Shown here one piece after another: positions 1 to 64,000 of a stretch of DNA of 64,000 nucleotides. Both the position numbers and the translations under genes were made by a program. The stretch comes from an uncultured bacterium. GTDB lineage: Bacteria; Chloroflexota; UBA5177; JANWHV01. The stretch is taken from NCBI GenBank assembly GCA_963827235.1, contig CAWHAE010000009.1, positions 928,001 to 992,000 on the forward strand. The letters run 5' to 3'. Numbering within the stretch: the stretch's first letter is position 1; the number at the start of each line of letters is the position of its first letter. The notes under the pieces were generated by a model, which saw only the letters and a list, made by a program, of their open reading frames with translations, did no database searches and was not told the origin of the DNA.

Positions 1-1037
1 TGCTGAACCGGCTGCTGCCCATACTCGACCGCATGGAAGACAACACGCTGCCCGGATACGCGGGCGGGCGGGCTGCCTTTCTCGACGTGCTGTGGGCGAT
101 GGCCTGTTTGGCCTTCGTCGAGCACGGCGTCCAGTATGCGGTGATCGAAACGGGGCTGGGCGGCAGGCTGGACCCCACGACTGCCAACGAGGCAGGCGTG
201 GCGGTGATCACCAACGTGAGCCTCGATCACGTGGAGCGTCTCGGCCATTCGGTCGAGCTGATCGCCGCTGAGAAGGCCGGCCTGATCAAGCGGGGACAAT
301 ACGTGGTCACTGCCGCCGCGGAGCCGGCGCTGCGCGTCGTGCGAGAAGCCTGCAGCCGCCAGGAGGCCTCGTTGTGGAGCGTCGGGCCGGACGCCGCCGT
401 GTGTGTCATAGCGGAAGGCCCGCCGCCGGATGCACCCTTCGCCATCAAGACACCGGTTCGCCGGCACGACGGCCTGCGGCTTGGTCTGCTCGGCGCGCAT
501 CAGCGTGCAAATGCGGCCTGCGCGGTGGGGGCGCTCGATGCCCTGACGGTGAACAGCGGTGCGGTCATCCCGCAGGCCGCGGTGGCGAGCGGGCTGGCCA
601 AGGCCCGCATGCCCGGCCGGTTGGAGCTGCTCGGGGAGCGGCCGCAGATACTGCTCGACGGCGCGCACAACGTTGCAGGCGCAGAGGCGCTGGTCGGCGC
701 GCTGCAGACGCTGCTTCGCCGGGCGGCGCATCGTCTTGCTGCTCGGCATACTCGGGGGACAAGGATTCATAGAACAATCACCGCCTTGCTCAGCCCCTTG
801 GCGGCGGTGGTCGTGGTCAGCGAGCCCCCCTGGCAGAGCAGGGCGGGGTTCGCGGGGGCCGTGGCGCACGAGGCCCGGCTCCACTGCGAACAGGTTGAGG
901 AGCACGACGAGCCGGCGGCAGCCCTCGAACGCTCCCTGGCACTCGCCGGCCCGGACGATCTCGTGGTCGTGGCCGGGTCGCTGTATCTCGTCGGGGCGAT
1001 CCGCGACCTGCTGTTCCCGGACTCGTCCGAGCAGTAG
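1..1037 (+). CDS. folC: Folylpolyglutamate synthase / dihydrofolate synthase; 5'-truncated by the window edge, local indels at about 710-775
   Basis: Motifs ETGLGGRLDPT, ITNVSLDH..LG, EKAGLIK, HQRANA, PGRLE, LLDGAHN, VAGSLYLVG. The expected RRIVLLLGILG and GDKD segments lie in the other two frames at about 715-770. Confidence 0.9.
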   Translation, partial: LNRLLPILDRMEDNTLPGYAGGRAAFLDVLWAMACLAFVEHGVQYAVIETGLGGRLDPTTANEAGVAVITNVSLDHVERLGHSVELIAAEKAGLIKRGQYVVTAAAEPALRVVREACSRQEASLWSVGPDAAVCVIAEGPPPDAPFAIKTPVRRHDGLRLGLLGAHQRANAACAVGALDALTVNSGAVIPQAAVASGLAKARMPGRLELLGERPQILLDGAHNVAGAEALVGALQTLLRRAAHRLAARHTRGTRIHRTITALLSPLAAVVVVSEPPWQSRAGFAGAVAHEARLHCEQVEEHDEPAAALERSLALAGPDDLVVVAGSLYLVGAIRDLLFPDSSEQ

Positions 1038-1061
1038 CGGCGCTCTGCTACGCTGGAGAGT

Positions 1062-1895
1062 ATGAAGAAGATGCCGTCGGGGCATGCAATCCTGCCCGCC
1101 CTGAATGGGCTGCCGCGTCCGCTGCGCATCGGGCACATGGGCGCGGCCGGATTGGCTCCGGCCAATTCGGCGGCCGCCATCGAGGCCGCGCTGGGCGTTG
1201 GGGTCGACGTCGTAGAGCTCGACGTCTGGCGGACCGCGGACGGGCACTTCGTGCTCGCGCATTTCAACTGGCTGGCACCAGAAGAGGCTGAGCTTTCCGG
1301 CGCCCTGGCTCGCCCGCGCAGCTGGTTGCGCACGGCGCGCACCTGGCGGATGTGGCCGCGCATCACGCAGTGCACGCTGGAGGACCTCGGCCACCTGCCC
1401 GTCCCATTGTGCACGCTGGAATCGGCGCTGGATCAGATGCGGGGCCGGGCCATCCCCTATCTCGACCTGCGCACGCAGGGCAACGAGGCGCATCTCTGCG
1501 AGATGCTGAGCGCGCTGGCTCCCCAGGGAGCGCTGCTAGGAGCAGGACCGCACAGGTCGTTTGCTCCGGAGCGCCGTATCATGCCTTCGCTGGTAGCGAC
1601 GAGCGGCGTGGCGCTGCCCTTGTTCGACCGTGCGATATCGGACAAGTCGCTGGCCGGCCTGGCACGGTTTGCCGTGCAGCGGGCTCGCAATATGGGAGCG
1701 CAGGGATTGTCGGTCGAATATCACCTGGTCAGACCGGCGCTCCTGGAGGTCTGCCGGAGCGAGGGTTTCTTCGTGTTCGCCTGGACGGTCGACGACCAGG
1801 CGGTGATGCAGAACCTGATCTCGCTCGGCGTGGACGGCGTCACCACTAACCGGCCGGATCTCCTCGCGCAATGCCTGGAGAACCGTCGAGCATAG
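1062..1895 (+). CDS. Glycerophosphodiester phosphodiesterase family protein
   Basis: IGHMGAAGLAPANS, VELDVWRTADG, AWTVDD, GVDGVTTNRPD. Confidence 0.85.
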   Translation: MKKMPSGHAILPALNGLPRPLRIGHMGAAGLAPANSAAAIEAALGVGVDVVELDVWRTADGHFVLAHFNWLAPEEAELSGALARPRSWLRTARTWRMWPRITQCTLEDLGHLPVPLCTLESALDQMRGRAIPYLDLRTQGNEAHLCEMLSALAPQGALLGAGPHRSFAPERRIMPSLVATSGVALPLFDRAISDKSLAGLARFAVQRARNMGAQGLSVEYHLVRPALLEVCRSEGFFVFAWTVDDQAVMQNLISLGVDGVTTNRPDLLAQCLENRRA

Positions 1896-2424
1896 CGGCG
1901 GCAGGCCGGCTTTCCGCCTCGCATCTTCAGGTCTGGAGAGCGGGCAAGCAGGATTTGCCGGGCATCTAGACATACACTTTGGAACCGTCTATGCTCGCGG
2001 TAGAGCGACGTAGTATGTTGAATCTGCCCCAGGTGTTCACGCGAACGTTGCATCCTAACCGTAGTCAGGACGATTAGCGAGGATTTCGGCAGGCCCGAAT
2101 CTGGTTGTCGTTCACATGGGATGCGCTCTGCCACCTGCGACCTCTGTCGTCCTGTTGCTGCCATAACTCCCCAGAGCCAGGCTGAACCACTCCGAGACGG
2201 CCGTGGCGGATCGGCCGCCCGTTCCTATGATTCATCGCGGGCATCTGCCCGCAGTCGAGATCTGTCTCGTGGTACGTGGTGGGTAGCTGCAGCGTCAAAT
2301 GGCGCGCGCAAACGGCGCCGGCTGCATGTGCGGAAAGGAGGGCTCCGGCGTTTGCCAGGGGGTGCTTCACACTCGACGATGGCGCTACAGGGGTGTAGCC
2401 GTGCATGGTAGCAGGAGGCCTGAC

Positions 2425-3333
2425 ATGGCACAGATCACGCTGGACAACGGGATAAAGGTCACGACATTCCAGCCGAGAGCGGGGTTCGACCCACTCTCCG
2501 CGGCCAAGGATGAGGTAGCGAGGAACGGCTTTCCGGTCCCCTCCGACGATCCCCATCACATCGCTCGGTACAAGAAGGTGATGGAGCATCTCAAGGGCAA
2601 GTTCCAGTACGTGGAGCCGACCTTCCGGGTCAATGCCGAGAAGTTCCACGGCCCGCGCCGCCGCTTGCCTACCGAGGGCACGGAGACGTCGACGAACTGG
2701 TGCGGCGGCGTCGTGTTCGCCCCATCCGGGCAGTCGTTCAAGTGGATCGAGGGTGATTGGGTAGTTCCCGACGTCGGGGCACCGACGCAGGGCCAGTGGT
2801 ACTACTGCGCGAGCTGGATCGGGATCGACGGAGACGGCTCGGGGGACGTGTGCCAGGCGGGCGTGGAGTGCGAGGTCTACCAGAGCGGGACCTCCGTCAT
2901 CCGGCACATCTATCCGTGGTGGGAATGGTTCCCGGCGCCCGAGGTACAGATCACCAACCTGGCGATCAATCCGGGCGACATGGTCACCATGCTCATTTGT
3001 ACGGCCAGCGCGGCCGGCTCGACGACGGCGAGCGTGTTTTTCACCAACCGCACGATCGGCAGCTCGACCTCGCTCAGCATCACCGCTCCGACGGGAACGA
3101 AGCTGACCGGCAATTGCGCCGAGTGGATCGTGGAAGCACCAACGGTGGGCGGATCCCAGAGCGCGATCGCCGACTTCGGCGAGGTGTTCTTCAGCGTATG
3201 CGAAGCCGTTACCAACAACGGGACCACCGTCAACGGGGGCAGCGGCGACAACATCAACCTGACCGCCGGCGGCAAGGTGGTTGCCGACGGCGTCCTGATC
3301 ACGCCGACCGTGGTGCAGTGCCTGTACGTCTAG
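2425..3333 (+). CDS. G1 family glutamic endopeptidase (eqolisin-like)
   Basis: STNWCGGV, ASWIGIDG, CQAGV (catalytic Gln), WWEWFP, AEWIVEAP (catalytic Glu). AGGAGG precedes ATG 2425. Confidence 0.85.
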   Translation: MAQITLDNGIKVTTFQPRAGFDPLSAAKDEVARNGFPVPSDDPHHIARYKKVMEHLKGKFQYVEPTFRVNAEKFHGPRRRLPTEGTETSTNWCGGVVFAPSGQSFKWIEGDWVVPDVGAPTQGQWYYCASWIGIDGDGSGDVCQAGVECEVYQSGTSVIRHIYPWWEWFPAPEVQITNLAINPGDMVTMLICTASAAGSTTASVFFTNRTIGSSTSLSITAPTGTKLTGNCAEWIVEAPTVGGSQSAIADFGEVFFSVCEAVTNNGTTVNGGSGDNINLTAGGKVVADGVLITPTVVQCLYV

Positions 3334-3631
3334 GCAGCCGAGTACGGGCTTGGCACGGTTTCAGGACGCATCTTGAGGTAGGGACGGCCGGCATGCGTCC
3401 GCGGGGCGACCACGGACGCATGCACCACGCCGCCGCGGCAGGTGCGCCGCTCCGTGCTGAGACCAAGCCGGACGTCTGCTCGCTTGCTCCCGCGTAGAAG
3501 CGCGGGAGCAGCCCGGCAATCGATGTTCCGACCGTATGATTCGCCATGGCGGGAGACGGGGACGACAAGTCCGTCGCTCCCGCCATGGTATGCCGGCACA
3601 AGGCGTGCGAGGCCGGTGCCGGCCTACGCGT

Positions 3632-3937
3632 CTATGGCGAGCCCAATCCCGAGCGGCCGGCGCGGCTTTCGCCGCCCAATTGTGCGGCGCGAATGGCGAA
3701 GGCCACGTCGGCCGTGCGCTCACTGGCCCAGAGGGCCGGCGTGTCCGGGAAGCCCTCGCGAGCAATCGCGGTTGCCCACTCGAGGCCGGCTTCGTAGTAA
3801 GCCCGCAGCGCTGCCAGATCATCTATCGCCTGCAGCTGCTCGAGGATGCGGCGGATCGTGGCGGTGTACTCCACTTTCCGCCGGCCCATCTCGAGCTGCT
3901 CATACCAGGCGAGGGCCCTCGTCCAGCGTTCGTCCAC
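3632..3937 (-). CDS. Hypothetical protein
   Basis: 101-aa helical-looking ORF starting 9 bp after the trxB stop on the same strand. Confidence 0.55.
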   Translation of the reverse strand: MDERWTRALAWYEQLEMGRRKVEYTATIRRILEQLQAIDDLAALRAYYEAGLEWATAIAREGFPDTPALWASERTADVAFAIRAAQLGGESRAGRSGLGSP

Positions 3938-3946
3938 GGCGCCCGC

Positions 3947-4924
3947 TCAGACGGCAGCCATCGCAGCCTGCGCCTCCGCCTCCAGGCCCAGGCCAAGCTC
4001 TTCGAGATACTTCTCCGCGTCCAGGGCGGCCTTGCAGCCGTCGCCCGCCGCCGTCACCGCCTGCTTGTAGCGCGTGTCGTGCACGTCGCCCGCGGCGAAG
4101 ACGCCGGGCACGCTGGTGAAGGTGTTGGCGGGCACGGCAATGTAGCCTGCCGCATCCAGCTCGATCTGGCCGGCGAACAGCTCCGTATTGGGATGGTGCC
4201 CGATGGCGACGAATACCGCTGCTACGGGGAGCACGGAGAGAGCGCCCGACTGCACGTTGCGCAGCCGTAGACCGGTCACCTTCTCCTCGCCGAGCACATC
4301 GTCGATAACTGAGTTCCAGATGAAGCTAATCTTGGGGTTGGCGACGGCGCGCGCCTGCATGGCCTTGCTGGCCCGCAGCTGGTCGCGGCGATGAATCACA
4401 TGCACCTTGCTGGCGAAGCGGGTGAGGAACGTCGCCTCCTCCAGAGCGGTATCGCCGCCTCCAACCACGGCGATCTCCACGTTGCGGAAGAATGCGCCGT
4501 CGCACGTAGCGCAGGTGGAGACGCCGCGTCCCCGCAATCGCGTCTCATTGGCCAATCCCAGCCACTGGGCCGATGCCCCGGTAGCGATGATCACGGCGTG
4601 CGCGTACAGCTCCTCATCTTCGGTGGCGAGCCGGAACGGGTGCTGCGAGAAGTCGGCGGCGACGATATCCTCATAGCGGATCACGGCCCCGAAGCGCTCC
4701 GCCTGCGCGCGGAAAGTCTCCATCAGATCGGGTCCCATGACGCCGTCGACGAATCCGGGATAGTTTTCCACCTCGGTGGTCAGCATGAGCTGGCCGCCGT
4801 TCAAGCTGCCCGCGAAGACGATGGGCGCGAGGTTGGCGCGCGCGGCATACAGAGCGGCGGTGTAACCGGCAGGGCCGGAACCGATAATGATCAGCTTGTG
4901 TGGCTTGGCGTTGGTGCCCATCAT
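3947..4924 (-). CDS. trxB: Thioredoxin-disulfide reductase
   Basis: GSGPAGYTAA, CATCDG active site, GGGDTALEEA, GVFAAGDV. Confidence 0.97.
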   Translation of the reverse strand: MMGTNAKPHKLIIIGSGPAGYTAALYAARANLAPIVFAGSLNGGQLMLTTEVENYPGFVDGVMGPDLMETFRAQAERFGAVIRYEDIVAADFSQHPFRLATEDEELYAHAVIIATGASAQWLGLANETRLRGRGVSTCATCDGAFFRNVEIAVVGGGDTALEEATFLTRFASKVHVIHRRDQLRASKAMQARAVANPKISFIWNSVIDDVLGEEKVTGLRLRNVQSGALSVLPVAAVFVAIGHHPNTELFAGQIELDAAGYIAVPANTFTSVPGVFAAGDVHDTRYKQAVTAAGDGCKAALDAEKYLEELGLGLEAEAQAAMAAV

Positions 4925-5039
4925 TACTCCATTGGCGTTTCTGCTGGCCGGCAGGCGACTTGGTCTCGTCCGCGGCGTGTGCTTGCATCGATATTATCGT
5001 ACCGGAAGCCGCTTTGGATTCGTGCCGCGCCGCGGCGGG

Positions 5040-5205
5040 CCTGATCCCAGAGCGTTTGCTGTGGGACAACGAAGCGCCTGAAGCCAAAGCCCGGCCCGGC
5101 ACCCGAAAGCTGATCGAAGGCGAATATCGCTACGTCGTGTACCGCCGGATAGCCCACGACGAGCTCATGGTGCTTCGAGTATTTCAGCCGGCTGGGCGGC
5201 GCTAG
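5040..5205 (+). pseudogene. RelE/ParE toxin-like C-terminal remnant
   Basis: RPGTRKLIEGEYRYVVYRRIAHDELMVLRVFQ resembles the ParE C-terminal half. No convincing start or antitoxin gene. Confidence 0.4.
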
Positions 5206-5222
5206 AAGACGGCCGGTACCGC

Positions 5223-7743
5223 TCAGCTCACGACGATATTGAGCAGCTTCCCGGGCACGTGAATCACCTGGCGGATCGACTTGCCCGCGATCTGCGCCTG
5301 TACGCGCTCGCTGGCGACGGCGGCGGACTCGGCATCTTCCTTGCTGATGCCCGGCGCCACCTCGAGCTTGTCGCGCACCTTGCCGTTCACCTGAATGACC
5401 AGCGTGATGGTCTGCGGCCGGGCCTTCTCCTCGTCCCACTCGGGCCAGCGCTGCGTGTGTACGCTGTACTCGCCTCCGAGCAGCTCCCAGACCTCCTCAG
5501 CCAGGTGGGGGGCGAGCGGGGCAAGCAACAACGCGGTCGTGCGCATGGCGGCGCACCGCTGCGCGCCGGTGGCCGTCGCCCAGTTGTCCTGCAGGTAGTT
5601 CTGGTGCTCCATCAACCCGGCGACCGCCGTGTGAAACTTCAGGGCCAGCAGGTCGTCGCCGACGCGCTTGATGGTGCGATGGATCATCGCTTCCCACTCT
5701 GGGCCGGCGCCCTCCGCCGAGGCGGGCAGATCGATCTCGTCAAGGCGGGCAATCAGGCGCCCGACGAAGCGCGAGATGCCCGAGACGGCGCGATCGCTGA
5801 ACACGCCGCCCTCGGTGTATGGCCCGGCGAAAAGCAGGGCCAGGCGGAGAATGTCGGCGCCGTAACGCTCGATGTAGTCGATCGGGATTCACCACGTTGC
5901 CGCGGCTCTTGGACATCTTTTGCGCCGTCTGCACCACGCGCTCTTCGCCCGTGACCGGGTCGGTGATCCGCTCTTCTTCCAGCACGAGCAAGAGCCCGTG
6001 CAGGCGGAGTCGCGTGAAAGGCTCGCCAAACGGCAGGTAGCCCAGATCATGCAGGACGTTGGTGACAAAGCGGGCGTAGAGGTGGTGCCGCCGCACGTGT
6101 TCGATACCGCCCATATACATGTTGACGGGCAGCCACTTCCGCGTGACGGCATCGTCGAACGGACGGTCGTCCCACTCCGTAGACGGGTAGCGGAGGAAGT
6201 ACCAAGCAGAGTCGAGGAAGGTGTCGGAGACGTCGGTCTCGCGGCGGGCCGGCCCGCCGCAGGTGGGACAGGTCGTGTTGACCCAGTCGTGCAGCGCCGC
6301 CAACGGGCCGACGCCGGTGCCGGTGGGCCTGAAGTTCTCGATCTGCGGCAGTATGACCGGCAGGTCGCTTTCGGGCACGGGTACGATGCCGTGCGTCGGG
6401 CAATAGACGACAGGGATGGGCGGTCCCCAGTAGCGCTGCCGCGAGATCAGCCAGTCGTGGAGGCGCAGAGTGGTCTGGGCGTGCCCCACGCCCTTCTCGG
6501 TCAGGAACGCGATGAAGCGAGGGATGACCGCTTCGTCGCTGCGCAGGCCGTCGAACGGTCCCGAGTTGACGATCGTCCCCTGGTGCTCCGGGAGAGCCTC
6601 CGTCATCTCCTCTGGCGTGATCGTCGCGCCGTCGGGGCGGTAAACCAGCACGATAGGCAGGTCGAATTTGCGCGCGAACTCGAAGTCCCGCTGGTCGTGC
6701 GCGGGGACGGCCATGATGGCGCCGGTGCCGTACTGGGCGAGGACGTAGTCGGCGATCCAGACGGGTATCTTTGCCCCGGTAGCCGGGTTGAGGGCGTAGG
6801 CGCCAGTGAACACGCCGGTCTTCTCGCGATCGGTGGTGCGCTCGCGCTCGGTCTTGCCGCCGACTTCGCGGCGGTAGGCGACCACGGCGGCCGACTGCTC
6901 CTGTGAGGTGATGCTTGCCACCAGCGGATGCTCGGGCGCCAGCACGCAATAGGTGGCGCCGAAGATCGTATCCGGCCTGGTAGTGAACACGGTGAACGAT
7001 CGGGAGCTATCGGCGATCTTGAAGGTGATGGCGGCACCGGTGCTGCGGCCGATCCACTCGGACTGTAGGGTCTTGCTCAGCTCGGGCCAATCGAGGTCCT
7101 TCAGGTTGTCGACCAGCTTATCGGCGTAGGCGGTGATCTTGAAGAACCACTGCTCCATCTCGCGCTGGGTCACCGGCGTATGGCAGCGTTCGCAGACCGT
7201 CTCGCCGTTCTCCTCTTCGGTCTGCTCGTTGGCCAGCACGGTCAGGCAGGTTGGGCACCAGGTGACCGGCGCCGTGGCGCGGTAGGCCAGGCCGGCCTTG
7301 AGGAGCTGCAGAAAGACCCACTGCGTCCACTTGTAGTAGCTGGGGTGGCTGGTGATCACCTCGTGCGACCAATCCCACATGGTGCCGAGGCGTTTCATCT
7401 GCGTCTCGCGGAAGCGCACGACGGTCTGGTCGGTGAGCACCATCGGGTTGATGCCGAGCTTGAGGGCGTAGTTTTCGCTGTGGATGCCGAAGGAATCGAA
7501 GCCCATGGGCTGGAAGACGTCGTAGCCCTGCATCTTCATATAGCGCCCATAGGTATCGGCGCCGCAGTAGGTGTAGACGTGGCCGACGTGCAGGCCCTCC
7601 CCGGAGGGATAAGGAAACTCCATCAGGTTGAAGAACGGGTGCTTGGCGTTGTCCAGGTCGACGCGGTAGATTCCCGTCTCCTCCCAGCGCCGATTCCACT
7701 TCGCTTCGACCGTCCTGGCGTCGTATTCAGCCATTCTCAACAC
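5223..7743 (-). CDS. leuS: Leucine--tRNA ligase (one-base frameshift near 5882, probable sequence error)
   Basis: FPYPSGEGLHVGH, editing domain with TTRPDT and GTGAIMAVPAHDQRD, KMSKS. Removing one C in CCC GAT C GAC TAC joins the two ORFs (NPDDYIERYGADILR). Confidence 0.95.
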
Positions 7744-7841
7744 CTCTTCCTGACTGGAGCGGGCCGGACGCGCCTTTGCCGTCCGAGATCCGAGCCTCCG
7801 CGGCGGCCCTTAGCCGCGAGGGCACCTCCGAAAGCGCACGC

Positions 7842-8080
7842 AACAAAAGGCCCCCCATCCACCGGCGTCCTGCCGGGGACGGAAGGCCGTACAGTCTCCC
7901 GCGGTACCACCCCGCTTGGCGGCAAGCCTGCCGCCCACTCTCATGACGCGATAGCGGACGTCACCCGCAACGAGCTACTCGGTTCGCCCATTCCCGGGCC
8001 TAAGCGAGTTCGGCTGCCGCTTGCCGGCTCGCACCATCCGCCGGCTCTCTGCTGGATCGCAGCCTACTGCTCCTAGGCCA
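7842..8080 (-). promoter_or_regulatory. T-box riboswitch (Leu specifier) upstream of leuS
   Basis: Minus strand: AGCAGTA, CAGAGAG, GGTGCGA stem I motifs; specifier GAA-CTC (CUC = Leu, 8006-8008); T-box AAGCGGGGTGGTACCGCG (about 7900-7917); CGTCCC antiterminator 3' side; hairpin followed by TTTTGTT. Confidence 0.9.
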
Positions 8081-8346
8081 TACGTGCAGTCTAGTGTACC
8101 GCATCCTACACCAGGTGCTCCGCAACGGCAAACAGCCCATTCGCAACAGTGCATAAAGATTCCAGACAATGTATACTTATCAGGTTGGAAGCGTGGCAAC
8201 CGGAGGCGCTCGCGCGGCCGGCCACGGCGCTATGCCGAAGGGCGTGTCACCGGTACTCTGAGACAGGGGAAGCGGCGGGTACAGACAGTTTGTGCGCAGA
8301 CCGGTGCGGTCTGATTTTCCGTGTTCCGGCACGGTAAGGAGGCCCA

Positions 8347-8745
8347 ATGGCTCAAATAGTTCCCCAGGCATATCGCGATCTGTTGGAAAAGCCGGCGATC
8401 GCGCACCTCGCGACGCTCATGCCCAGCGGCGTGCCGCAGGTGACCCCGGTATGGATAGACTTCGACGGGACCTACCTGCTGGTCAACTCGGCAAAAGGGC
8501 GGCAGAAGGACAAGAATATGCAGGCCCGCCAGTTCGTCGGCCTGGAAATCAGCGATCCACAGAACCCCTATCGCTACCTCTCCGTGCGCGGCCGCGTGGT
8601 GGAGATCACGGAAGAAGGAGCCGACGAACACATCGATAAGCTCGCCAAGAAATACACGGGGGCCGACAGCTACACGGACCGCGCTCCGGGCGAGGTGCGC
8701 TGTATTTACAAGATCGAGCCCATGCGCATCGACACACGAGAGTGA
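8347..8745 (+). CDS. PPOX-class putative F420-dependent oxidoreductase
   Basis: AHLATLMPSGVPQVTPVW, GRQKDKN, NPYRYLSVRG, HIDKLAKKY; AAGGAGG RBS. Confidence 0.88.
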   Translation: MAQIVPQAYRDLLEKPAIAHLATLMPSGVPQVTPVWIDFDGTYLLVNSAKGRQKDKNMQARQFVGLEISDPQNPYRYLSVRGRVVEITEEGADEHIDKLAKKYTGADSYTDRAPGEVRCIYKIEPMRIDTRE

Positions 8746-8765
8746 TTTTTGGTTCGCGAGGGTGC

Positions 8766-8795
8766 TTGACTTTAGCGACGACCGCCCTTTAGAAT
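8766..8795 (+). promoter_or_regulatory. sigma70-type promoter
   Basis: TTGACT-18 bp-TAGAAT in an AT-richer intergenic patch. Confidence 0.6.
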
Positions 8796-8835
8796 GGCCA
8801 TAGTCACTCTAGCGCGGAAAGGAGGTGATGCGAAT

Positions 8836-8910
8836 ATGGGTTGTCACAGTTGCTTCGGTGTAACAGATCGCCCAGTTCGCGGTTCTATGGTTGAGGTGAT
8901 CTTCGCCTGA
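8836..8910 (+). CDS. Putative 24-aa small protein MGCHSCFGVTDRPVRGSMVEVIFA
   Basis: Extended Shine-Dalgarno AAAGGAGGTGAT (8818-8829) before the ATG; lies between a promoter and a terminator-like hairpin. Confidence 0.5.
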   Translation: MGCHSCFGVTDRPVRGSMVEVIFA

Positions 8911-8951
8911 CGTGCTGCCCACTGGGTGACAGCATAGACCGAGAGCAACTC

Positions 8952-8990
8952 GAGAGCGGGAAGCATGAGCTTCCCGCTCTCGCTATTTCT
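8952..8990 (+). terminator. Intrinsic terminator-like hairpin
   Basis: Perfect 13-bp stem GAGAGCGGGAAGC/GCTTCCCGCTCTC, 4-nt loop, weak T tail (GCTATTTCT). Confidence 0.6.
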
Positions 8991-9111
8991 GCGGGGCACA
9001 GGGCCGGCGATTGCGATCGCAGGGCAACAGAGCGGGTGACGGCGTTCTCGGGTGGTCGGGGGATGGGCCTAACCACCGCGGGGCATTGCGCGAGGAGAAA
9101 GGACGCTGAGC

Positions 9112-9876
9112 GTGGATCGGGCGTACCCGGCACTGGATTGGCGGGACGTGGCCGAGCGCCGCTCCGGGTCGCGCATCGGCGGCACCGTGCTGTACGCGGC
9201 CGAGGTCGATTCCACCAACGCGGTGGCCGCGGCGCGCCTGCCTTCGTGCGGCGACGGCGCCGTGGTGGTGGCGGATTACCAGACCGCCGGGCGGGGCCGG
9301 CTTGGCCGCCGGTGGTTGGCCGCCCCCGGTAGCAGCCTTCTGTTTACCGTGGCTCTGGAGAGGTGCGAGCCGCGCTGGGCCATTCCCATGTCCGCCGGGC
9401 TGGCGCTGGCGGACGCGCTTCGCCTCTCCGGCGTGGAGGCACGGCTCAAGTGGCCGAACGACGTGCTAATCGAGAACCGCAAGTGCGCGGGCGTGCTGAT
9501 CGACGGCCGGATGATCGGCAGCGCCCAATGGCTGCTGCTCGGCATCGGGCTCAACGTGCGATCGGCGGATCCCTCGCTGCCGGCGGCAACTTTCGTGGAC
9601 GCGCATGCGCCGAAGTCCGTGGCACGGGAGGACCTGCTGGCGGATCTGCTTGCCCGGTTGGAATGGTGGCTGGATCAGACGCGGATCGATCCGGTGAGCG
9701 TGCGCGAAGCCTGGAGGGCGGAGCTGGTCACTCTGGGCCAAGACGTGACCGTGGCGACGGCGGCGGGCACGATCCGCGGCGTGGCCGACGGCATCGCCAG
9801 CGACGGTGCACTGCTTGTCCGTCGCGCCGATGGATCGCATGCCACCGTGCGCGCCGGCGACGTCATGCCCGCGTAG
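9112..9876 (+). CDS. birA: Biotin--[acetyl-CoA carboxylase] ligase (no N-terminal HTH)
   Basis: VDSTN, QTAGRGRLGRRW, LKWPNDV, KCAGVL, GIGLNV. Confidence 0.93.
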   Translation: MDRAYPALDWRDVAERRSGSRIGGTVLYAAEVDSTNAVAAARLPSCGDGAVVVADYQTAGRGRLGRRWLAAPGSSLLFTVALERCEPRWAIPMSAGLALADALRLSGVEARLKWPNDVLIENRKCAGVLIDGRMIGSAQWLLLGIGLNVRSADPSLPAATFVDAHAPKSVAREDLLADLLARLEWWLDQTRIDPVSVREAWRAELVTLGQDVTVATAAGTIRGVADGIASDGALLVRRADGSHATVRAGDVMPA

Positions 9877-10259
9877 CGCGATCGGCGGCTGCAGTATCTC
9901 TAGTCAGGCCGAGGTGGAACCTGCGTAAGCGGAGTGAACTCGGCACTTGGCAGCACCCGCAGGCGGATACCCGGAGGATACCCGCAAGCGGTACCCACGA
10001 GGAATCGTCGGGCATCGAATGCGCACGCTGTCCATGTGGTTCCCAGCGTGCGCGCGGGTAGGCGACCGTGTGCAGGAACGCGGCGGCTAAGACTCGAGTG
10101 GCCACGGCAGTGCCATCCGCGCGGTCGTCCGCGCGCGTGCCGCCTGCCGCGCGGGGCGATTTCTGTCCACTTCGCTGGCTTTTTCACCCCATTGCGGTGT
10201 GGTGTTGGCGCTGTATTTCTCATACGCTGGATACTGGCGCGTGATTGGAGGGGTTCCAC

Positions 10260-10607
10260 ATGTTCAGAGTCCTATTCGCCGGCGCGCTCGCCGTGGTAAT
10301 AGGAGCGATGCTGGATTGGATAGGCGCTCTCTGGAGCGTGGCTCAGAACGTCTACCAGCAGATCTACGGCAAGCCGATGCCGCACGCGAAGGGGAATACG
10401 CTCGACCACGTCAATGACTGGCTGGCCTTTCTGCCCACCGATCCGGGGACGCGTGCGGCGATCGTCGCCGGTACAGTCGTGGGGCTGCTGACGATCACTT
10501 TCGTGGCCAACGTCATGGGCATCGGCTACAGCAGGATACGGCGGGCCCAGCACTTCAAGGCCGAGGCGCAGGCGCGAACGATCGGCTCCTACCGCAAGGT
10601 CCGGTAA
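10260..10607 (+). CDS. Hypothetical membrane protein
   Basis: GGAGGG RBS; two hydrophobic segments and a basic C-terminal tail. Confidence 0.65.
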   Translation: MFRVLFAGALAVVIGAMLDWIGALWSVAQNVYQQIYGKPMPHAKGNTLDHVNDWLAFLPTDPGTRAAIVAGTVVGLLTITFVANVMGIGYSRIRRAQHFKAEAQARTIGSYRKVR

Positions 10608-10694
10608 CCCGGCGCAGCGCTTGCCGGCCCGGCGGCGCATTCTCCGTGGATAGTCCCGGAGTCCGGTGGCCGGTCCGTGTGGTAGAGTGGCTGC

Positions 10695-11702
10695 ATGGAT
10701 GCCGACGCGCCGCGGGAATCTGCTTCCGCCGTCACCTGTGACGAGGCCCTGAGCCTGTATCTCGATCACCTGACGCTGCGGGGTCGCTCGCCCGCCACGC
10801 TGCGCACCTATGCCTCGTCGATCGGCAGCTTCTTCGGCTTCCTGGCCGGGCGGGGTAACGAGCCGGCCCGCACTGCGGTCTCCGCCGTCAAGACGAGCGA
10901 CGTCTCGGCCTTCCTCCTCTCCGCCACCCGTTCGGGCCGCAAGCCGGCGACGCGCGCCGCCTACCTGACGGCGCTGACCGCCTTCTTCCGCTATCTCATT
11001 CTCAACCACCACTACCCGGGCAGTGTGGAGGAGCTCAAGGACAGACTGGGCGAGCTCACGGTCAAGCCGGCGAGAGGCCGGCCGGCGCCCGATCAGCGGC
11101 TGCCCGCCCTCCTGCGTTGCGCGGCGCAGACGAGCGACGCGGCGAAGAGCGATCGCGCCCGGCTGGTCACCGCCCGCAACCTGGCGATCCTGCACACGCT
11201 GTTTGCCTCCGGCATGCGCGTCTCGGAAGTCTCCAGCCTGTCGCGCCAAGATCTGGACTGGGAACGGAGCCAGGCCCTGATCACCGGAAAGGGCGGGAGG
11301 CAGCGCTTGGTCTTCTTCTCTCCCGAGTCTATCGTGGCCGTCAACGCCTACCTGGATCTGCGCGGCGACGACGGCTTCTCGCCGTTGTTCCTGCACCACG
11401 ACAACGCTCACACCGCGCAATTAGCACGTGAGCGGGCACGCGGCGGGGTTGGGGAGTCTCTGCGGCTCTCACCGCGCCAGATTCAGAGTGTGGTGCGGGC
11501 GCTGGCGCGGAGCGAGGGCATTCGCGCCACGCCGCACAGCTTCCGCCACTACGCGGCCACGGAGCTGTTGAACGATGCGGCAGCGGACATTCGCGACGTG
11601 CAGGAGATTCTCGGGCATGCCAGCCTGGCCACGACACAGATCTACACACACAAGAACGTGACGCGCCTAGCCGCCACGGCTGCCCGCCGATTCGCGAAGT
11701 GA
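10695..11702 (+). CDS. Tyrosine recombinase (XerC/XerD-like)
   Basis: N-terminal SAM-like domain, SGMRVSE, GKGGRQR, HSFRH, LGHASLATTQIY. Confidence 0.9.
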   Translation: MDADAPRESASAVTCDEALSLYLDHLTLRGRSPATLRTYASSIGSFFGFLAGRGNEPARTAVSAVKTSDVSAFLLSATRSGRKPATRAAYLTALTAFFRYLILNHHYPGSVEELKDRLGELTVKPARGRPAPDQRLPALLRCAAQTSDAAKSDRARLVTARNLAILHTLFASGMRVSEVSSLSRQDLDWERSQALITGKGGRQRLVFFSPESIVAVNAYLDLRGDDGFSPLFLHHDNAHTAQLARERARGGVGESLRLSPRQIQSVVRALARSEGIRATPHSFRHYAATELLNDAAADIRDVQEILGHASLATTQIYTHKNVTRLAATAARRFAK

Positions 11703-11854
11703 CCGGAGGCCGGCCTAGCGCCAGTTCTCCCCGGGCATAACCGGCACCCCATGCGTCTCGCGATGCCCGCCGCCTGTCGCCGGGCGGCAAAGCCTACGCG
11801 AGAGTGTGCTATCTTCTGTGCCAGAGAAGCACTTGAGTGTGGAGGGGTGCCAAC

Positions 11855-12772
11855 ATGAACGTCGCGATCATGGTGGAAGGGCAGGCGGGGCTCAACTGGT
11901 CTCGATGGCAGGCGCTCGGGCGGGCGGTAGAGCGGCTGGGTTTCTTCGGCCTCTACCGATCCGATCATTTTACCAATGCCGATCCCCCGGACCAGGATTC
12001 GCTGGAGCTGTGGGTCTCGCTGACCTGGCTGGCGGCTCACACGACGCGTATCGCCTTCGGCCCCCTCGTCTCGCCCGTATCGTTCCGCCATCCTTCGATG
12101 ACCGCGCGCATGGCGGCGGCAGTGGACGACCTCTCGGGAGGGCGCCTGCATCTCGGCCTCGGCGCAGGCTGGCAAGTGCGCGAGCACACCAACTTCGGCT
12201 ACGACCTGCTGCCTGTACCTCAGCGCATGCAGCGCTACCAGGAAGGCCTGGAGGTCGTATCGAGCCTGTTGCGAAGCGACACGCGGGTCACGTTTGCCGG
12301 AGCCTACTATACGCTGCGCGACGCGGTGCTGCTGCCGCGGCCGCAGCGGGCCGGCGGCCCGCCGATCGTGATCGGCGGTAGGCGCGGTGTGCTGCCGCTG
12401 GCGGCGCGCTATGCGTCCGAATGGAACGTGCCCTTTGCCGGTCCTGAAGAGTTCCGCAAGCTGAGCGCGCAGCTCGACACGCTGTTGGCGGATCGGGGCA
12501 GAGATCCCCGCGAGGTGCGCCGCTCGCTGATGACCGGCCTGGTGTTCGGCCGAGATGAGCCGGAGCTGGCCGCCAAGCTGAATCGCGGCGGGCGCACGCT
12601 CGAGGAGGTGCGCAGAAGCGGCGTGATTGCCGGCACGGCCTCTCCAGTTCTGGAGCAGCTCAGCGAGCTGGCAGAGGCTGGCGTGCAGACCGTGATGCTT
12701 CAGTGGATGGACCTCGACGACCTGGCCGGGCTTGAAGCCCTGGCACAGGCGATCTTGCCGCACATGGGTTAA
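11855..12772 (+). CDS. LLM-class putative F420-dependent oxidoreductase
   Basis: EGQAGLNW, YRSDHF, LVSPVSFRHP, DDLSGGRLHLGLGAGW. Confidence 0.9.
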   Translation: MNVAIMVEGQAGLNWSRWQALGRAVERLGFFGLYRSDHFTNADPPDQDSLELWVSLTWLAAHTTRIAFGPLVSPVSFRHPSMTARMAAAVDDLSGGRLHLGLGAGWQVREHTNFGYDLLPVPQRMQRYQEGLEVVSSLLRSDTRVTFAGAYYTLRDAVLLPRPQRAGGPPIVIGGRRGVLPLAARYASEWNVPFAGPEEFRKLSAQLDTLLADRGRDPREVRRSLMTGLVFGRDEPELAAKLNRGGRTLEEVRRSGVIAGTASPVLEQLSELAEAGVQTVMLQWMDLDDLAGLEALAQAILPHMG

Positions 12773-13248
12773 CCCCAGGAGTGTGAATCACACGCTGCTC
12801 AGCGCAGCATTACTCCGGTAGGCGGCGCGACCGGGGGCCGATCCGTGCCACGCGGTAATTGTCAAGGGGTCTTCGTCACGTATCCGCTGGGAGTGGCGAC
12901 TGTTGAACTCGATGACCATGCGTACCGGGTTTACTCCCCACTTTGGGGATTCATTCCTAGACAGAAGCGTGAGTATGATAATGATGTTGAGGCCGGGTGA
13001 GACCAGAGGTGGAAGGTTCACCGCCGGAGCAGCGATACGGGCTCTTCAGATCCTCGTACCGGGGAGGGTGCGGGTTCTGGGGGTTCGGCGGATTCGTGAT
13101 CGCTCGGCCTTCGACCGTACGAGGACGTGGCGGTGGGCGTCGAACGCCAAGTGGTAGAAAGACCCGGGGCGGCTTCGTTCGGTTTCTTGTGCACGTGCGC
13201 CGCGCCTGCATCGGCAGACGCCGGATTGCCTTGAAGGAGAATGCGTCG

Positions 13249-13704
13249 GTGTCCATGAATGAGCACGTAGACTTCGATCGGGATGGCTACGATCCGGCTT
13301 CGGCAAACCGCGCTGCGGCCAGCGTCATCCGGCAGCTTGCAGCGCAGCTGGAGAATGCCGGCTTCAAGGCATGCACGGCACGCGCGGGCCGCACGGACGC
13401 AGCAGAGCGGGCGCGCTCGATCGACTTCGCGCTGGTGAATCTGGCCAGTGCCATGTCGGAGATGGAAGTGGCCGGTCTGGTCAATGCCCTGCGCTACGCC
13501 GCCAATGCCACCCAAGAAGAGCACGTGTGCGAGTTCTGTGGCTGCCCGACCGAGCCCTGGTCGATGTTGCTGTGCGATTCGCGTGACGACGACGACAACG
13601 GCGCCCTGATTCTGCACTCGTGGGACCAGTACGGCTACACGCTGTGCAAGAGCTGCCACATGGCAGTTCGCCAGGCGCGCTGGCAGGCATCCGCCCAGAT
13701 GTAG
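13249..13704 (+). CDS. Hypothetical protein with C-terminal CxxC...CxxC zinc-binding motif
   Basis: AAGGAG RBS before GTG 13249; CEFC and CKSC motifs. Confidence 0.6.
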   Translation: MSMNEHVDFDRDGYDPASANRAAASVIRQLAAQLENAGFKACTARAGRTDAAERARSIDFALVNLASAMSEMEVAGLVNALRYAANATQEEHVCEFCGCPTEPWSMLLCDSRDDDDNGALILHSWDQYGYTLCKSCHMAVRQARWQASAQM

Positions 13705-13934
13705 GCGCCGCGTGGCCGGAGGCCACGTGAGGCTGCCGGGCGCCGGTGCTCGTGAGTGACCGGCCGGCGCGGTGTTCTGGCCCTTCACCCCCAACCCGTT
13801 TGTCCCAGGTTCATGGGTATCCGTGTGACATCCCGCGGTTCACGGCGCGCTGCCGGCAACGGCCGGCCGGGCCATCGGTGTTTCCGGCTGCCCGGTGGAG
13901 CGGCCGAGCGACGCGACGTGGAAGCGATCCGTGA

Positions 13935-13970
13935 ACGAAGCGAGGGGAGCATTCGCTCCCCTCGCTTCGT
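13935..13970. repeat. Perfect 16-bp inverted repeat between convergent genes
   Basis: ACGAAGCGAGGGGAGC-ATTC-GCTCCCCTCGCTTCGT. Confidence 0.85.
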
Positions 13971-14027
13971 CGTGTCGCGTCAAGACGGCCGGTCCACCGG
14001 AGGCGGATCAGGCCGGCAGGCAAGCTC

Positions 14028-15183
14028 CTAGTACAGGAACATCGGCTTGCCAAGGATGTGGGAAACCTTGGCGCGATAGGTCTCGGAGTCGTAGAGCTGG
14101 TCGACGTCCACGCGACGGACACCCGTGCCGATGACATCCAAGGGAACGGTGGTGTAGACGCCTTCGCGCAGGGCAACCATCTGGCCGGTCTGGCCACGCA
14201 GAGCCAGGTCGGCGGCGATGTTGCCGTAGGTGAAGGAGACCATGCGATCGAGCGCATCCGGCGGGCCGGACCGCATCAGGTAGCCGAGAGACTGCTGCAC
14301 GATCTCCTCGCCGGTCAGCGTCTTGAGCATCTCGCCGGTGGCCATACCGATGCCGCCCAGCTTGCGATGGCCGTAAGCATCCTCGGGTCCGGTCTCGTAG
14401 ATGTCGCCGCCGATCATGGTGGCACCCTCGGAGATGGCGATGATCGCGTAGTTGCTCGGATTGCGGCGCTTGTCTTCCATGACGAGCGCGGCGACGCGCT
14501 CAGGATCGAAGGGCACCTCAGGGATCAAGGTGCGGTCGACGTCGCCGAGGTAGCCGGCGATGAGCGCGGTCTCACCGGAGTTGCGTCCGAACAGCTCGAC
14601 CACCGCGATGCGCTCGTGTGAGCCCGGTCGGCGTGCGCAGGTCGTTCATGAAGGCGATGCTGCGGCTGACGGCGGTGGAGAAGCCGATGCAGTAGTCGGT
14701 GCCGAAGACGTCGTTGTCCATGGTCTTCGGGATACCGATCGTGGGGAACTTCTCCTGATGCAGGCGCAGCGCGTAGCTCAGGGTATCGTCGCCGCCGATA
14801 GCCAGGAGGGCGCCGATTTCCAGGTGCTCGAGCACGCGCAAGACGTGATCGGTGCAGTCGGCGATGCCTTTGGGCGAGAAGGCATATTTGCCCTTGAGAA
14901 ACTCGGGTACCTTGCTCTCCGGCACCTTACCCGGGTGGGTACGGGAGCTGTGCAGGAAGGTGCCGCCGGAGCGATCGATCGTGCGCACGTCGTTGCGCGT
15001 GATGGGGCGGATCCATTCGGGCTGGGGTTCCTTCTTATCGGGGTTATAGTTCAGCAGTCCGGCCCAGCCACGCCGGACGCCATACATCTCGATCCCGGCG
15101 TCGGAGATACGGTTCACCGCCGCCTTGATCGCGGGATTCAGACCGGGAACGTCTCCGCCTCCGGTCAGGATGGCCATCTTCAT
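14028..15183 (-). CDS. pfkA: 6-phosphofructokinase (one-base frameshift near 14624)
   Basis: [47 protein letters not shown]. Removing one G restores [17 protein letters not shown]. Confidence 0.9.
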
Positions 15184-15340
15184 ATTGTGTGTGCTCCTTT
15201 ACAGACAAACGGGTGCCACCGGATACTATACGGCATTTGCAAGCTGACTCGTGTTATGCGCGAGCCACCACACAAATGATGGCCTACATCGATGTTGGCG
15301 GCAAGCGCCCGATTGGTATACTGACATCACAATCAGGCAC

Positions 15341-15570
15341 GGCGTGATGCGGTCCCACTTCGAGACGGCGAGGGACTTGCGGCCGACGCCGGGTGCATGG
15401 CGTTGTCATTGGCGGTGCTGACTCCGCGGGGCATAGGCATCCGGAGTGATGGCAGCCCGCGGGTGCCGCGGTGCCGGGAGCCTGCAGACGCCGGCCGTGG
15501 ACGAGCTGGTAGCTTCGACCGGCACGCATTCCGTCCCCGGGCAGGTGACCGAGCCCGGGGCTTTTTTCGT
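15341..15570 (+). promoter_or_regulatory. Attenuator-type leader of glyQS (T-box-like, non-canonical)
   Basis: Terminator CCCCGGGC/GCCCGGGG followed by TTTTTT (15535-15567) just before the gene; CGTCCC element as in the leuS T-box; canonical GGTGGNACC absent. Confidence 0.5.
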
Positions 15571-15594
15571 TATGTAGTGGATTGAAGGCCGGAG

Positions 15595-16959
15595 ATGACA
15601 GCAGAAACCACGGAGCGCGGCAGCGTGGAGCTTCCCGAAGGGACGGAGCTGCTCGAGCGGCTCATGTCGCTCTGCAAGAGACGCGGGTTCGTATACCAGA
15701 ACAGCGAGATATACGGCGGCGTGGCCGGTCTCTACGACTTTGGCCCGCTCGGGGTAGAGATGCGCCGAAACCTCAAGAACTTGTGGTGGACGTTCATGGT
15801 GCAGACTCGCGAGAACACGGTCGGCATCGAAGGCGCCATCCTGACGCATCCGCGCGTGTGGGAGGCCAGCGGCCACGTCGAGAACTTCAGCGATCCGCTC
15901 GTGGACTGCAAGTCGTGCCGGCATCGCTTCCGCTCGGACCACCTGATGGAGGCCAACGGCGGCGTCATGCCCACGAAGTGCCCGGACTGCGGCGGCGAGC
16001 TCACGGAGCCCCGCCGCTTCAACCTGCTGATGGAGACCGAGCTGGGCGTGGTCGAGGGCGAGCGCATGAGGACGTACCTGCGCGGCGAGGCCTGCCAGAA
16101 CATCTATCTCGACTGGGACAACGTGATGAAGTCCACGCGCGTGCGCATTCCCTTTGGCATCTGCCAGATCGGGAAGGCGTTTCGCAACGAAGTGACGCTC
16201 GGGCCCTTCATCATGCGCCAGCGCGAGTTCGAGCAGTGGGATCTGCAGTTCTTCGTACACCCCAGCGAGATGGAGAAGTGGTTCGCCTACTGGCAGGAAG
16301 AGCGCAGCGGATGGTGCCGAGGGCTCGTCAATCGAGCCGATCGCGTGCGCCTGCGCGAGCACTCGCCGGATGAGCTGGCTCACTATGCCAAGCGGGCGAC
16401 CGACATCGAGTACTTCGTGCCCGGCATGGGCTGGAAGGAATGGGAAGGCATCCACTGGCGTGGCGATTGGGATCTCAGCCGGCACGCGCAGTTCAGCGGC
16501 CAGGACCTGAGCTACACGGACCCGGTGAGCAACGAGCGGTACGTGCCCTGGATCGTAGAGACCTCCGGGGGCGTGGACCGCACGTTCTTCTACCTGCTGG
16601 TGGACGCCTACGACGAAGAGATTGTGAACGGCGAGAAGCGGACCGTGCTGCGGCTGCACAAGAAGGTAGCGCCGTACAAGGTGGCGGTGCTGCCGCTCTC
16701 GAAAAAGCCCGAGCTTACGGGGCCCTCGCGCGAGATCTGGCGCAGCCTGGCGGCCCTGTTCCCGACCGACTACGACGAGACCCAGGCCATCGGGCGACGC
16801 TACCGCCGGCAGGACGAGATCGGCACGCCGTACTGCGTGACGTTCGACTTCCAATCGATCGAGGATCGGGCCGTGACCATCCGGGATCGCGACAGCATGA
16901 CGCAGCGCCGGGTGCCGATCGGCGACCTCACGGCGACGCTGCTGCAAGATCTTGCCTGA
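15595..16959 (+). CDS. glyQS: Glycine--tRNA ligase (homodimeric type)
   Basis: KRRGF..SEIYGG, WEASGHVENFSDP, GKAFRNE, ELAHYAK, IGRRYRRQDEIGTPYC. Confidence 0.96.
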   Translation: MTAETTERGSVELPEGTELLERLMSLCKRRGFVYQNSEIYGGVAGLYDFGPLGVEMRRNLKNLWWTFMVQTRENTVGIEGAILTHPRVWEASGHVENFSDPLVDCKSCRHRFRSDHLMEANGGVMPTKCPDCGGELTEPRRFNLLMETELGVVEGERMRTYLRGEACQNIYLDWDNVMKSTRVRIPFGICQIGKAFRNEVTLGPFIMRQREFEQWDLQFFVHPSEMEKWFAYWQEERSGWCRGLVNRADRVRLREHSPDELAHYAKRATDIEYFVPGMGWKEWEGIHWRGDWDLSRHAQFSGQDLSYTDPVSNERYVPWIVETSGGVDRTFFYLLVDAYDEEIVNGEKRTVLRLHKKVAPYKVAVLPLSKKPELTGPSREIWRSLAALFPTDYDETQAIGRRYRRQDEIGTPYCVTFDFQSIEDRAVTIRDRDSMTQRRVPIGDLTATLLQDLA

Positions 16960-16985
16960 AGCGGTGCACCGACCGACGAGATAAC

Positions 16986-17045
16986 AGGTTAGCGCACCCG
17001 TCACACGGCCGGCTCGAGTCGGCCGTGTGACGGGTGCGCTAACCT
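16986..17045. repeat. Perfect 26-bp inverted repeat downstream of glyQS
   Basis: AGGTTAGCGCACCCGTCACACGGCCG-8 nt-CGGCCGTGTGACGGGTGCGCTAACCT. Confidence 0.9.
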
Positions 17046-17125
17046 TGCGACCGGACGGGTCCCCAGGTCCTCGGGCAGCCTCTCGTGCACATCGGTGTTT
17101 GTCCGTCACGGCTTGGCGACCGCCG

Positions 17126-17374
17126 CTACTCCTGACCCGCTTGTCTCTCTTCCTCTGCCTCACCATCATCGCACGCGCCGCCGGCTTGAGTAGCGGGTCC
17201 GGCTTGCCACGCCGGCTCACCAGCTATTGAGCGAACGTGCCGCAGCAACGCCTCGAGGTCTGCAAACTCCACCGCGTCCCCGTGGCCGAGGTGAACCATC
17301 TGGCACCTCCATTGCAGCCCGTCGACTCCGTTGCTCCGCCAGAAGCGCAGGACATAAGCATCGTATCTGCTCAT
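17126..17374 (-). CDS. Small hypothetical protein
   Basis: AAAGG RBS; AYVLRFW...WRCQMVH...FADLEALL pattern resembles small proteins I recall next to Chloroflexota regulators. Confidence 0.65.
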   Translation of the reverse strand: MSRYDAYVLRFWRSNGVDGLQWRCQMVHLGHGDAVEFADLEALLRHVRSIAGEPAWQAGPATQAGGACDDGEAEEERQAGQE

Positions 17375-17721
17375 CGCCCTTTTCCATCATCTCGGTGCGC
17401 GCGATTGTCCCTCCAATCACACTACTTGCCGATTCGTATATCGTCGTTGCAGATCAGGCGATTGTGCTCTCGGCAGATCTTGTGTCCGCCCGTCACGCTT
17501 GTGTAGCGCCTGGCATCCTATACACAGGCCAAGGTGGAACCGGCTAGGGCGGAGAGAGCTTCGGGCCTGGCAGCACGTGCAGGCGCGTCCCCGGAGGCTC
17601 CCCGGGACGAAACCCTGGGCATGGGGTGCACCTTCGATGCGCTCACCGCCACTGAGGGTCCCGGCGTGGCTTAACGTCTATGGATAGGGACTGCTGAGAA
17701 TCTGGCCGGGAGGCCTGCACC

Positions 17722-20700
17722 ATGGGGAGCTGCGTTTCCGCCCATCCGGCAAGCCGTGTGACGTACAGCCAGCAGTTTCGGCGCTGCAACAAGCCAGGCT
17801 GCCCGACCTGCGAGCTGGGATCGCCAGGCCACGGACCCTATTGGTACGCGTTCTGGCGTGAAGGCGGTCGTCGACGCTCGCGCTATGTGGGAAAGCAGCT
17901 GCCACCGGAGGCCGTGGCCGAAGCACCGTCGCAAACCACGCAGGCAAGCGATTCCCTCTACGCGCCTCTTCGTGTACGGACGCTTGGCGGTTTCGCCGTC
18001 TGGCGTGGCCCAGCTCGGTTGCCTGACGACGCGTGGGCGCAACGCAAGGCGGCAACGCTGTTGAAGTGCCTGCTCAGCGTGCCACGACACCGGATGCACC
18101 GTGAACGTCTTGCCGATATGCTCGGCCTGACGGACGAGCCTGTCGCAGCGGCGACGTATCTTCGCACGACTATCCACAGATTGCGCAAGATACTTGGGCA
18201 GCGCGCGGGTGGCCAGGGCTACGTGCGCCTGGACGGTGACCTGGTCTCGCTGGCACCTTCGCCGGACAGCCCATCGGATGGCGACTGGCTCGATGCGCTG
18301 GCATTCGAGCGGGCGGCAGCAGCGGCGCTGCACCGCGGAGACGCCGCGGCATGCCGGAAAGCGTTGGCGCTCTATGGCGGCGAGTTTCTCCCGGATGACC
18401 TCTACGACGAATGGGCGGTCACCCGGCGGGAGGAGCTGCGCCAACAGTACGTGGCAGTTCTGCTCCGGCTCGCCGGCTTACGCGAGCGAGACGGCGTTCT
18501 GGCTGAGGCGGCGCGATGCCTCCGCGGGATTCTGGCGCTCGATCCGTGCCACGAGACGGCGGCACAGGCTCTCATGCGCGTGCAGCTGTCGGCAGGCCTA
18601 GCGCCCGAGGCGGTTCGCACATATCACAGGCTGGCTGAAGCGCTTCGGCGCGATCTGGACATGGAGCCGGATGCGGAGTCGGAGACGCAATACCGCACGG
18701 CCCTTGCAAGCCGCAAAGAGGCCGCCGCACGCCGGTCGAACCTGCCGACGCTGTTGACGAGCTTCCTTGGCCGCGAGCGCGAGCTTGCCGCTCTGCAGCG
18801 GTTGTTCGCCGACGAAGCGGACGCGACAGGTTCCCCTACATGCCGGCTGCTTACCCTGACGGGTGCAGGCGGCTGCGGCAAGACGCGGTTGGCAATCGAG
18901 TTCGGCCACGAGCTACGCAGCGCGTTTGCAGACGGCCTCTGGATGGTGGAGCTCGGCGGACTGACGCCAAACAACGAGCCGGATGCCGATCTTGTTGCAC
19001 GCCAGGCCGCGGAAGCGGCGGGAGTGCGTCTCGACCCGGGGTTGTCTGCGCGGCAGGCGCTTGCTGCCGCACTGCAATCCCGTCGAGTACTGTTCATCCT
19101 CGACAACTGCGAGCACATGATCCCGGCCAGCGCCCAATTCGTCGTCACGGTCTTGCAGCAATGTCCGGACATGCGGATCCTGGCTACAAGCCGGGAAGCG
19201 CTCGGCGTGATCGGGGAGACGGTTTGGCGCCTGTCCTCACTGTCAGTGCCACGTGCCCGCCAGGGGGCCGCCCTCGCCGTGCACGAGCTCAGCCACTATG
19301 CCGGCGTGCACCTGCTCGTGGAGCGCGCGCGGCTCGTCGCCCCCGGCTTCGCCTTGACGCTCGACAACTGCCGCGCGGTGGCGGCCATTTGTTCGCGGCT
19401 GGACGGCATCCCACTGGCCATCGAGCTGGCCGCGGCTCGCCTTGGACAGATCTCGCCCAGTGCGCTGGCTGATCGGCTCCACGATAGGTTCCTCCTCCTC
19501 ACGGCAGGAAACCGGGCTGGGTTGCCGCGTCACCGGACGCTGGGCGCCATAATGGATTGGAGCTATGAGCTGCTCGACGATCAGGAGAAGGCCCTCCTGC
19601 GCACACTCTCGGTCTTCGCGGGCGGCTTCACGCTCGAGGCGGTCGAAGCCGTATGTGCGGGCGGCACCCTGAAGACGGCGAGCATCTCCGAATTGATCGC
19701 CCGTTTGGCGAGCAAGTCCCTGCTCCAGATCGACGACCTTCCCGAGCCGTCCTGCCGATACCGCCTACTGGAAACGGTACGCTACTATGCCGCTCAGCGC
19801 CTGCGCGAGCAGGGTGAGGAGATGCGCGCGCGTCGCGATCAACTTCACTGGTGCCTGGACCTGGCCGAGCGTCTACTGCCGCGTCTGGACGGCCGGGACC
19901 GTGTGCTTGTCCTTGAGCAGCTGGAAGCCGAGCACGACAATCTGCGCTCGGCTCTGGAGTGGAGCGTGCGGGAGGGCAACGACTGGGAGGCGGGTTTGCA
20001 GCTGGCGGGCGCACTCTGGCCTTTTTGGTCGGCTCGCAGCCATTGGATCGAAGGCCGTTCCTGGTTATCGGCCGCGCTGGCATGGACAGGAGGCACAGCC
20101 GCCGTCCGGTTGCGAGCGCTGCACGGATTGGGGCACTTTGCCATCAACCAGGGCGACGCCGCGTTCACTCGCTCCGTCTACGAGGAGTACCTTGCGATAG
20201 GTCGGGCAGTGAACAACAACTCGGCCATAGCCAACGCTCTGAACGGGCTCGCCAACGTCGCAAGGTTCCAGGGCGATCGAGAGACAGCAACCGCGCTGTA
20301 CACGGAATCGCTCGAGCGCTACCAAACAACCGGCGATACGACGAATATCGCGAGAGTGTTGCACAACCTCGCCCTCGTGGCACAGGAAGAAGGCGACTAT
20401 GCCCGCGCGATTCGCCTGAACGAGCAGTGCCTGGCGCATCGTCGATTGCTCAACGAACGCCACCACATCGGCTACACGCTGCTCAACCAAGCCGTCTGTA
20501 CCCGCCTGGCAGGCGACTCGCGAAGAGCGGCAGCGCTACTGGAGAGCGTGTTGGTCCGATTTGAGGAGCTCGGCGACGTGGCCGGCAGCTCGGCCGCACA
20601 TAGCGAGCTTGGTCGTATCTGTTGCGACAATGGCGAATTCGCCGAAGCGGCAGCCCACCTATGTGCGAGCCTCGAGGGCTATCGTGCACTTGGCGAGCGC

Positions 20701-20985
20701 CTGTCCATGGCCGAAGTTCTCCAGAATTGGGCGGTGATGACGGCGCTGTGCGGGAATCCCGGGCAAGCGGTGCGCTTGCTGGGCGCGGCGGATTCGGCCC
20801 GTGCCGCGATCGGTCATGCGCTACCTCCTGGTCTGCAACGGGTGTTCGAGGCCGATATCACACTCGCGCGAACCTTGGTGGGCTCGGACGCCGTCTTCGC
20901 GGCGAAGTGGGCGGAAGGCCAATCGGCATCCTTGGATGAGGTGGTCGGCGAGATGCTGACGCACGAAGTAGACGCACGGGCATGA
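17722..20985 (+). CDS. AfsR/SARP-like regulator: DUF6788-like N-terminus, winged helix/BTAD, P-loop ATPase, TPR repeats
   Basis: RCNKPGCPTC...HGPYWY; ALYGGEFL..DLYDEW; SNLP..LTSFLGRE; GAGGCGKT; LDNCEH; LDGIPLAIELAA; C-terminal TPRs. Confidence 0.9.
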   Translation: MGSCVSAHPASRVTYSQQFRRCNKPGCPTCELGSPGHGPYWYAFWREGGRRRSRYVGKQLPPEAVAEAPSQTTQASDSLYAPLRVRTLGGFAVWRGPARLPDDAWAQRKAATLLKCLLSVPRHRMHRERLADMLGLTDEPVAAATYLRTTIHRLRKILGQRAGGQGYVRLDGDLVSLAPSPDSPSDGDWLDALAFERAAAAALHRGDAAACRKALALYGGEFLPDDLYDEWAVTRREELRQQYVAVLLRLAGLRERDGVLAEAARCLRGILALDPCHETAAQALMRVQLSAGLAPEAVRTYHRLAEALRRDLDMEPDAESETQYRTALASRKEAAARRSNLPTLLTSFLGRERELAALQRLFADEADATGSPTCRLLTLTGAGGCGKTRLAIEFGHELRSAFADGLWMVELGGLTPNNEPDADLVARQAAEAAGVRLDPGLSARQALAAALQSRRVLFILDNCEHMIPASAQFVVTVLQQCPDMRILATSREALGVIGETVWRLSSLSVPRARQGAALAVHELSHYAGVHLLVERARLVAPGFALTLDNCRAVAAICSRLDGIPLAIELAAARLGQISPSALADRLHDRFLLLTAGNRAGLPRHRTLGAIMDWSYELLDDQEKALLRTLSVFAGGFTLEAVEAVCAGGTLKTASISELIARLASKSLLQIDDLPEPSCRYRLLETVRYYAAQRLREQGEEMRARRDQLHWCLDLAERLLPRLDGRDRVLVLEQLEAEHDNLRSALEWSVREGNDWEAGLQLAGALWPFWSARSHWIEGRSWLSAALAWTGGTAAVRLRALHGLGHFAINQGDAAFTRSVYEEYLAIGRAVNNNSAIANALNGLANVARFQGDRETATALYTESLERYQTTGDTTNIARVLHNLALVAQEEGDYARAIRLNEQCLAHRRLLNERHHIGYTLLNQAVCTRLAGDSRRAAALLESVLVRFEELGDVAGSSAAHSELGRICCDNGEFAEAAAHLCASLEGYRALGERLSMAEVLQNWAVMTALCGNPGQAVRLLGAADSARAAIGHALPPGLQRVFEADITLARTLVGSDAVFAAKWAEGQSASLDEVVGEMLTHEVDARA

Positions 20986-20999
20986 ACCGGGATCGTGGC

Positions 21000-21200
21000 G
21001 AGGTGCCGCGCTTATACGTTCGCCTCTACAGGTACGCCTGCACCAACTTTCTCTCTCGCGAGCGGCTCACGGGCGTTCCTCACCATCAACTCGACCACCG
21101 GGGCGGCGAGCGGCACGGTTCCCACGGGCATCAGCTGGCTCAGCTATTCGGTAGAGGCGGCCAATGCCGCGGGATCGGTGACCGCAGGGCCACAGAGTAG
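21000..21200 (+). pseudogene. Isolated putative Ig-domain fragment
   Basis: YTFASTGTPAPTFSLASG..FLTINSTTGAASGTVPTG..SYSVEAANAAGS, without signal peptide or gene context. Confidence 0.5.
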
Positions 21201-21684
21201 CAGAACTGCATGGTGCTGTGATGGCCCGTGGATTTAGGGGGATTGGGCGATATCCCCGACGTCCGCCAGGGACAGTGGTAGATCTGCAGGCGCTGGTTTG
21301 CTGGGCTGTCCACAATCGGGTGCCTGTCAAAGGCTGCTGTGCCATAGGATGATCGCGTAAGAGTTGTCGCTCGCGGTGGTAAGGATGTGGTCATGATCCG
21401 TGAATCTGGGCGTCACGCTCTTGTTGATCATCCGCCTGCGACGCGGCAGTGGGCTGCACCGGCGCGGCCACCAAGGCCGATGGCGGTGCGGGTCGGACCG
21501 CCGCGCATCGCACCTGAAGCGCGGCAGGCGTGGGAGCGGTCCTCCTGGGAGGCCCCGGTGACTTCCGGCGTCTGGGGGGTGTTGCGGCGGGTGATCCGAA
21601 CCATGTGGGCCGACTGAACGGTCGGTCTCACTTGCCCGTCCTGCTCGGCAGAGTGCGCGCAGGGTTCCTTGGTGTTGCGGCAAC

Positions 21685-22690
21685 TTAGGGACGTGGCCAC
21701 GCCGGCTGCAAAATCGGGGCCAAGCAGCGCACGTTGCATTCCTTCTCCCGGCTGCTGTCAGGCGAGCGCAGCTTCAGCCAGCGGTGCAGCGTGGCGCACA
21801 AGCTTGCTAAGGCTTGTGAGCACGGCCAGCAGCAGAACCACGGCCGAGAACACCAGCACCGTCGAACGCTGCCGATACGCTCGAGCAGGATGCCGGCGAG
21901 TGCAGCGCCAAGGGGTTGGGTGCCTAGAGCGAGCAGGCGGAACACGCTGTTCACGCGCCTCTGCAACTCGTCCGGGATGATGCGCAGGCGGTAGGAGTAT
22001 TGGATGGCGTTATAGATGGGTCCGGTGAGGAATACTCCGGCCAGGACGGCTCCGAGCAACAGGGGGCTGGGTACAAGCGCCAGGATCGGCCAGAGGAGCG
22101 CGGTCAGCCAGACGGTGCCGGCGATCACCTGACCGAAGCGATAACGGCGCTGGAGACGGGGCGCCAGCAGGGAGCCGACGAGGCCGCCAATACTGGCGAT
22201 TGAGAAGATGAGACCTATCGCGGCCGGGGGAACGTGGTGCTGACGAGCCACCACGATCACGATGAGGTCGATGGCTGCGTTACAGAAATTGAGCCCGCCG
22301 GTCAGGAAGGCCATGTAGCGGATCAGGGGCTGTCGCCATAACCAGAGAAGGCCTTCCGCGATCTCGACTCGCAACGCACGTGGTGCAGCCGTCCGTGTCG
22401 CCTGAAAGGGCGTGCGGATGAGGCGGAGCGAGGCAACTGACGCGGCATAGGATACGGCATCGACGAGGAATGGCACAGCGCGCGCCACGCTGAACAAGAC
22501 TCCGCCGAGCGGCGGGGCGATCAATCCCGCGGTGATCTGGCCGCCCTCATTCTGGGCCGTGGCAACGGGCAGTTGTTCCGCGGGAACGACGCGTGGGAGA
22601 CAGGCGGCCTCGGCAATGTTGAAGAAGACGAAGAGCGTGCCGCCGATCAGGGCCGTCGCGTAGAGTTAGGGACAAGGGTCAACCTAGGTG
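21685..22690 (-). pseudogene. MFS transporter, 5'-truncated, with nonsense codon and frameshift
   Basis: Reads LYATALIGGTLFVFFNIAEAACLPRVVP...EIAEGLLWLWRQP...IIPDELQRRVNSVFR; in-frame TAA at about 22666-22668; first helices missing; shift near 21870. Confidence 0.75.
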
Positions 22691-22730
22691 GGGAACGCGG
22701 AGGCTCTGTAGAGGATTCGCCCCCAATGCC

Positions 22731-24668
22731 TCACTCGACGGCGATCAGGAGCTCCGGATCGAGAACCAGAGCTACGCCGCCGTCGGCAAGCACGGCGGCG
22801 CCCGCGATGCCGTCCGAGGCCAGGCAGGCGTCCAGTGGCCGTATGGTGACCTGCTGCCGCTGGCCGATGGCGTCCACGATCAGTCCGCAGGATCGCCCGC
22901 GCAGGGCCAGCACTACAATCTCGCGCGTCGTGGCGCCGTCGCCAGCTTCGCCCAAGCCGAGCAGCGCGGAGAGCGACAGCAGCGGCACGAGCCGTTCGTC
23001 GCTGACCACGACGCCGTGGCCCCCGGCTCGCCGCACAGTGCTCGCCTGCACAGAGAGCGACTTGCGTACCACGTCGATCGGAATGGCATAGCGCTCGCCA
23101 GCCGCTTCGACCAGCAGGACGTCCTGGGCCGACACGCAAACAGGCAGGCGCATGGCGATGCGCGTGAACGTTCCCGGCTCCGAGGCCACGGTGACCTCGC
23201 CGCCCAGCCGGCCGACGTTGGCGTGCACGACATCGAGGCCGACTCCGCGCCCCGATATCTCGGTCACCGTGTTAGCCGTGCTGAAGCCGGGACGAAACAG
23301 CAGGCCGTAGGTGGCAGCGGTCGAGAGCGATGCCGCTTCTTCGCGCGAGATGATTCGCCTTGCGATCGCCGTTTCACGCACGGTCTCCAGGCTAATGCCG
23401 CGCCCGTCGTCTTCTATCGTGATCACGACGAAGTTCCCTTCCCGGGACGGACGCACCTGCACCAGCCCATACGGATCCTTTCCGGCTGCCACACGTTCGT
23501 CCGCCGGCTCCAGGCCATGATCCACGGCGTTGCGCACCATATGCAGCAGCGGGTCGGTGATTGCTTCCGCCACGCCCTTGTCTATCTCCGTATCGGTGCC
23601 GTGCGTCTCGAATCTGACGCGCTTGCCGGTGCGCGCCGCCACGTCGCGCGCCACGCGCGGCAGTCGCCGGAAGATGGCGTCGAGCTGGATGAGGCGCAGA
23701 TCCAACGTGGATCGCTGCAGCTCGTCGACCATGCGCCCAAGGCTGAAGGCCAACGCTCTGCCGTTCGCGCACACGCCGTCGCCAAGCCCGGCGCAGTCCA
23801 GCGAAGCGATGAAGCGCTGCAGGCTGTGCCTCATAGCGACGAGCTCGCCTGCTTGGTCGACGATCTTGTCAATGCGCTCGGCCGCCACGCGCACGAAGTG
23901 GGCATGGACGGGACTTGCTGCCGCGGGTTCCGCCGGGGCAAGCGAAGCGGACGAGCTCATGGCCGGATCGACGGGTTGCGCGACGGCCGGGCCGGTACGG
24001 TTCCCGGCCAGCAAAGCGTCCAGACGCTCGAGCAGGACGCCGGCCATTGCCGCGACCGCATCGGCGGGCGGTCCCGCCTCTACCAATATCGTCTCAAGGT
24101 CGCGGCGTGAGGCATAGGCTGCCGCCGCACGCAGTGCGTTGAGCACGCCGCCGTAGCTCGCGCGCGCGGCGGGGTCTGCCGGATCGCGCTTCAGGCGCTC
24201 GATCGCCGTGCGTAACGTGTCGCACTGGCGGCGCACCACGCTCTCGAACGCTTCCCGCAGGGCAGCGTCCGCGTCGTACGCGGCGGCGGCCGGACGGCCG
24301 CCCGTCTCGAGCGCATCCAGCAGGGCGGCAGGAACCTGTGCCGGTTCGTCGGGCCGCGCCAGCAGCTGTCGGAGCGCGTCGAGGCCGGCAAACAGTGCGG
24401 CCACGCGTTCCTGGCTGGCGGCCGGACCGCCGGCGGCCCGCTGGGCGGCCTGCTCGAGGGCGTGGGCCAGGGTCTGAATCGGCGCCAGGGCAAGGTAGCC
24501 CGCGGCACCCTTGATGGTATGCATGGCACGCATGAATTCTTCCTGCGCCGCGCCATCCAGTACCGTCGCCTCGCCGCGAACGAGAGCCTCTTCTGCCACG
24601 TCCAGGTGTTCCAGGGCTTCGGCGACGAACTCGGCCATGAAGCGGGAGCGAGCCTGCTCATTCTCCAT
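22731..24668 (-). CDS. cheA: Chemotaxis histidine kinase CheA (second copy)
   Basis: Hpt RAMHTIKG, DPLLHMVRNAVDHG, DDGRG, PGFSTA..SGRGVGLDVV, CheW-like C-terminus. Confidence 0.93.
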   Translation of the reverse strand: MENEQARSRFMAEFVAEALEHLDVAEEALVRGEATVLDGAAQEEFMRAMHTIKGAAGYLALAPIQTLAHALEQAAQRAAGGPAASQERVAALFAGLDALRQLLARPDEPAQVPAALLDALETGGRPAAAAYDADAALREAFESVVRRQCDTLRTAIERLKRDPADPAARASYGGVLNALRAAAAYASRRDLETILVEAGPPADAVAAMAGVLLERLDALLAGNRTGPAVAQPVDPAMSSSASLAPAEPAAASPVHAHFVRVAAERIDKIVDQAGELVAMRHSLQRFIASLDCAGLGDGVCANGRALAFSLGRMVDELQRSTLDLRLIQLDAIFRRLPRVARDVAARTGKRVRFETHGTDTEIDKGVAEAITDPLLHMVRNAVDHGLEPADERVAAGKDPYGLVQVRPSREGNFVVITIEDDGRGISLETVRETAIARRIISREEAASLSTAATYGLLFRPGFSTANTVTEISGRGVGLDVVHANVGRLGGEVTVASEPGTFTRIAMRLPVCVSAQDVLLVEAAGERYAIPIDVVRKSLSVQASTVRRAGGHGVVVSDERLVPLLSLSALLGLGEAGDGATTREIVVLALRGRSCGLIVDAIGQRQQVTIRPLDACLASDGIAGAAVLADGGVALVLDPELLIAVE

Positions 24669-24762
24669 GCGATTTCCCTGGCCCGGTGAGACGGGCCGGC
24701 CACGCGAGTGGTTCCTCCTGCACGAACGGGGGCGCCTGCTCAGCGAGCTCTGCCACGGCGAC

Positions 24763-25698
24763 TCACTTTCGGTACACGATCTGGCCGGCCATGCGGACCG
24801 GCTCGAAGCCAGTGGTGATGCGGCTCACCGATTCGGAGTGACCCAGGAAGATATAGCCGCCTGGCCGCAGGGCGCCATGCAAGAGCTCTACCGCCCGGCG
24901 GCGCGCCGCTTCGTCGAGATAGATCAGGACGTTGCGGCAGAAAATGAAATCCTGATTGCGGATATCCAGTGCCGCGGATTCGTCGAGCACGTTGGCGTGG
25001 CGGAACTCGACTATGCGGGCGATGGACCGGTCCACGCGGAAGCTCTCGCCGTCCCGTCGGAAGTAGCGTTGTCTGTATACGTCCGGCACGTCCTTGAGTG
25101 ATCGCTCGCCGTAGCGGGCGCCGCGGGCGACGTCCAGGACTGCCTTGCAGATGTCGGTGGCGGTGATGTCGAACGTCCAGCGATCGAGGTCCTCGATCAT
25201 CTCGCGCAGGATGATCGCCAGGGTGTAGGGCTCTTCTCCGGTCGCGCAGCCGGCGGACCACAGGCGCAGGTGCGTGTTGTCGCGCGCCCGCTTCTGCTGC
25301 AGTACTTCCTGGAGGCAGTTCTCGGCGAACACTTTGAGCTGAGGATACTCGCGAAAGAAGTAGGTCTCGTTCACGGTCAGTGCTTCGCAGAGAAGCTCCA
25401 GCTCGCGTCCGTCGTCACCGTAACGCAGCCCGTGGTAGTAGTCGAGCGCACTGCTCGCGCCGGTCTCCTCGATACGCTGCTGGAGGCGGCGCTCAACGAA
25501 GTAGGTCTTGCGTTCGTCGAAAGAGAGTCCGGACCTGGCGTAGACCAGGTCGCAGAAGAGCGCGTACAGCGCGGGATCGAGTGGCGGCATCGCACCGGCA
25601 CCGTCCCCGGTCTCGGCACCCGAGGGCACGGCCGGGTCCGCCAGGCAGCCGCGAGCGGGGCGGCTCATGACCTCGCAGTCCCGCCACGCCCGCCGCAT
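24763..25698 (-). CDS. cheR: Chemoreceptor methyltransferase CheR
   Basis: LTVNETYFFRE, WSAGCATGEEPYTLA, IFCRNVLIY, LGHSES. Confidence 0.95.
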   Translation of the reverse strand: MRRAWRDCEVMSRPARGCLADPAVPSGAETGDGAGAMPPLDPALYALFCDLVYARSGLSFDERKTYFVERRLQQRIEETGASSALDYYHGLRYGDDGRELELLCEALTVNETYFFREYPQLKVFAENCLQEVLQQKRARDNTHLRLWSAGCATGEEPYTLAIILREMIEDLDRWTFDITATDICKAVLDVARGARYGERSLKDVPDVYRQRYFRRDGESFRVDRSIARIVEFRHANVLDESAALDIRNQDFIFCRNVLIYLDEAARRRAVELLHGALRPGGYIFLGHSESVSRITTGFEPVRMAGQIVYRK

Positions 25699-25699
25699 G

Positions 25700-26797
25700 C
25701 TAAGCCAGTCTCCTCACGGCGCGCCGGATCTGCATGGCGATCTGCGTGCAGGGAGCGACAATCGCGGCCCCGCCGCGTGCGATTGCCTCGCGCGGCATGC
25801 CGAACACGACTGCGGATTCCTCCGACTCGGCAATGGTGATGCCGCCGGCGCCCCGGATCTGCACCATGCCGTTTGCTCCATCGCTGCCCATGCCGGTCAG
25901 CAGCACGCCCACTGCCCGATCCCGGCAGATCGTTGCCACCGAGTCGAAGAGGACGTCGACGGAGGGGCAGAACTGCGTGCCCGTGGGCAGCGCGCTGAGG
26001 TGCGCGCAGAAATGCAGGTCGCTCGTGCGTTGGGTGACAGTCAGATGGCTTCCGCCGGGAGCGAGATAGGCGCAGCCGGGCCTCAGCGGCTCCATATCGG
26101 CGGCCTCCTTCACGCTCAAGGCAGAATGGTCGTCCAGACGCCTGGCCAGGGAGGCGGTGAAGAGCGGCGGCATATGCTGCACGATCAGCACCGGAGCCGG
26201 GAAATCCTCCGGCAGGAGCGGCAGGATCTCCATCAGCGTCTGCGGTCCACCGGTCGAGACGCCAATGGCCACGGTCATAGCGCTGTCGGCCGGCGGGCCC
26301 TTGGCGGCGCCGGGGCCATGCGGCAGACGTGTCACGCGCCGCAAGTCGCCGCCTGCCCGGGGGCGAAGCCGCGCCCGGGCTGCCATGCGCACTTTCTCCA
26401 CGATCTCGCCGGTATGCCGCTCGATGTCGAGCGAGACGGCTCCCGACGGCTTGGCGACGAAATCGACGGCACCCAGGGACAGGGCCTCGAACGTAGCCTG
26501 CGCGCCTTCCTGGGTCAGCGAGCTCACCATGAGGCAGGGCGTGGGCCGAGTCATCATGATCGTGGCCAGGGCGGTGAGACCGGATATGCCCGGCATGTTG
26601 ATGTCGAGGGTGACCACGTCGGGCTGCAGCTCCGACACCTTACGCACCGCCTCGCCGCCGTCGCGGGCAGTGCCGGCTACTATCATGTCGCTCGCGCCTT
26701 CCACGATGGCGCTGATCTGCCGGCGCATGAACGCGGAGTCGTCGACCACCAGGACCCGGATCATCCCCGTTTCTCGATCGGCCATCGGGACCTTCAC
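25700..26797 (-). CDS. cheB: Chemoreceptor methylesterase CheB
   Basis: Receiver domain VVDDSAFMR/TLDINMP; GVSTGGP, VQHMP, LTGMGSDG. Confidence 0.96.
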   Translation of the reverse strand: MKVPMADRETGMIRVLVVDDSAFMRRQISAIVEGASDMIVAGTARDGGEAVRKVSELQPDVVTLDINMPGISGLTALATIMMTRPTPCLMVSSLTQEGAQATFEALSLGAVDFVAKPSGAVSLDIERHTGEIVEKVRMAARARLRPRAGGDLRRVTRLPHGPGAAKGPPADSAMTVAIGVSTGGPQTLMEILPLLPEDFPAPVLIVQHMPPLFTASLARRLDDHSALSVKEAADMEPLRPGCAYLAPGGSHLTVTQRTSDLHFCAHLSALPTGTQFCPSVDVLFDSVATICRDRAVGVLLTGMGSDGANGMVQIRGAGGITIAESEESAVVFGMPREAIARGGAAIVAPCTQIAMQIRRAVRRLA

Positions 26798-29044
26798 AGA
26801 CTTCGCGCGGTTCGCGCGTGGGCAAGAGCCGCGGCGGCGACTCCGGCCGGATCGAGCGCGAGCGCGACGCGCCCGTCGCCCAGCACCGAGGCCCCGGCGA
26901 TGGCGCCGCCGGCGCTGAGATAGCCGTCGACAGGCTTGACCATGATTTCCTGCGGTGGATCGAGCTCATCGACCACGAGTCCGATCCACTGGCCGTCTGC
27001 TTCCACGACAACCACCTGCCATCCCTCGCCGGCATCCGGGCAATCGCAGTCGCCCTGGGACAATCCCAGCGCGTTCGCCAGGGAGACCAGACCGACCAGC
27101 AGGCCGCGCATGGGCACCACCGGGCGGCCGTGGATCGTTCGGCAGCCGGCCGGCTCGACTGCCTCGGTGGCGCGCACTGCGTCCAGCGGCAGGGCGAACG
27201 AACCGTCCCCGGCCCGGACGATCAGGGCGCGGAACACGGAGAGCGTCAGCGGCAGATGCAAGTGGGCAGTGGTGCCCATGCCCTGATTCGAGCTCAGGTG
27301 CACGGATCCGCCCGTGCGGGCAATGTTGCTTCGCACCACGTCCATGCCCACGCCGCGACCCGAGATATCCGAGACTTCGGTGGCGGTGGAGAGCCCGCTG
27401 GCAAAGACGAGATCGAGCGCTTCCGCGTCGGTAAGCTGTGCGGCGGCGGTGGGTTCGAGCATCCCTTTGCGAACTGCGGCGGCGATGACGCGCTGCCGAT
27501 CGATGCCGGCGCCGTCATCCCTGATCTCCACCGCCACGCTGTTGCCTTCGCGCCAGGCGACGATGTCCACGTGGCCGGTCTCGCTCTTGCCCGCCGCGCG
27601 GCGCGAGTCTGGTGTCTCAATGCCGTGGTCCACCGCGTTGCGCACCAGGTGAATGAGCGGGTCAATCAGGGCGTCGGCCACCGTCTTGTCGAGCTCGGTG
27701 TCTTCGCCGGTCAAGCGGAGCTCCACGAGCTTGCCCTGCCGGTGTGCCACATCGCGCACGATGCGGGGGAGGCGCTGAGAGACGGTGCGCAAGGGGATCA
27801 TGCGCAGGCTAAGCACATCGGCCTGGAGCTGGCCCACGGCGCGGTTCACCGTCGCCGTGGTCTCCTTGATACGGCGGGTGAGTCGGGGATCGCCGAATTC
27901 GACCTCGATGAAGTGCTGCAAGTGGAGGAGCGCGTTTCGCGCGGTGACCAACTCTCCGACCTGATTGATCAGCGCGTCGAGGCGCGCCTGCTTCACGCGG
28001 ATGGTGCGGTCCTCGTCGCTCGTGGTCCGTGCTTCGCCCTCTGCCGCCGCCGCCTGACCCCGCTGCGTGTCGAGGGCTCGTCGTAGCGCCTCCGGCTCGA
28101 CGGCATTGTCCTCGACGAGGATCTCGCCCAGCCGCCTCCAGGAGCCGTCGTTCGCCGGTTCCGTGGCGACAGGCCCGCGAACGTCGGGTGCTGCCGAATC
28201 GGCCGGGTCGAGGCGCACAATCTGTACCGCCGACGAGGCAGGACAGAATTCGAAGACGGCGCGCAGATCGGCATCGGTACCGGTAGTCATGGCGATGGTC
28301 TCGAAGCCGAGATAGCACTTGACCGGGTCCATGTCGCTCAGATCGGGCAAGCGGTCCAGCAGTGGAGTCGTGCCGACGAGCGTCGCTTCCTCGGCCAGGG
28401 CGCCGAGGAGGGCGATGGGGTCCAGTCCGCGCGCGAAGGCGTCGCCGGAGAGCGTGAAACCGACGAAGAAGAGCGTGGCACCGCCGCTCACACCGCCTGC
28501 AAGCTGTTGCAGCGGCTGCTCGGAGATCTGCAAGTGGGAGGCAGGCAACCGGCCACGAGCGGTGGGCTCCTTGTGGGCGCCGGCCGGGCTACCGGTATCG
28601 GCCGGCGGGGTCGTGGTGCTGAACGCGGCGGACAACATGGCGAGACAGGCAGCGCAGTCGGGCAGGGCGCCGGCGTATCGCTCGGCAGACAACAGGGCGC
28701 GGAGTGTGTCGATACAGGCGAGAAGCGCGCTGAGGCCGTCCGGGTTGAGCGTGCACCGGTGTGCGGATGGAGTCGAGGGAGCTCTCTACCTGGTGCGTGA
28801 ACGAGGCAATCTCCTGGCAGCCGACGCCGGCGGCCGAACCCTTGATCGTGTGCGCGGCCCGGAAGGCGGAGGCAAGCACCGCCTCGTCGGACGGCGCTTG
28901 CTCGAGCGCCAGGAGCGCAGACTCCAGGTCATCGACCAGCGTCGCGGCCTCATCCAGAAAGGTCTCGCGAAACTGCGCTTTGATCTCGGGCGTGAGGCCT
29001 GTACCAGATTCCCCGGCCGATCGCGGGCTGACCATCGTCGTCAT
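26794..29044 (-). CDS. cheA: Chemotaxis histidine kinase CheA (frameshift near 28760)
   Basis: Hpt FRAAHTIKG in ORF 28589-29044; dimerisation, HATPase (HLVRNAVDHG, SGRGVGMDVV) and CheW domains in ORF 26794-28692. Confidence 0.9.
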
Positions 29045-29051
29045 GACCTTT

Positions 29052-29417
29052 CTATCCTGGAAGCACCCGCTTGATGACCTTGATCAGTTGCTCCGGCTGG
29101 AATGGCTTGACGATCCATCCCGTGGCGCCCGCGGCCTGGCCCTCGGCTTTTCGGTCGCTCGAGGCATCGGTAGTGAGCATCAGGATGGGAGTGAAGCGGT
29201 AGTTGGGCAGAGCACGGATCTGTTTGATCAGCTCGATGCCGTCTACCCACGGCATGTGCAGATCGGTGATCACCAGATCGGCCTGCTGGGCCTTCAGCTT
29301 GGTCAGAGCTTCGGCGCCATCGACCGCTTCGACCACCTGATAGCCGGACTTCTTCAGGCAGAAAGCGATCATCTGGCGCATGGTCACGGAGTCGTCGGCC
29401 GCCAAGATTGTCCGCAT
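29052..29417 (-). CDS. cheY: CheY-like response regulator
   Basis: GGAGGGG RBS; ADDSVTMR, ITDLHMP..DG, LMLTT, GWIVKPF. Confidence 0.92.
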   Translation of the reverse strand: MRTILAADDSVTMRQMIAFCLKKSGYQVVEAVDGAEALTKLKAQQADLVITDLHMPWVDGIELIKQIRALPNYRFTPILMLTTDASSDRKAEGQAAGATGWIVKPFQPEQLIKVIKRVLPG

Positions 29418-29445
29418 GTACTTATCCCCTCCCTGGGCATGATTG

Positions 29446-30879
29446 CTAGAACAGGGTGACGTTGTCTCCCAGACCGGCGTCCGGGAGGCTCTGTCTGCCG
29501 GCACCGCGCAGACGCGCGTACACGGCAGTCTCGGGCGTGCCCGCATGTCCTTGCTCGACCGCGCTCATCACAAGGTGTTCGTCCTCGACCGTGTGATTCG
29601 CCCGGATCCGCGGCAGCATCTCGCTGCTGAGGGGGCGATCGCCGATAGTGTTGCAGCGGTTGGCCAGCTCCACGAGCTCGTGCAGCGGTGCTATGACATG
29701 CTCGATCTCCTGCCTGGTGATGTCCTGGAACTGCAGCGACGTCACCATCTGCTCCACCCGCTCGTCGATCTTCTCGCTGGTAGCGTGCAGATTGTCGGCG
29801 GAATGGGCCATGGCGTCCGTGATCGCCGTGACCCGGGTCCGGATGGTCCTTGCCACGGCCTGGGAGTGGCTTACCCGCTCGTCGTCCCTCATGGCGGCGG
29901 CCGCGAGGCCCTGCTGAAGGGACACGATCCCCAGCTCGATGTCCCCGGAGAGCGCGGCGACGTCGGAGGCGGCCTTGGCCGAGCGGTCCGAGAGGTTGCG
30001 TACTTCCTTCGCCACGACGGCAAACCCGGCGCCCAGCTCGCCTGCCCGTGCTGCCTCGATGGTGGCGTTGAGGGCGAGCAATCGCGTCTGGCTGGCAATG
30101 AACTCGATTTCCTGCACCAGAGCGCGGATTGCCTCAGGCCGCCCGAGCAGCGCCTGAACGTCGTCACCCAGGCGTTTATTGTCGGCGAGCCGCAGGCTGA
30201 AGGCTTCAATCGTGGAAGCCAGCTCGTCGACTCCGCTTCCGATCAGGTGGCAACCGCTCGAATCGTCCTGCGAGAAGGTCGTCGCCAGTTCCAGGCTCTG
30301 CGCGGCCTGGGAATTGGTCGCTTCCAGCAGCTCCTGCAGACGCTCGAGCAGGCTAAGCGCCGCCGCTTCCGTCTGCCTGACCACGTTTGCCAGCTGACCG
30401 CAGAGCGCCGGCTCTATGGCGCAGAAATCCGAGACGAACCGGCGCAGGTCCGCCAGGACCTCGCTATACTGAGCCACCAGGGCGTGGCCGGCTTCCAGCT
30501 CCTGGGCGCTCTGCTGCTGTTGCGCGGCCAACGCGGCGATCGTTTCGCGGGCCTCGGCCAGGCTCGTCTCGCCGGAGAGGGCGTTGTCTTCCAAGGCAAG
30601 GCGACGTGTCTGCTCCGCGGCACGCTCTTCCCGCGCGCGCTGCACGGCGGCACAGAGCTTGTCGCGCTCCGCGCTCTCGTCGTGTGCCTGCCAGAGCGTG
30701 AGTGCGACCAAGGCCACGATACCGGCCAGGCTGAGGATATCGAGGACCGGCCAGCGGAGGCCGCCGGCGAGTCCGGCCAGGGCGACTGCTGCGGCGACAA
30801 AGGCACCGCGAGCGGGCCGGTGCCATTCTACCGCAGGCGTGCCGGTCGAGGCGTTGAGCGGACGAACTGCTGTGGACAC
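29446..30879 (-). CDS. Atypical methyl-accepting chemotaxis protein
   Basis: Two N-terminal TM helices, coiled coil, [37 protein letters not shown]-terminal DNVTLF. Confidence 0.88.
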
Positions 30880-31223
30880 TAGCTCACATCCTTCACTGGC
30901 TCGCCGTCCGCGAGCAGGAGACCGGCGAGGCCGGCCAGGCGGAGCGTCTCCTCGATTTCGGGGGAGACGTGTACACAGTAGAAACGCCGTCCATGCGCCC
31001 TCGCGGCCCGGGCGGCCGCGACGAGGATCTGGGCCACCGCCGCGTGCAGACCCGTGGTCTGGTGGAGATCGATGCAAAGGTCACCCGGCAGATCGGCGGC
31101 TGTCCTGAGTGTGATCAAGATTTCCTGAGCCGAATACACGTCAAGCGCGTCGAGCACGACTCTACTGGTAGTGCCGGGGAGATCGGTGCCTGGGTCCACG
31201 TTGTGTGCCTTTCCTGCAACCAA
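30879..31223 (-). CDS. STAS-domain protein
   Basis: [30 protein letters not shown]; position within the che cluster. Confidence 0.8.
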
Positions 31224-31278
31224 TAGTGTCCGCGGGGCCCGGGTCGAGCCACCTGACGTTTGCGAACGACGGCCCTGG

Positions 31279-32910
31279 CTACGGGGTCGCGCCCGATGCG
31301 CTCACGGCCACGATGCCCTCGAGGTCGAGAATGATGATCATGCCGCTGCTGCCGTCGTGCTTGCCGATGCCCTTGACGAAGCTGGAGTCGATCGAGCCCA
31401 CGACGGAGGGCGGCGGTTCTATGGCGTCGGCGGCGAGGCGCCTCACCTCGGACACTTCGTCGACGATCACGCCGGTTCGACGGCCGTCGACATCGACCAC
31501 GATGATGCTCGTCGATTCTGTCGCCGACCTGGCCGGCAGCGAGAATCGCTTGCGCAGGTCGATGACCGGCAAGACGTTGCCGCGCAGGTTAATGATGCCT
31601 TCGACGAACGGCGGCGTGCGGGGCACGCGAGTGATCCTGGTCATCCAGATGATCTCCTGGACGTACTCGATGGGCACGCCGAATTCCTCCTGCTCGATGC
31701 GGAAGCCGACGAACAGCCGCTCGTCGGCGATCCGCCGTCGAGCGTCGACCTCGGTATTGTCCATGGCCGACTCCTTTCCCGTGATAGCCGCAAGCGAGTC
31801 CATGTCGGCTATCGGCAGAATCCGGCTCGCGTCGAGCAGCATGATCAGTCGCTGCCCGTTGTCGAGCTTTGCTACGCCCCGGAGTTGTTCCCCGTCGCCG
31901 TCACCGGCGAAGCGCGGCAGCTCTTCCACGGCCGGCCCTGGCAGGCTCAGCACTTCGGACACCGCGTCGACCTGCATGCCGACCACCGTGGTGCCCACGT
32001 TGGCAATGACCACGCGACTATCGTCGTCCGCGGCGCTGCCGCCGATGGCGAAGCGGGTGCGCAGATTGACGATCGGCACCACGCGGTTTCGCAGGGAGAC
32101 GACACCGTCGACGAACGGCGGGGAGTGGGGAATGCGCGAGACGTCGGGCGGGCGTATGATCTCCCGCACGTCGCCGATCGAGAGGGCGTACTCCTGATCG
32201 TCGAGCCGAAAGGTCACGACTTGCTCGCCGCCACGCCCCTGGGTGAGCGCGGGCTGCTGCTCTCTTGCGGTCATCGTCGCCTGCGCGGCCCTGGTCACCG
32301 TTTGCGCTATCTCGGACGATGGAACGATCTGGTCGACGTCGAGCAGGAGGACCAAACGCCGTCCCTCGGAGAGCTTGGCAACGCCCAGCAGCCAGGGATG
32401 GGCATTGCCGTCGCCCGTCGCGGCAGGTGGAGGCTCTACGCACGACGCGGGCACGCGTATGACCTCGGAGACGCGATCGACGACGAGCCCGGCGAGCCGG
32501 CCGTCCGCCTCCACGACCACGGCGCGCATGTCGTCGTCGGCGTCGACGGCAGGCAGGTCGAACCGGCGGCGTAGATTGATGATCGGAAGCAGCGTGCCCC
32601 GCAGGTTCGCCACGCCCTCGACGAAGGGGAGAGTTCTGGGCACTCGCGTGACGCTCGGCACACGTACGATCTCCCTCACATGACGGATCGGCACGCTGAA
32701 CTCTTCGGCGGCTACGCTGAAGGTGACGAGCTGCATGACCTCCGACGCGGCACCGCCCGCAGGACCGGGAACGACGGGCGCCGGCGCCGCCTGAGCACTC
32801 TCGGTGCCCGGAGTGTTTTCGGCAGTGCAGGGGGCGTTCTCGACGCTCTGCTCTGATGCCGTCGGGCGCGTGACGCGCGGGCGCTGCCTATTCACCTGTG
32901 CTTCTGCCAT
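31279..32910 (-). CDS. cheW: Triple-domain CheW
   Basis: Three CheW repeats, each of the form V(R/Q)EI..P.FV(E/D)G...LR..V.P...LR.RF. Confidence 0.92.
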
Positions 32911-34290
32911 CACGGTGTCCACCTGACACGTTCTGCAACTCCTCCGCCAGAGCTGAGACTTCGGCGACCGCTTCGGCCAGCTGCTCGAGGCCCCGAGTCT
33001 GCTCGGCGGCCGAGCTCGCGGCTTCCTCCGAGGCGGCGCCGGTTTCCTCTGCCATGCGCGCGATTTGTTCCACGCCCTTGGCCGCCTGAGTCATGGCAAT
33101 CAGCGCTTCCTGATTGGTCGCCACTATGGATGCGATGAAGGCGGCGAGCGACTCGAAGTCCGCTTCGATCTGAGTCAGGCTGGTCGTCGACTTGTGAGCA
33201 TTCTCCACATCCTGCTGAGCCTTGACTGTAGCCTGTTCGATATCGACGGTGACACGAGCAACCTGCTGCTGTATGCGCTTGACGAGGTCCTTGATCTTCT
33301 CGGCGTTTTCAGCCGAGTCCTTGGCCAGGCTGCGCACGTCGGCGGCGACGACGGCGAAGCCGCGACCGTACTCACCCGCTCGCGCCGACTCGATGCTTCC
33401 GATCACGGCCAGGAGGTTGGTCTGAATGGTGACGTTGACGATGGCGTCCACGATCTTGTCTATCCGCCCGGTAGACGCCACGAGCTGCTGGAGATTCTGG
33501 GCCGATGCCTGATCGGCCGCGGCCGTCCTCTGGATACCTTCGATAAGCGCGCCTACGTTGACGTTGTTCTGCTTCAGGAGCTGCTGCACGGCAGCGACAC
33601 GCTGTTGAGACTTCTCTGCCAGCTCCTTGGCCAGGAGGGAACCCTTCTGGATCTGCTCGACGGCACTGGCCGACTGCTCGGTGGCCGCGGCCTGCTCGGA
33701 GGCGCCGGCGGCGATGGATTGGATGCTGGCGGTCGTCTCCTTGGCGGTTCTGCTGGCTTCCTCGACGGCGGCGGACAGCTCCTTTGCAGAAGCCGCGAGT
33801 TCCTCGGAGGACTTATCTGCCGATGCGGCGAACTCGAGCGCTTCCGTCATATCGGCGAGCTCGGCCGCAGATGCGCTCATGTCGGCAAGTGCGCGCCCCT
33901 GCTCGTCGACCGCCTGCACGCATTCCTCGACCGACGCCGCTTGATCCTGCGCGCCCTTGGCGATCTCTTCGGTGGCCTTCCTGAACTGGAGCAGGATAGC
34001 GGCTACCTCGACGGCCTGGTCGTTACGCGACCTGGCTCCTTGACGGCCGATCCGGCTTCTTCCACCCCGGCGGCGAGCTCCTGGGTGGTGGCTGCCAGTC
34101 GACCGGCAATCTGCTGCTGCCTGGCGGCGGCGCGGGCGCGCTGCTTATTCTGGCTCTGCAGATCGGCGCGCAGACGCGATCCCTGCCCGGTGCGTGTGGC
34201 GCCGGAAACCTCGTGGGCACCGCTATCCGTAGCTCGTCCATTGCTGACGGGTCGCGCTGGTGGCGTGGGAAGGTCGGCGAGTCTCGGCAT
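32888..34290 (-). pseudogene. Soluble methyl-accepting chemotaxis protein with out-of-frame break near 34030-34040
   Basis: N-terminal [31 protein letters not shown] in one frame; the rest, with [27 protein letters not shown], in another; no TM helix. Confidence 0.75.
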
Positions 34291-34816
34291 GGTCATCCTC
34301 CTGGTGACTCTGGGCGTTGTCGTCCGTTACAACGCTGCTAGGCGCGTGCCTGAAGCGTGGCACCGGCTGGTATCGACTGACTCGGGCTGCCCAAGTACAA
34401 TTATCGGCAGTGGAGAGGGAAAGATTATAGCCCGATCTGGCCATTACTGAAGCGTGATAGTGCCGGTTAGACCGGAAACAATGATAGTGGCTATGTGGCT
34501 GGCGGGCGATAGAGCAAGGCCGACGAAATCACCGGAGGCGAGCATGTGCCCCACGGTTGACGGCTATGGGACGATTCTATTGAGAAACGTCTCGAGGCGT
34601 ATCGCGGCTACGGCCGGTCGTAGGCTGCCGGGGCAGGAAGTGGACCGCGGAAGGTGCAACGATGGAGAGGCGGGCGAGGTCTCGGATCACTGATTGCGAG
34701 CACGTCTGGCCGGCTAGCGGAGGCACGGCGTAGTCTCGCGGTGAAGTATACTTCTCGAAAACCGGCGCATTGCCCGGCGAGGCGTTGAGACTGCTATCAA
34801 GCGGGTTGGAGGAGTC

Positions 34817-35566
34817 ATGGCTACTCGAATGGCGCGCTACGACGTACGTAACGACGGTGCTGGACCATACGCGACGTTCTACTGCGATAGCTGTTCACGC
34901 GAGTACCGCAGTCAGCCGAACATGCAGGCGACGATCACCAAGGAAGTCGGACGCGACGTCCTGGGTGGATTCCTGCGCCGGAACATCCCGATTCTCGGCA
35001 GCGCGGTGGCTCGCGGTGTCGATGATACGGATCCCCGTTACTCGCGCACCCTCAACCCGCAAGAGCTCGAGAACGCCTGGAATCAGGTGAAAGACGTGTT
35101 TCACGAGTGCCCGACCTGCCACCAGCTGGTGTGCAATTCGGACTGGGACTCGCAGGTAGGCACGTGCTCTCTGGACAGTCCGCGCCGGGCGGAGATCGCA
35201 CAGGCGCAAACGGAGCAGGCGGCGGGCATGGTGAAGGGCCTGGCCAGCGTGTTCGGGATCGGCGACGCGGTGAAGAACGCGGCCCAGGCGGCGAAACGAG
35301 CGTCCACGACGGCGGCACGCTGCCCGAACGACGGTACACTGGCCAAGCCGGGCACGAAGTTCTGCCCTGAGTGCGGCGCGGCCATGATCCAGCCGGCCGC
35401 GCAGGCCTGTCCCAAGTGCGGGGCGGAGACGGGCGGCGCGAAGTTCTGTCCCGAGTGCGGCACGAAAATCGAGGCTGCCCAGCCGGAGACCACTCTTTGC
35501 CCGCAGTGCGGCAAAGAGACGGGCGGCGCGAAGTTCTGTCCCGAGTGCGGCACGAAGATGAGTTAG
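34817..35566 (+). CDS. Multi zinc-ribbon domain protein
   Basis: GGAGGAG RBS; many CxxC motifs, KFCPECG three times; 41-bp exact DNA repeat 35426-35466 / 35516-35556. Confidence 0.85.
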   Translation: MATRMARYDVRNDGAGPYATFYCDSCSREYRSQPNMQATITKEVGRDVLGGFLRRNIPILGSAVARGVDDTDPRYSRTLNPQELENAWNQVKDVFHECPTCHQLVCNSDWDSQVGTCSLDSPRRAEIAQAQTEQAAGMVKGLASVFGIGDAVKNAAQAAKRASTTAARCPNDGTLAKPGTKFCPECGAAMIQPAAQACPKCGAETGGAKFCPECGTKIEAAQPETTLCPQCGKETGGAKFCPECGTKMS

Positions 35567-35584
35567 GTCTTCACCCGGGAGGAG

Positions 35585-36896
35585 CTACGAAGCGTTCGGC
35601 CCGTCGCGAGACAGCCGCTTCTCGAGCCCGTCCAGGAAGATCCGTATGCCCACGTCGAATCGGCGGTCTCCGTCCGGGAAAGCCAGGAGCGGTGCTACCG
35701 CGGCCAGGTGTGGATAGGCGGCGGGCTGGGCCGCGAACTGCTGCTGGACCTCCTGCTGCACGTCGTGCGCGGGCTGGGCGGACGTGCCCTGGTTGGACGG
35801 ATCGGCGACGGCAACCGTGAGAATCGGTGCTGCCGCCGTCGATGCGCAGGTCGTAGAGGTCGGCGGCGATAGCGGCATGCGGGCTCTCCCAGCGCGCCTC
35901 GCCGACGGAGCCGAGCAGCAGTGAATCCAGCGAGAGCTGCCTGCTGCCGCCGCGGATATGCACACGCATGGCTGTGCCGTATGGGCGCTCGAGCCGCAGC
36001 CGCCTGGCGCCGCCGTCGATACTGATAGGCACGACGCCGGAGGGCGCGGGCAAGCGGACCACGACGTCGCTGACACCACCCGCGATGTGCAGAGAGGGCA
36101 CGTGCCCAAGCAGGAAGTCGGCGGAGAGCTGGACGGCGCCGCCTTCGACGTCGACTTCCCAGGGAACGGCGGCATTGAGGGTCACCGTGGTGGAGTCATG
36201 GCGACCGTGCCGCTGCTTGATGCTCAGCACGCCGCCGCGCAGCTCGACGTCCGGCGACTTGCCGTCGCCCGCGAGGTGATAGAGGTCGCTCATGCCCGCT
36301 CCGAGGCGCAACAGCAGGTGAGAGGCACCCTGTCGCACGACGAGATGCCCGCGAGATAGTGAGCCGAGCGGCACGCCGGCAGCCGGCTCCCGCGGCCACG
36401 AGGCGGGTAGTGAGGCGCTGGCGATCATGGCCTCGTCGAGCACATAGCCGACGACATACGTGTTGAACAGATAACCCGCATCCGCGACATCCTGAAGCGG
36501 CAGGCCGCTTCGATGCAAGAGCCCGAACACGGCATCGATGATGCGGAGCCGCTGCGCGCCGAGCGGCGGGCTTGCGGCCAAAATGCGAGCGCCATCGCGA
36601 TGCTGGAGCATCACGCGGCGAAAGTCGCGGGCAGCCTGCTCGAGCGCCTGGCGCCAGGGTGCTTGCGTAGACGGCATCGGCATCTCGCCGCTGATCGCAT
36701 CGCCGAGCATGACCAGCAAGTCGCTCTTGTCGCGCACGTGCCAGTAGAGAGATGCGGCCGTGACGCCGAGGCGGTCCGCCAAGCGGCGCATGGTGAGGTC
36801 GTCCAGGCCAACCTCGTCGAGCAGCCGCAGGGCGGCACGCGTCACCTGCTCTCGATCGAGGGCCGGCCGTGCGCGCGGCGGCGGTATCGCGGTCAT
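35585..36896 (-). CDS. TetR-family regulator with a beta-rich insertion domain (frameshift near 35820)
   Basis: HTH LTMRRLADRLGVTAASLYWHV; TetR_C helices; final helices YPHLAAVAPLL..DRRFDVGIRIFLDGL in ORF 35585-36175. Confidence 0.8.
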
Positions 36897-36921
36897 CGGG
36901 TCACATCCTCTCGCTCTGCTA

Positions 36922-37019
36922 TTGACAGTTTAACGCGGTTCGTCGTATGGTGTCGAGTGTGAACTAACAATGTTAATCTAGATGTGAGGATACGCCAGAG
37001 TGCAGATGAACTGTGTTAG
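36922..37019. promoter_or_regulatory. Divergent promoter region with three AAC-N3-GTT operator-like boxes
   Basis: TTGACA (36922) - 18 bp - TATGGT; boxes TTAACGCGGTTCG (36930), CTAACAATGTTAA (36964), TGAACTGTGTTAG (37007). Confidence 0.6.
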
Positions 37020-37095
37020 CCCGAGATCGAGCGCGGGCGTGCACCGTTACCCGATCGCCGTTCGTCCAGCCGCGATAGCCTAAGGAGCCGACACG

Positions 37096-38751
37096 ATGGC
37101 CAAAGCAAGCCGGCGCGCGAGCGCCAATCCCTGGGCGGTCCTGGGTATTCTGTGCCTGGGTTTGTTCATGTCTCTGCTCGATCTGACGATCGTCAACGTC
37201 GCCATGCCCAGCATCATCGATTCACTGCACGCCTCGCTCGACCAGATGCTGTGGGTGTTGAACGGGTACAGTCTCGTCTATGCGGTGCTGCTGATCACGG
37301 CCGGCCGGCTCGGCGACATCCATGGACCGCGGAACCTGTATGCCATGGGCACGGGACTCTTCACCGTCGCCTCGGCCTGCAGCGGGTTGGCGCAGACGCC
37401 CGCCGAGCTGATCGCTGCACGCGCGGCCCAGGGACTGGGTGCCGCGCTGATGGGGCCGCAGAGTCTCTCGATCATCGCCAGCCTGTTCCCGCCGGAGAAG
37501 CGCGGCGTGGCGTTCGGGCTGACCGGGGCCATGGGTGGGCTGGCAACGGTGGCCGGACCGACGCTCGGCGGCATCGTCACCACGCACCTGGGCTGGCGGT
37601 GGATCTTCTTCCTGAACCTACCGTTGGGCCTGGCGGTGATGGTGCTCACTATGACCGTGATGCCCGATCTGCGTCCGGGGCGGCGCCATCGGCTGGACCT
37701 GGCCGGCGTGGCGCTGGTCAGCGCCGGGCTGCTGGGAATCGTATTCGGCCTGATCGAAGGCCAGCGCTACGACTGGGCGACCGTCGGCGCGGGGATCACC
37801 ATTCCCGAGATCCTCGCCGCGGGCGTGATGGTACTGGCCGTCTTTTTCTACACGCAGGCGCGCCGGCAGGATCGCGAGCCGCTCCTCCCCTTCGCGGTGT
37901 TCGGCAATCGCAACTACGCGGCAACGGTGCCCGTGGCGGCGGCGATGGGGTTTGCCATCCTGGGTATCTTCCTGCCCCTCACCATCTACCTGCAGTCGGT
38001 GCTCAACCTATCCGCGCAGGATGCTGGCCTGACGATAGTGCCCATGTCGCTGGTGCCCCTGTTCATCGCCGGGTTCACAGGTACCTTGTCGGGCCGAGGC
38101 TACGGCAAGCAGATTCTCGGCAGCGGCCTCGTGCTCCTGGCGGCGGGCATGGCATATATCGTGTGGCACGCGCAGTCGGACTCGGCCCGCTGGAGCTTCC
38201 TACCCGGCCTGTTGGTAGGCGGGGTGGGCATGGGCTGCATCTGGGCACCGCTCTACAGCGTAGCCATGGAGAACGTGGATCCGCGCCTGGCCGGAGTGGC
38301 TTCCGGCCTGTTCAGCACGGTACAGGAGCTGGGCGGTGTGCTGGCCAGCGCGTCGGTCGGCGCCCTGCTGCAGAACAGGCTTTCGGCGGCGTTGCACGAC
38401 CAGGCCGTGCAATACGCAGGGCAGCTGCCCGCCGGCCTGCGCGCGCACTTCGTGGCCTCGTTCACGGGGGCGGCGCGCACCGGCCTGGAAGTGGGGCGCG
38501 GCCAGACGGGCGGCAGCGTACAGCTTCCGCCGGGAGTTCCCGCCAGGGTCGCCGGGCAGATCCAGTACCTGGCGTCGGCTGTATTCTCGCACGGCTTCGT
38601 GGATGCGATGCGACCGGCCATGGCGTTACCGATCCTGCTGCTGCTGCCGGCAGCGCTCTGTTGCCTGGCCGTGCGGCGCGTGGACCGCGGCGCTCCGGCT
38701 TCGCGACAAGCTGGGACGAGCCTGCCGCTGGGCGAAGGCGCCGCGCCATGA
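37096..38751 (+). CDS. DHA2 (EmrB/QacA) family MFS efflux transporter
   Basis: LDLTIVNVAMP, GRLGDIHG, AQGLGAA, GPTLGG, WRWIFFLNLP; AAGGAG RBS. Confidence 0.93.
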   Translation: MAKASRRASANPWAVLGILCLGLFMSLLDLTIVNVAMPSIIDSLHASLDQMLWVLNGYSLVYAVLLITAGRLGDIHGPRNLYAMGTGLFTVASACSGLAQTPAELIAARAAQGLGAALMGPQSLSIIASLFPPEKRGVAFGLTGAMGGLATVAGPTLGGIVTTHLGWRWIFFLNLPLGLAVMVLTMTVMPDLRPGRRHRLDLAGVALVSAGLLGIVFGLIEGQRYDWATVGAGITIPEILAAGVMVLAVFFYTQARRQDREPLLPFAVFGNRNYAATVPVAAAMGFAILGIFLPLTIYLQSVLNLSAQDAGLTIVPMSLVPLFIAGFTGTLSGRGYGKQILGSGLVLLAAGMAYIVWHAQSDSARWSFLPGLLVGGVGMGCIWAPLYSVAMENVDPRLAGVASGLFSTVQELGGVLASASVGALLQNRLSAALHDQAVQYAGQLPAGLRAHFVASFTGAARTGLEVGRGQTGGSVQLPPGVPARVAGQIQYLASAVFSHGFVDAMRPAMALPILLLLPAALCCLAVRRVDRGAPASRQAGTSLPLGEGAAP

Positions 38752-38939
38752 GTGCCTGCCGTTCCGCCCAAGAGCGTGCGCCAGGCATGAGGGTAGTCAG
38801 CGGCAGCCGATAAACAGGCAGCCCGGCACGGACGTGCCGTGCCGGCAGGGAGGCAGTGAGTCGCCCCGTGATGGCGCCCGCGCTGGACGGGCCAGGTAGA
38901 CGGTAGCCCGCGGGGACCTCGGGGTACCGTCTACGATGC

Positions 38940-39749
38940 TCAGGGGCGAGGCACCGGCTTCGCCTGAATGCCGAGAGCGCGGGCATGGAACCTGAGGGCA
39001 TCCTGAACGTGAAGGTCCCAGTACTCCCACTCGTGGCCGCCCGGGAATTCCTCGTACTCATGCGGGATGCCCAGTTTCTCGAGATGCCGGTGGAATTTGC
39101 GGTTCTCCTCTAGCAGCGGGTCCTCGCTGCCGCAGTCGAAGCGCAGGGCGGGCGGCTGCTTGCCGGCCACTGCCTCCGACAGCGCGGACAGATCGTTAGG
39201 CCCGCCGATGGGGTCGTCGCCAAACAGCCGGCGGAATTCGGCGGCCGGATCTTCGCTGAAGACCTCGTCGAATTCCTTGTCAGGACGGTCGTCGGGGTCG
39301 ATTCGCCTGCTGCCGACGCCGAGGGCACCGGAATGGCTCACGGCGCTGCAGAACATGTCGGGATGGCTCAAGGCCAGGCGAAGTGCCCCGTAACCGCCCA
39401 TGGAGAGCCCGCCGATCACGCGGGAATGCCTGCCCGCGCTCGTCCGGAACGTGCGATCGATCAACGGAACAAGGTCACGCGTGATCGCGGCGTCGTAGGC
39501 GTAGCCCTCGCGGGCATCGGTATAGAAGCCGCGACCTCCGTCCGGCATCACCACGATCATCGGGTAGTCGCGGGCATACTGCTCGATGTGTGTCTGCCGC
39601 GTCCAGGCGCTGTAGTCGTCGGACAAGCCATGAAGCAAATAGAAGACCGGGAACGGTCCCTCGAAGTCTGCTCGCTCGGGCAACAGAACCATCGCGCCCG
39701 TCATCTTGCGCAGAGCCAGGCTAAAGTAGCGAAGTTCGGCGAGTGCCAC
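38940..39749 (-). CDS. Putative esterase (alpha/beta hydrolase)
   Basis: YLLHGLSD, GLSMGG nucleophile elbow, DCGSED, GGHEWEYW. Confidence 0.9.
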   Translation of the reverse strand: MALAELRYFSLALRKMTGAMVLLPERADFEGPFPVFYLLHGLSDDYSAWTRQTHIEQYARDYPMIVVMPDGGRGFYTDAREGYAYDAAITRDLVPLIDRTFRTSAGRHSRVIGGLSMGGYGALRLALSHPDMFCSAVSHSGALGVGSRRIDPDDRPDKEFDEVFSEDPAAEFRRLFGDDPIGGPNDLSALSEAVAGKQPPALRFDCGSEDPLLEENRKFHRHLEKLGIPHEYEEFPGGHEWEYWDLHVQDALRFHARALGIQAKPVPRP

Positions 39750-40104
39750 AATCTCTCCTTTGTTCTGGGGCGCCGCGCGGCGCTATGCCGGCGGCCCACT
39801 CGCATGGCGTGCCTCCCATTCAGTATGGTGAAGGTGCAGGTCCGCGAACAAGGTACGCGGCACGCGCGTGGAGCAGATCGTGCCTTGCCGGGCCAGCGGC
39901 CCAGGAAGCCCGCGGCTGTCCAAGCCGAGAACCGAGCGGCACCGGCCGGTGCCCGGACTGTGCTTCGGCAATCCAGGATTCCGTGGTACCCGTAGAGTGT
40001 GACATACGGTGCGCGATCGGGTTCGACGGCGCCGCGCGGGCATCCCCCGAGGATCGAGAGGGACGGCTGCGCCGTCGGGATCGGCAGACGAAAGGAACGG
40101 CTAA

Positions 40105-40575
40105 TTGGAAAAGGCAATATTCGGGGCAGGCTGCTTCTGGGGCGTCGAGGCGGCGTTCCGAGCGGTCGAGGGCGTGACGGCCACGCGCGTGGGCTACCTT
40201 GGCGGCACGATGGCCAATCCCACCTATAGGGACGTGTGCTCGGGCACGACGGGGCACGCAGAGGTCGTCGAGGTGAGCTACGACCCCGAGACGATCTCAT
40301 ACGAGAAGCTGCTGAAGGTTTTCTGGGAGAATCACGATCCCACGCAGTTCAATCGCCAGGGTCCCGACCACGGGGTGCAGTATCGCTCGGCTATCTTCTA
40401 CCAATCGCCGGAGCAGGAGGCCGCGGCCCGCGCGTCGAAGCAGGCGCTCGAGAATGCCCACCAGTATCGCAGACCGGTGGTGACGGAGATCACGCCGGCG
40501 ACGACGTTCTGGGAAGCGGAGGACTATCACCAGCAGTATCTGGAGAAGCGCGGCCTGGCAAGCTGCCACATCTGA
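40105..40575 (+). CDS. msrA: Peptide-methionine (S)-S-oxide reductase
   Basis: [29 protein letters not shown]. Confidence 0.97.
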
Positions 40576-40597
40576 ATCTGAGAGGACCACTGGGACC

Positions 40598-40996
40598 ATG
40601 GACGACATATCGCATATGCCGGAGAGCTATTGGAAGGAGCGGCTTACTCCCGAGCAGTATCGGGTCTGCCGCTTGAAGGGCACGGAACGGCCGTTCTCCG
40701 GCGCCCTCTACCGTAACGATGCCACCGGGACCTACGACTGCGTGGCCTGCGGGCAGCCTCTGTTCACCTCGGACACGAAATTCGACTCGGGCTGCGGCTG
40801 GCCCAGCTTCGATCGGCCGATCGACCGGGAGAACGTGGAGCTGCACGAGGATCGGTCGCTCTTCATGCTGCGTACCGAGGTGACCTGCAAGCGCTGCGGG
40901 GCGCACCTCGGCCACGTGTTCGACGACGGACCGCGCGAGACCACCGGCCAGCGCTACTGCATCAATTCGGTCGCCCTCAGCTTTCGCACAGAGTAG
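40598..40996 (+). CDS. msrB: Peptide-methionine (R)-S-oxide reductase
   Basis: [29 protein letters not shown]. Confidence 0.97.
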
Positions 40997-41129
40997 GCCT
41001 ACGGCCCGGATCCGCGGCGAACCGCGACTTCGCCGCGGAGGCGGTGCTCGAGTCTGGACAACAGATGACCGACCTCCCGGGTCACTGTGCCGCGGAACGC
41101 CGGCGGGCAACCACTATGGCAGGCGGAGC

Positions 41130-41678
41130 CTACGCCCGGCTCGGCCGGGTCTCCTTGCGCAGCCAGATGTTCGCGCACTCCTCGCACACGGATTGCGGGA
41201 TCACGTGGGTGGCCATGAGCAGCCGGAAGATCCGGCAGCCCACGCAGAAGCCCGCGAGGGATTCCAGACCGGCCAGGGCGATCAAGATGCCGGCTACCAC
41301 ATAGGCGGCGCCGGTCAGGCCGAAGACGAAGGTCAGGACCACGCCGGCAACCGTCATTGCCGCGCCTAGGCTCTGGGCGAAGCGCTTGGGCGGACCGGCG
41401 GTGGGCCTGGCCGCGATGCCCAGGCGAGGCACGATCACGCGCGTGGAGAGCAGGGCCATCGGGCTGATCCGCGGCCCGGCAAGGGCCCGAGCTACGAAAC
41501 CGTAAGCGATGACGCACAGCACGAGCGGCTGCTGGGTGAGCAGGAGGATGGCGGCCATGACCAGCACGCCGCCGGCGGTAATGCGCACGGCGACCTCGTT
41601 GACCGGATTCGGGAAGCTGAAGAAGCCAGAGCGCACCGAGATGCTCCTCTCGCGGATAGTAAAATACAGGACGCCCAT
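41130..41678 (-). CDS. DUF4395-like membrane protein
   Basis: FPNPVNEVAVR, GPPKRFAQSLG, LESLAGFCVGC, C-terminal CEEC. Confidence 0.82.
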   Translation of the reverse strand: MGVLYFTIRERSISVRSGFFSFPNPVNEVAVRITAGGVLVMAAILLLTQQPLVLCVIAYGFVARALAGPRISPMALLSTRVIVPRLGIAARPTAGPPKRFAQSLGAAMTVAGVVLTFVFGLTGAAYVVAGILIALAGLESLAGFCVGCRIFRLLMATHVIPQSVCEECANIWLRKETRPSRA

Positions 41679-42218
41679 CGGCGTTACGGAATATTCTTCC
41701 TTGCTTGGATACTACCAGAGCATGCGCGGAAAGTCCATGAATGCGATCGTGTTGCTGCAGTTCTGCCGGGACGGCGCCGTTCGCGGGCAACGGTGAGACG
41801 GGCGCGGGCCGGCGGCCGGCATTCGTCCCGGTTGGGGAGCTGCCCGTCGCCGGTTGGGGGCGCGACATATGTCTCATAGGCCGGAATGGTGCTGCCCCGG
41901 CGGCGGCATCGGGAGCCGCGAACGCGGGGATCGTGAGCCATGGCTGTCGACGGGCGCCCAACACGTCGGATCGCGGCCTGACACCGCGATGCTGGGGGAC
42001 CGGGAACACTGCTGATCGACAGGCTATGAGGACTGCTTGTTACAGGCGGATTCGCGAGGCTTTCCGGAGGCAACAGCCCTTGTGCACCTGACTGTATACT
42101 AAGAATTCGGTCGAGGTCCCCGTGTAACCGTTCTCCTTCTCGCCACGGGCTTGGCACACAGCAAGGATCCCGCCGCCTCGCGTCTGAATCGTCGCCTTTG
42201 AGTAAGAGGGCATGCTAC

Positions 42219-43721
42219 ATGAGCACACTCGTCCAACGGAGCCGGAGGCCGCTCCTGCTCGATCACACGCAAGCGCCGCTCGTGGATGGAATCCGCGAGT
42301 ATCGTGAGCTCGATATTCTGCCTTTCACCACGCCCGGCCATAAGCGGGGAGCCTCCATCCCGGCGGCCACCAGCGAGGCGCTAGGCTGGGATGTGTTTCA
42401 CAACGATATCTCGGTCGGCGCGGGCGTCGACGACACGCATTTCACGCGCGACCTGGTAGGACGGGCGGAGCGCCTGGCGGCGGATGCCTACGGCGCCGAT
42501 CGCTCGCTCTTCTTGCTCAACGGCAGCTCGATTGGCAACCACGTGGGCATTCTGTCGCTGGTTGGACCGGGCGACAAGATCGTGGTGGCGCGCAACGTGC
42601 ACAAGTCGATCCTGTCGGCCCTGATTCTCAGCGGCGCACGACCGGTCTACGTGCGGCCGCCCTACGACCCGGATTTCGAGGTGGCGCACGGCGTGGCGGT
42701 AGACGAGGTGGCGCGCACGCTCGAGGCGCATCCCGATGCCGCGGCGGTGGTGGTGGTGAGTCCCACCTACTTCGGCGTGTCTTCGGACCTGCCGGCCCTG
42801 GTGGATCTCTGTCACGGGAAGAACTTGCCGCTGCACGTCGACGAGGCCTGGGCGCCGCACTTCAAGTTCCACCCGGCGCTGCCGCCGTCGGCCATGGAAG
42901 CGGGGGCCGACAGCGCGGTGACCAGCATCCACAAGCTGCTGTCGGGCTTTACCCAGTCTGCTCTGCTCAATCTGCAGGGTCCAAGAGTGGACAAGAACGA
43001 CACGGCGCGCTGGCTGAGCCTGCTCCAGACTACCAGCCCCTCGGCGCTCATCCTTGCCTCCATCGATGGCGCGCGACGGCAGATGGTGCTGCAGGGCGAG
43101 GACTTGCTGGCGCGCACGATCGCGCTGGGCAACATGGCGCGCGAGCGGATCAACCTGATCCCGGGTCTGCGGGCCATAGGATTGGAGGTGCTGAGGCAGC
43201 CCAGCGTCGCGGGCTTCGATCTGACCAAGCTGGTGATCGACGTGCGGGAGACCGGGATGACCGGCTACGACGTGGAGGCATGGCTGCGCGCGCGGCACCG
43301 TATCTCCGTAGAGATGAGCGACCATCGCCGCATCGTGGCGCTGCTGACGATCGCGGATACCGAAGAATCAGTCGAGCGCTTGCTGACGGCGCTGGCCCTC
43401 GTGCCGACGGAGCTGCATCCCTCGCAGGCCCGTCCCTTTGACGCGGCGTACGATCCCGCCGCTCTGGAGGCGGAGAGCGTGCTCACGCCGACCGAGGCGT
43501 ACCATGCCTACACCCGGTTCGTGCCTCTGTCTCAGGCTGCCGGCGAGATCACCGCCGACGTGCTGACGCCGTATCCGCCGGGAATCCCACTGGTGGCGCC
43601 CGGCGAGCGCTTCACGCCGAACATCGTGGACTACCTGCGCGCAGGGTTGGCCGCGGGCATCCATGTGCGCGGTGCCAGCGATCCGACGATGGAAACGGTG
43701 CGCGTGGTGCGGGATGCGTGA
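42219..43721 (+). CDS. Orn/Lys/Arg decarboxylase family PLP enzyme
   Basis: FTTPGHK, LNGSS, RNVHKS, VDEAW, SIHK (PLP lysine), TTSPS, PYPPGIP. Confidence 0.92.
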   Translation: MSTLVQRSRRPLLLDHTQAPLVDGIREYRELDILPFTTPGHKRGASIPAATSEALGWDVFHNDISVGAGVDDTHFTRDLVGRAERLAADAYGADRSLFLLNGSSIGNHVGILSLVGPGDKIVVARNVHKSILSALILSGARPVYVRPPYDPDFEVAHGVAVDEVARTLEAHPDAAAVVVVSPTYFGVSSDLPALVDLCHGKNLPLHVDEAWAPHFKFHPALPPSAMEAGADSAVTSIHKLLSGFTQSALLNLQGPRVDKNDTARWLSLLQTTSPSALILASIDGARRQMVLQGEDLLARTIALGNMARERINLIPGLRAIGLEVLRQPSVAGFDLTKLVIDVRETGMTGYDVEAWLRARHRISVEMSDHRRIVALLTIADTEESVERLLTALALVPTELHPSQARPFDAAYDPAALEAESVLTPTEAYHAYTRFVPLSQAAGEITADVLTPYPPGIPLVAPGERFTPNIVDYLRAGLAAGIHVRGASDPTMETVRVVRDA

Positions 43722-43801
43722 GCCGGGCACGGCGTAGCAGGCGCGGCCGGCCCACGGGCCGGAGAATGCGGCGTTTGGACTGACGAAGAGGAGGAACAGC
43801 A

Positions 43802-44704
43802 ATGGATGTTCCACGCATAGGCTTCATCGGGGTCGGCGTGATGGGCCGCCCGATGTGTCTCAACCTGCTCAAGGCCGGCTATCCGCTGACCGTGTACGCC
43901 CGGCGGCCGGAGAGCGCGAACGCGGTCTTGGAGGCAGGCGCGGCTCGGGCGGCGGGTCCGCGCGCCGTGGCCGAGCAGTCCGACGTGGTGATCACGATGG
44001 TGACCAACTCCCCGGATGTGGAGGAGGTGGTCCTGGGCGCCGGCGGTGTGCTGGAAGGCGCGCGCTCCGGAATGGTTCTGGTGGACATGAGCACGATCTC
44101 GCCGGCGGCGGCCCGGCACGTGGCGCATGCCGCCGCGGAACGCGGCGTCGAGATGCTGGACGCTCCGGTGAGCGGCGGCTCACAGGGTGCCGAGGCCGGG
44201 ACGCTGACGATCATGGCGGGCGGCGATGCCGCGGTGTTCGAGCGCGTACGCCCGATCTTCGAGGCGATGGGGAAGAACGAGAACATCTTCCACGTGGGGC
44301 CGATCGGATCGGGCCAGGTGGTGAAGCTGATCAACCAGCACCTGTGCGGCGTGATCGCGGCGGCCGACGCGGAGGCCCTGATCCTCGGCGTGGCTGCCGG
44401 GGCCGAGGTGTCCACGATGGCCAAGATCATCGGCGCCAGCAGCGGAGGGAACTGGCAGCTTGCCAATCCCGTCGCCTTACGTGTGTTCACGGGCAGCTTC
44501 GAGCCGGGGTTCTTCACCGATCTGCTGGTCAAGGATCTGCGTCTGGTGCAGGATCTGGCCGGCGAGCGCGGCGTGGCCACGCCGTTGCTGGAGCAGGTGT
44601 TGCCGCTCTACGAACGGGCGCAGGCGGCGGGCTACGGGCGCCGCGATTACACGTCGGTGTTCGCACCCCTGGAGCAGGACGCAGGCGTGGAGGTGCGCGC
44701 CTGA
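43802..44704 (+). CDS. 3-hydroxyisobutyrate dehydrogenase-family NAD(P) oxidoreductase
   Basis: GFIGVGVMG, DMSTISP, DAPVSGG..GA..GTL, KLINQ. Confidence 0.92.
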   Translation: MDVPRIGFIGVGVMGRPMCLNLLKAGYPLTVYARRPESANAVLEAGAARAAGPRAVAEQSDVVITMVTNSPDVEEVVLGAGGVLEGARSGMVLVDMSTISPAAARHVAHAAAERGVEMLDAPVSGGSQGAEAGTLTIMAGGDAAVFERVRPIFEAMGKNENIFHVGPIGSGQVVKLINQHLCGVIAAADAEALILGVAAGAEVSTMAKIIGASSGGNWQLANPVALRVFTGSFEPGFFTDLLVKDLRLVQDLAGERGVATPLLEQVLPLYERAQAAGYGRRDYTSVFAPLEQDAGVEVRA

Positions 44705-44827
44705 CTTCCCGGAGGACGCTCGAGGGGACGAGGTAGGTACTTCAGGCCATAGGCGCCGGCTCTCGTTCGCGGTACAATGTAGCAGTAATGCAATTGTGCA
44801 AGTGTGACGTGTATGTATGAGCGGGTG

Positions 44828-45241
44828 ATGACCGGCGAGGACGATGTCCGCGATGGTGCCGTCTTCCACCCAGAAGAAGTGGCAACCGCGCGCGCCGCAC
44901 TGGCTCCGGACTCTGCATACGACGACCTTGCCGAGCTGTTCGGTGCCCTGGCCGACGCGACCCGAGCGCGCCTGGTGCACGCCCTTCTCAGTACGGAGCT
45001 GTGCACCGGCGACCTGGCAACCGTGCTGCGCATCAGCGAGTCGGGGGCCTCGCAGCACCTGCGCATTCTGCGGGCATTGAGGCTGGTCAAGGTCAGGCGG
45101 TCGGGACGGTTCGTGTACTACAGCCTGGACGACGAGCATATCGCGTTGCTCGTGAAGATCGGCATGCTCCATCTCGGGCACGCAGGCAGCGCCGACCCGC
45201 CGGATGAGCCGGCGCCGCCCATCGCGCTGGGACCGGACTGA
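44828..45241 (+). CDS. ArsR/SmtB metal-sensing repressor
   Basis: FGALADATRARL, ELCTGDLA, SQHLRILR, YYSLDDEHI..MLH (alpha5-type site). Confidence 0.9.
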   Translation: MTGEDDVRDGAVFHPEEVATARAALAPDSAYDDLAELFGALADATRARLVHALLSTELCTGDLATVLRISESGASQHLRILRALRLVKVRRSGRFVYYSLDDEHIALLVKIGMLHLGHAGSADPPDEPAPPIALGPD

Positions 45242-46254
45242 TGCGGGTAGCGATGAGCGAACCCACGGTGGAGATGGACCACGGGCACAGGAGCCACACC
45301 GCCGGCCACGATCATGCCCATCATCATGCCGAAGCCGGATTCCGCGCCGCATTCGTGCTCACGGTGGTCGTGCTGATCGTCGAGGTGGTGTGCGGCATGC
45401 TCGCGCATTCACTGGCCCTGCTCTCCGACGCGGGCCACGTGCTCACGGACGTGGTGGCGCTTGCCCTGGCCTGGTTCGCCACGGCACAGGCCGGGCGTCC
45501 GGCCGACGCGAACAAGACGTACGGCTATCAGCGCACGGGCATTCTGGCGGCGCTGGCGAATGCCGTGACGCTGATCGCCATCGTGGCGGGCATCGCCTAC
45601 GAGGCGATCCAGCGATTCGAGCACCCGGAACACGTGGTGGCCGGCGTCATGCTGCCGGCGGCGGTGGTGGGCATCAGCGTGAATCTCTACATCGCTTCGC
45701 GGCTGCACGGCGAGAGCGGAGATAACGTCAATGTGCGCGCCGCCCTCCTGCACGTGCTTGGCGATGCCGGTGCCTCGGCCGGCGTGATTGTCGCGGCGCT
45801 GATCATCGCGTTTACCGGCTGGAGCGCCGTGGACCCGGTGGTGTCGTTGTTGATCGCGCTGCTCATCGCCCGCAGCGCCTGGTACGTGCTGCGCGAGACG
45901 CTGCAGATCCTGATGGAAGCCGCGCCGCCCGGCCTGGACACCGGGCAGCTGGCCCGAGACATGGGGAGCGTGGCGGGCGCGGCCGAGGTGCACGATCTTC
46001 ACGTGTGGACGATTGCCGGCGGCATGCACGCGCTGTCGGCACATATGCTGGTGAGCGACGATTGCCGGCTGTCCAACTGCGACGACGTCCTGGGGCGTGT
46101 GAACGCGATGCTGGCCGAGCGCTATCGCATCACGCACGCCACCATACAGTTCGAGTTTGGCTGCTGCGGCCGGCACGAGGGCGGGCGTGTGTTCTGCACG
46201 CAGGCGGCACCCGGCCGTGCGGAGTGCGCCTGCACCCACCAACGGGAGGCGTGA
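45241..46254 (+). CDS. Cation diffusion facilitator (CzcD/ZitB-like)
   Basis: His-rich N-terminus, SLALLSDAGHVLTD, LHVLGD, HDLHVW; Cys-rich tail. Confidence 0.93.
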   Translation: MRVAMSEPTVEMDHGHRSHTAGHDHAHHHAEAGFRAAFVLTVVVLIVEVVCGMLAHSLALLSDAGHVLTDVVALALAWFATAQAGRPADANKTYGYQRTGILAALANAVTLIAIVAGIAYEAIQRFEHPEHVVAGVMLPAAVVGISVNLYIASRLHGESGDNVNVRAALLHVLGDAGASAGVIVAALIIAFTGWSAVDPVVSLLIALLIARSAWYVLRETLQILMEAAPPGLDTGQLARDMGSVAGAAEVHDLHVWTIAGGMHALSAHMLVSDDCRLSNCDDVLGRVNAMLAERYRITHATIQFEFGCCGRHEGGRVFCTQAAPGRAECACTHQREA

Positions 46255-46295
46255 CAGAGCCTCCACGGAGCCTCCATCTGCGGAAGGATGGCAGG

Positions 46296-47267
46296 TCAGA
46301 GTCCGGGAAAGGCCGCGGAGAGGGTGTCGCGGATGCGGCTCTCGATGGCCTGAATGGTATCCGGGTTGTTGCCGTGGTACTTACGAGCGGCGACGAACGC
46401 GCGCAGCTCATATTCGAGCGCGTACACACGCAGACGCGGCTGGAGGCTCGGCGTGGAGAGCAGGCCGGGATAGCCTTTCTGGAGGGCCGGGAGGACTCCG
46501 GTCAGATCGAGCGGACGGACGGTGTGCTCGGCGGCGGAGCTGGCGAAGATAGCCGGGTAGTGCAGGAAGCGGACGAGCTGGTCGAGATCCCAGTCCGGCG
46601 CTGCGGCCCAGGAGCGCTCGAAGTCCAGCAGTCCGGTGATCTTGCCGCGCTCGACGTGGATGTTGCCGAAATGCAGATCGCCGTGCGTGAGCGCGGGCAC
46701 GCCGGCGGCGAGGAAGGCGCTGTCCCGGGCAAGGGCTCGCTCCGCTTCGTCGATCAAGGCAGGCGAGGCGTTGGCGGCCGTGCGAGCGCCCTCCAGCGCA
46801 TGGCCGGCGCGCCTGGCGTGCAGAGCGGCCCACGTGTCCCCGGCCCGCGGGCTAATGGGGTCGCCGAAGCCGCTCAGGCGAATGCTGTGCAGGCGCTTCA
46901 TGATCGCTGCCAGCTGAGCAAGATAGCCGTCCCGTTCGTCCTCGGTTGCCAGCTTCCAGCGTGAAAGCAGGTTCTCGCCGGGCACAAAGGTCTGGATCAT
47001 GTACTCGTGCGGGATGATGCGGCTGCTGCCCTCGTAGACCACGATGCGGGGCACGGGGATCTGGTCGCGCACCATGTCCAGAACGCGCATCTCCCGGGCA
47101 AGCTTGCCGCGCTCGTCGGGCCGCAGGTTGACGCGCAACACATAGAGGTCGTCCACCAGGTAGCTGGCGTTGATCTGGCCGCCGGGCAGCGCTACTACGC
47201 TCTGCCGGCCAAGGCCGTGCTGGCTCAGGATGCGCGCGATTGCGTGCATGGGAAGTGTGATGGGCAT
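46296..47267 (-). CDS. Aminoglycoside phosphotransferase / choline kinase-like protein
   Basis: HGDLHFGN Brenner motif, GLLDFE. Confidence 0.85.
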   Translation of the reverse strand: MPITLPMHAIARILSQHGLGRQSVVALPGGQINASYLVDDLYVLRVNLRPDERGKLAREMRVLDMVRDQIPVPRIVVYEGSSRIIPHEYMIQTFVPGENLLSRWKLATEDERDGYLAQLAAIMKRLHSIRLSGFGDPISPRAGDTWAALHARRAGHALEGARTAANASPALIDEAERALARDSAFLAAGVPALTHGDLHFGNIHVERGKITGLLDFERSWAAAPDWDLDQLVRFLHYPAIFASSAAEHTVRPLDLTGVLPALQKGYPGLLSTPSLQPRLRVYALEYELRAFVAARKYHGNNPDTIQAIESRIRDTLSAAFPGL

Positions 47268-47325
47268 CAAAGGGCCTTTCGCGGTGCGCCTCTTGGGTAT
47301 AGCGCACCGCTGCCGCGCTGGCAAG

Positions 47326-48195
47326 CTACAGGTGCGCGATCGTAGGCGCGACGGAGTACATGCGGTAGCTGACGGGGATGCCGATCACGGTCACGGAGAG
47401 TGCCCAGGCGAGCATCATCCAGACGCAGCTCAGCCACCAGCCGACAAACAGCATGTAGAACAGGCGCGCCGAGCCTATGGCATCCGGCGGCCCGGCAGAG
47501 GAGACGGGGACAATCGAGCGCGGCGGATCGGACTCGGTGCGCAGGGTGAGGACGTTTGGGATCGTGGTGATCATGCGATTGGCCACGGTCGGGAATACAA
47601 AGAGGCAGAGCAGCACCCATGTTGCAAGCACCCACAAGCAGCTCAGCCAGCAACCGGCCACCACAAACCAGACGGCTCGCGCAGGAAAGGCGACGTTGCG
47701 CCGGGGCAGCGCGTAGCGAGCCGGAGGTCGCGGCGCTGTAGAGAGAACGACACCGCCGCGGGGCCCGACATCCTCTCCCGGCGCACGCTCGCGCCCGGCT
47801 CGCCTGGCCATGTGCTCGGCGAAGCGCTCGGAGCGCCTTGCCATGCGTTCCGCCCATCGCGAGGAGCGGCGCGCCCACCGGTCGCCGTACTCCGCGGAGC
47901 GCCTGGTCATACGGTCGGAGAGGTGGCCGGCGTGCTGCGTGATCACCTCGGACATGAGGCTGGCGATTTCCGGGGCGACGCGGGCGATGCGATCCGGAGT
48001 GGCGGCATGCCAGTCCTTTGCCTCGCGCTCGGACGGCGGGATAGCGGCGCCGGCGACGAGATTGGCATCCGGATCGCTCAGCGATCCGGGCACGGGGAGC
48101 GTGGCGCCGCAGGCTGCGCAACTGGGGACGGATGAGAGATTGTCCCGGCCACAGCGCGAGCACACGACGACCGCATCTTCGGACTGCATAGGCAT
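47326..48195 (-). CDS. Zinc-ribbon plus YccF-like membrane protein
   Basis: CSRCG..CAACG; two repeats like RAVWFVVAGCWLS / RLFYMLFVGWWLS..TVIGIP. Confidence 0.72.
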   Translation of the reverse strand: MPMQSEDAVVVCSRCGRDNLSSVPSCAACGATLPVPGSLSDPDANLVAGAAIPPSEREAKDWHAATPDRIARVAPEIASLMSEVITQHAGHLSDRMTRRSAEYGDRWARRSSRWAERMARRSERFAEHMARRAGRERAPGEDVGPRGGVVLSTAPRPPARYALPRRNVAFPARAVWFVVAGCWLSCLWVLATWVLLCLFVFPTVANRMITTIPNVLTLRTESDPPRSIVPVSSAGPPDAIGSARLFYMLFVGWWLSCVWMMLAWALSVTVIGIPVSYRMYSVAPTIAHL

Positions 48196-48603
48196 TCCCC
48201 TGGCGCCAGAGCACGGCCCGGGCGCGCGCATTCCTTCTACAGTTCAGCCTAGCGAGTCCAGGCCATCCACACAACCGCCGGCGATGCCCGGCGCGTACAG
48301 GATTCTCGATGTCGCCGGCGAGTCGTGGTGATGAGTGATGACGCGCAAGTTCCTGGGGCCGCTCATGCCCGCGCCGTCCTGTCAGCCGCTACGAGGCGAG
48401 CGAGCCGCCTGCGGTTCCGGTACGCCGCGAATCCTAACGCTACGGGTCTCTTTGCTGACAGCATCGTACGCGCTGGGGGTGACTGCTCGTAAGGGGGCGT
48501 AGCAGGCCACAGCCCGACGGCACCACGCCTTGCGGATTCGCCCTGATGCCCGGCCGCCGGGCGTTGCCGACGGCCGGGCCAGTTCTCGCGACCCGTGCCC
48601 AGG

Positions 48604-51600
48604 TCAGGTGGTCGGTACCGCGGTAGGCACCGCAGTAGGGACGTCCGTGGGCACGGCAGTGGGGACGTCCGTGGGCACCGCAGTGGGGACGTCCGTGGGC
48701 ACCGCAGTGGGGACGTCTGTGGGCACCGCAGTGGGGATGTCCGTTGGCACCGTGGTGGCAGTTGGAGCGGTGGTTGGGGTATCGGGCGGCGTGGTGGCAG
48801 TCGGCGCGGTCGTAGCGGTGGGAGCGGTCGTGGCAGTCGGCGCGGTCGTAGCGGTGGGAGCGGTCGTGGCAGTCGGCGCGGTCGTAGCGGTGGGAGCGGT
48901 CGTGGCAGTCGGCGCGGTCGTAGCGGTGGGAGCGGTCGTGGCAGTCGGCGCGGTCGTAGCGGTGGGAACCTTGGTAGCAGTGGGCGCGGTGGTAGCGCTC
49001 GGAGCAGTGGTGGCGGTCGGCTTTGGCGTGCTGGTCGCCGGCCGGCTCACCAGCGTGCTCAGCGGAGGCAGCGTGGCCGTGGGCGTGGCCGTGGGCATAC
49101 CCGGCACGTGGGTGGGCGACGGCGTGCTGGTGGGGTAGATGTAGTTGAAGGTCGTGGAGGGCACGGCCGTCGGCTTGGGCGGGATCGGCGTCGCCGTGGC
49201 CACTTTCCTCGTGATGATGGTGCCGGTGCCGGCGCCCGGCATGTGGAGACGCGCCACTTTGAGCGTGAAAGTACGGCGGGCCGATTGCCCGTTGGGTGCC
49301 GTGACCAGCAGCGTGATGTGGTGCGTGCCAATCGAGAGGCTACCAAGCGTGAGCACGGCGCCATGGCCGAGCGGTCCGTCGCGATCGGAGGTCCACGCCA
49401 GCTCCGAACCGCTCAGGGCGCCCGCGTGCGGATCGATCGCCTGGCCGGCAAGCGTCACCTGGACCACCGGCGGCACCGTGCTGCCGTTGTCTGGTGTGAA
49501 CAGAGTCACGGCGGGAGGTCGCAGGGTAGAGCGAAATGGGCCCGCGATCCTGGCAACCGTGTCGAATCCGCTCGAGGCTGCCACCCGGAGCAGGGAGCTG
49601 CCGCCGCAGAGCGTGGAAGGATCGACGGCGAGCGACGACGCTGCGACGGCCACCGCCAGGGACCGGTACGCCTTGCCGCCGTTGCAGCTCATTGCCACGT
49701 CATGCGGCATAGAGCCGGTTGTCCGACCCTGGTCTTTCCAGGCGATGGTCAGGGGTCTGACGACCGATCCCAGGGTACCCGTCGCTCCGGGTGCGAGACT
49801 GAGCGACGGAGATTGCGACCGGGTCACGACCGCGAGCACGGTATTGCGACCCTTGCTGGTCTTGACCAGCAGCAGCTCTTTCGTGCCCGCCTTGAGCGGC
49901 AGCTCGACGCTGAAGGAGAGCCAGCCCGGACTGGACCGGCTCGATATCTCGCGGAGAGGGACGGTCTCCACGGCCAGCAAAGAGCCGTTGGCGGAGGCCA
50001 GCACGGCCACCAGACCCGACGCGGTCGGCGGGTTCGCCGCGATGGACCGGGGGGACACGAAGAGGGGGAACAGGGTCAGCGGTCCGGCGTTGTCGATGGT
50101 GGGCACCGTCTTGGCGGTCACCGAGGCCGGGGGAGCGAAAACGCCGGAGGCCTCGAGGTAGCCGGCAGCCGGCGCAGCGCCGGCGGGCGCGCTGCGCGAT
50201 ATGGCCGACGTGGTGTGTGCGGTCACCGAGCCATAGGCAATGTGCGCCGCGCCGGCAAGGGAAGCGATCTGGGCCGCGGTCAACATGCCCTGCGACTGCT
50301 TGCAGAAATCGCCGGCGGCCTGAGCGGTTGGGCTGGCAAGCCCGGACAGGGTGAAGAAGACGCGACAGTAGTTTATCGTGGAAATCCAGACGCCCAGGTC
50401 GGAGCAGTCTCCGCTGCTATCTCCGGCGTACATGATGTCGTGGTAGTGCATCAGGCTCGATTGCTTGCAGCGGGCGGTGGGTTCCAGGCCCGCGTAGGGA
50501 GCGTGCGCCAGGGGATCCTTGACGACCGCCTGATCCAGGGCATCGCGCGCCGTGTTCCAGGTCGTCTCGTCGCCGCGCGTGGGTGCGGTGTCGAAGGCCA
50601 GGGGACGGGTGTCGGTGGCGCCGGCGCTCTTGAGCGACGAGTCGGGCGCACCAACGCAGGTGAGGGCGAGGCCGCCTTCGCAGAACGGCCACGCCTCGCC
50701 GTGCTCCCCCGTCGCATTGCCGGCATTCTGCAGGCCGAGGTCGTGGAGAATCTCGTATGAGGTGGTCTTGACGTCCTGCGGCGTGCCGGCAAAGGCGTGC
50801 CCGCCGATGGGCGCGGCACCTTCGGTCGTGCCGGCGAAGCGGCTGGGGATCTGGACCTCGTAGAGCACATACGGCGATGCCGGCGGCGAGAAGGCCAGGC
50901 TGGAGTCGAGCGCCGCGTCGCGCAGCCAATAGGCCTGGGCCGTAGCCAGGAGGCTCTCGTACACGGCCCTGGCTTGGCAGCCTCCCACGCACGTCGTGAC
51001 GGCGGGATTATCGGGAGGATTGACGGTGATGGAGTCGCCGGCCACCGGCATGATGCTATTCAGCCAGCCGTTGGTGAACGCGGGATCGCCGGCTCCGAGG
51101 TAGCTGCCGGACGACGATGAGGCACTCTTCGTGCCAATCTTTCCCGTGAAGAAATAGGGCCGGATCTGGAGCGACGAGGTGGGGAAGAAGGTGAGTCCGG
51201 TTACGGTGAAATCGTCGTTCGTCAGGGCGCCGGCAGGCTCGGGGATGGCGCCCAGGGCGTTGACCACACCGCGCAGGCTGATCGTGCCTGCACGAGTCCA
51301 GGCGGGCGGCAGGACGAAGTTCCAGCTCTTGGAGGGGTTGAGTCGCTGCTGGATGAGCGTGTCTTTGGCACTGAGGTCCACTCGCGCATCCACGGTTCCC
51401 AGCGGCCCGCTGACGGCAGTGAGTGGCGATCCCGGCAGGGCGGCGCCGTGCACGTCGTTGCCATAGAGCAGCGCCTCGACTGCTTTCACGGTAGCGGCGC
51501 CGGCGGGAACGGTACCGTAGAGACGGGCCACGGTCGCCTTGCCGGCGACCAACGGCTCTCCAGTGTAGGCGGCGGTCTTGTTGCTCGCGAACGGCTTCGA

Positions 51601-52188
51601 AGCGGCGAGGGCCACGCTGAAGGCCTGCGTAACTTCCATGCCCCTGGCGGCCACGTCGACCGGTTGAGCGGCGACGTTGACGGTGACAGGTATGATGTCC
51701 CGGGCAAGCACGCCAGAGGGCCCGACCAGGTCGAGCTCCACGTCGTTGACGCCGCCGTCCTGCAACTGCGCCGTCGTCTCCAGGGTCAAAGTCGGCAAAG
51801 TGCCGTTGATCGTGCCGATCCCGTAGGGATGAGCGCCGGCAGAGCTGTGCTTGCTGCCATCCGGCCAGGTGTCTAGCTCATTCACGTGGTAGCCGGTACC
51901 GAAGCTGGGTGTGTGGATACGGGCCACGAGATAGGTGGCGGCGCTGGTGAGCACAACTCCGTCCCCGGGACGAAGTATGGTGATGGACGGTGTGAAGGCT
52001 CCGCCGGTGGAGGCCGGAGTGGAAGCGCCTGCTTGCGCCGGACCCGCTCCGCTCGGGCCGAGGGCGATCCAGGAGGTGGCGGCGTGCAGGGAACCGCGCA
52101 GGGGATTCAGCACGGAGATGACGATTGTCGCGGCCAGCAACGATCGGAGGGCCACTCCACCGGTGAGGCGCCTGGAATAGCGGACCAT
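48604..52188 (-). CDS. Large secreted/surface protein: degenerate zinc-peptidase-like region, Ig/PKD-like domain, Thr/Pro/Ala repeat tail
   Basis: GAGGAG RBS, signal-like N-terminus, PLVAGKATVARLY, YEILHDLGLQN, WTSDRDGPLG..LSIGTHHITL. Confidence 0.8.
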   Translation of the reverse strand: MVRYSRRLTGGVALRSLLAATIVISVLNPLRGSLHAATSWIALGPSGAGPAQAGASTPASTGGAFTPSITILRPGDGVVLTSAATYLVARIHTPSFGTGYHVNELDTWPDGSKHSSAGAHPYGIGTINGTLPTLTLETTAQLQDGGVNDVELDLVGPSGVLARDIIPVTVNVAAQPVDVAARGMEVTQAFSVALAASKPFASNKTAAYTGEPLVAGKATVARLYGTVPAGAATVKAVEALLYGNDVHGAALPGSPLTAVSGPLGTVDARVDLSAKDTLIQQRLNPSKSWNFVLPPAWTRAGTISLRGVVNALGAIPEPAGALTNDDFTVTGLTFFPTSSLQIRPYFFTGKIGTKSASSSSGSYLGAGDPAFTNGWLNSIMPVAGDSITVNPPDNPAVTTCVGGCQARAVYESLLATAQAYWLRDAALDSSLAFSPPASPYVLYEVQIPSRFAGTTEGAAPIGGHAFAGTPQDVKTTSYEILHDLGLQNAGNATGEHGEAWPFCEGGLALTCVGAPDSSLKSAGATDTRPLAFDTAPTRGDETTWNTARDALDQAVVKDPLAHAPYAGLEPTARCKQSSLMHYHDIMYAGDSSGDCSDLGVWISTINYCRVFFTLSGLASPTAQAAGDFCKQSQGMLTAAQIASLAGAAHIAYGSVTAHTTSAISRSAPAGAAPAAGYLEASGVFAPPASVTAKTVPTIDNAGPLTLFPLFVSPRSIAANPPTASGLVAVLASANGSLLAVETVPLREISSRSSPGWLSFSVELPLKAGTKELLLVKTSKGRNTVLAVVTRSQSPSLSLAPGATGTLGSVVRPLTIAWKDQGRTTGSMPHDVAMSCNGGKAYRSLAVAVAASSLAVDPSTLCGGSSLLRVAASSGFDTVARIAGPFRSTLRPPAVTLFTPDNGSTVPPVVQVTLAGQAIDPHAGALSGSELAWTSDRDGPLGHGAVLTLGSLSIGTHHITLLVTAPNGQSARRTFTLKVARLHMPGAGTGTIITRKVATATPIPPKPTAVPSTTFNYIYPTSTPSPTHVPGMPTATPTATLPPLSTLVSRPATSTPKPTATTAPSATTAPTATKVPTATTAPTATTAPTATTAPTATTAPTATTAPTATTAPTATTAPTATTAPTATTAPTATTPPDTPTTAPTATTVPTDIPTAVPTDVPTAVPTDVPTAVPTDVPTAVPTDVPTAVPTAVPTT
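48610..49020. repeat. Coding tandem repeats (24-bp PTDVPTAV units; 18/36-bp TATTAP units)
   Basis: GTCCGTGGGCACCGCAGTGGGGAC and GTGGCAGTCGGCGCGGTCGTAGCGGTGGGAGCGGTC arrays, in frame, without spacers. Confidence 0.92.
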
Positions 52189-52553
52189 CTCGCGTGCTCC
52201 TCTGTTGAGTACGGCGGCCGCCATGTACAGCCGCCCGGCGGAAAGCGAACCCTACTGTGGCATGCCCTATTGTACGATCTGTGGGGCAGGAAGTGGATAG
52301 GTCGATATGGGTGGGACAAATGTTTCCACCTGCACTGGGGGCACTGTACCTCCGACTGAGGTGGAGTGCTAGGAACGGGGCCGGCTGCGGCCGGTTGCGA
52401 TCAGCCGTTTGACTGCCGGATTGTGCTAGGCCAGCGAAGCGGGTATTCCGGCAGCGCCATCCGGGACTGTGTTCGCGCTCGGCTCGGTTATGTCGGACGG
52501 TCGGCGGGCGACCACAGTCGCGGCGGGTGAGACGTGCCGGCGTTCCCAGGCTC

Positions 52554-55500
52554 TCAGCGCACGGTGAAATAGGAGCCGCTGCTGCGGCCGAATACCTCCG
52601 GGAAGTAGTCCTGCTGCGCATGTGCAGGCAAGGTGTGGTAGATGCCCTGCGTGGTGCAGTGGATCAGGTAGGTGTACTGGTAGCTGCCGGCCGGCAGATA
52701 GGAGAGAAACAGCACGGTGCGGTCGTCGCGCAGGTCGGTGTGCGTGACGTACCAGGAGAGATCGGTCGTGCCGGCCGGTATCTTCGACGTGTTCTGAATC
52801 TGCGCGAGCTGGCTGGTGGTCTGCAGACTGCTATCCACCGCTTCGGCGCCGGCCGGCAGCGGATCCTCGAGCGTCAGGTAGAAGAGATCCTGGGACGTGG
52901 TCAGGCGAATTTGCACGCGGATGGTGCTCCCGTTCGAGGCGCTTCTGCCGTCCGCGGTGAGGTAGGCGCGGCTCATGGAGAGGCCGGCACCGGCAGCCTC
53001 TATCTGGTCGACCGGGCGGAAGTACCGGAGCCGGATGACGTAGCTCAGGTTGCCGTTGTTGGGCCGCACGTCGCGGGAGAAGGCGATGTTCTGCGTGCTG
53101 CCGGCCGGCATCTCCCTGCCGAGTGACCGCGTGAGCGTGCGGTTCTGGGCCAGATTGGCGGCTCCGACCGAGCCGGATCCCCAGAGCGCGCCGTTGAGCC
53201 GGACCGTGTAGTGGTAGTCGGCGTTGAGCTCGCCGCTGGCGAACACGTAGTCCACGAGACCGCGCACACTGACCGCGGTGGCGTAGCTGCTTTGCCAGGC
53301 ATCGGCCGTGCGTGCGGCCATCAGCCATCGCACGGCGCTCGGAATGAGCGGGCTGTCGGGCTGCGTCTTGACGAGCGCATCGAGGACGGTGGCCGAGGTG
53401 GCAATATCGCTATCGAGATCCGCCCAGTCGTAGCTCGGTTCTTCCCAGTGCACGCTGGCGCCGCTGGTCTTGGCCGCGCTGGTGAGATCCGAGAGCAATC
53501 CGAGGACACGTGCATGGGCGGCGGCGTTGTTGAGTGGCGCGAACACCTGGATAAGCTGCGCTTTTGCATAGGTGGCAAGAAGGTCACGCACGTCGTAGAG
53601 CTGCGCGGCGAGATCGGCGACGTCGGCGGGACGGCCGGCGAGGGTCACGGAGTAGACGAGCGAGGCCTGCAGATTGGCATCGTAGGCCGCGTTGTTGGTG
53701 GCGGCCGGACTCTGCATGTTGGCGATCAGATAGCTGACGGCGTTGTCGAGCACCGACTGCGACACCTTGTAACCGAGGTCGCGGGCGCCGGCCAGGGCTT
53801 CCACCACATACACCGTGATGTAGGGGCTGCTATAGGGGTCGTCGATCCACCAGCCGAACCCGCCATCGCCGTGCTGATCGTCATAGAGACTGCTAAGGCG
53901 GCCGGCAACGTCGGCACCGAGGTGTCCGCGTTCGGCCTTCGTGAGCACGGACGCCCGCGCGGGCAGGCGGCCAAGCTCGGTCTCACCCAGGATCTGGGAT
54001 GCGAGGTCCACGCTGGACTCGTAGGGATAGCGAGCGAGGAAGTCGGCTCCTACGCGCAGACCAGAGGCGAGAGTGGGCTCGAGGATCACGGTCAGGCTGC
54101 CCTCGTTCGGCTCGGCATTGGCGGGGATGCGGACCTGCTCCCGCGTATCCGCGCCGGCCTGGCCCGAGGTAGCCACGGTCTCCGGCGTGCTGTTCTCACG
54201 CACCGGAAGGGCGAGCTGCACGGCGTCGTTGGTGGCCGGATGGCTCGTGTCGACGGCCTCGACCAGCACCGTGGCTGTGCCGAGCGCGGTAATGGTGATC
54301 GGCCAGGTGACGTCCAGCTCGCCGCCGGGCTCGAGCTTGACGAGCTTGTCGCCGATCACGGTCGGGGTGAGCTTGGGCGAGCCGTCGGCCAGCAGCAGGC
54401 GGAGGTGCGCCTCGACGTGCCTGTTCGAGGCGTTGTTGACGGTGGCGCCGATGCGCGCCTTATCGCCCAAGTCGAAGAAGCGAGGGGCAATCGGACGCAG
54501 GAGAAGGTCCTTGGTGGCCATCACGCTGGTAGAAGCGGCACCCACGAGCGAGGAGGCCGTGACGCCCTGGCCGAGGATCTTCCAGGTGGTCGTGTTGTCG
54601 GGCAATGGTACGTCGACGGTTGCACTGCCGTCCGCGCCGGTCACCACGGCGGCGTTCCAGTAGGCAGTGTCCTGGAAGTTCTGGCGAATACTCACTGCCG
54701 GGACGAGGGAGAGCACGACGGGAGACTTGGCCGCGAACACGTTTCCCGGCGCAGAAGCGCTCTGGTTGGCGGAGCGAGCGGCGGAGGGAGTGCTGAGCGC
54801 TTCGCCCCCGGCGCCGTCCGTGGCGTAGGCGTGCCGGTTTGCCAGCACCGTGTGCTTACTGAGCAGCAGCACCGGGCTGAGGTTCAGGGTGTCGGAGGTG
54901 GTTACTCCCAGCTCGCGGTCGCCATAGAACGTGTCCAGGAGGCCACTACCCGTGCCGCTGTTTCCGGTAAGAGCCAGGTTGGCTTCGTCGACCAGACTGA
55001 GGCCGATCTGAGACCGTACCGGCTCACCGGCGTGGTCCACGACCCGGATCTTGATCGGAAGCGTCTGCCCGGGAGCGACCCGCGACTTCGCCGGTGTCAC
55101 GGAAATGCGCAGCGCGCGCTCGGCGGAGTCTACGTGGATGCGAGCATAGCCGAGACGCCAGTCGGGTCGCCCGGTGGCGGCAGATCCTCGTTCGATCACC
55201 ACGCTCACGTAGGTGTCCGGGAGATAGGAGGACTCGACCGGAATGTCCAGCACTGTGGCGGTGCCCGCGAGGCGGCGCACGCTGGAGTTCAGAATGCGCC
55301 CGCGCTCAATCGTAATCAGGGCGGTCGCGTTCGAGTAGGGGGTGGTGACCATGATATGGGCGACGTCACCGCTTTGGTAGGTCCGCTTGTCGGTGATCAG
55401 GCGGATATGTCCCTGCTGCTGCGAGCTCCAGTCGATGGGTGTCTCGCCTCCGGCGTAGATCTCGATAGAGCTTTGCGACGTGTTGCCGTACTTGTCGCGG

Positions 55501-58322
55501 GCGTCTGCCACGATGTGATACTGGCCACCCATTGGCGCGGCGAAGGGAAAAGAGGCCATGCCGTGAGCATCCGTTTTGACCGTGAGAGTCTTCAAGAGAG
55601 TATCCGCCGGCACGTACTGCTGGCTCACCGACCCATCCTCCTGTTTGACGACCACGTTGTGGTAGTCGCGGCGGAAGACGCGAACGCGCACGGGCAAGCG
55701 GTCGACCGGCGTAGTACCGTCGTCGGCGAGGCTGACGACGTGGATACGCTGTGCGGCACCGGGAGCGACAATCTGGTGATCGGCCTGCAGGCCGAGCTGC
55801 ACGGCGCTGCTGAACACGGCGACGCTGGTGCGCCCGGCGACCGGTTGGTTGTCGATGTCCGTGACGTCGGCTTCCACGGAGTAGGATTGGGCCAGCAGAC
55901 CTTTGGGCAGCTTGGCCGGAATGCGCAGAAGGACGGTGCCGTTGGTGCCGGTGGTGGCGTTGCCCTGGTAGAGCGTGTAGGAGGCGCCGCAAGTGGCGCA
56001 GATGGAGACGCCGAAGCCCAGGTCGTCGGCTGCCGGATCGTAGGCGCCGAACGAGTAGTCAGAGACGAGATCGGTGAAGAACGCGTACGTGTAGCCGAGG
56101 ACCGACCAGTGTACCTTGGCGTGCGCGACGGGTCCGCCGAAGTAGTAGCTGACGCCGACGGTAGCGAGGATGGTCTGGCCAAGACTATAGGTGGAGGCCG
56201 GCGTACCGATCGAGACGCTGTAGTTGGGCTCCTTGTATTCGGCTACCTGGAACGAGGCACTGCTCGACTGCGTGCCGATGGCGGCACTGAGACTGTAGTT
56301 GCCGAGCGAGGCGCCGGCGGCCAGGCAGAGGTCGGCGTGAAAGGCGCCGAACGAGTCCAGGAGAACCGTCTTCCTTGCTACCGTCTTTCCGGTGCCATCC
56401 GTGAGCACGAGCCGGACGGGGCCGGTGACAAGGCTATAGCTTGCGTCGTCGTCGGCACGGGCCACACCCCGCACGTGTAACATCTGCCCCGGCCGGTAGA
56501 TGGACCGATCCGTGGCGATGTTCATGCGGATGGCCGGCTGAGAGGAGGCATAGCTGATGCCGAAGTCGTAGGGGCTGATGCCGCTGCTCCACGACGAGCC
56601 GGCGACCACGGCATCGCCGGATCGCGCGGCGGCGACCACGATCTGGCCGTACTGCAGTAAGCTCTGCGCGTAACCGGAGAACTGGAGCGTGGCCAGACCC
56701 CGGGCATTGGTGGTGGCGCGGCCGAGCACGAGGTCGACCGACTGGCTGTCAGGCGCCGAGGTGCGCCAGAGCCGCGGCAGAAACTCGCGCGGCAGCGTCG
56801 ACTGAGAGAGGTTCGTGGCCAGAACCTGCACCGGCAGATTGGCGATCGGAGCGCCGGTTTTCAGATCGGTCGCCCATACCAGTACCTGGTCGTGCGAGAC
56901 CTTGATCGTGAGGCCGGTGCGCGTGACGAGCAGGAGCTCGACGTCGCGCGCGTCGGCGGACGCGTTGGAGGTGGCGACCACGAGATAGTATCCCGGGGCC
57001 AAGGCCTTGTGGCCGGGCAGATCGGCGACCACCTGCAAGGGGATAGTCTTGTTGAGCGGCGCGTCCGGTCGCACGACGATGTCACCGACCTCCTGGCCGC
57101 CGGCCACGGTGCCGGTCGTGAGGTCGTAGACGTCGCTCATATCGTCGACGAACGTCTGCTGATCCAGCGTGTACAGGGTGAAGTCGACCGTGCCGGGGTT
57201 GACGGCCTGCAAGCTGAGGGTAATGGGCCGGGTGGCTTCGTACACGGCCACGCTGCCGGAGACGAAGTAGAGCTGCGGCGGGAGAGACGCGCTCACGAAA
57301 TGCAGCGTGAACGGCCTACCCAGCGTATCGCCCGCACGGGCACGCAGGCCGGCCCGGATGCCGATCGTGTAGGCGGTGGAGGGTGCGAACTGCCCGTAGA
57401 TGTGCAGGGAGAGGTCGTCGTCTCCCTCGGTGACGTAGCGGTTGGGCACGTCGGGCGAGAGGCGCAGGTTGGTAAGGGCAGACTTCTCGTCGATCGGGGC
57501 ATTGAACTCGACGATCACGCCGTCGCCTGTATCGGCGTCGCTAGAATTGGCGGCCGGGGTCGTGCCGACCACGTGCAGATACGGCGCCACGGCGAAGCTC
57601 CAGGTAAGGGAGGTGGGCATGGGAAGCGGCCCCTCGGCGGAGCGCGCACCGGCGTCGAGCCGGGCCGTGTACATGGCACTGCGCGTCAGCGCGTGCAGGG
57701 GCCTGAAGCGCAACGCGCCCGCGGACCACGAGAAGACGCCGGGCACGGACTTGCCCGTCGCGTCTCGGAGGTGAAAGGCGCTCTGAACGCTCGCGTGATC
57801 CATCTGCTGGTTGAAGATGAGGGAGACGGCCGGATCCGGGAGCGCGTACTGGTAACCATCGGCAGGATACACGTCGACCAGACGCGGCAGCACGGTAGTG
57901 AACGACCACGCATAGGTTGACTGGAGGCGCGTGCCATCGATCGCCTTGAGGCCGGCGGCGATGCTCAGCCGATACGTGGTGGCGGCATGAAGGTACTTGG
58001 CGTTCCACGCATAGATCGAGCTCGTCACCCACCTGCCGCTGCCCCGGAGCGCGGGAATGCTGTGTAGGGGAGCGAGCGCGGGAGACTCGCCAAGCGCGGT
58101 GAGCGCCGCCACAGGGCGGTCGAACGCCACCATGATGGTGGTCGCCGCGGCGACGCCGCCGGTCGAGGGCGCGGGCGAGACGGCTCGAACGGAGAGGTCG
58201 GGCGACGCTATCGCGCCGGCGTGCGAGGCGTGTCCGGGCGGGAAACCGCCGAGGAGCAGGATGGGAAGCAGCAAGAGCGCGATGAAGCGCTTGGCCGGCG
58301 ACTGTCGGTCCTGGGTCGGCAT
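52554..58322 (-). CDS. Bacterial alpha-2-macroglobulin family protein with N-terminal Ig-like domains
   Basis: Signal peptide; FNQQMD / FNAPID Ig-like repeats; TDRSIYRPGQ, FQVAEYK, RQNFQDTAYW, LPDNTTTW, DGGFGWW, EDPLPAG, YFPEVFGRS. Confidence 0.92.
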   Translation of the reverse strand: MPTQDRQSPAKRFIALLLLPILLLGGFPPGHASHAGAIASPDLSVRAVSPAPSTGGVAAATTIMVAFDRPVAALTALGESPALAPLHSIPALRGSGRWVTSSIYAWNAKYLHAATTYRLSIAAGLKAIDGTRLQSTYAWSFTTVLPRLVDVYPADGYQYALPDPAVSLIFNQQMDHASVQSAFHLRDATGKSVPGVFSWSAGALRFRPLHALTRSAMYTARLDAGARSAEGPLPMPTSLTWSFAVAPYLHVVGTTPAANSSDADTGDGVIVEFNAPIDEKSALTNLRLSPDVPNRYVTEGDDDLSLHIYGQFAPSTAYTIGIRAGLRARAGDTLGRPFTLHFVSASLPPQLYFVSGSVAVYEATRPITLSLQAVNPGTVDFTLYTLDQQTFVDDMSDVYDLTTGTVAGGQEVGDIVVRPDAPLNKTIPLQVVADLPGHKALAPGYYLVVATSNASADARDVELLLVTRTGLTIKVSHDQVLVWATDLKTGAPIANLPVQVLATNLSQSTLPREFLPRLWRTSAPDSQSVDLVLGRATTNARGLATLQFSGYAQSLLQYGQIVVAAARSGDAVVAGSSWSSGISPYDFGISYASSQPAIRMNIATDRSIYRPGQMLHVRGVARADDDASYSLVTGPVRLVLTDGTGKTVARKTVLLDSFGAFHADLCLAAGASLGNYSLSAAIGTQSSSASFQVAEYKEPNYSVSIGTPASTYSLGQTILATVGVSYYFGGPVAHAKVHWSVLGYTYAFFTDLVSDYSFGAYDPAADDLGFGVSICATCGASYTLYQGNATTGTNGTVLLRIPAKLPKGLLAQSYSVEADVTDIDNQPVAGRTSVAVFSSAVQLGLQADHQIVAPGAAQRIHVVSLADDGTTPVDRLPVRVRVFRRDYHNVVVKQEDGSVSQQYVPADTLLKTLTVKTDAHGMASFPFAAPMGGQYHIVADARDKYGNTSQSSIEIYAGGETPIDWSSQQQGHIRLITDKRTYQSGDVAHIMVTTPYSNATALITIERGRILNSSVRRLAGTATVLDIPVESSYLPDTYVSVVIERGSAATGRPDWRLGYARIHVDSAERALRISVTPAKSRVAPGQTLPIKIRVVDHAGEPVRSQIGLSLVDEANLALTGNSGTGSGLLDTFYGDRELGVTTSDTLNLSPVLLLSKHTVLANRHAYATDGAGGEALSTPSAARSANQSASAPGNVFAAKSPVVLSLVPAVSIRQNFQDTAYWNAAVVTGADGSATVDVPLPDNTTTWKILGQGVTASSLVGAASTSVMATKDLLLRPIAPRFFDLGDKARIGATVNNASNRHVEAHLRLLLADGSPKLTPTVIGDKLVKLEPGGELDVTWPITITALGTATVLVEAVDTSHPATNDAVQLALPVRENSTPETVATSGQAGADTREQVRIPANAEPNEGSLTVILEPTLASGLRVGADFLARYPYESSVDLASQILGETELGRLPARASVLTKAERGHLGADVAGRLSSLYDDQHGDGGFGWWIDDPYSSPYITVYVVEALAGARDLGYKVSQSVLDNAVSYLIANMQSPAATNNAAYDANLQASLVYSVTLAGRPADVADLAAQLYDVRDLLATYAKAQLIQVFAPLNNAAAHARVLGLLSDLTSAAKTSGASVHWEEPSYDWADLDSDIATSATVLDALVKTQPDSPLIPSAVRWLMAARTADAWQSSYATAVSVRGLVDYVFASGELNADYHYTVRLNGALWGSGSVGAANLAQNRTLTRSLGREMPAGSTQNIAFSRDVRPNNGNLSYVIRLRYFRPVDQIEAAGAGLSMSRAYLTADGRSASNGSTIRVQIRLTTSQDLFYLTLEDPLPAGAEAVDSSLQTTSQLAQIQNTSKIPAGTTDLSWYVTHTDLRDDRTVLFLSYLPAGSYQYTYLIHCTTQGIYHTLPAHAQQDYFPEVFGRSSGSYFTVR

Positions 58323-58476
58323 TGACGGATCCTCCACTGCATCAGGGCGGCTGCCCGGCGGGCATCCGCGGCCGGGTGCCTTACGCACATCTATGCGAAG
58401 AACGCGGCGATGGCGGCGAACGTAACGAGGTCTCGTCGTCTCAGCCCATCACGTTCCACCGGCCAGGGGTGTCAAG

Positions 58477-58898
58477 TCAGCAACCGTCGTCGGCAAGGTG
58501 GTGCAGCACCGCGAACCGGGTTGCCGCGGCGCACGACGAGACGCCGAGCTTGTTGTAGATGGCGTGCAGATGCTGCTCTACGGTGCGGGGACTGAGCACC
58601 AACCTTTCGGCCACCCCAGCGCTGGAAAGGCCCTCGGCCACGAGCGGCAACACTTCTACCTCGCGCATGCTCAGACCGGCTGGATAGGCCGAGGAGGTTG
58701 CATGCTGTCCGAGCCTGGCCCTGAGCCCGGCAAGCTGCGTCAGGGCAGATTGCGCACCAAGGGGCTCGAGGATGGCGGCCGACTGCTTCAGGTATGCAGC
58801 GATATCGTCCGTCTCTCGCCCGGCTATGCAGAGCTCAGCCAGCGCCAACAAGGTCAGCGCCTCCTCGTACGGGGTTGCGCAGGAGCGTGCCAGGCTAA
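58477..58898 (-). pseudogene. 3' part (LuxR HTH) of an IS630-interrupted regulator
   Basis: YPAGLSMREVEVL..GLS...VAERLVLSPRTVEQHL..IYNKLGV; joins the 63454+ part in frame (SHLEASLSLARSCATPYEEA) once the IS is removed. Confidence 0.85.
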
Positions 58899-58981
58899 GT
58901 GGTCGCTTTCACAATGAGTTGTAGGGTGTGTGGTATGGTGAGAGGCATCACGCTATCCGCGACCAACGAGACGGACCGAGC

Positions 58982-59950
58982 ATGCCTGGACCGCTTCCCC
59001 ACTACCAGCCCGTCTTCACCGACGAGCAGATTGCTGCGTGCTTGCGCCTTGTGCGCCAGCGCACGGCACCGCAAGCACAGGTGTACCGCGCCAAGTTGGC
59101 GCTGCTGCTGCACGCCCAGCCGGCCCTGGATAACCCGAGCGCCGGACGGCTGGTGGGCAAGCACGAGAACTGGGTGCGCTACTGGCGGCGCACCTGGGCC
59201 ATCGAGGGCTTTCGCCTGGCGGACAAGCCAGGCAGCGGGCGCAAGCCCCGGTTTTCCCCCTCTGGCCAGAGCCACGGTGACGGCGCTGGCCTGCGAGCTG
59301 CCGGCCCAGCGCGGTGAACCGCTCAGCCGCTACAGTATGGCCGAGATCGCCCGTCTGATTCGGGCGCACCCGGATGCGCCGCCGATGAGCCAGAGTACGA
59401 TCTGGCGCATTCTGGACCGCGATGCCCTCAAGCCCTGGCGCTACCGCAGTTGGATCTTCCCGCGCGACCCGCAGTTTGCGGCGAAGGCCGGGCGCGTCCT
59501 GGACCTGTACGCCGGCTTCTGGGAGGGCCAGCCGCTGGAGCCTGCAGACTGCATCCTCAGCGCAGACGAAAAGACGAGCATTCAGGCGCGTATCCGGCGT
59601 CATGCCAGTCTGCCGCCGTCGCCGCAGCAGGGCACGCAACCGGGCCGGCCCAGCTACGTCGAGCAGGAGTACCGGCGCGGTGGTGCTCTGGCCTACCTGG
59701 CGGCCTGGGACGTGCGGCGCGGGCACATCAGCGGGCGCTGCGAGGCCACCACCGGCAAAGCCCCCTTCGGCCGGCTGGTCGACCAGCTCATGCAGCAGGA
59801 ACCCTACCGCTCGGCGCCTCGCGTCTTCTGGGTCGTGGACAACGGCTCCAGCCATCGCGGTGCCCGGGCGCAGCGGGAACTGGCGGCCCGCTATCCCAAC
59901 CTGATCCTGGTCCATCTGCCTACCCACGCATCCTGGCTCAACCAAATCGA
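58982..59950 (+). pseudogene. IS630 transposase, N-terminal part (HTH orf, -1 shift at TTTTCCCCC, DDE domain), interrupted
   Basis: DKPGSGRKPRFSP; ALACELP; SADEKTSIQA; EYRRGG; VVDNGSSH; HLPTHASWLNQIE. Confidence 0.9.
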
Positions 59951-60525
59951 ACCAAGACCAAGCCATTGCAGGGACGCTGCCTAGTGGTGATAAGCTACTG
60001 GGCTATACCATAGTCCAATATCCCGGTCATCCCCTCGCTGGCCGCAGCGTCCCCGTGGTACGGCGCTACGGTCGCCGCGAGCGAGGGCAGTGGGTGATCG
60101 AACTGCCGGATGGCAGCCGGCAATACCTTCCCGCCTCCTGGTGTTCGCCGCTCGTTGCGGCAGAAGGAGCGCTTCCTGTGCCCGCATCGTCCCCGGATGA
60201 ATCGTCCGATGGTGGTGCCCGTCCGCTGCTGAGCGTGACCGCGCTGCGTGACCTGGCTGCCCTGGTGCGTCGCCTGCAGGAGGCGGCAGCCCCGCGTGGA
60301 GAGGAGCAGGGCGATGCAGGGGACGCAGGAGTGGCCGTGCCCGGAAGCGAACGAGCGGACGGGCGTGGTGAGCAGCGGGAGCGGGGTGGTGGCGTTGCCG
60401 AACTGGGAGAGCTTCCAGGAGGCGGACCGGCGCCAGCTGGTGCAGACCATCCTGCACGTGGCGCGTCGGCAGGTGGAGCAAGCGGGCCCGGCAGACCGAC
60501 TCCGCGGAAAGTGAGGCAGCCGTGA
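59951..60525 (+). CDS. DUF5372-like accessory protein; 5' end lies at the other end of the element
   Basis: Frame is open from the junction: ..TIVQYPGHPLAGRSVPVVRR..LPDGSRQYLPASW; no ATG/GTG/TTG before 60055, which is downstream of the HPL motif. Confidence 0.7.
60314..60514 (+). CDS. 66-aa hypothetical protein overlapping the preceding ORF in another frame
   Basis: GAGGAG RBS, ATG 60314, helical LPNWESFQEADRRQLVQTILHVARRQV; stops 7 bp before the recombinase start. Confidence 0.5.
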   Translation: MQGTQEWPCPEANERTGVVSSGSGVVALPNWESFQEADRRQLVQTILHVARRQVEQAGPADRLRGK

Positions 60526-62783
60526 GCGCGAACACAGCGGCAGGCGCGGTGTGGGACCAGGTGGCGGCAGGTACGGCCGATCCCAAAGTCCGGGCCCAGC
60601 ACCTGGGCCGCCAGGCGCTGATCTACGTGCGCCAATCCAGTCCCAACCAGGTACAACGCCACCCCGAAAGCGCGCGCCGGCAATATGGGTTGGTCGAGCG
60701 AGCCGCCCAGTTGGGCTGGCCACGCGATCAGATTGTGGTCATCGATGAGGACCAGGGCAAGAGCGGCGCGGGCAGCGCCGCCAGCCAGGGTCGTGATGGC
60801 TTTGCCCGGCTGGCCGCTGCCGTCAGCCTGGGTGAGGTCGGCTTAGTGCTGGCGCTGGAGGTGGCCCGGCTGGCGCGCAATTCGGCGGAGTGGTATCGCT
60901 TGCTCGAACTCGCCGGCTACAGCGGCACCCTGATCGCCGACGAGGCGACCGTCTACGATCCTCGGCTCTTCAATGACCGCCTGCTCTTGGGCCTGCGGGG
61001 AACGATCAGCGAGGTGGAACTGCATTGCATCCAGGAGCGCCTCCACGGCGCCCGCATGAGCAAGGCACAGCGCGGAGACTTACCGATCCGCCTGCCTGCT
61101 GGCTACCTGGCGGACCACGCCGGCCGCGTCGAACTCGATCCCGACCAGGAAGTGCAAGGGGCGATACGGACGATCTTCGCCCAATTTGAGGGGCTGGGCA
61201 CCGTCACCGCCGTGCTGCACTTCTTCACCGCGCACGGGCTGCTGGTGCCCCGGCGCCGCTGGCACGCCGAGAGCGGGTCGCAGATCGTGTGGATGCGGCC
61301 CAGCTACCAGGCATTGCACACGGTGCTCACCAATCCCGTCTATGCCGGGGCCTACGTCTACGGGCAGCGCGGACCGGCCGCGGATCTGGGGGCGCCAAAG
61401 CGGCGCCACCGGTATGCCGCGGAGGAAGCGGCGGTGCTGCTGCGCGACCACCACCCCGCGTATATTAGCTGGGAACGCTTTCTCGCCACGCGGGCAACCC
61501 TGCAGGACAATGCCAGCCAGTTCCCCGCGAGCAGAGGCGCACCGCGGCGCGGGCATGGTCTCTTGCAAGGCCTCGTGGTCTGCGGCCGGTGTGGCTGCCG
61601 CATGCGGCTGCAGTACGGCGACACCAGCACTGCGTACGTCTGCATCACGCGGCATCAACGCTACGGGGAGCCGCTCTGCCAGAGCCTGACCATGGACCAC
61701 GTCGACCGCGCCGTCAGCGAGGCGTTCCTAGCGGTCATCGCGCCGGCACAGGTCGCGGCGGCCCTGGCGCTGGCGGAAGACGTGGAGCGCGACCGGGCTG
61801 CTGCCCAGCGCCAATGGGAGTTGCGGCTGGAGCGGGCTCGCTACGAGGCCGAACGGGCCTTCCGGCAGTACGACCTCTGCGAGCCGGAGAACCGGCTGGT
61901 GGCGCGGGAGCTGGAAGGGCGCTGGAATGGCACGCTGCGCGAGGTGAGTGCGCTCGAGGCACAGTACCGGCAGGAGCAGGACCGCAGCCTGGCGCCGCTC
62001 ACCCCCGCAGAACAGACCGCGATCTGGCAGCTCGTGGGCGACATGCGTGCCCTCTGGGCGGCAACGCAGACGACCATGGAGGATCGCAAGCGCCTGCTGC
62101 GCTGTCTCATCCGCGAGGTGGTGCTTCTGCGCGACGACCGGCCCAGAGCGACGGGTGGCCTGACGACCATCCGCATTGGCTGGTGCAGCGGCGCCTGGAG
62201 CACCCTGCAGGTGCACCGGCCCGGCAGTGGCGATGCCGCCAACACGCCGGAGGCCGTCCTGAGCCGGATTCGGGGGCTGGCGCAGGACCATGCCGACGAT
62301 CAAGTCGCCCGGATCCTGAATGCGGAAGGTCTGCAAACGCGGCAAGGTCTGCCCTGGACCTACCTGCGGGTGCAGCAGGTCCGCCTGCGCCACCGCATCC
62401 CGACCGCCTGTCCGATCGTACCGCGCGACGGCGGCCCTCGCGGCGATGGTCTGGTGCCGGCGGGTACCGTCGCCGCCCAACTGGGCGTGGCGCGATCGGT
62501 GGTGGCGGAGTGGTGCCGGTGCGGCTTTCTGCGCGCCGAGCAGAAGGCGAGACTGGATCCCCGCTGGATCCAGCTCACCGCGGAGGACCGGGCGCGTCTG
62601 GACGGGACGCTGGCCGCGCAGGGCTACGGCCAGTGGCGGATCCGTGACGCCCAGCAGGTGCTCGGGCTGAACGCCGAGGCGCTGTACGCGCAGGTGCGAG
62701 CAGGCCAGCTGGTGGCCTATCGCGCGCACGTCGGGGCGCACTGGGAGTGGCGGGTCGGTCCGGCCACGCCGCCTGAACCGTAA
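60522..62783 (+). CDS. Large serine recombinase
   Basis: YVRQS catalytic Ser, DEDQGKSG, ARLARN, recombinase domain NPVYAG, zinc ribbon CGRCG..C..C, coiled coil, C-terminal HTH-like repeats. Confidence 0.94.
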   Translation: MSANTAAGAVWDQVAAGTADPKVRAQHLGRQALIYVRQSSPNQVQRHPESARRQYGLVERAAQLGWPRDQIVVIDEDQGKSGAGSAASQGRDGFARLAAAVSLGEVGLVLALEVARLARNSAEWYRLLELAGYSGTLIADEATVYDPRLFNDRLLLGLRGTISEVELHCIQERLHGARMSKAQRGDLPIRLPAGYLADHAGRVELDPDQEVQGAIRTIFAQFEGLGTVTAVLHFFTAHGLLVPRRRWHAESGSQIVWMRPSYQALHTVLTNPVYAGAYVYGQRGPAADLGAPKRRHRYAAEEAAVLLRDHHPAYISWERFLATRATLQDNASQFPASRGAPRRGHGLLQGLVVCGRCGCRMRLQYGDTSTAYVCITRHQRYGEPLCQSLTMDHVDRAVSEAFLAVIAPAQVAAALALAEDVERDRAAAQRQWELRLERARYEAERAFRQYDLCEPENRLVARELEGRWNGTLREVSALEAQYRQEQDRSLAPLTPAEQTAIWQLVGDMRALWAATQTTMEDRKRLLRCLIREVVLLRDDRPRATGGLTTIRIGWCSGAWSTLQVHRPGSGDAANTPEAVLSRIRGLAQDHADDQVARILNAEGLQTRQGLPWTYLRVQQVRLRHRIPTACPIVPRDGGPRGDGLVPAGTVAAQLGVARSVVAEWCRCGFLRAEQKARLDPRWIQLTAEDRARLDGTLAAQGYGQWRIRDAQQVLGLNAEALYAQVRAGQLVAYRAHVGAHWEWRVGPATPPEP

Positions 62784-62806
62784 CGTGACGCATCAGGGAG
62801 ACCGCC

Positions 62807-63130
62807 ATGCCCCAGCCACGCCGCTATCAGGACAACGCCGCCAAGCAACGCGCCTACCGCACGCGCCAGGAACAGGCCCGGCGCGAGGAGCAACAGGCCA
62901 AGGGACTGCCGCCCGCCCCGCCGTTGCCGACCCTGCCCAGCCGCGAACGCTGGCAGGCGCTCCTCACCCAGGCGCGGCTGGCCCTAGAAACCGCGCGCGA
63001 CGAAATGCACGCATATTACGACGACCGGTCCGACGCCTGGCAGCAGGGCGAGCGTGCGGCGACACTCGCCGAGGAGATCGAGCAGCTGGACGTGATCCTG
63101 GAGGAACTTGAGGCAGTGCTATTGCCTTAA
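62807..63130 (+). CDS. 107-aa hypothetical protein of the recombinase element
   Basis: GGGAG RBS; basic N-terminus RRYQDNAAKQRAYRTRQ, acidic helical C-terminus. Confidence 0.75.
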   Translation: MPQPRRYQDNAAKQRAYRTRQEQARREEQQAKGLPPAPPLPTLPSRERWQALLTQARLALETARDEMHAYYDDRSDAWQQGERAATLAEEIEQLDVILEELEAVLLP

Positions 63131-63211
63131 ACGCCCAACGCAGCGGCTGACGTGCCCGCTGATAGGCGGGCACGCCTCATCAAAGGAGATGCATTCGAAT
63201 GGGCTCACTGA

Positions 63212-63425
63212 GATCTACTTCTCTATCGTCCAACGCAAGGTGCTCAGCCCCAATGACTTCGCCGACCTGGCGGCGGTGGAGCAGCGCTTGCTCGCCTTCG
63301 AGGGCCTCTACAATCACACGGCGCAGCCCTTCGCCTGGAAGTTCACCCGGCCGGACCTCGAGCGGCGGCTGGCGCAACTGCGGCCAGTCCAGCAGCATGA
63401 ACCTGTCCTGGATCAGGCCGCCTAA
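63212..63425 (+). pseudogene. IS630 transposase, C-terminal part
   Basis: IYFSIVQRKVLSPNDF..FEGLYNHTAQPFAWKFTR. Confidence 0.88.
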
Positions 63426-63453
63426 CCCTACTGCTGTTTATGAAAAGGTCCAC

Positions 63454-64000
63454 TAAGCGACGCCTCGAGGTGGCTTCCGGCAGTTTCCAGCTGGTTCGCG
63501 GCGGTGTCGAGCCGGCCGAGGACGCGATGTGCCGCGAGCAGGGCCAGCGGCTGTCGTGGCGTCGCGGCACACTCCAGTGCATGCGCTGCCCGCTCGGCAG
63601 CGCTATCCGGCCTTGCGGCGGCGTGAAGGCAGGCTGCCCAACCGAGGTGCCTCTCCGCCCGGCCCAACACCGCCCCGCTCCAGGAAAGCCAGCGGTCGTG
63701 AGCTTCCAGCCAGGCGCGCGCGGCAGGGAGATTGCCCGACGCGATGGCCAGGCCTGCCGCGACCAGCCTGCAGGTCAGGTCCATTGGACAGCCAGGTATC
63801 GCCGGCCTGGGAGCCGAGCCCGGCAGGCAGCACCACCATGACCTCTGCCCACGCAAGGTCGATCTCGCCCGTGTACAGAGCGAGAGGTCCAAGCACTCGC
63901 GCGGCAAAGAGCCGCTAGTTGATGATCCCTTCCGCGGCCGCGGCCTCCAGCGCCGCCCTGCGCGCCTCCGACCACCGTCCGCTCAGGAACAATAGCGGAA
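63454..64000 (-). pseudogene. 5' part of the IS-interrupted LuxR-type regulator (continues beyond the window)
   Basis: AARAWLEAHDRWLSWSGAVLGRAE..RQPLALLAAHRVLGRL; reading frame looks disturbed toward the window edge. Confidence 0.75.

Follow-up and report, generated by a model that had tools for sequence, protein, structure and literature searches.

A small serine-recombinase element whose left-end gene is probably completed only when the element's ends are joined

Genes and boundaries of the element

The window, a stretch of 64,000 nucleotides from an uncultured bacterium of the Chloroflexota (contig CAWHAE010000009.1), contains an interrupted transposase gene of the IS630/DDE_3 type. The 5' part of this gene occupies 58899 to 59950 on the + strand (ORF list; Pfam DDE_3, E 4.9e-11, and HTH_32) and ends in ...HASWLNQI and the GA of a Glu codon; the 3' part, which begins IYFSIVQRKVL and was read from the sequence and the ORF list, lies on the same strand at 63212 to 63425. 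Between them, GA dinucleotides at 59949-59950 and 63210-63211 bound a 3261-bp (3.3-kb) unit, mobilized by a large serine recombinase (REC). A preliminary description made from the window's letters had delimited the same unit, and its coordinates are borne out by the GA positions and by two further finds. First, the same genome holds a second copy with 100% identity (G000:C12:1390112-1393376); the identity spans exactly 59947 to 63211, and this copy sits in an unrelated gene, its differing flanks again ending and beginning at GA. Second, one metagenome contig (run X1) carries an empty site in which 59948 is joined to 63210, 3261 bases are skipped, and 2 letters at the joint fit either side. The boundaries are thus fixed independently by the second copy and the empty site, and it is the end of identity and the empty-site joint that place the left crossover (59949-59950, + strand). 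The same 2-bp crossover is found at both junctions of both copies and at the empty site, and no target duplication exceeds these 2 bp.

The unit has four ORFs, all on the + strand, as the preliminary description had said of its genes. ORF1 (59950 to 60528; 191 codons and a stop) is a DUF5372-like frame with no start of its own before the conserved domain, as judged from the ORF list, homologue alignments, and codon-position variation; it was found in none of four genomes of the same genus. ORF2 (60314 to 60514, + strand) encodes 66 aa, starts with the ATG at 60314, and overlaps the tail of ORF1 in the +1 frame. It has no Pfam match and is delineated by tblastn, with matches in most loci, by the variable third position, which shifts to its frame at about 60385-60470, and by a GC3 of 0.93-1.0. 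REC (60522 to 62783, + strand; 753 aa) matches the Pfam models Resolvase (1.1e-14), Recombinase (5.8e-16), and Zn_ribbon_recom (7e-10), with no DUF4368 among its matches at E <= 0.01, and has a C-terminal HTH_17-like stretch. Its R37-Q38-S39, which we take to be the catalytic-serine motif, is invariant in 24 aligned sequences, and among solved structures the SPbeta integrase YokA comes nearest to REC. ORF4 (62807 to 63130, + strand; 107 aa) has no Pfam match; tblastn finds it only in the closest relatives (L008, L010, and L082/83, plus a paralogue in L003). Nearly all of some 80 loci have the genes in the order ORF1-ORF2-REC.

The left-end recombination arm, which would form the right half of a joined site, lies at 59951 to 59980 on the + strand (consensus of 50 distinct sequences) and overlaps ORF1 codons 1-10. 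Recomputing the symmetry of the two arms around GA returned the imperfect value noted earlier, 11 of 19 inner positions; over a wider span it is 13 of 25. A GC-rich 10-bp hairpin with no T-run (63151 to 63174, + strand; RNA fold -32.3 kcal/mol, z -2.06), just downstream of ORF4, was not called as a terminator by terminator prediction, and no sigma-70-like promoter was found in 59700-63400. As one explanation together with the split gene described below, we think it probable that this is a small cut-and-paste element in which REC exchanges strands at the GA dinucleotide.

Where do such elements insert? The copies in this genome occupy two different genes, and relatives provide 60 distinct left flanks. 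GA stands at 57 of these 60 left junctions, L075 being a variant with TC in its place. Since 45 of the 60 flanks have one transposase motif in common, targeting is motif specific rather than relaxed, and in most cases the preferred insertion point of the family is one conserved Glu codon in transposase genes.

A left-end gene without a start

The frame of ORF1, with its segment TIVQYPGHPL, is open from 59905, after a TGA at 59902-59904, to a stop at 60526-60528. The statement that no start codon precedes this segment is correct for both copies, in which the first in-frame ATG, GTG, or TTG is a GTG at 60055, within the conserved domain and 3' of H42-P43-L44, residues that are invariant in the ORF1 alignment. 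The region upstream of the domain nonetheless appears, from its pattern of variation, to be translated. PGHPL is preceded by exactly 24 codons without a stop in 61 of 61 distinct left ends; from its first codon onwards this frame has no stop in any of 57 distinct 72-nt left ends, against 22 and 35 with stops in the two alternative frames; and entropy at codon positions 1, 2, and 3 is 0.86, 0.71, and 1.19. This coding constraint extends to about 60300, where the tail of ORF1 comes to overlap ORF2. In the AF2 model of ORF1 the first strand starts at residues 18-22, upstream of codon 21, as is the nearly invariant L17-G18; residues 1-8 are disordered and lie outside the predicted interface with REC.

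Many relatives do offer a start within this region, an ATG at codon 21 in 32 of the 57 left ends and a GTG at codon 22 in 41, and so could make a short form while integrated. Only 5 of the 61 distinct left ends, from different subgroups and including that of the window, have no internal ATG, GTG, or TTG at all. The flanking DNA supplies an in-frame start in 15 of 58 distinct cases (6 are ATG, and 3 have a Shine-Dalgarno [SD]-like core). As to what the gene encodes, the window's ORF1 has no match at E <= 1 to the Pfam model of DUF5372 (PF17342). The model does match 12 of 31 aligned homologues (best, 2.3e-07), and DUF5372 is the label of 29 of the 30 nearest Atlas clusters (top score, 0.95). 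No relative was found by sequence among the solved structures of the PDB, and a fold search gave 0 matches at E <= 0.001.

A candidate ribosome-binding site and start codon at the right end

The signals that ORF1 lacks are found at the opposite end of the element. An SD-like AAGGAG (63183 to 63188, + strand) lies 10 nt upstream of an ATG at 63199-63201, in agreement with the preliminary description. Together with the three codons after it and the initial base of a codon that the left end would complete, this ATG spans 63199 to 63211 on the + strand and overlaps the right arm and the right GA. The ATG begins 13 nt short of the crossover's end and is in frame with ORF1, and the GA separates codon 4 of the candidate frame from codon 5. 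Joining the ends on paper gives 4 right-end and 191 ORF1 codons, the in-frame protein of 195 residues that had been anticipated.

Is this arrangement kept in relatives? The preliminary description had posed that question for homologous elements, and the answer is positive. Of 43 loci whose REC is nearly complete, 36 allowed the right end to be placed and gave 27 distinct sequences; the other 7 (L026, L028, L059, L064, L065, L078, and L085) did not and may hide exceptions. An in-frame candidate start codon occupies the same position in 26 of the 27 right ends (ATG in 16, TTG in 8, GTG in 2, and never CTG), L075 with its TC crossover among those keeping a start, and in the exception, L050, the NTG is lost and an ATG stands at the joint instead. 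All 27 therefore have an in-frame start, and 23, the 27th end having been judged by eye, have an SD-like core 4-12 nt upstream of it, leaving 4 that do not. Conservation of the frame in 27 of 27 right ends exceeds what a chance in-frame fusion would give, with the proviso that the sequences are related, so that the counts are not independent events, and that the arms are also constrained by the recombinase. Indeed, conservation of the right end and its freedom from indels have other causes as well, in that this DNA also serves the recombinase as a binding arm and encodes the C terminus of REC in 12 of 26 right ends, where REC coding sequence overlaps the SD region. In 12 of 26 cases, those of short relatives, only 1-4 nt separate the stop codon of REC from the right-end start downstream of it.

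A predicted complex of ORF1 with REC

Structure prediction suggests a partner for the ORF1 product. The modelled ORF1-REC complex has an ipSAE of 0.65 (three runs, 0.64-0.66), against 0.00 for the best of 3 controls; 58 of 80 solved complexes attain that level, as do 2 of 110 mismatched pairs, a calibration that is rough only, as our own alignments were used. At least 89% of contacts agree between runs, and the partner pLDDT is at least 64. The predicted interface joins REC residues 353-381, 405-418, 490-532, and 553-560 with ORF1 residues 24-27, 47, 56-64, and 91-113, and it draws on nearly invariant positions of ORF1. ORF1 is thus predicted to sit on the zinc ribbon of REC and the helical region that follows, the part of serine integrases on which directionality factors act. 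Of the earlier idea of a circle-only accessory protein, then, an accessory role alongside the recombinase gains support from this prediction. The circle-only part gains none from the searches for a joined form: no end-to-end joint occurs in the contigs of four runs (contigs drop rare forms), no junction-like stretch occurs in 97 loci, and a junction-type N terminus is absent from all 89 database proteins.

Other explanations for the right-end start

Could ORF1 instead be made while the element is integrated, from an internal or unusual start, with the right-end NTG and AAGGAG kept only as part of the recombinase arm or as C-terminal codons of REC? We consider this unlikely, though it is the alternative to be taken most seriously. 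Candidate starts would be the ATG at codon 21, a GTG at codon 22 or 23, a CTG at codon 10 in the window copy, or re-initiation past the stop (59982-59984) of the truncated transposase frame, and if the arms tolerate no indels the in-frame relation is trivial. The frequent ATG and GTG of codons 21 and 22 suit this explanation, as do some 35 database homologues that gene callers start at the codon-21 Met; however, two intact, identical copies of the window's element and four other distinct left ends have no ATG, GTG, or TTG before the domain, and SD-like cores are rare before the internal NTG codons that do occur (0 of 14, 3 of 32, 4 of 41, and 2 of 25 at codons 10, 21, 22, and 23). DUF5372 genes at a greater distance carry an ATG of their own some 8 codons upstream of the domain (L089), but an untranslated leader would need neither the open frame nor the third-position variation seen from codon 1 in 57 of 57 left ends, and both the modelled first strand and L17-G18 lie upstream of codon 21. 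At the right end, the TGG of an NTG-GG motif recurs in the mirrored left arm, and REC coding sequence overlaps the SD region in 12 of 26 cases; yet an AAGGAG-type motif is retained where it is non-coding (the window element, L008, and L082), the first base of the NTG is A, T, or G but never C in 26 right ends, and L050, without the NTG, gains an ATG at the joint.

A second alternative, which we judge improbable, is that the window's ORF1 is dispensable and in decay, its internal start already lost, that REC alone moves the element, and that the right-end start is a relic. The recombinase alone reportedly suffices for Tn4451-type elements (Lyras et al. 2004), the window's left end reads ATA GTC where many relatives carry ATG GTG, and the ORF1 of one relative, L086, has a premature stop. 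Decay is hard to square, however, with a 191-codon ORF that is intact in two identical, recently moved copies, with an absence of internal starts that recurs in five distinct left ends of different subgroups, with the retained gene order, or with the nearly invariant ORF1 residues used in the predicted contact with REC. Finally, it is very improbable that the right-end SD and ATG translate outwards to express the 3' part of the interrupted gene: an 85-codon frame does run from 63199 into the flank, but read directly from the sequence it is out of frame with the transposase by one base (the target Glu codon starts at 63210, and ATG-frame codons start at 63208 and 63211), the offset is identical at every insertion with GA in a Glu codon, and the flank of the second copy is unrelated.

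Proposed mechanism

We favor, as the probable explanation, a model in which ORF1 is split by the recombination site, its full-length product is made only from joined ends, and that product binds REC and biases it to re-insertion. In this model, ORF1 would be an SH3-like DUF5372 protein with a C-terminal helix, whose SD, start, and first four codons lie at the right end and whose other 191 codons begin at the left end. With the ribosome-binding site and start at the far end of the element, the full gene probably exists only when the ends are joined; because the conserved domain has no usable start in either integrated copy, full-length ORF1 would come only from joined-end DNA, which could be an excised circle or a head-to-tail tandem. 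The position of the REC stop in short relatives implies that the REC transcript would cross the joint, and such a transcript could feed ribosomes into ORF1. If ORF1 binds the zinc ribbon and helices of REC as predicted, then end joining would switch on a REC-binding accessory protein. We speculate that the most likely effect of this protein is to tip REC towards re-insertion and that the protein would be lost again once insertion splits its gene. Seen in this way, the split gene would give the element a sensor for its own excised state.

More tentatively, and here we have real doubts, the topology of the element may itself set the direction of recombination: a protein resembling a recombination directionality factor (RDF), made from joined ends, would license or drive re-insertion in a self-resetting manner, in mini-elements that home to one IS630/DDE_3 Glu codon and are parasites of other transposons. 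If so, the direction switch would reset itself without any host signal, and these recombinase mini-elements would live on other transposons, their excision restoring the transposase gene.

Comparison with known systems

The closest parallels are Tn4451/Tn4453 (TnpX) and Tn5397 (TndX). There, as would also hold for the window element, a large serine recombinase excises the element and then inserts it at more than one site, and a 2-bp sequence is common to both ends, the joint, and the empty site. For TnpX this 2-bp target is GA. The circular form of a Tn4451-type element reportedly creates a tnpX promoter (Lyras & Rood 2000); the product there is a promoter for the recombinase gene, whereas the joint of the window element would complete an accessory-protein ORF by supplying an SD, a start, and four codons. 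The window element also differs in having no mobilization or resistance cargo, and the hosts of its family appear to be Chloroflexota. A 2-bp target for TnpX is described in PMC3158075. According to another report, DUF4368 occurs in 63% of the multi-targeting TndX-like clade (bioRxiv 10.1101/2021.11.05.467528), where it is therefore common but not universal; REC of the window is without it.

Among integrative and conjugative elements, PMC13023037 describes Pcirc of ICEclc and P3'end of ICEKp1, in which expression of a left-end gene needs signals from the opposite end that come to lie upstream only on circularization. The window element would be alike in this dependence; in those systems, however, promoters drive an intact tyrosine-integrase gene, whereas here it is the translation start that is separated and 59700-63400 yielded no sigma-70-like promoter. 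The "suicidal" SSV-type integrases of archaeal viruses and plasmids have their site inside a gene that is whole only in the circle and split on integration, as described in PMC7253208, and in the window element the crossover likewise lies inside a candidate coding frame. The SSV-type gene is that of an archaeal tyrosine recombinase, itself cut mid-gene into two pseudogenes; here the serine recombinase is intact, and the accessory gene would lose only its ribosome-binding site and first four codons. In mycobacteriophage BPs, integration trims the 3' end of the repressor and stabilizes it; in the window element it is the 5' end with the start that would be removed, which should switch the gene off. 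For BPs and its relatives, which show integration-dependent immunity, an attP within a regulatory gene and a product altered by integration state are described in PMC4557955.

Small proteins that bind the recombinase zinc ribbon and adjoining helices are familiar as RDFs of the SPbeta YokA/YotN type, which ORF1 resembles by prediction, and a solved integrase-RDF fusion (9dxd) exists for the nearest solved relative of REC. For ORF1, however, neither the sequence search of the PDB nor the fold search gave a significant match, and a classical RDF is needed before excision, whereas ORF1 would appear only after it. Because expression confined to the circular form has precedents in Tn4451, ICEclc/ICEKp1, and SSV-type integrases, less is novel here than the preliminary description implied; what would be new is the form, namely, an accessory-gene ORF completed at the joint.

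The element and its mobility

The element occupies 3261 bp between the two parts of an IS630/DDE_3 transposase gene on the plus strand, with GA at both of its junctions (59949-59950 and 63210-63211). The 5' part of the transposase gene, from 58899 (Pfam DDE_3, 4.9e-11), is cut after ...HASWLNQI, and the 3' part resumes at 63212 and reads IYFSIVQRKVL. The frames inside are all co-oriented, as the preliminary description had claimed, and number four: ORF1, open from 59905 with its stop at 60526-60528; ORF2 (60314-60514), 66 residues in the +1 frame, which overlaps the tail of ORF1; REC (60522-62783), a 753-residue large serine recombinase with Resolvase, Recombinase and Zn_ribbon_recom matches and a weak C-terminal HTH_17 match; and ORF4 (62807-63130). 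The HTH_17-type (excisionase-like) helix-turn-helix lies at 62640-62745 (residues ~707-741) and, when the last 127 residues of REC were scanned separately, was matched with an E value of 5.8e-06, just under the Pfam cut-off. Between-sequence variation marks the ORF2 frame as the constrained one at ~60385-60470, so that ORF1 seems to be free of constraint over its last ~70 codons. A scan of 59700-63400 returned no promoters and no terminators. The upstream neighbors, both on the minus strand, encode a 1943-residue bacterial alpha-2-macroglobulin-like protein (52554-58388; Big_5, MG2, A2M_BRD, A2M, and bMG10) and a small LuxR/GerE-type regulator (58477-58851).

A second copy of the element in the same genome (contig C12, 1390112-1393376) is 100% identical across exactly 59947-63211, and its flanks, which are unlike those of the first copy, also meet the element at GA. 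The gene that it cuts encodes an AAA_23 (SMC/RecF-like ATPase) N terminus (positions 1187-1500 of locus L002); this target is without the transposase motif and so appears to be a secondary site. The empty site is seen in a contig of sequencing run X1, which belongs to a related transposase gene and passes from 59948 to 63210, leaving out 3261 bases; two letters fit either side. Since a search of the genome yielded no further copy of the host IS630, the empty site is known from this metagenome contig only. None of 4 same-genus genomes gave a match to ORF1; in a phylum sample 9 of 401 genomes did, the source genome included, with genome G330 as the only strong one. Together, the identical second copy, the empty site, and the patchy occurrence of ORF1 argue for a mobile element that has been active recently and is distributed patchily, with the 2-bp crossover expected for a serine recombinase.

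The main insertion site, in IS630/DDE_3 transposase genes, is the GA within the Glu codon behind a conserved (S)WLNxx / YSPxLNPx motif (left junctions of loci L006-L086; 59935-59950 in the window). Under a strict pattern, [L/M/F][N/D]xx is encoded directly ahead of the crossover in 45 of 60 distinct left flanks, and several further flanks are, by eye, variants of the ...SWLNxx / YSPxLNPx transposase motif. The junction dinucleotide in these 60 flanks is GA 57 times, TC twice, and TA once. GA supplies positions 1 and 2 of the Glu codon, the next flank base being A or G at 29 of 29 GA-type right junctions with flank sequence, and at these insertions the orientation of the element is always that of the transposase gene. 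In the window transposase the target Glu lies 37 residues past the Asp of VVDNGSSH, and it is probably the third catalytic residue of the IS630/Tc1 DD-E signature. For the ISY100 transposase, a C-terminal domain of the DDE type is given in the ISY100 paper. Insertion at one conserved transposase codon offers a clean instance, open to testing, in which one mobile element targets another.

A left-end reading frame without a start and a right-end start in frame with it

ORF1 has no start codon ahead of its conserved segment: in both copies the first ATG, GTG, or TTG is the GTG at 60055, which falls within the conserved domain, downstream of the invariant residues H42, P43, and L44 (aligned frame). 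At the right end lie AAGGAG (63183-63188) and an ATG at 63199, 13 nt ahead of the end of the right GA. Joining the ends gives a 195-residue frame made up of four right-end codons, a codon completed at the joint, and the ORF1 body, and the arms around GA are imperfectly symmetric (11 of 19 positions, and 13 of 25 over a wider span). The missing start, the right-end motif with its ATG, the 195-residue frame, and the symmetry over 19 positions had been claimed in the preliminary description, and we confirm that the start-less left-end ORF1 and the right-end Shine-Dalgarno (SD) sequence with its in-frame ATG are a real feature. Just 5' of the right-end SD sequence is a GC-rich 10-bp hairpin (63151-63174), with no T-run and a z of -2.06 versus shuffles.

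Is the left end translated ahead of the domain? Each of the 61 distinct 150-nt left ends has PGHPL exactly 24 codons past its first codon, free of stops and indels, and all 57 distinct 72-nt left ends keep the ORF1 frame open, with stops in 22 and 35 of the 57 for the other two frames; these counts come from related rather than independent sequences, and the first ~8 ORF1 codons overlap the recombinase arm. Entropy between sequences over the first 60 nt is 0.86, 0.71, and 1.19 for codon positions 1, 2, and 3, respectively, and variability remains highest at the third position as far as ~60300. Such variation by codon position served as the frame test for 59950-60300 in place of a GC3 plot, which was dropped; a neighboring frame scores high in GC3 because the Leu/Arg/Ala/Glu-rich sequence makes first positions nearly all G/C.

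Right ends of related elements

ORF1 has 89 database homologues at an E value of <= 0.01, none of them with an informative name. The DUF5372 model matches 12 of 31 aligned homologues, the window's own ORF1 not being among the matches, and of the 30 Atlas clusters nearest to ORF1, 29 carry the DUF5372 label. A scan of genome contigs yielded only one related locus, in a Chloroflexota metagenome-assembled genome, and the metagenome relatives are the best 80 of 100 matches. A tblastn map of the 97 fetched loci shows the same ORF1-ORF2-REC order in nearly every sufficiently long locus, with ORF4 confined to the elements of L008, L010, and L082/83. An ORF4 paralogue is also present outside any element copy in the source genome (locus L003, contig C17, 213761-214026; 61% protein and 72% DNA identity), with shorter DNA matches on contigs C13 and C10.

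The REC match reaches near its end in 43 loci, and the right end was fixed in 36 of these, giving 27 distinct right ends, by a conserved end motif, the divergence points of copies with different flanks, and a profile-like scan; it was not fixed in L026, L028, L059, L064, L065, L078, and L085. The preliminary description had suggested asking whether the right-end ribosome-binding site and start stay in frame with the left-end ORF in homologues, and the answer is affirmative: all 27 distinct right ends share the same geometry and an in-frame start, and 23 of the 26 scored have an SD-like core 4-12 nt ahead of that start. Four places before the first left-end codon stands ATG in 16 right ends, TTG in 8, GTG in 2, and TTC in 1 (L050), where an ATG arises at the joint instead of a right-end NTG. 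In the L061-type right end, GAGG abuts the TTG directly. TC replaces GA at both junctions of L075, in a relative (L075/L076) that sits in a non-transposase flank, and the in-frame TTG is kept at its right end. From the REC stop to the right-end start there are 1-4 nt in 12 of 26 cases and 16-37 nt in 3, with an ORF between the two in 11. By direct reading, the frame of the right-end start differs from that of the 3' part of the transposase; therefore, this start does not serve the flanking gene.

Among the unfixed right ends, L085 has a candidate that is 3 nt longer, in a locus with no left end. In L059 (3070-3160) and L078 (3150-3240), a motif of ~22 nt is repeated twice 3' of REC (TTGCCTCACG...TGTAACC type). 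The divergence point of L059 versus L078 falls inside this repeated motif, and the L059/L078 ATG was discarded as an out-of-frame counterexample.

Could ORF1 start while integrated?

The comparison with relatives supports the idea that the right-end start and the left-end body would make one gene, expressed specifically from the circle, only when the ends of the element are joined. The main evidence against this idea lies in other start codons. Across 57 distinct left ends, with SD-like cores scored 4-12 nt upstream, an in-frame NTG occurs at codon 10 in 14 (SD-like core in 0), an ATG at codon 21 in 32 (core in 3), a GTG at codon 22 in 41 (core in 4), and an NTG at codon 23 in 25 (core in 2); just 5 distinct 150-nt left ends out of 61 lack ATG, GTG, and TTG altogether ahead of the motif, namely, those of the window element, L050, L056, L057, and L064. 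The flank offers an in-frame start before any stop in 15 of 58 distinct 120-nt flanks (6 with ATG and 3 with an SD-like core). Hence, many relatives may possibly make a short or flank-started form of ORF1 while integrated, which does not extend to the two copies of the window genome. L086 carries a premature ORF1 stop past the motif.

The predicted structure bears on the short form. An AF2 model of ORF1 (49-row alignment, mean pLDDT 71) has an SH3-like barrel whose first strand spans residues 18-22, joined through a linker to a helix at 96-113; confidence is low for residues 1-8. With this first strand and the nearly invariant L17-G18, the modeled fold begins 5' of codon 21. Foldseek of the model against the PDB gave no matches at an E value of <= 0.001, and no ORF1 relatives were found among solved structures; the top Foldseek rows, above an E value of 0.001, are KOW/SH3-like barrels and served only to describe the fold.

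A predicted ORF1-REC complex and a proposed mechanism

Complex prediction for REC (24-row alignment) with ORF1 residues 1-123 (49 rows) scored 0.65, 0.64, and 0.66, and three controls scored 0.00; among solved complexes 58 of 80 attain the 0.65 mark, as do 2 of 110 mismatched pairs, counts that are only a rough guide here since custom alignments were used. The runs share at least 89% of contacts, with a partner pLDDT of at least 64, and place ORF1 helix 91-113 and the barrel loops against REC 353-381, 405-418, 490-532, and 553-560, the first of these segments lying within the Pfam zinc-ribbon match (347-401). In serine integrases, the contacted part carries the direction-setting coiled-coil and is the place of action of recombination directionality factors (RDFs). 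Among solved structures, REC is closest to the SPbeta integrase, for which a fusion with its RDF has been solved as well. As a model, the prediction lends support to a putative binding of ORF1 to REC.

We propose a mechanism in which REC would excise the element as a circle, and a transcript through REC, or from a putative right-end promoter, would run over the joint. Ribosomes initiating at the right-end codon would then produce full-length ORF1, which would bind REC and either promote or license re-insertion or block the reverse reaction; insertion would take away the ORF1 start and so reset the system. We favor an ORF1 that aids re-insertion or hinders its reversal because in this model ORF1 protein can appear only after excision, and the sign of its effect on recombination is our guess. 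Contigs of runs X1, X2, X3 (DNA?), and X11 (RNA), compared with 59700-63400 at 85% likeness, gave empty-site-type skips and no joint going back; all were contigs, with 0.24 of sampled words in the best run, and this search says nothing on rare circles or expression. A junction-like pattern has 0 occurrences in the 97 fetched loci, and the junction-type N terminus is the start of none of the 89 database homologues.

Relation to known systems

Circle-specific expression is a recurring way for a mobile element to sense its integrated versus free state. If true, the proposed mechanism would be a compact case from nature of translation gated by recombination state, would provide a first functional lead for DUF5372, and would suggest a new candidate class of protein partners for the serine integrases, tools in wide use for genome engineering. 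Circles of insertion sequences have junction promoters, and Tn4451/Tn4453 reportedly show excised-state-dependent expression at the promoter level, in work by Lyras and Rood from 2000.

TnpX has a 2-bp target (PMC3158075), Pcirc of ICEclc and P3'end of ICEKp1 are promoters that confer excised-state-dependent expression (PMC13023037), SSV-type integrase genes are split by their own recombination site (PMC7253208), and immunity of the BPs type is integration dependent (PMC4557955). The preliminary description knew of no such report for this element family. In the literature searched, which did not extend to supplements, including the target-gene tables of the large serine recombinase survey (bioRxiv 10.1101/2021.11.05.467528), we found neither an account of this family nor a case where a serine-recombinase site parts a start codon from its ORF, and no mention of DUF5372. 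To this extent the claim stands; however, the principle of excised-state-dependent expression is already known from Tn4451, ICEclc/ICEKp1, and the SSV type. The element differs in the level, the gene, and the recombinase class. Tn4451, ICEclc, and ICEKp1 act at the promoter level, whereas here it would be the translation start that is separated; in the SSV type it is the integrase gene that is split, whereas here it would be an accessory gene whose product is predicted to bind the recombinase; and, in contrast to the tyrosine integrases of ICEclc, ICEKp1, and the SSV type, the recombinase is of the serine class.

Follow-up and report, generated by a model that had tools for sequence, protein, structure and literature searches.

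A compact serine-recombinase element positioned at the catalytic-glutamate codon of IS630 transposases

Plasmid pNGR234a of Sinorhizobium fredii NGR234 carries a unit (NC_000914, 33989-37258) ordered DUF5372, HTH, small ORF and recombinase, which we take to be y4bA-D of NGRIS-4. Its large serine recombinase (LSR) is 41% identical over 664 aa to that of the element described here, its DUF5372 gene also comes first, and it also lies inside a transposase gene, just before the conserved RVE motif. It differs in having four genes, against orfA, orfB, LSR and a variable passenger here, and in standing reversed in a transposase that belongs not to IS630 but to another family (ISNCY in the annotation of the neighbour). 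The y4bA-type features found here are a DUF5372-like gene upstream of a related LSR and a position inside another mobile element's gene. No papers on NGRIS-4, y4bA or DUF5372 and no formal family definition in print were found, older NGR234-repeat papers lying outside the coverage. Streptococcal and clostridial serine-recombinase IMEs, according to the accessible text of PMC5704250, insert at internal sites within conserved genes that belong to other mobile elements (traG, maff2 or SNF2 genes of Tn5252-family ICEs), disrupting a gene whose restoration on excision has been proposed. Those IMEs carry genes for replication or mobilisation and target conjugation genes. In the 3.3-kb element here no relaxase or replication gene is recognised, and its target is the active-site codon of a transposase, in hosts that have diverged widely. 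Tn4451/Tn4453 (TnpX) and the multi-targeting LSR clade, as presented in the accessible part of PMC10083194, share with this element an LSR, a 2-bp GA core, a circular intermediate (predicted here) and several copies per genome; they differ in their numerous sites, against one codon here. DUF4368, reported there in 63% of the multi-targeting clade of Durrant et al., is absent from the Pfam matches of the window LSR and its 120 best homologues, and the accessible text and eight supplementary files contain 0 mentions of IS630. Under the 50%-identity rule of that source, the divergent IS630 hosts would form several clusters. The group II intron RmInt1 homes into and interrupts the transposase gene of ISRm2011-2, of the IS630-Tc1 family, by RNA-based retrohoming and splicing in one IS and its kin (accessible text of PMC4238363), in contrast to LSR DNA recombination at a motif common to IS630 subfamilies. 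RIT elements, with tyrosine recombinases in trio, are likewise recombinase elements inside a transposase gene; they use tyrosine chemistry, and the accessible text of PMC3414803 reports them as isolated instances and shows no targeting of a motif. No description of LSR elements targeting transposase motifs was found in print, in a coverage that leaves most subscription journals outside.

The locus lies in the window, a stretch of 64,000 nucleotides from an uncultured bacterium, and its features lie on the forward strand unless stated. An LSR element of 3,261 bp splits an IS630 transposase, with a 2-bp GA as crossover core. The initial annotation placed the insertion inside the Glu codon of WLNQIE, and the junctions agree: the left one reads WLNQIE with core GA at 59949-59950, and at the right one the IYFS frame continues after GA at 63210-63211. 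Deleting 3,261 bp with one GA kept restores the host frame, giving the WLNQIEIYFS foreseen for the empty site. The core is precise, with no extra duplication or loss, and GA restores the reading frame at both genomic sites, in the window and on contig C12. The LSR (60522..62783, 753 aa) has all three defining Pfam domains above cut-off (Resolvase catalytic, Recombinase, and the zinc ribbon Zn_ribbon_recom), and its YVRQS catalytic motif is invariant among 27 aligned homologues. No relaxase was found among the ORFs scanned with Pfam/NCBIfam. Very probably this is a compact integrative element whose LSR recognises DNA coding for the IS630 catalytic-Glu motif, with a GA core, and which is predicted to excise as a circle with a small factor; it probably specialises in parasitising other jumping genes and is predicted to encode a switch for its own excision.

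The attL site (59927..59972) comprises the host arm, the GA core at 59949-59950 and the element arm, as indicated by the junction common to the C12 copy, the arm consensus and a 5-bp shift test; the last two also point to CCTG at 59932-59935 and its mirror CAGG at 59969-59972 as likely zinc-domain binding motifs. The zinc-ribbon domain would read CCTG-like Ser/Pro-Trp codons upstream of the Glu, whose distance from the core is 5 bp shorter than that of the mirror motif on the element side, as in other LSR attB/attP pairs; the underlying model of a zinc-domain motif shift between attP and attB is taken from the accessible text of PMC3783163. A 5-bp arm shift scored best (5.2 against -0.4 for the next best) for one arm pair and was weak or absent for the other three of four.

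The host IS630, with the element inside, spans 58898..63453 (inverted repeats; NCBIfam transpos_IS630, E 2.5e-26). Its inverted repeats (34 nt, 74%) lie at 58894-58927 and 63425-63458, and TA flanks it at 58896-58897 and 63454-63455; the DDE_3 domain, terminal inverted repeats and TA duplication of the IS630/Tc1 family are all present. The IS630 itself interrupts a LuxR-type regulator gene on the reverse strand (3' part 58477..58895, Pfam GerE E 8.9e-17; 5' part from 63456 onward), the frame of which is open across the empty IS site. The N-terminal HTH frame of the transposase (58928..59317; Pfam HTH_23/HTH_32, weak) and its catalytic frame are likely joined through a programmed frameshift at TTTTCCCCC (59252-59260), with TTTTCCCC at the equivalent place in 3/12 related IS630 loci. 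The catalytic domain (59268..59951) runs up to the third catalytic residue, the Glu codon at 59949-59951, with Pfam DDE_3 ending at the junction; the orphaned C-terminal part (63210..63425), 71 codons and a stop from the Glu codon onward, matches the C-termini of intact relatives. The motif is present in 11 of the 12 related IS630 loci, 10 of which continue without gap into the matching C-terminal helix.

In a profile of 17 target transposases, the Glu aligns with the last residue of SPDLNPIE in PDB 5CR4, Sleeping Beauty E279, and the D-D spacing of 91 residues and the D-E spacing of 35 match D153, D244 and E279, given as catalytic residues in the accessible text of PMC4820933; its naming as the third catalytic residue is thereby confirmed. 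One correction to the initial annotation concerns the damage to the host transposase: 70 C-terminal residues are lost and 10 element-derived residues take their place, but the left half keeps the Glu as GAA, with D, D and E all present.

The orfA body (59950..60525), DUF5372-like and with a predicted SH3/KOW-like barrel and helix, has no conserved start at this end; the DUF5372 match occurs in two relatives, below cut-off (L115: E 1.4e-4), and not in the window copy. Fold searches return generic SH3/KOW matches only (best Z 5.8, rmsd 2.4, 51 aligned), which reveal no function. The start codon lies at the other end of the element, where 63182..63211 contains a ribosome-binding site (63182-63188), the orfA start codon (63199-63201) and the GA core (63210-63211), with no sigma-70 promoter or terminator found. 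In all 24 loci with both ends, the start codon precedes the core by 11 nt and shares its frame with the left-end body, and orfA is open over 191-202 codons across the joined ends. This junction-spanning gene, kept in 24/24 loci, implies a circle, and by its reading frame orfA would be whole only in the excised form. There, the right-end ribosome-binding site and start codon would be joined to the left-end body, so that orfA and additional recombinase for re-integration would be produced from the circle, the orfA stop overlapping the LSR start in 41/42 loci; the integrated form would lack orfA. The TnpX circle forms a promoter at its junction, whereas the junction here would complete a gene. 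Neither a circle junction nor an excision product was seen in eight read runs, where only relatives appear as contigs. One contig bridging an empty site in these runs was set aside, as its 85% likeness may derive from another IS630.

A second small gene, orfB (60314..60514, 66 aa), has a conserved LPxWESF..DR..LV motif, present in all 42 loci with a left junction, and is a candidate recombination directionality (excision) factor. Structure models predict that it contacts LSR residues 401-420 and 497-529, at the zinc-domain/coiled-coil junction, with controls passed; the predicted interface is at the coiled-coil base, away from the tip, and known excision factors are predicted to bind at this place in the accessible text of bioRxiv 2024.06.11.598349. 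The model score is 0.68, against 0.00 for the best of three controls, with contact agreement between runs of at least 62% and partner pLDDT of at least 61. The mark used was reached by 116/157 solved complexes and 2/215 mismatched pairs, and is only roughly valid for models built from their own alignments. The score may also stem from likeness to solved LSR-factor complexes. TnpX differs in needing no excision factor. In the proposed mechanism, orfB would switch the LSR to excision and the transposase would be restored exactly; the 2-bp core and the predicted excision factor fit the reactivation of the transposase that the initial annotation envisaged.

The only other assembled copy in the genome, on contig C12, is 99.97% identical and lies inside an SMC/LmuB-like ATPase gene, a host that is not an IS. 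Differing by one base and lying at unrelated sites, the two copies record recent movement, and the C12 copy was transferred without IS630 DNA. Its look-alike site falls in the top 0.47% of GA sites, with the downstream arm at background score; specificity is not absolute and secondary sites are used, although such look-alikes would be used less often. In a second IS630, the Glu codon is divided between contigs C21 and C5, the break falling between its G and its A, at a site scoring 33.8 against 30.3 at the window site, while two intact IS630-like sites score 0.7 and 6.5. A conserved multicopy IS sequence had been suggested as attB: conservation holds, the target being a motif of divergent IS630 subfamilies, but the multicopy part does not hold here, as blastn finds no further copy of this IS630 in the genome, empty or filled. 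Comparison of the sequences suggests a family-wide motif as target, not one multicopy IS.

These sites also bear on the possibility that the host retains the element as a reversible means of silencing IS630 transposition, and that it is not a parasite using IS genes as safe landing sites. In this genome the IS630 sites with high scores are filled or broken and low scores mark the intact ones, the core is precise and frame-restoring, a candidate excision factor is present in 42/42 loci, and RmInt1 has been argued to limit the spread of its host IS (accessible text of PMC4238363). Such a switch is nevertheless unlikely: at close identity, the element occurs neither in the 4 other genomes of the genus nor in 399/400 of the genomes sampled from the phylum, the pattern that a mobile parasite would be expected to give. 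The 400 sampled genomes yielded one relative, at 61%, and the GTDB scan a single close relative, L006, at 61%.

Across the LSR clade (58-100% identity), 32/36 distinct upstream host arms end at the IS630 catalytic Glu codon, a count inflated because insertions in dispensable IS genes survive selection better; the other four comprise one equivalent site of an rve-type transposase and three stretches of other DNA, and the left junctions of L106 and L130 have no resemblance to the motif at all. Outside this genome the figure is 31/34, so that close homologues do not scatter over unrelated sites. Downstream, 24/26 distinct arms lie at the same codon, judged by eye against intact IS630 loci. The IS630 junction recurs in 22/24 LSR clusters (90% identity), in target transposases with mutual identities of 11-71% (median 21%). 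Of the 36 left flanks scanned, 28 match Pfam DDE_3 and all of these end at profile position 121-123; a local profile recovered six loci outside the training set. Insertions in L128/L135 are reversed in the same codon with a TC core, as predicted if the core dictates orientation; their sense-strand left junction calls, with 4 mismatches, were false, and the right junction calls of L133/L147 were likewise dropped as false. These counts follow removal of L092, a duplicate of L001, and of 11 loci without a junction, leaving 49 of 60 close loci. Most are short metagenome contigs in which left and right flanks of different copies are stitched (L118/L119, L099/L103), and whole target sites are rarely seen because of this. 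A protein-constrained motif in a dispensable selfish gene would offer a target that recurs across genomes, can hardly drift and costs the cell little.

A relaxed multi-targeting LSR such as TnpX of Tn4451, with IS630 dominance reflecting the purging of insertions in useful genes, would account for the second copy in an unrelated gene, the 3/36 arms outside transposases and the GA core, which Tn4451 also uses at numerous sites (accessible text of PMC5704250). Purging, however, predicts scatter over intergenic DNA, many IS families and many positions, and both the DDE_3 end positions and the arm counts contradict it: integration into many unrelated gene families is not seen here, with 32/36 arms in one codon of one family and a 33rd at the equivalent rve transposase site. 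A held-out weight matrix, which partly mirrors protein conservation and not recombinase contacts, also ranks the window site above all 1,019,683 intact GA sites of the genome, and we regard this account as quite improbable. A one-off insertion by such an LSR, suggested by the C12 copy, was dropped once the flanks of close homologues were tabulated.

A single ancestral insertion spread as a composite transposon, its pattern inherited and not retargeted, could explain the same IS-plus-element with different outer flanks in L136/L138, L117/L139 and L128/L135 and an IS21 composite with different outer flanks in G004, but is highly improbable and refuted as the main cause by hosts so much more divergent than the LSRs, near-identical elements joined to different IS630 subgroups, reversed orientation in L128/L135 and the C12 transfer free of IS630 DNA. 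Such carriage, like the hitchhiking between the inverted repeats envisaged in the initial annotation, could still contribute to spread in a secondary role; the different outer flanks are equally well accounted for if the element inserted repeatedly into copies of a single IS, and comparison of the composites for shared private defects did not separate the two.

Recognition of the IS630 motif by the LSR, the preferred reading, would aim a site-specific integrase at a protein-constrained motif and not at one gene, reaching the same codon in transposases about 21% alike. As an example of parasites preying on parasites among the simplest mobile elements, it is clear and testable, and it may explain why some IS630 copies in genomes are broken. 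Integrase research gains from it dozens of natural LSR-attP-attB sets, whose target is degenerate yet defined, together with a candidate excision factor adjoining the recombinase and natural GA/TC core variants that flip orientation. Among 123 distant loci, none has an IS630 upstream that stops at its Glu. In a quick FastTree of 77/154 sequences, which leaves out unlabelled distant ones, the IS630-labelled rows make up one side of a branch with SH support 100. Targets of distant relatives were partly mapped and read by eye, the right-end pattern search finding its motif in a minority of 112 loci. We lean towards an undescribed superfamily of minimal LSR elements that parasitise other mobile elements at the codons of their catalytic motifs, with every clade tied to a single host family (IS630 in this clade; intron reverse transcriptases and IS21 in sister clades); orfB would be an excision factor of a new type, and one gene would be complete only in the circle. 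If so, the superfamily would be a reversible off-switch for a whole transposase family, riding along with it, and a natural series of integrases with targets re-aimed by evolution; sister clades with other targets provide material on how specificity gets re-aimed.

The passenger gene orfC (62807..63130, 107 aa) is the variable part of the element. It has no match in Pfam or NCBIfam and is missing or replaced in most relatives, and related DNA occurs at three further places in the genome.

The 3,261-bp large serine recombinase (LSR) element interrupts the Glu codon of the WLNQIE motif in the IS630 transposase gene, as the initial annotation had placed it. After WLNQIE the transposase frame runs into 10 foreign residues and stops, picking up again 3,261 bp on as EIYFS, with the bases GA common to both junctions (59949-59950 and 63210-63211). 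The host IS630 is bounded by inverted repeats (58894-58927 and 63425-63458) and flanking TA (58896 and 63454). Among 12 related IS630 loci examined, 11 contain the motif and 10 run uninterrupted into the same helix. A profile of 17 target transposases, aligned to the Sleeping Beauty structure 5CR4, places the split Glu at the last residue of SPDLNPIE, with spacings agreeing with those of the catalytic D153, D244, and E279 (PMC4820933), bearing out its identification as the third catalytic residue of IS630/Tc1 transposases. The left transposase half lacks the C-terminal 70 residues, a loss that presumably inactivates the enzyme; the proposed inactivation of the host IS is thereby probable through truncation, with the Glu codon itself surviving at the end of the left half. 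The window also displays three nested levels (58477-64000), the LSR element in the IS630 in a LuxR-type regulator gene, whose reading frame is whole again across the empty IS site.

LSR homologues with 58-90% identity are frequent in metagenomes, and the tabulated flanks of close ones support the catalytic IS630 motif as the recombinase target. Close loci numbered 61 (LSR identity at least 55%), with one duplicate discarded and junctions obtained for 49. In 32 of 36 distinct upstream arms the host sequence is the IS630 Glu codon, and 24 of 26 downstream arms resemble, by eye, the helix following it, these tallies counting junctions rather than events, with kin non-independent and many contigs stitched from different copies. 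Of the remaining upstream arms, that of L122 falls at the equivalent position of an rve-type transposase, and three (L106, L130, and a second copy on contig C12 of the source genome) lie in other DNA. A Pfam DDE_3 match occurs in 28 of 36 scanned left flanks, all 28 stopping at position 121-123; a local profile gains L097, L101, L103, L121, L123, and L143, and turns down C12 and L106. IS630 junctions characterize 22 of 24 LSR clusters (90% identity), and in a quick tree a branch supported at 100 separates the 33 IS630-labelled rows from the rest. The suggestion of a conserved multicopy IS as attB holds for the Glu codon and not for the host, since host transposases are diverse (11-71% mutual identity, median 21%, 136 pairs) and no intact copy of the window's IS630 was found in the source genome.

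No upstream IS630 ending at its Glu occurs in 123 more distant loci; the readable ones have other targets, among them IS21 and the reverse-transcriptase genes of group II introns, and the NGR234 unit (LSR 41% identity) lies reversed inside another transposase. The element belongs to an IS630-specialist clade, part of a broader and apparently undescribed LSR element family that parasitises catalytic motifs of other mobile elements. L122, an IS630-clade member on a long branch, has a TC core and lies reversed within an rve-domain transposase whose motif PWMSYIE mimics that of IS630, likely representing a host switch. L185/L091 (G019:C76, another genome) shows the converse: an LSR gene from this broader family, truncated and decayed, is directly adjoined by an IS630 whose Glu motif is intact.

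Serine IMEs are known to integrate in conjugation genes of ICEs (PMC5704250), the intron RmInt1 has an IS630-family element as its homing target (PMC4238363), and RIT elements have been found in a transposase gene (PMC3414803). The literature search found no published description of LSR elements of this type. The main text and eight supplementary files of Durrant et al. (PMC10083194) do not mention IS630, and the targets reported there are unenriched for transposase activity (6/1069 versus 2/908, FDR 0.37).

The C12 copy, differing by one base with identical ends, indicates that the element was recently mobile without IS630 DNA. It lies within a gene for an SMC/LmuB-like ATPase, likewise at a GA core with the frame restored upon removal, and was first read as marking a one-off insertion, a reading overturned by the flanks of close relatives. 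This region (L001:7877-16191, near 1.39 Mb) looks like a worn defence locus, the ATPase gene carrying an internal stop (L001:12083) and lying beside a type II-like methyltransferase and two genes without annotation. A weight matrix made from relatives' arms, source-genome sites left out, scores the window site 30.3 against a best of 24.9 among all 1,019,683 intact GA sites of this genome. The C12 site falls within the best 0.47% overall and, judged by its upstream arm, the best 0.05%, and 19 of its 44 bases agree with the window site (top 0.84%), by sequence a modest look-alike; occasional secondary sites beside high specificity are known in other integrative elements (PMC5704250).

A second, different IS630 (site score 33.8) is broken between the G and A of its Glu codon, with the halves at contig ends, the G at the C21 terminus (first base) and the A at the start of reversed C5 (last base). 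This break likely represents a third, unassembled copy or a filled/empty mixture, read against an assembly contamination of 9%. Two intact IS630-like sites in this genome are empty (scores 0.7 and 6.5). Near C18:376,930, a small deletion has removed the Glu codon and GA core of an IS630, itself decayed and of the C21/C5 subgroup; this could be an imprecise-excision scar or plain decay.

Movement of IS and element as one composite, also proposed initially, would be a secondary route of spread and is somewhat less likely than not. In three contig pairs from metagenomes, both members carry one IS-plus-element composite between differing outer flanks, and genome G004, of the same genus as the source, harbours an IS21 with a related LSR element at two places (L174:6192-11278 and L175:6678-11764; 99.9% identical), with differing outer flanks and additional IS insertions. 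The differing flanks fit equally well with several insertions into copies of one IS, or with assemblies stitched from different copies. The source genome holds no intact copy of this IS630 as a transposase source. One genome contains six near-identical 3.1-kb units (L023, L024, L030, L031, L033, L038; LSR 37-38% identical), each an LSR element within a small non-coding repeat that has REP-like palindromes and inverted repeats at its ends, offering a good test case for composite movement.

The left element arm contains a conserved motif whose mirror, CCTG, fits the upstream host arm best at a 5-bp shift toward the core (score 5.2 versus -0.4), clear in one arm pair and unclear in the remaining three; LSR attP and attB sites are described as differing by such a shift in their zinc-domain motif (PMC3783163). 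In the host arm, CCTG corresponds to the catalytic motif's Ser/Pro-Trp codons. The TC-core elements L128/L135 and L122 are reversed in the same codon.

The element encodes a 753-aa LSR, with two small conserved genes (orfA, orfB) upstream and one variable passenger downstream. A ribosome-binding site at the right end precedes a start codon 11 bases ahead of the core, and in all 24 loci (two of them copies of this element) joining right end to left end opens 191-202 codons, with alternative frames spanning 3-104 codons. OrfA is DUF5372-like, with a predicted SH3/KOW-like barrel (pLDDT 68), and in 41 of 42 loci ends in a stop that overlaps the start of the LSR; the circular form would make orfA and, through coupling, extra recombinase. 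OrfB, a candidate excision factor, is undamaged in the integrated state, its motif present in 42 of 42 loci and predicted to contact LSR residues 401-420 and 497-529 (score 0.68 against 0.00 for the best control, with contacts agreeing to at least 62% and a partner pLDDT of 61 or more). The score mark, roughly valid here, was reached by 116 of the 157 solved pairs and by 2 of the 215 mismatched ones. The model supports, rather than shows, binding of orfB to the LSR and could owe its score to resemblance to solved complexes; known excision factors have likewise been predicted at this LSR junction, away from the coil's tip (bioRxiv 2024.06.11.598349; bioRxiv 2025.01.03.631226). The passenger slot, occupied here by orfC (62807-63130), holds differing genes among clade members, and orfC-related DNA without an LSR occurs at three further sites of the source genome (C17:213761-214026, C13:6319-6412, and C10:313678-313718).
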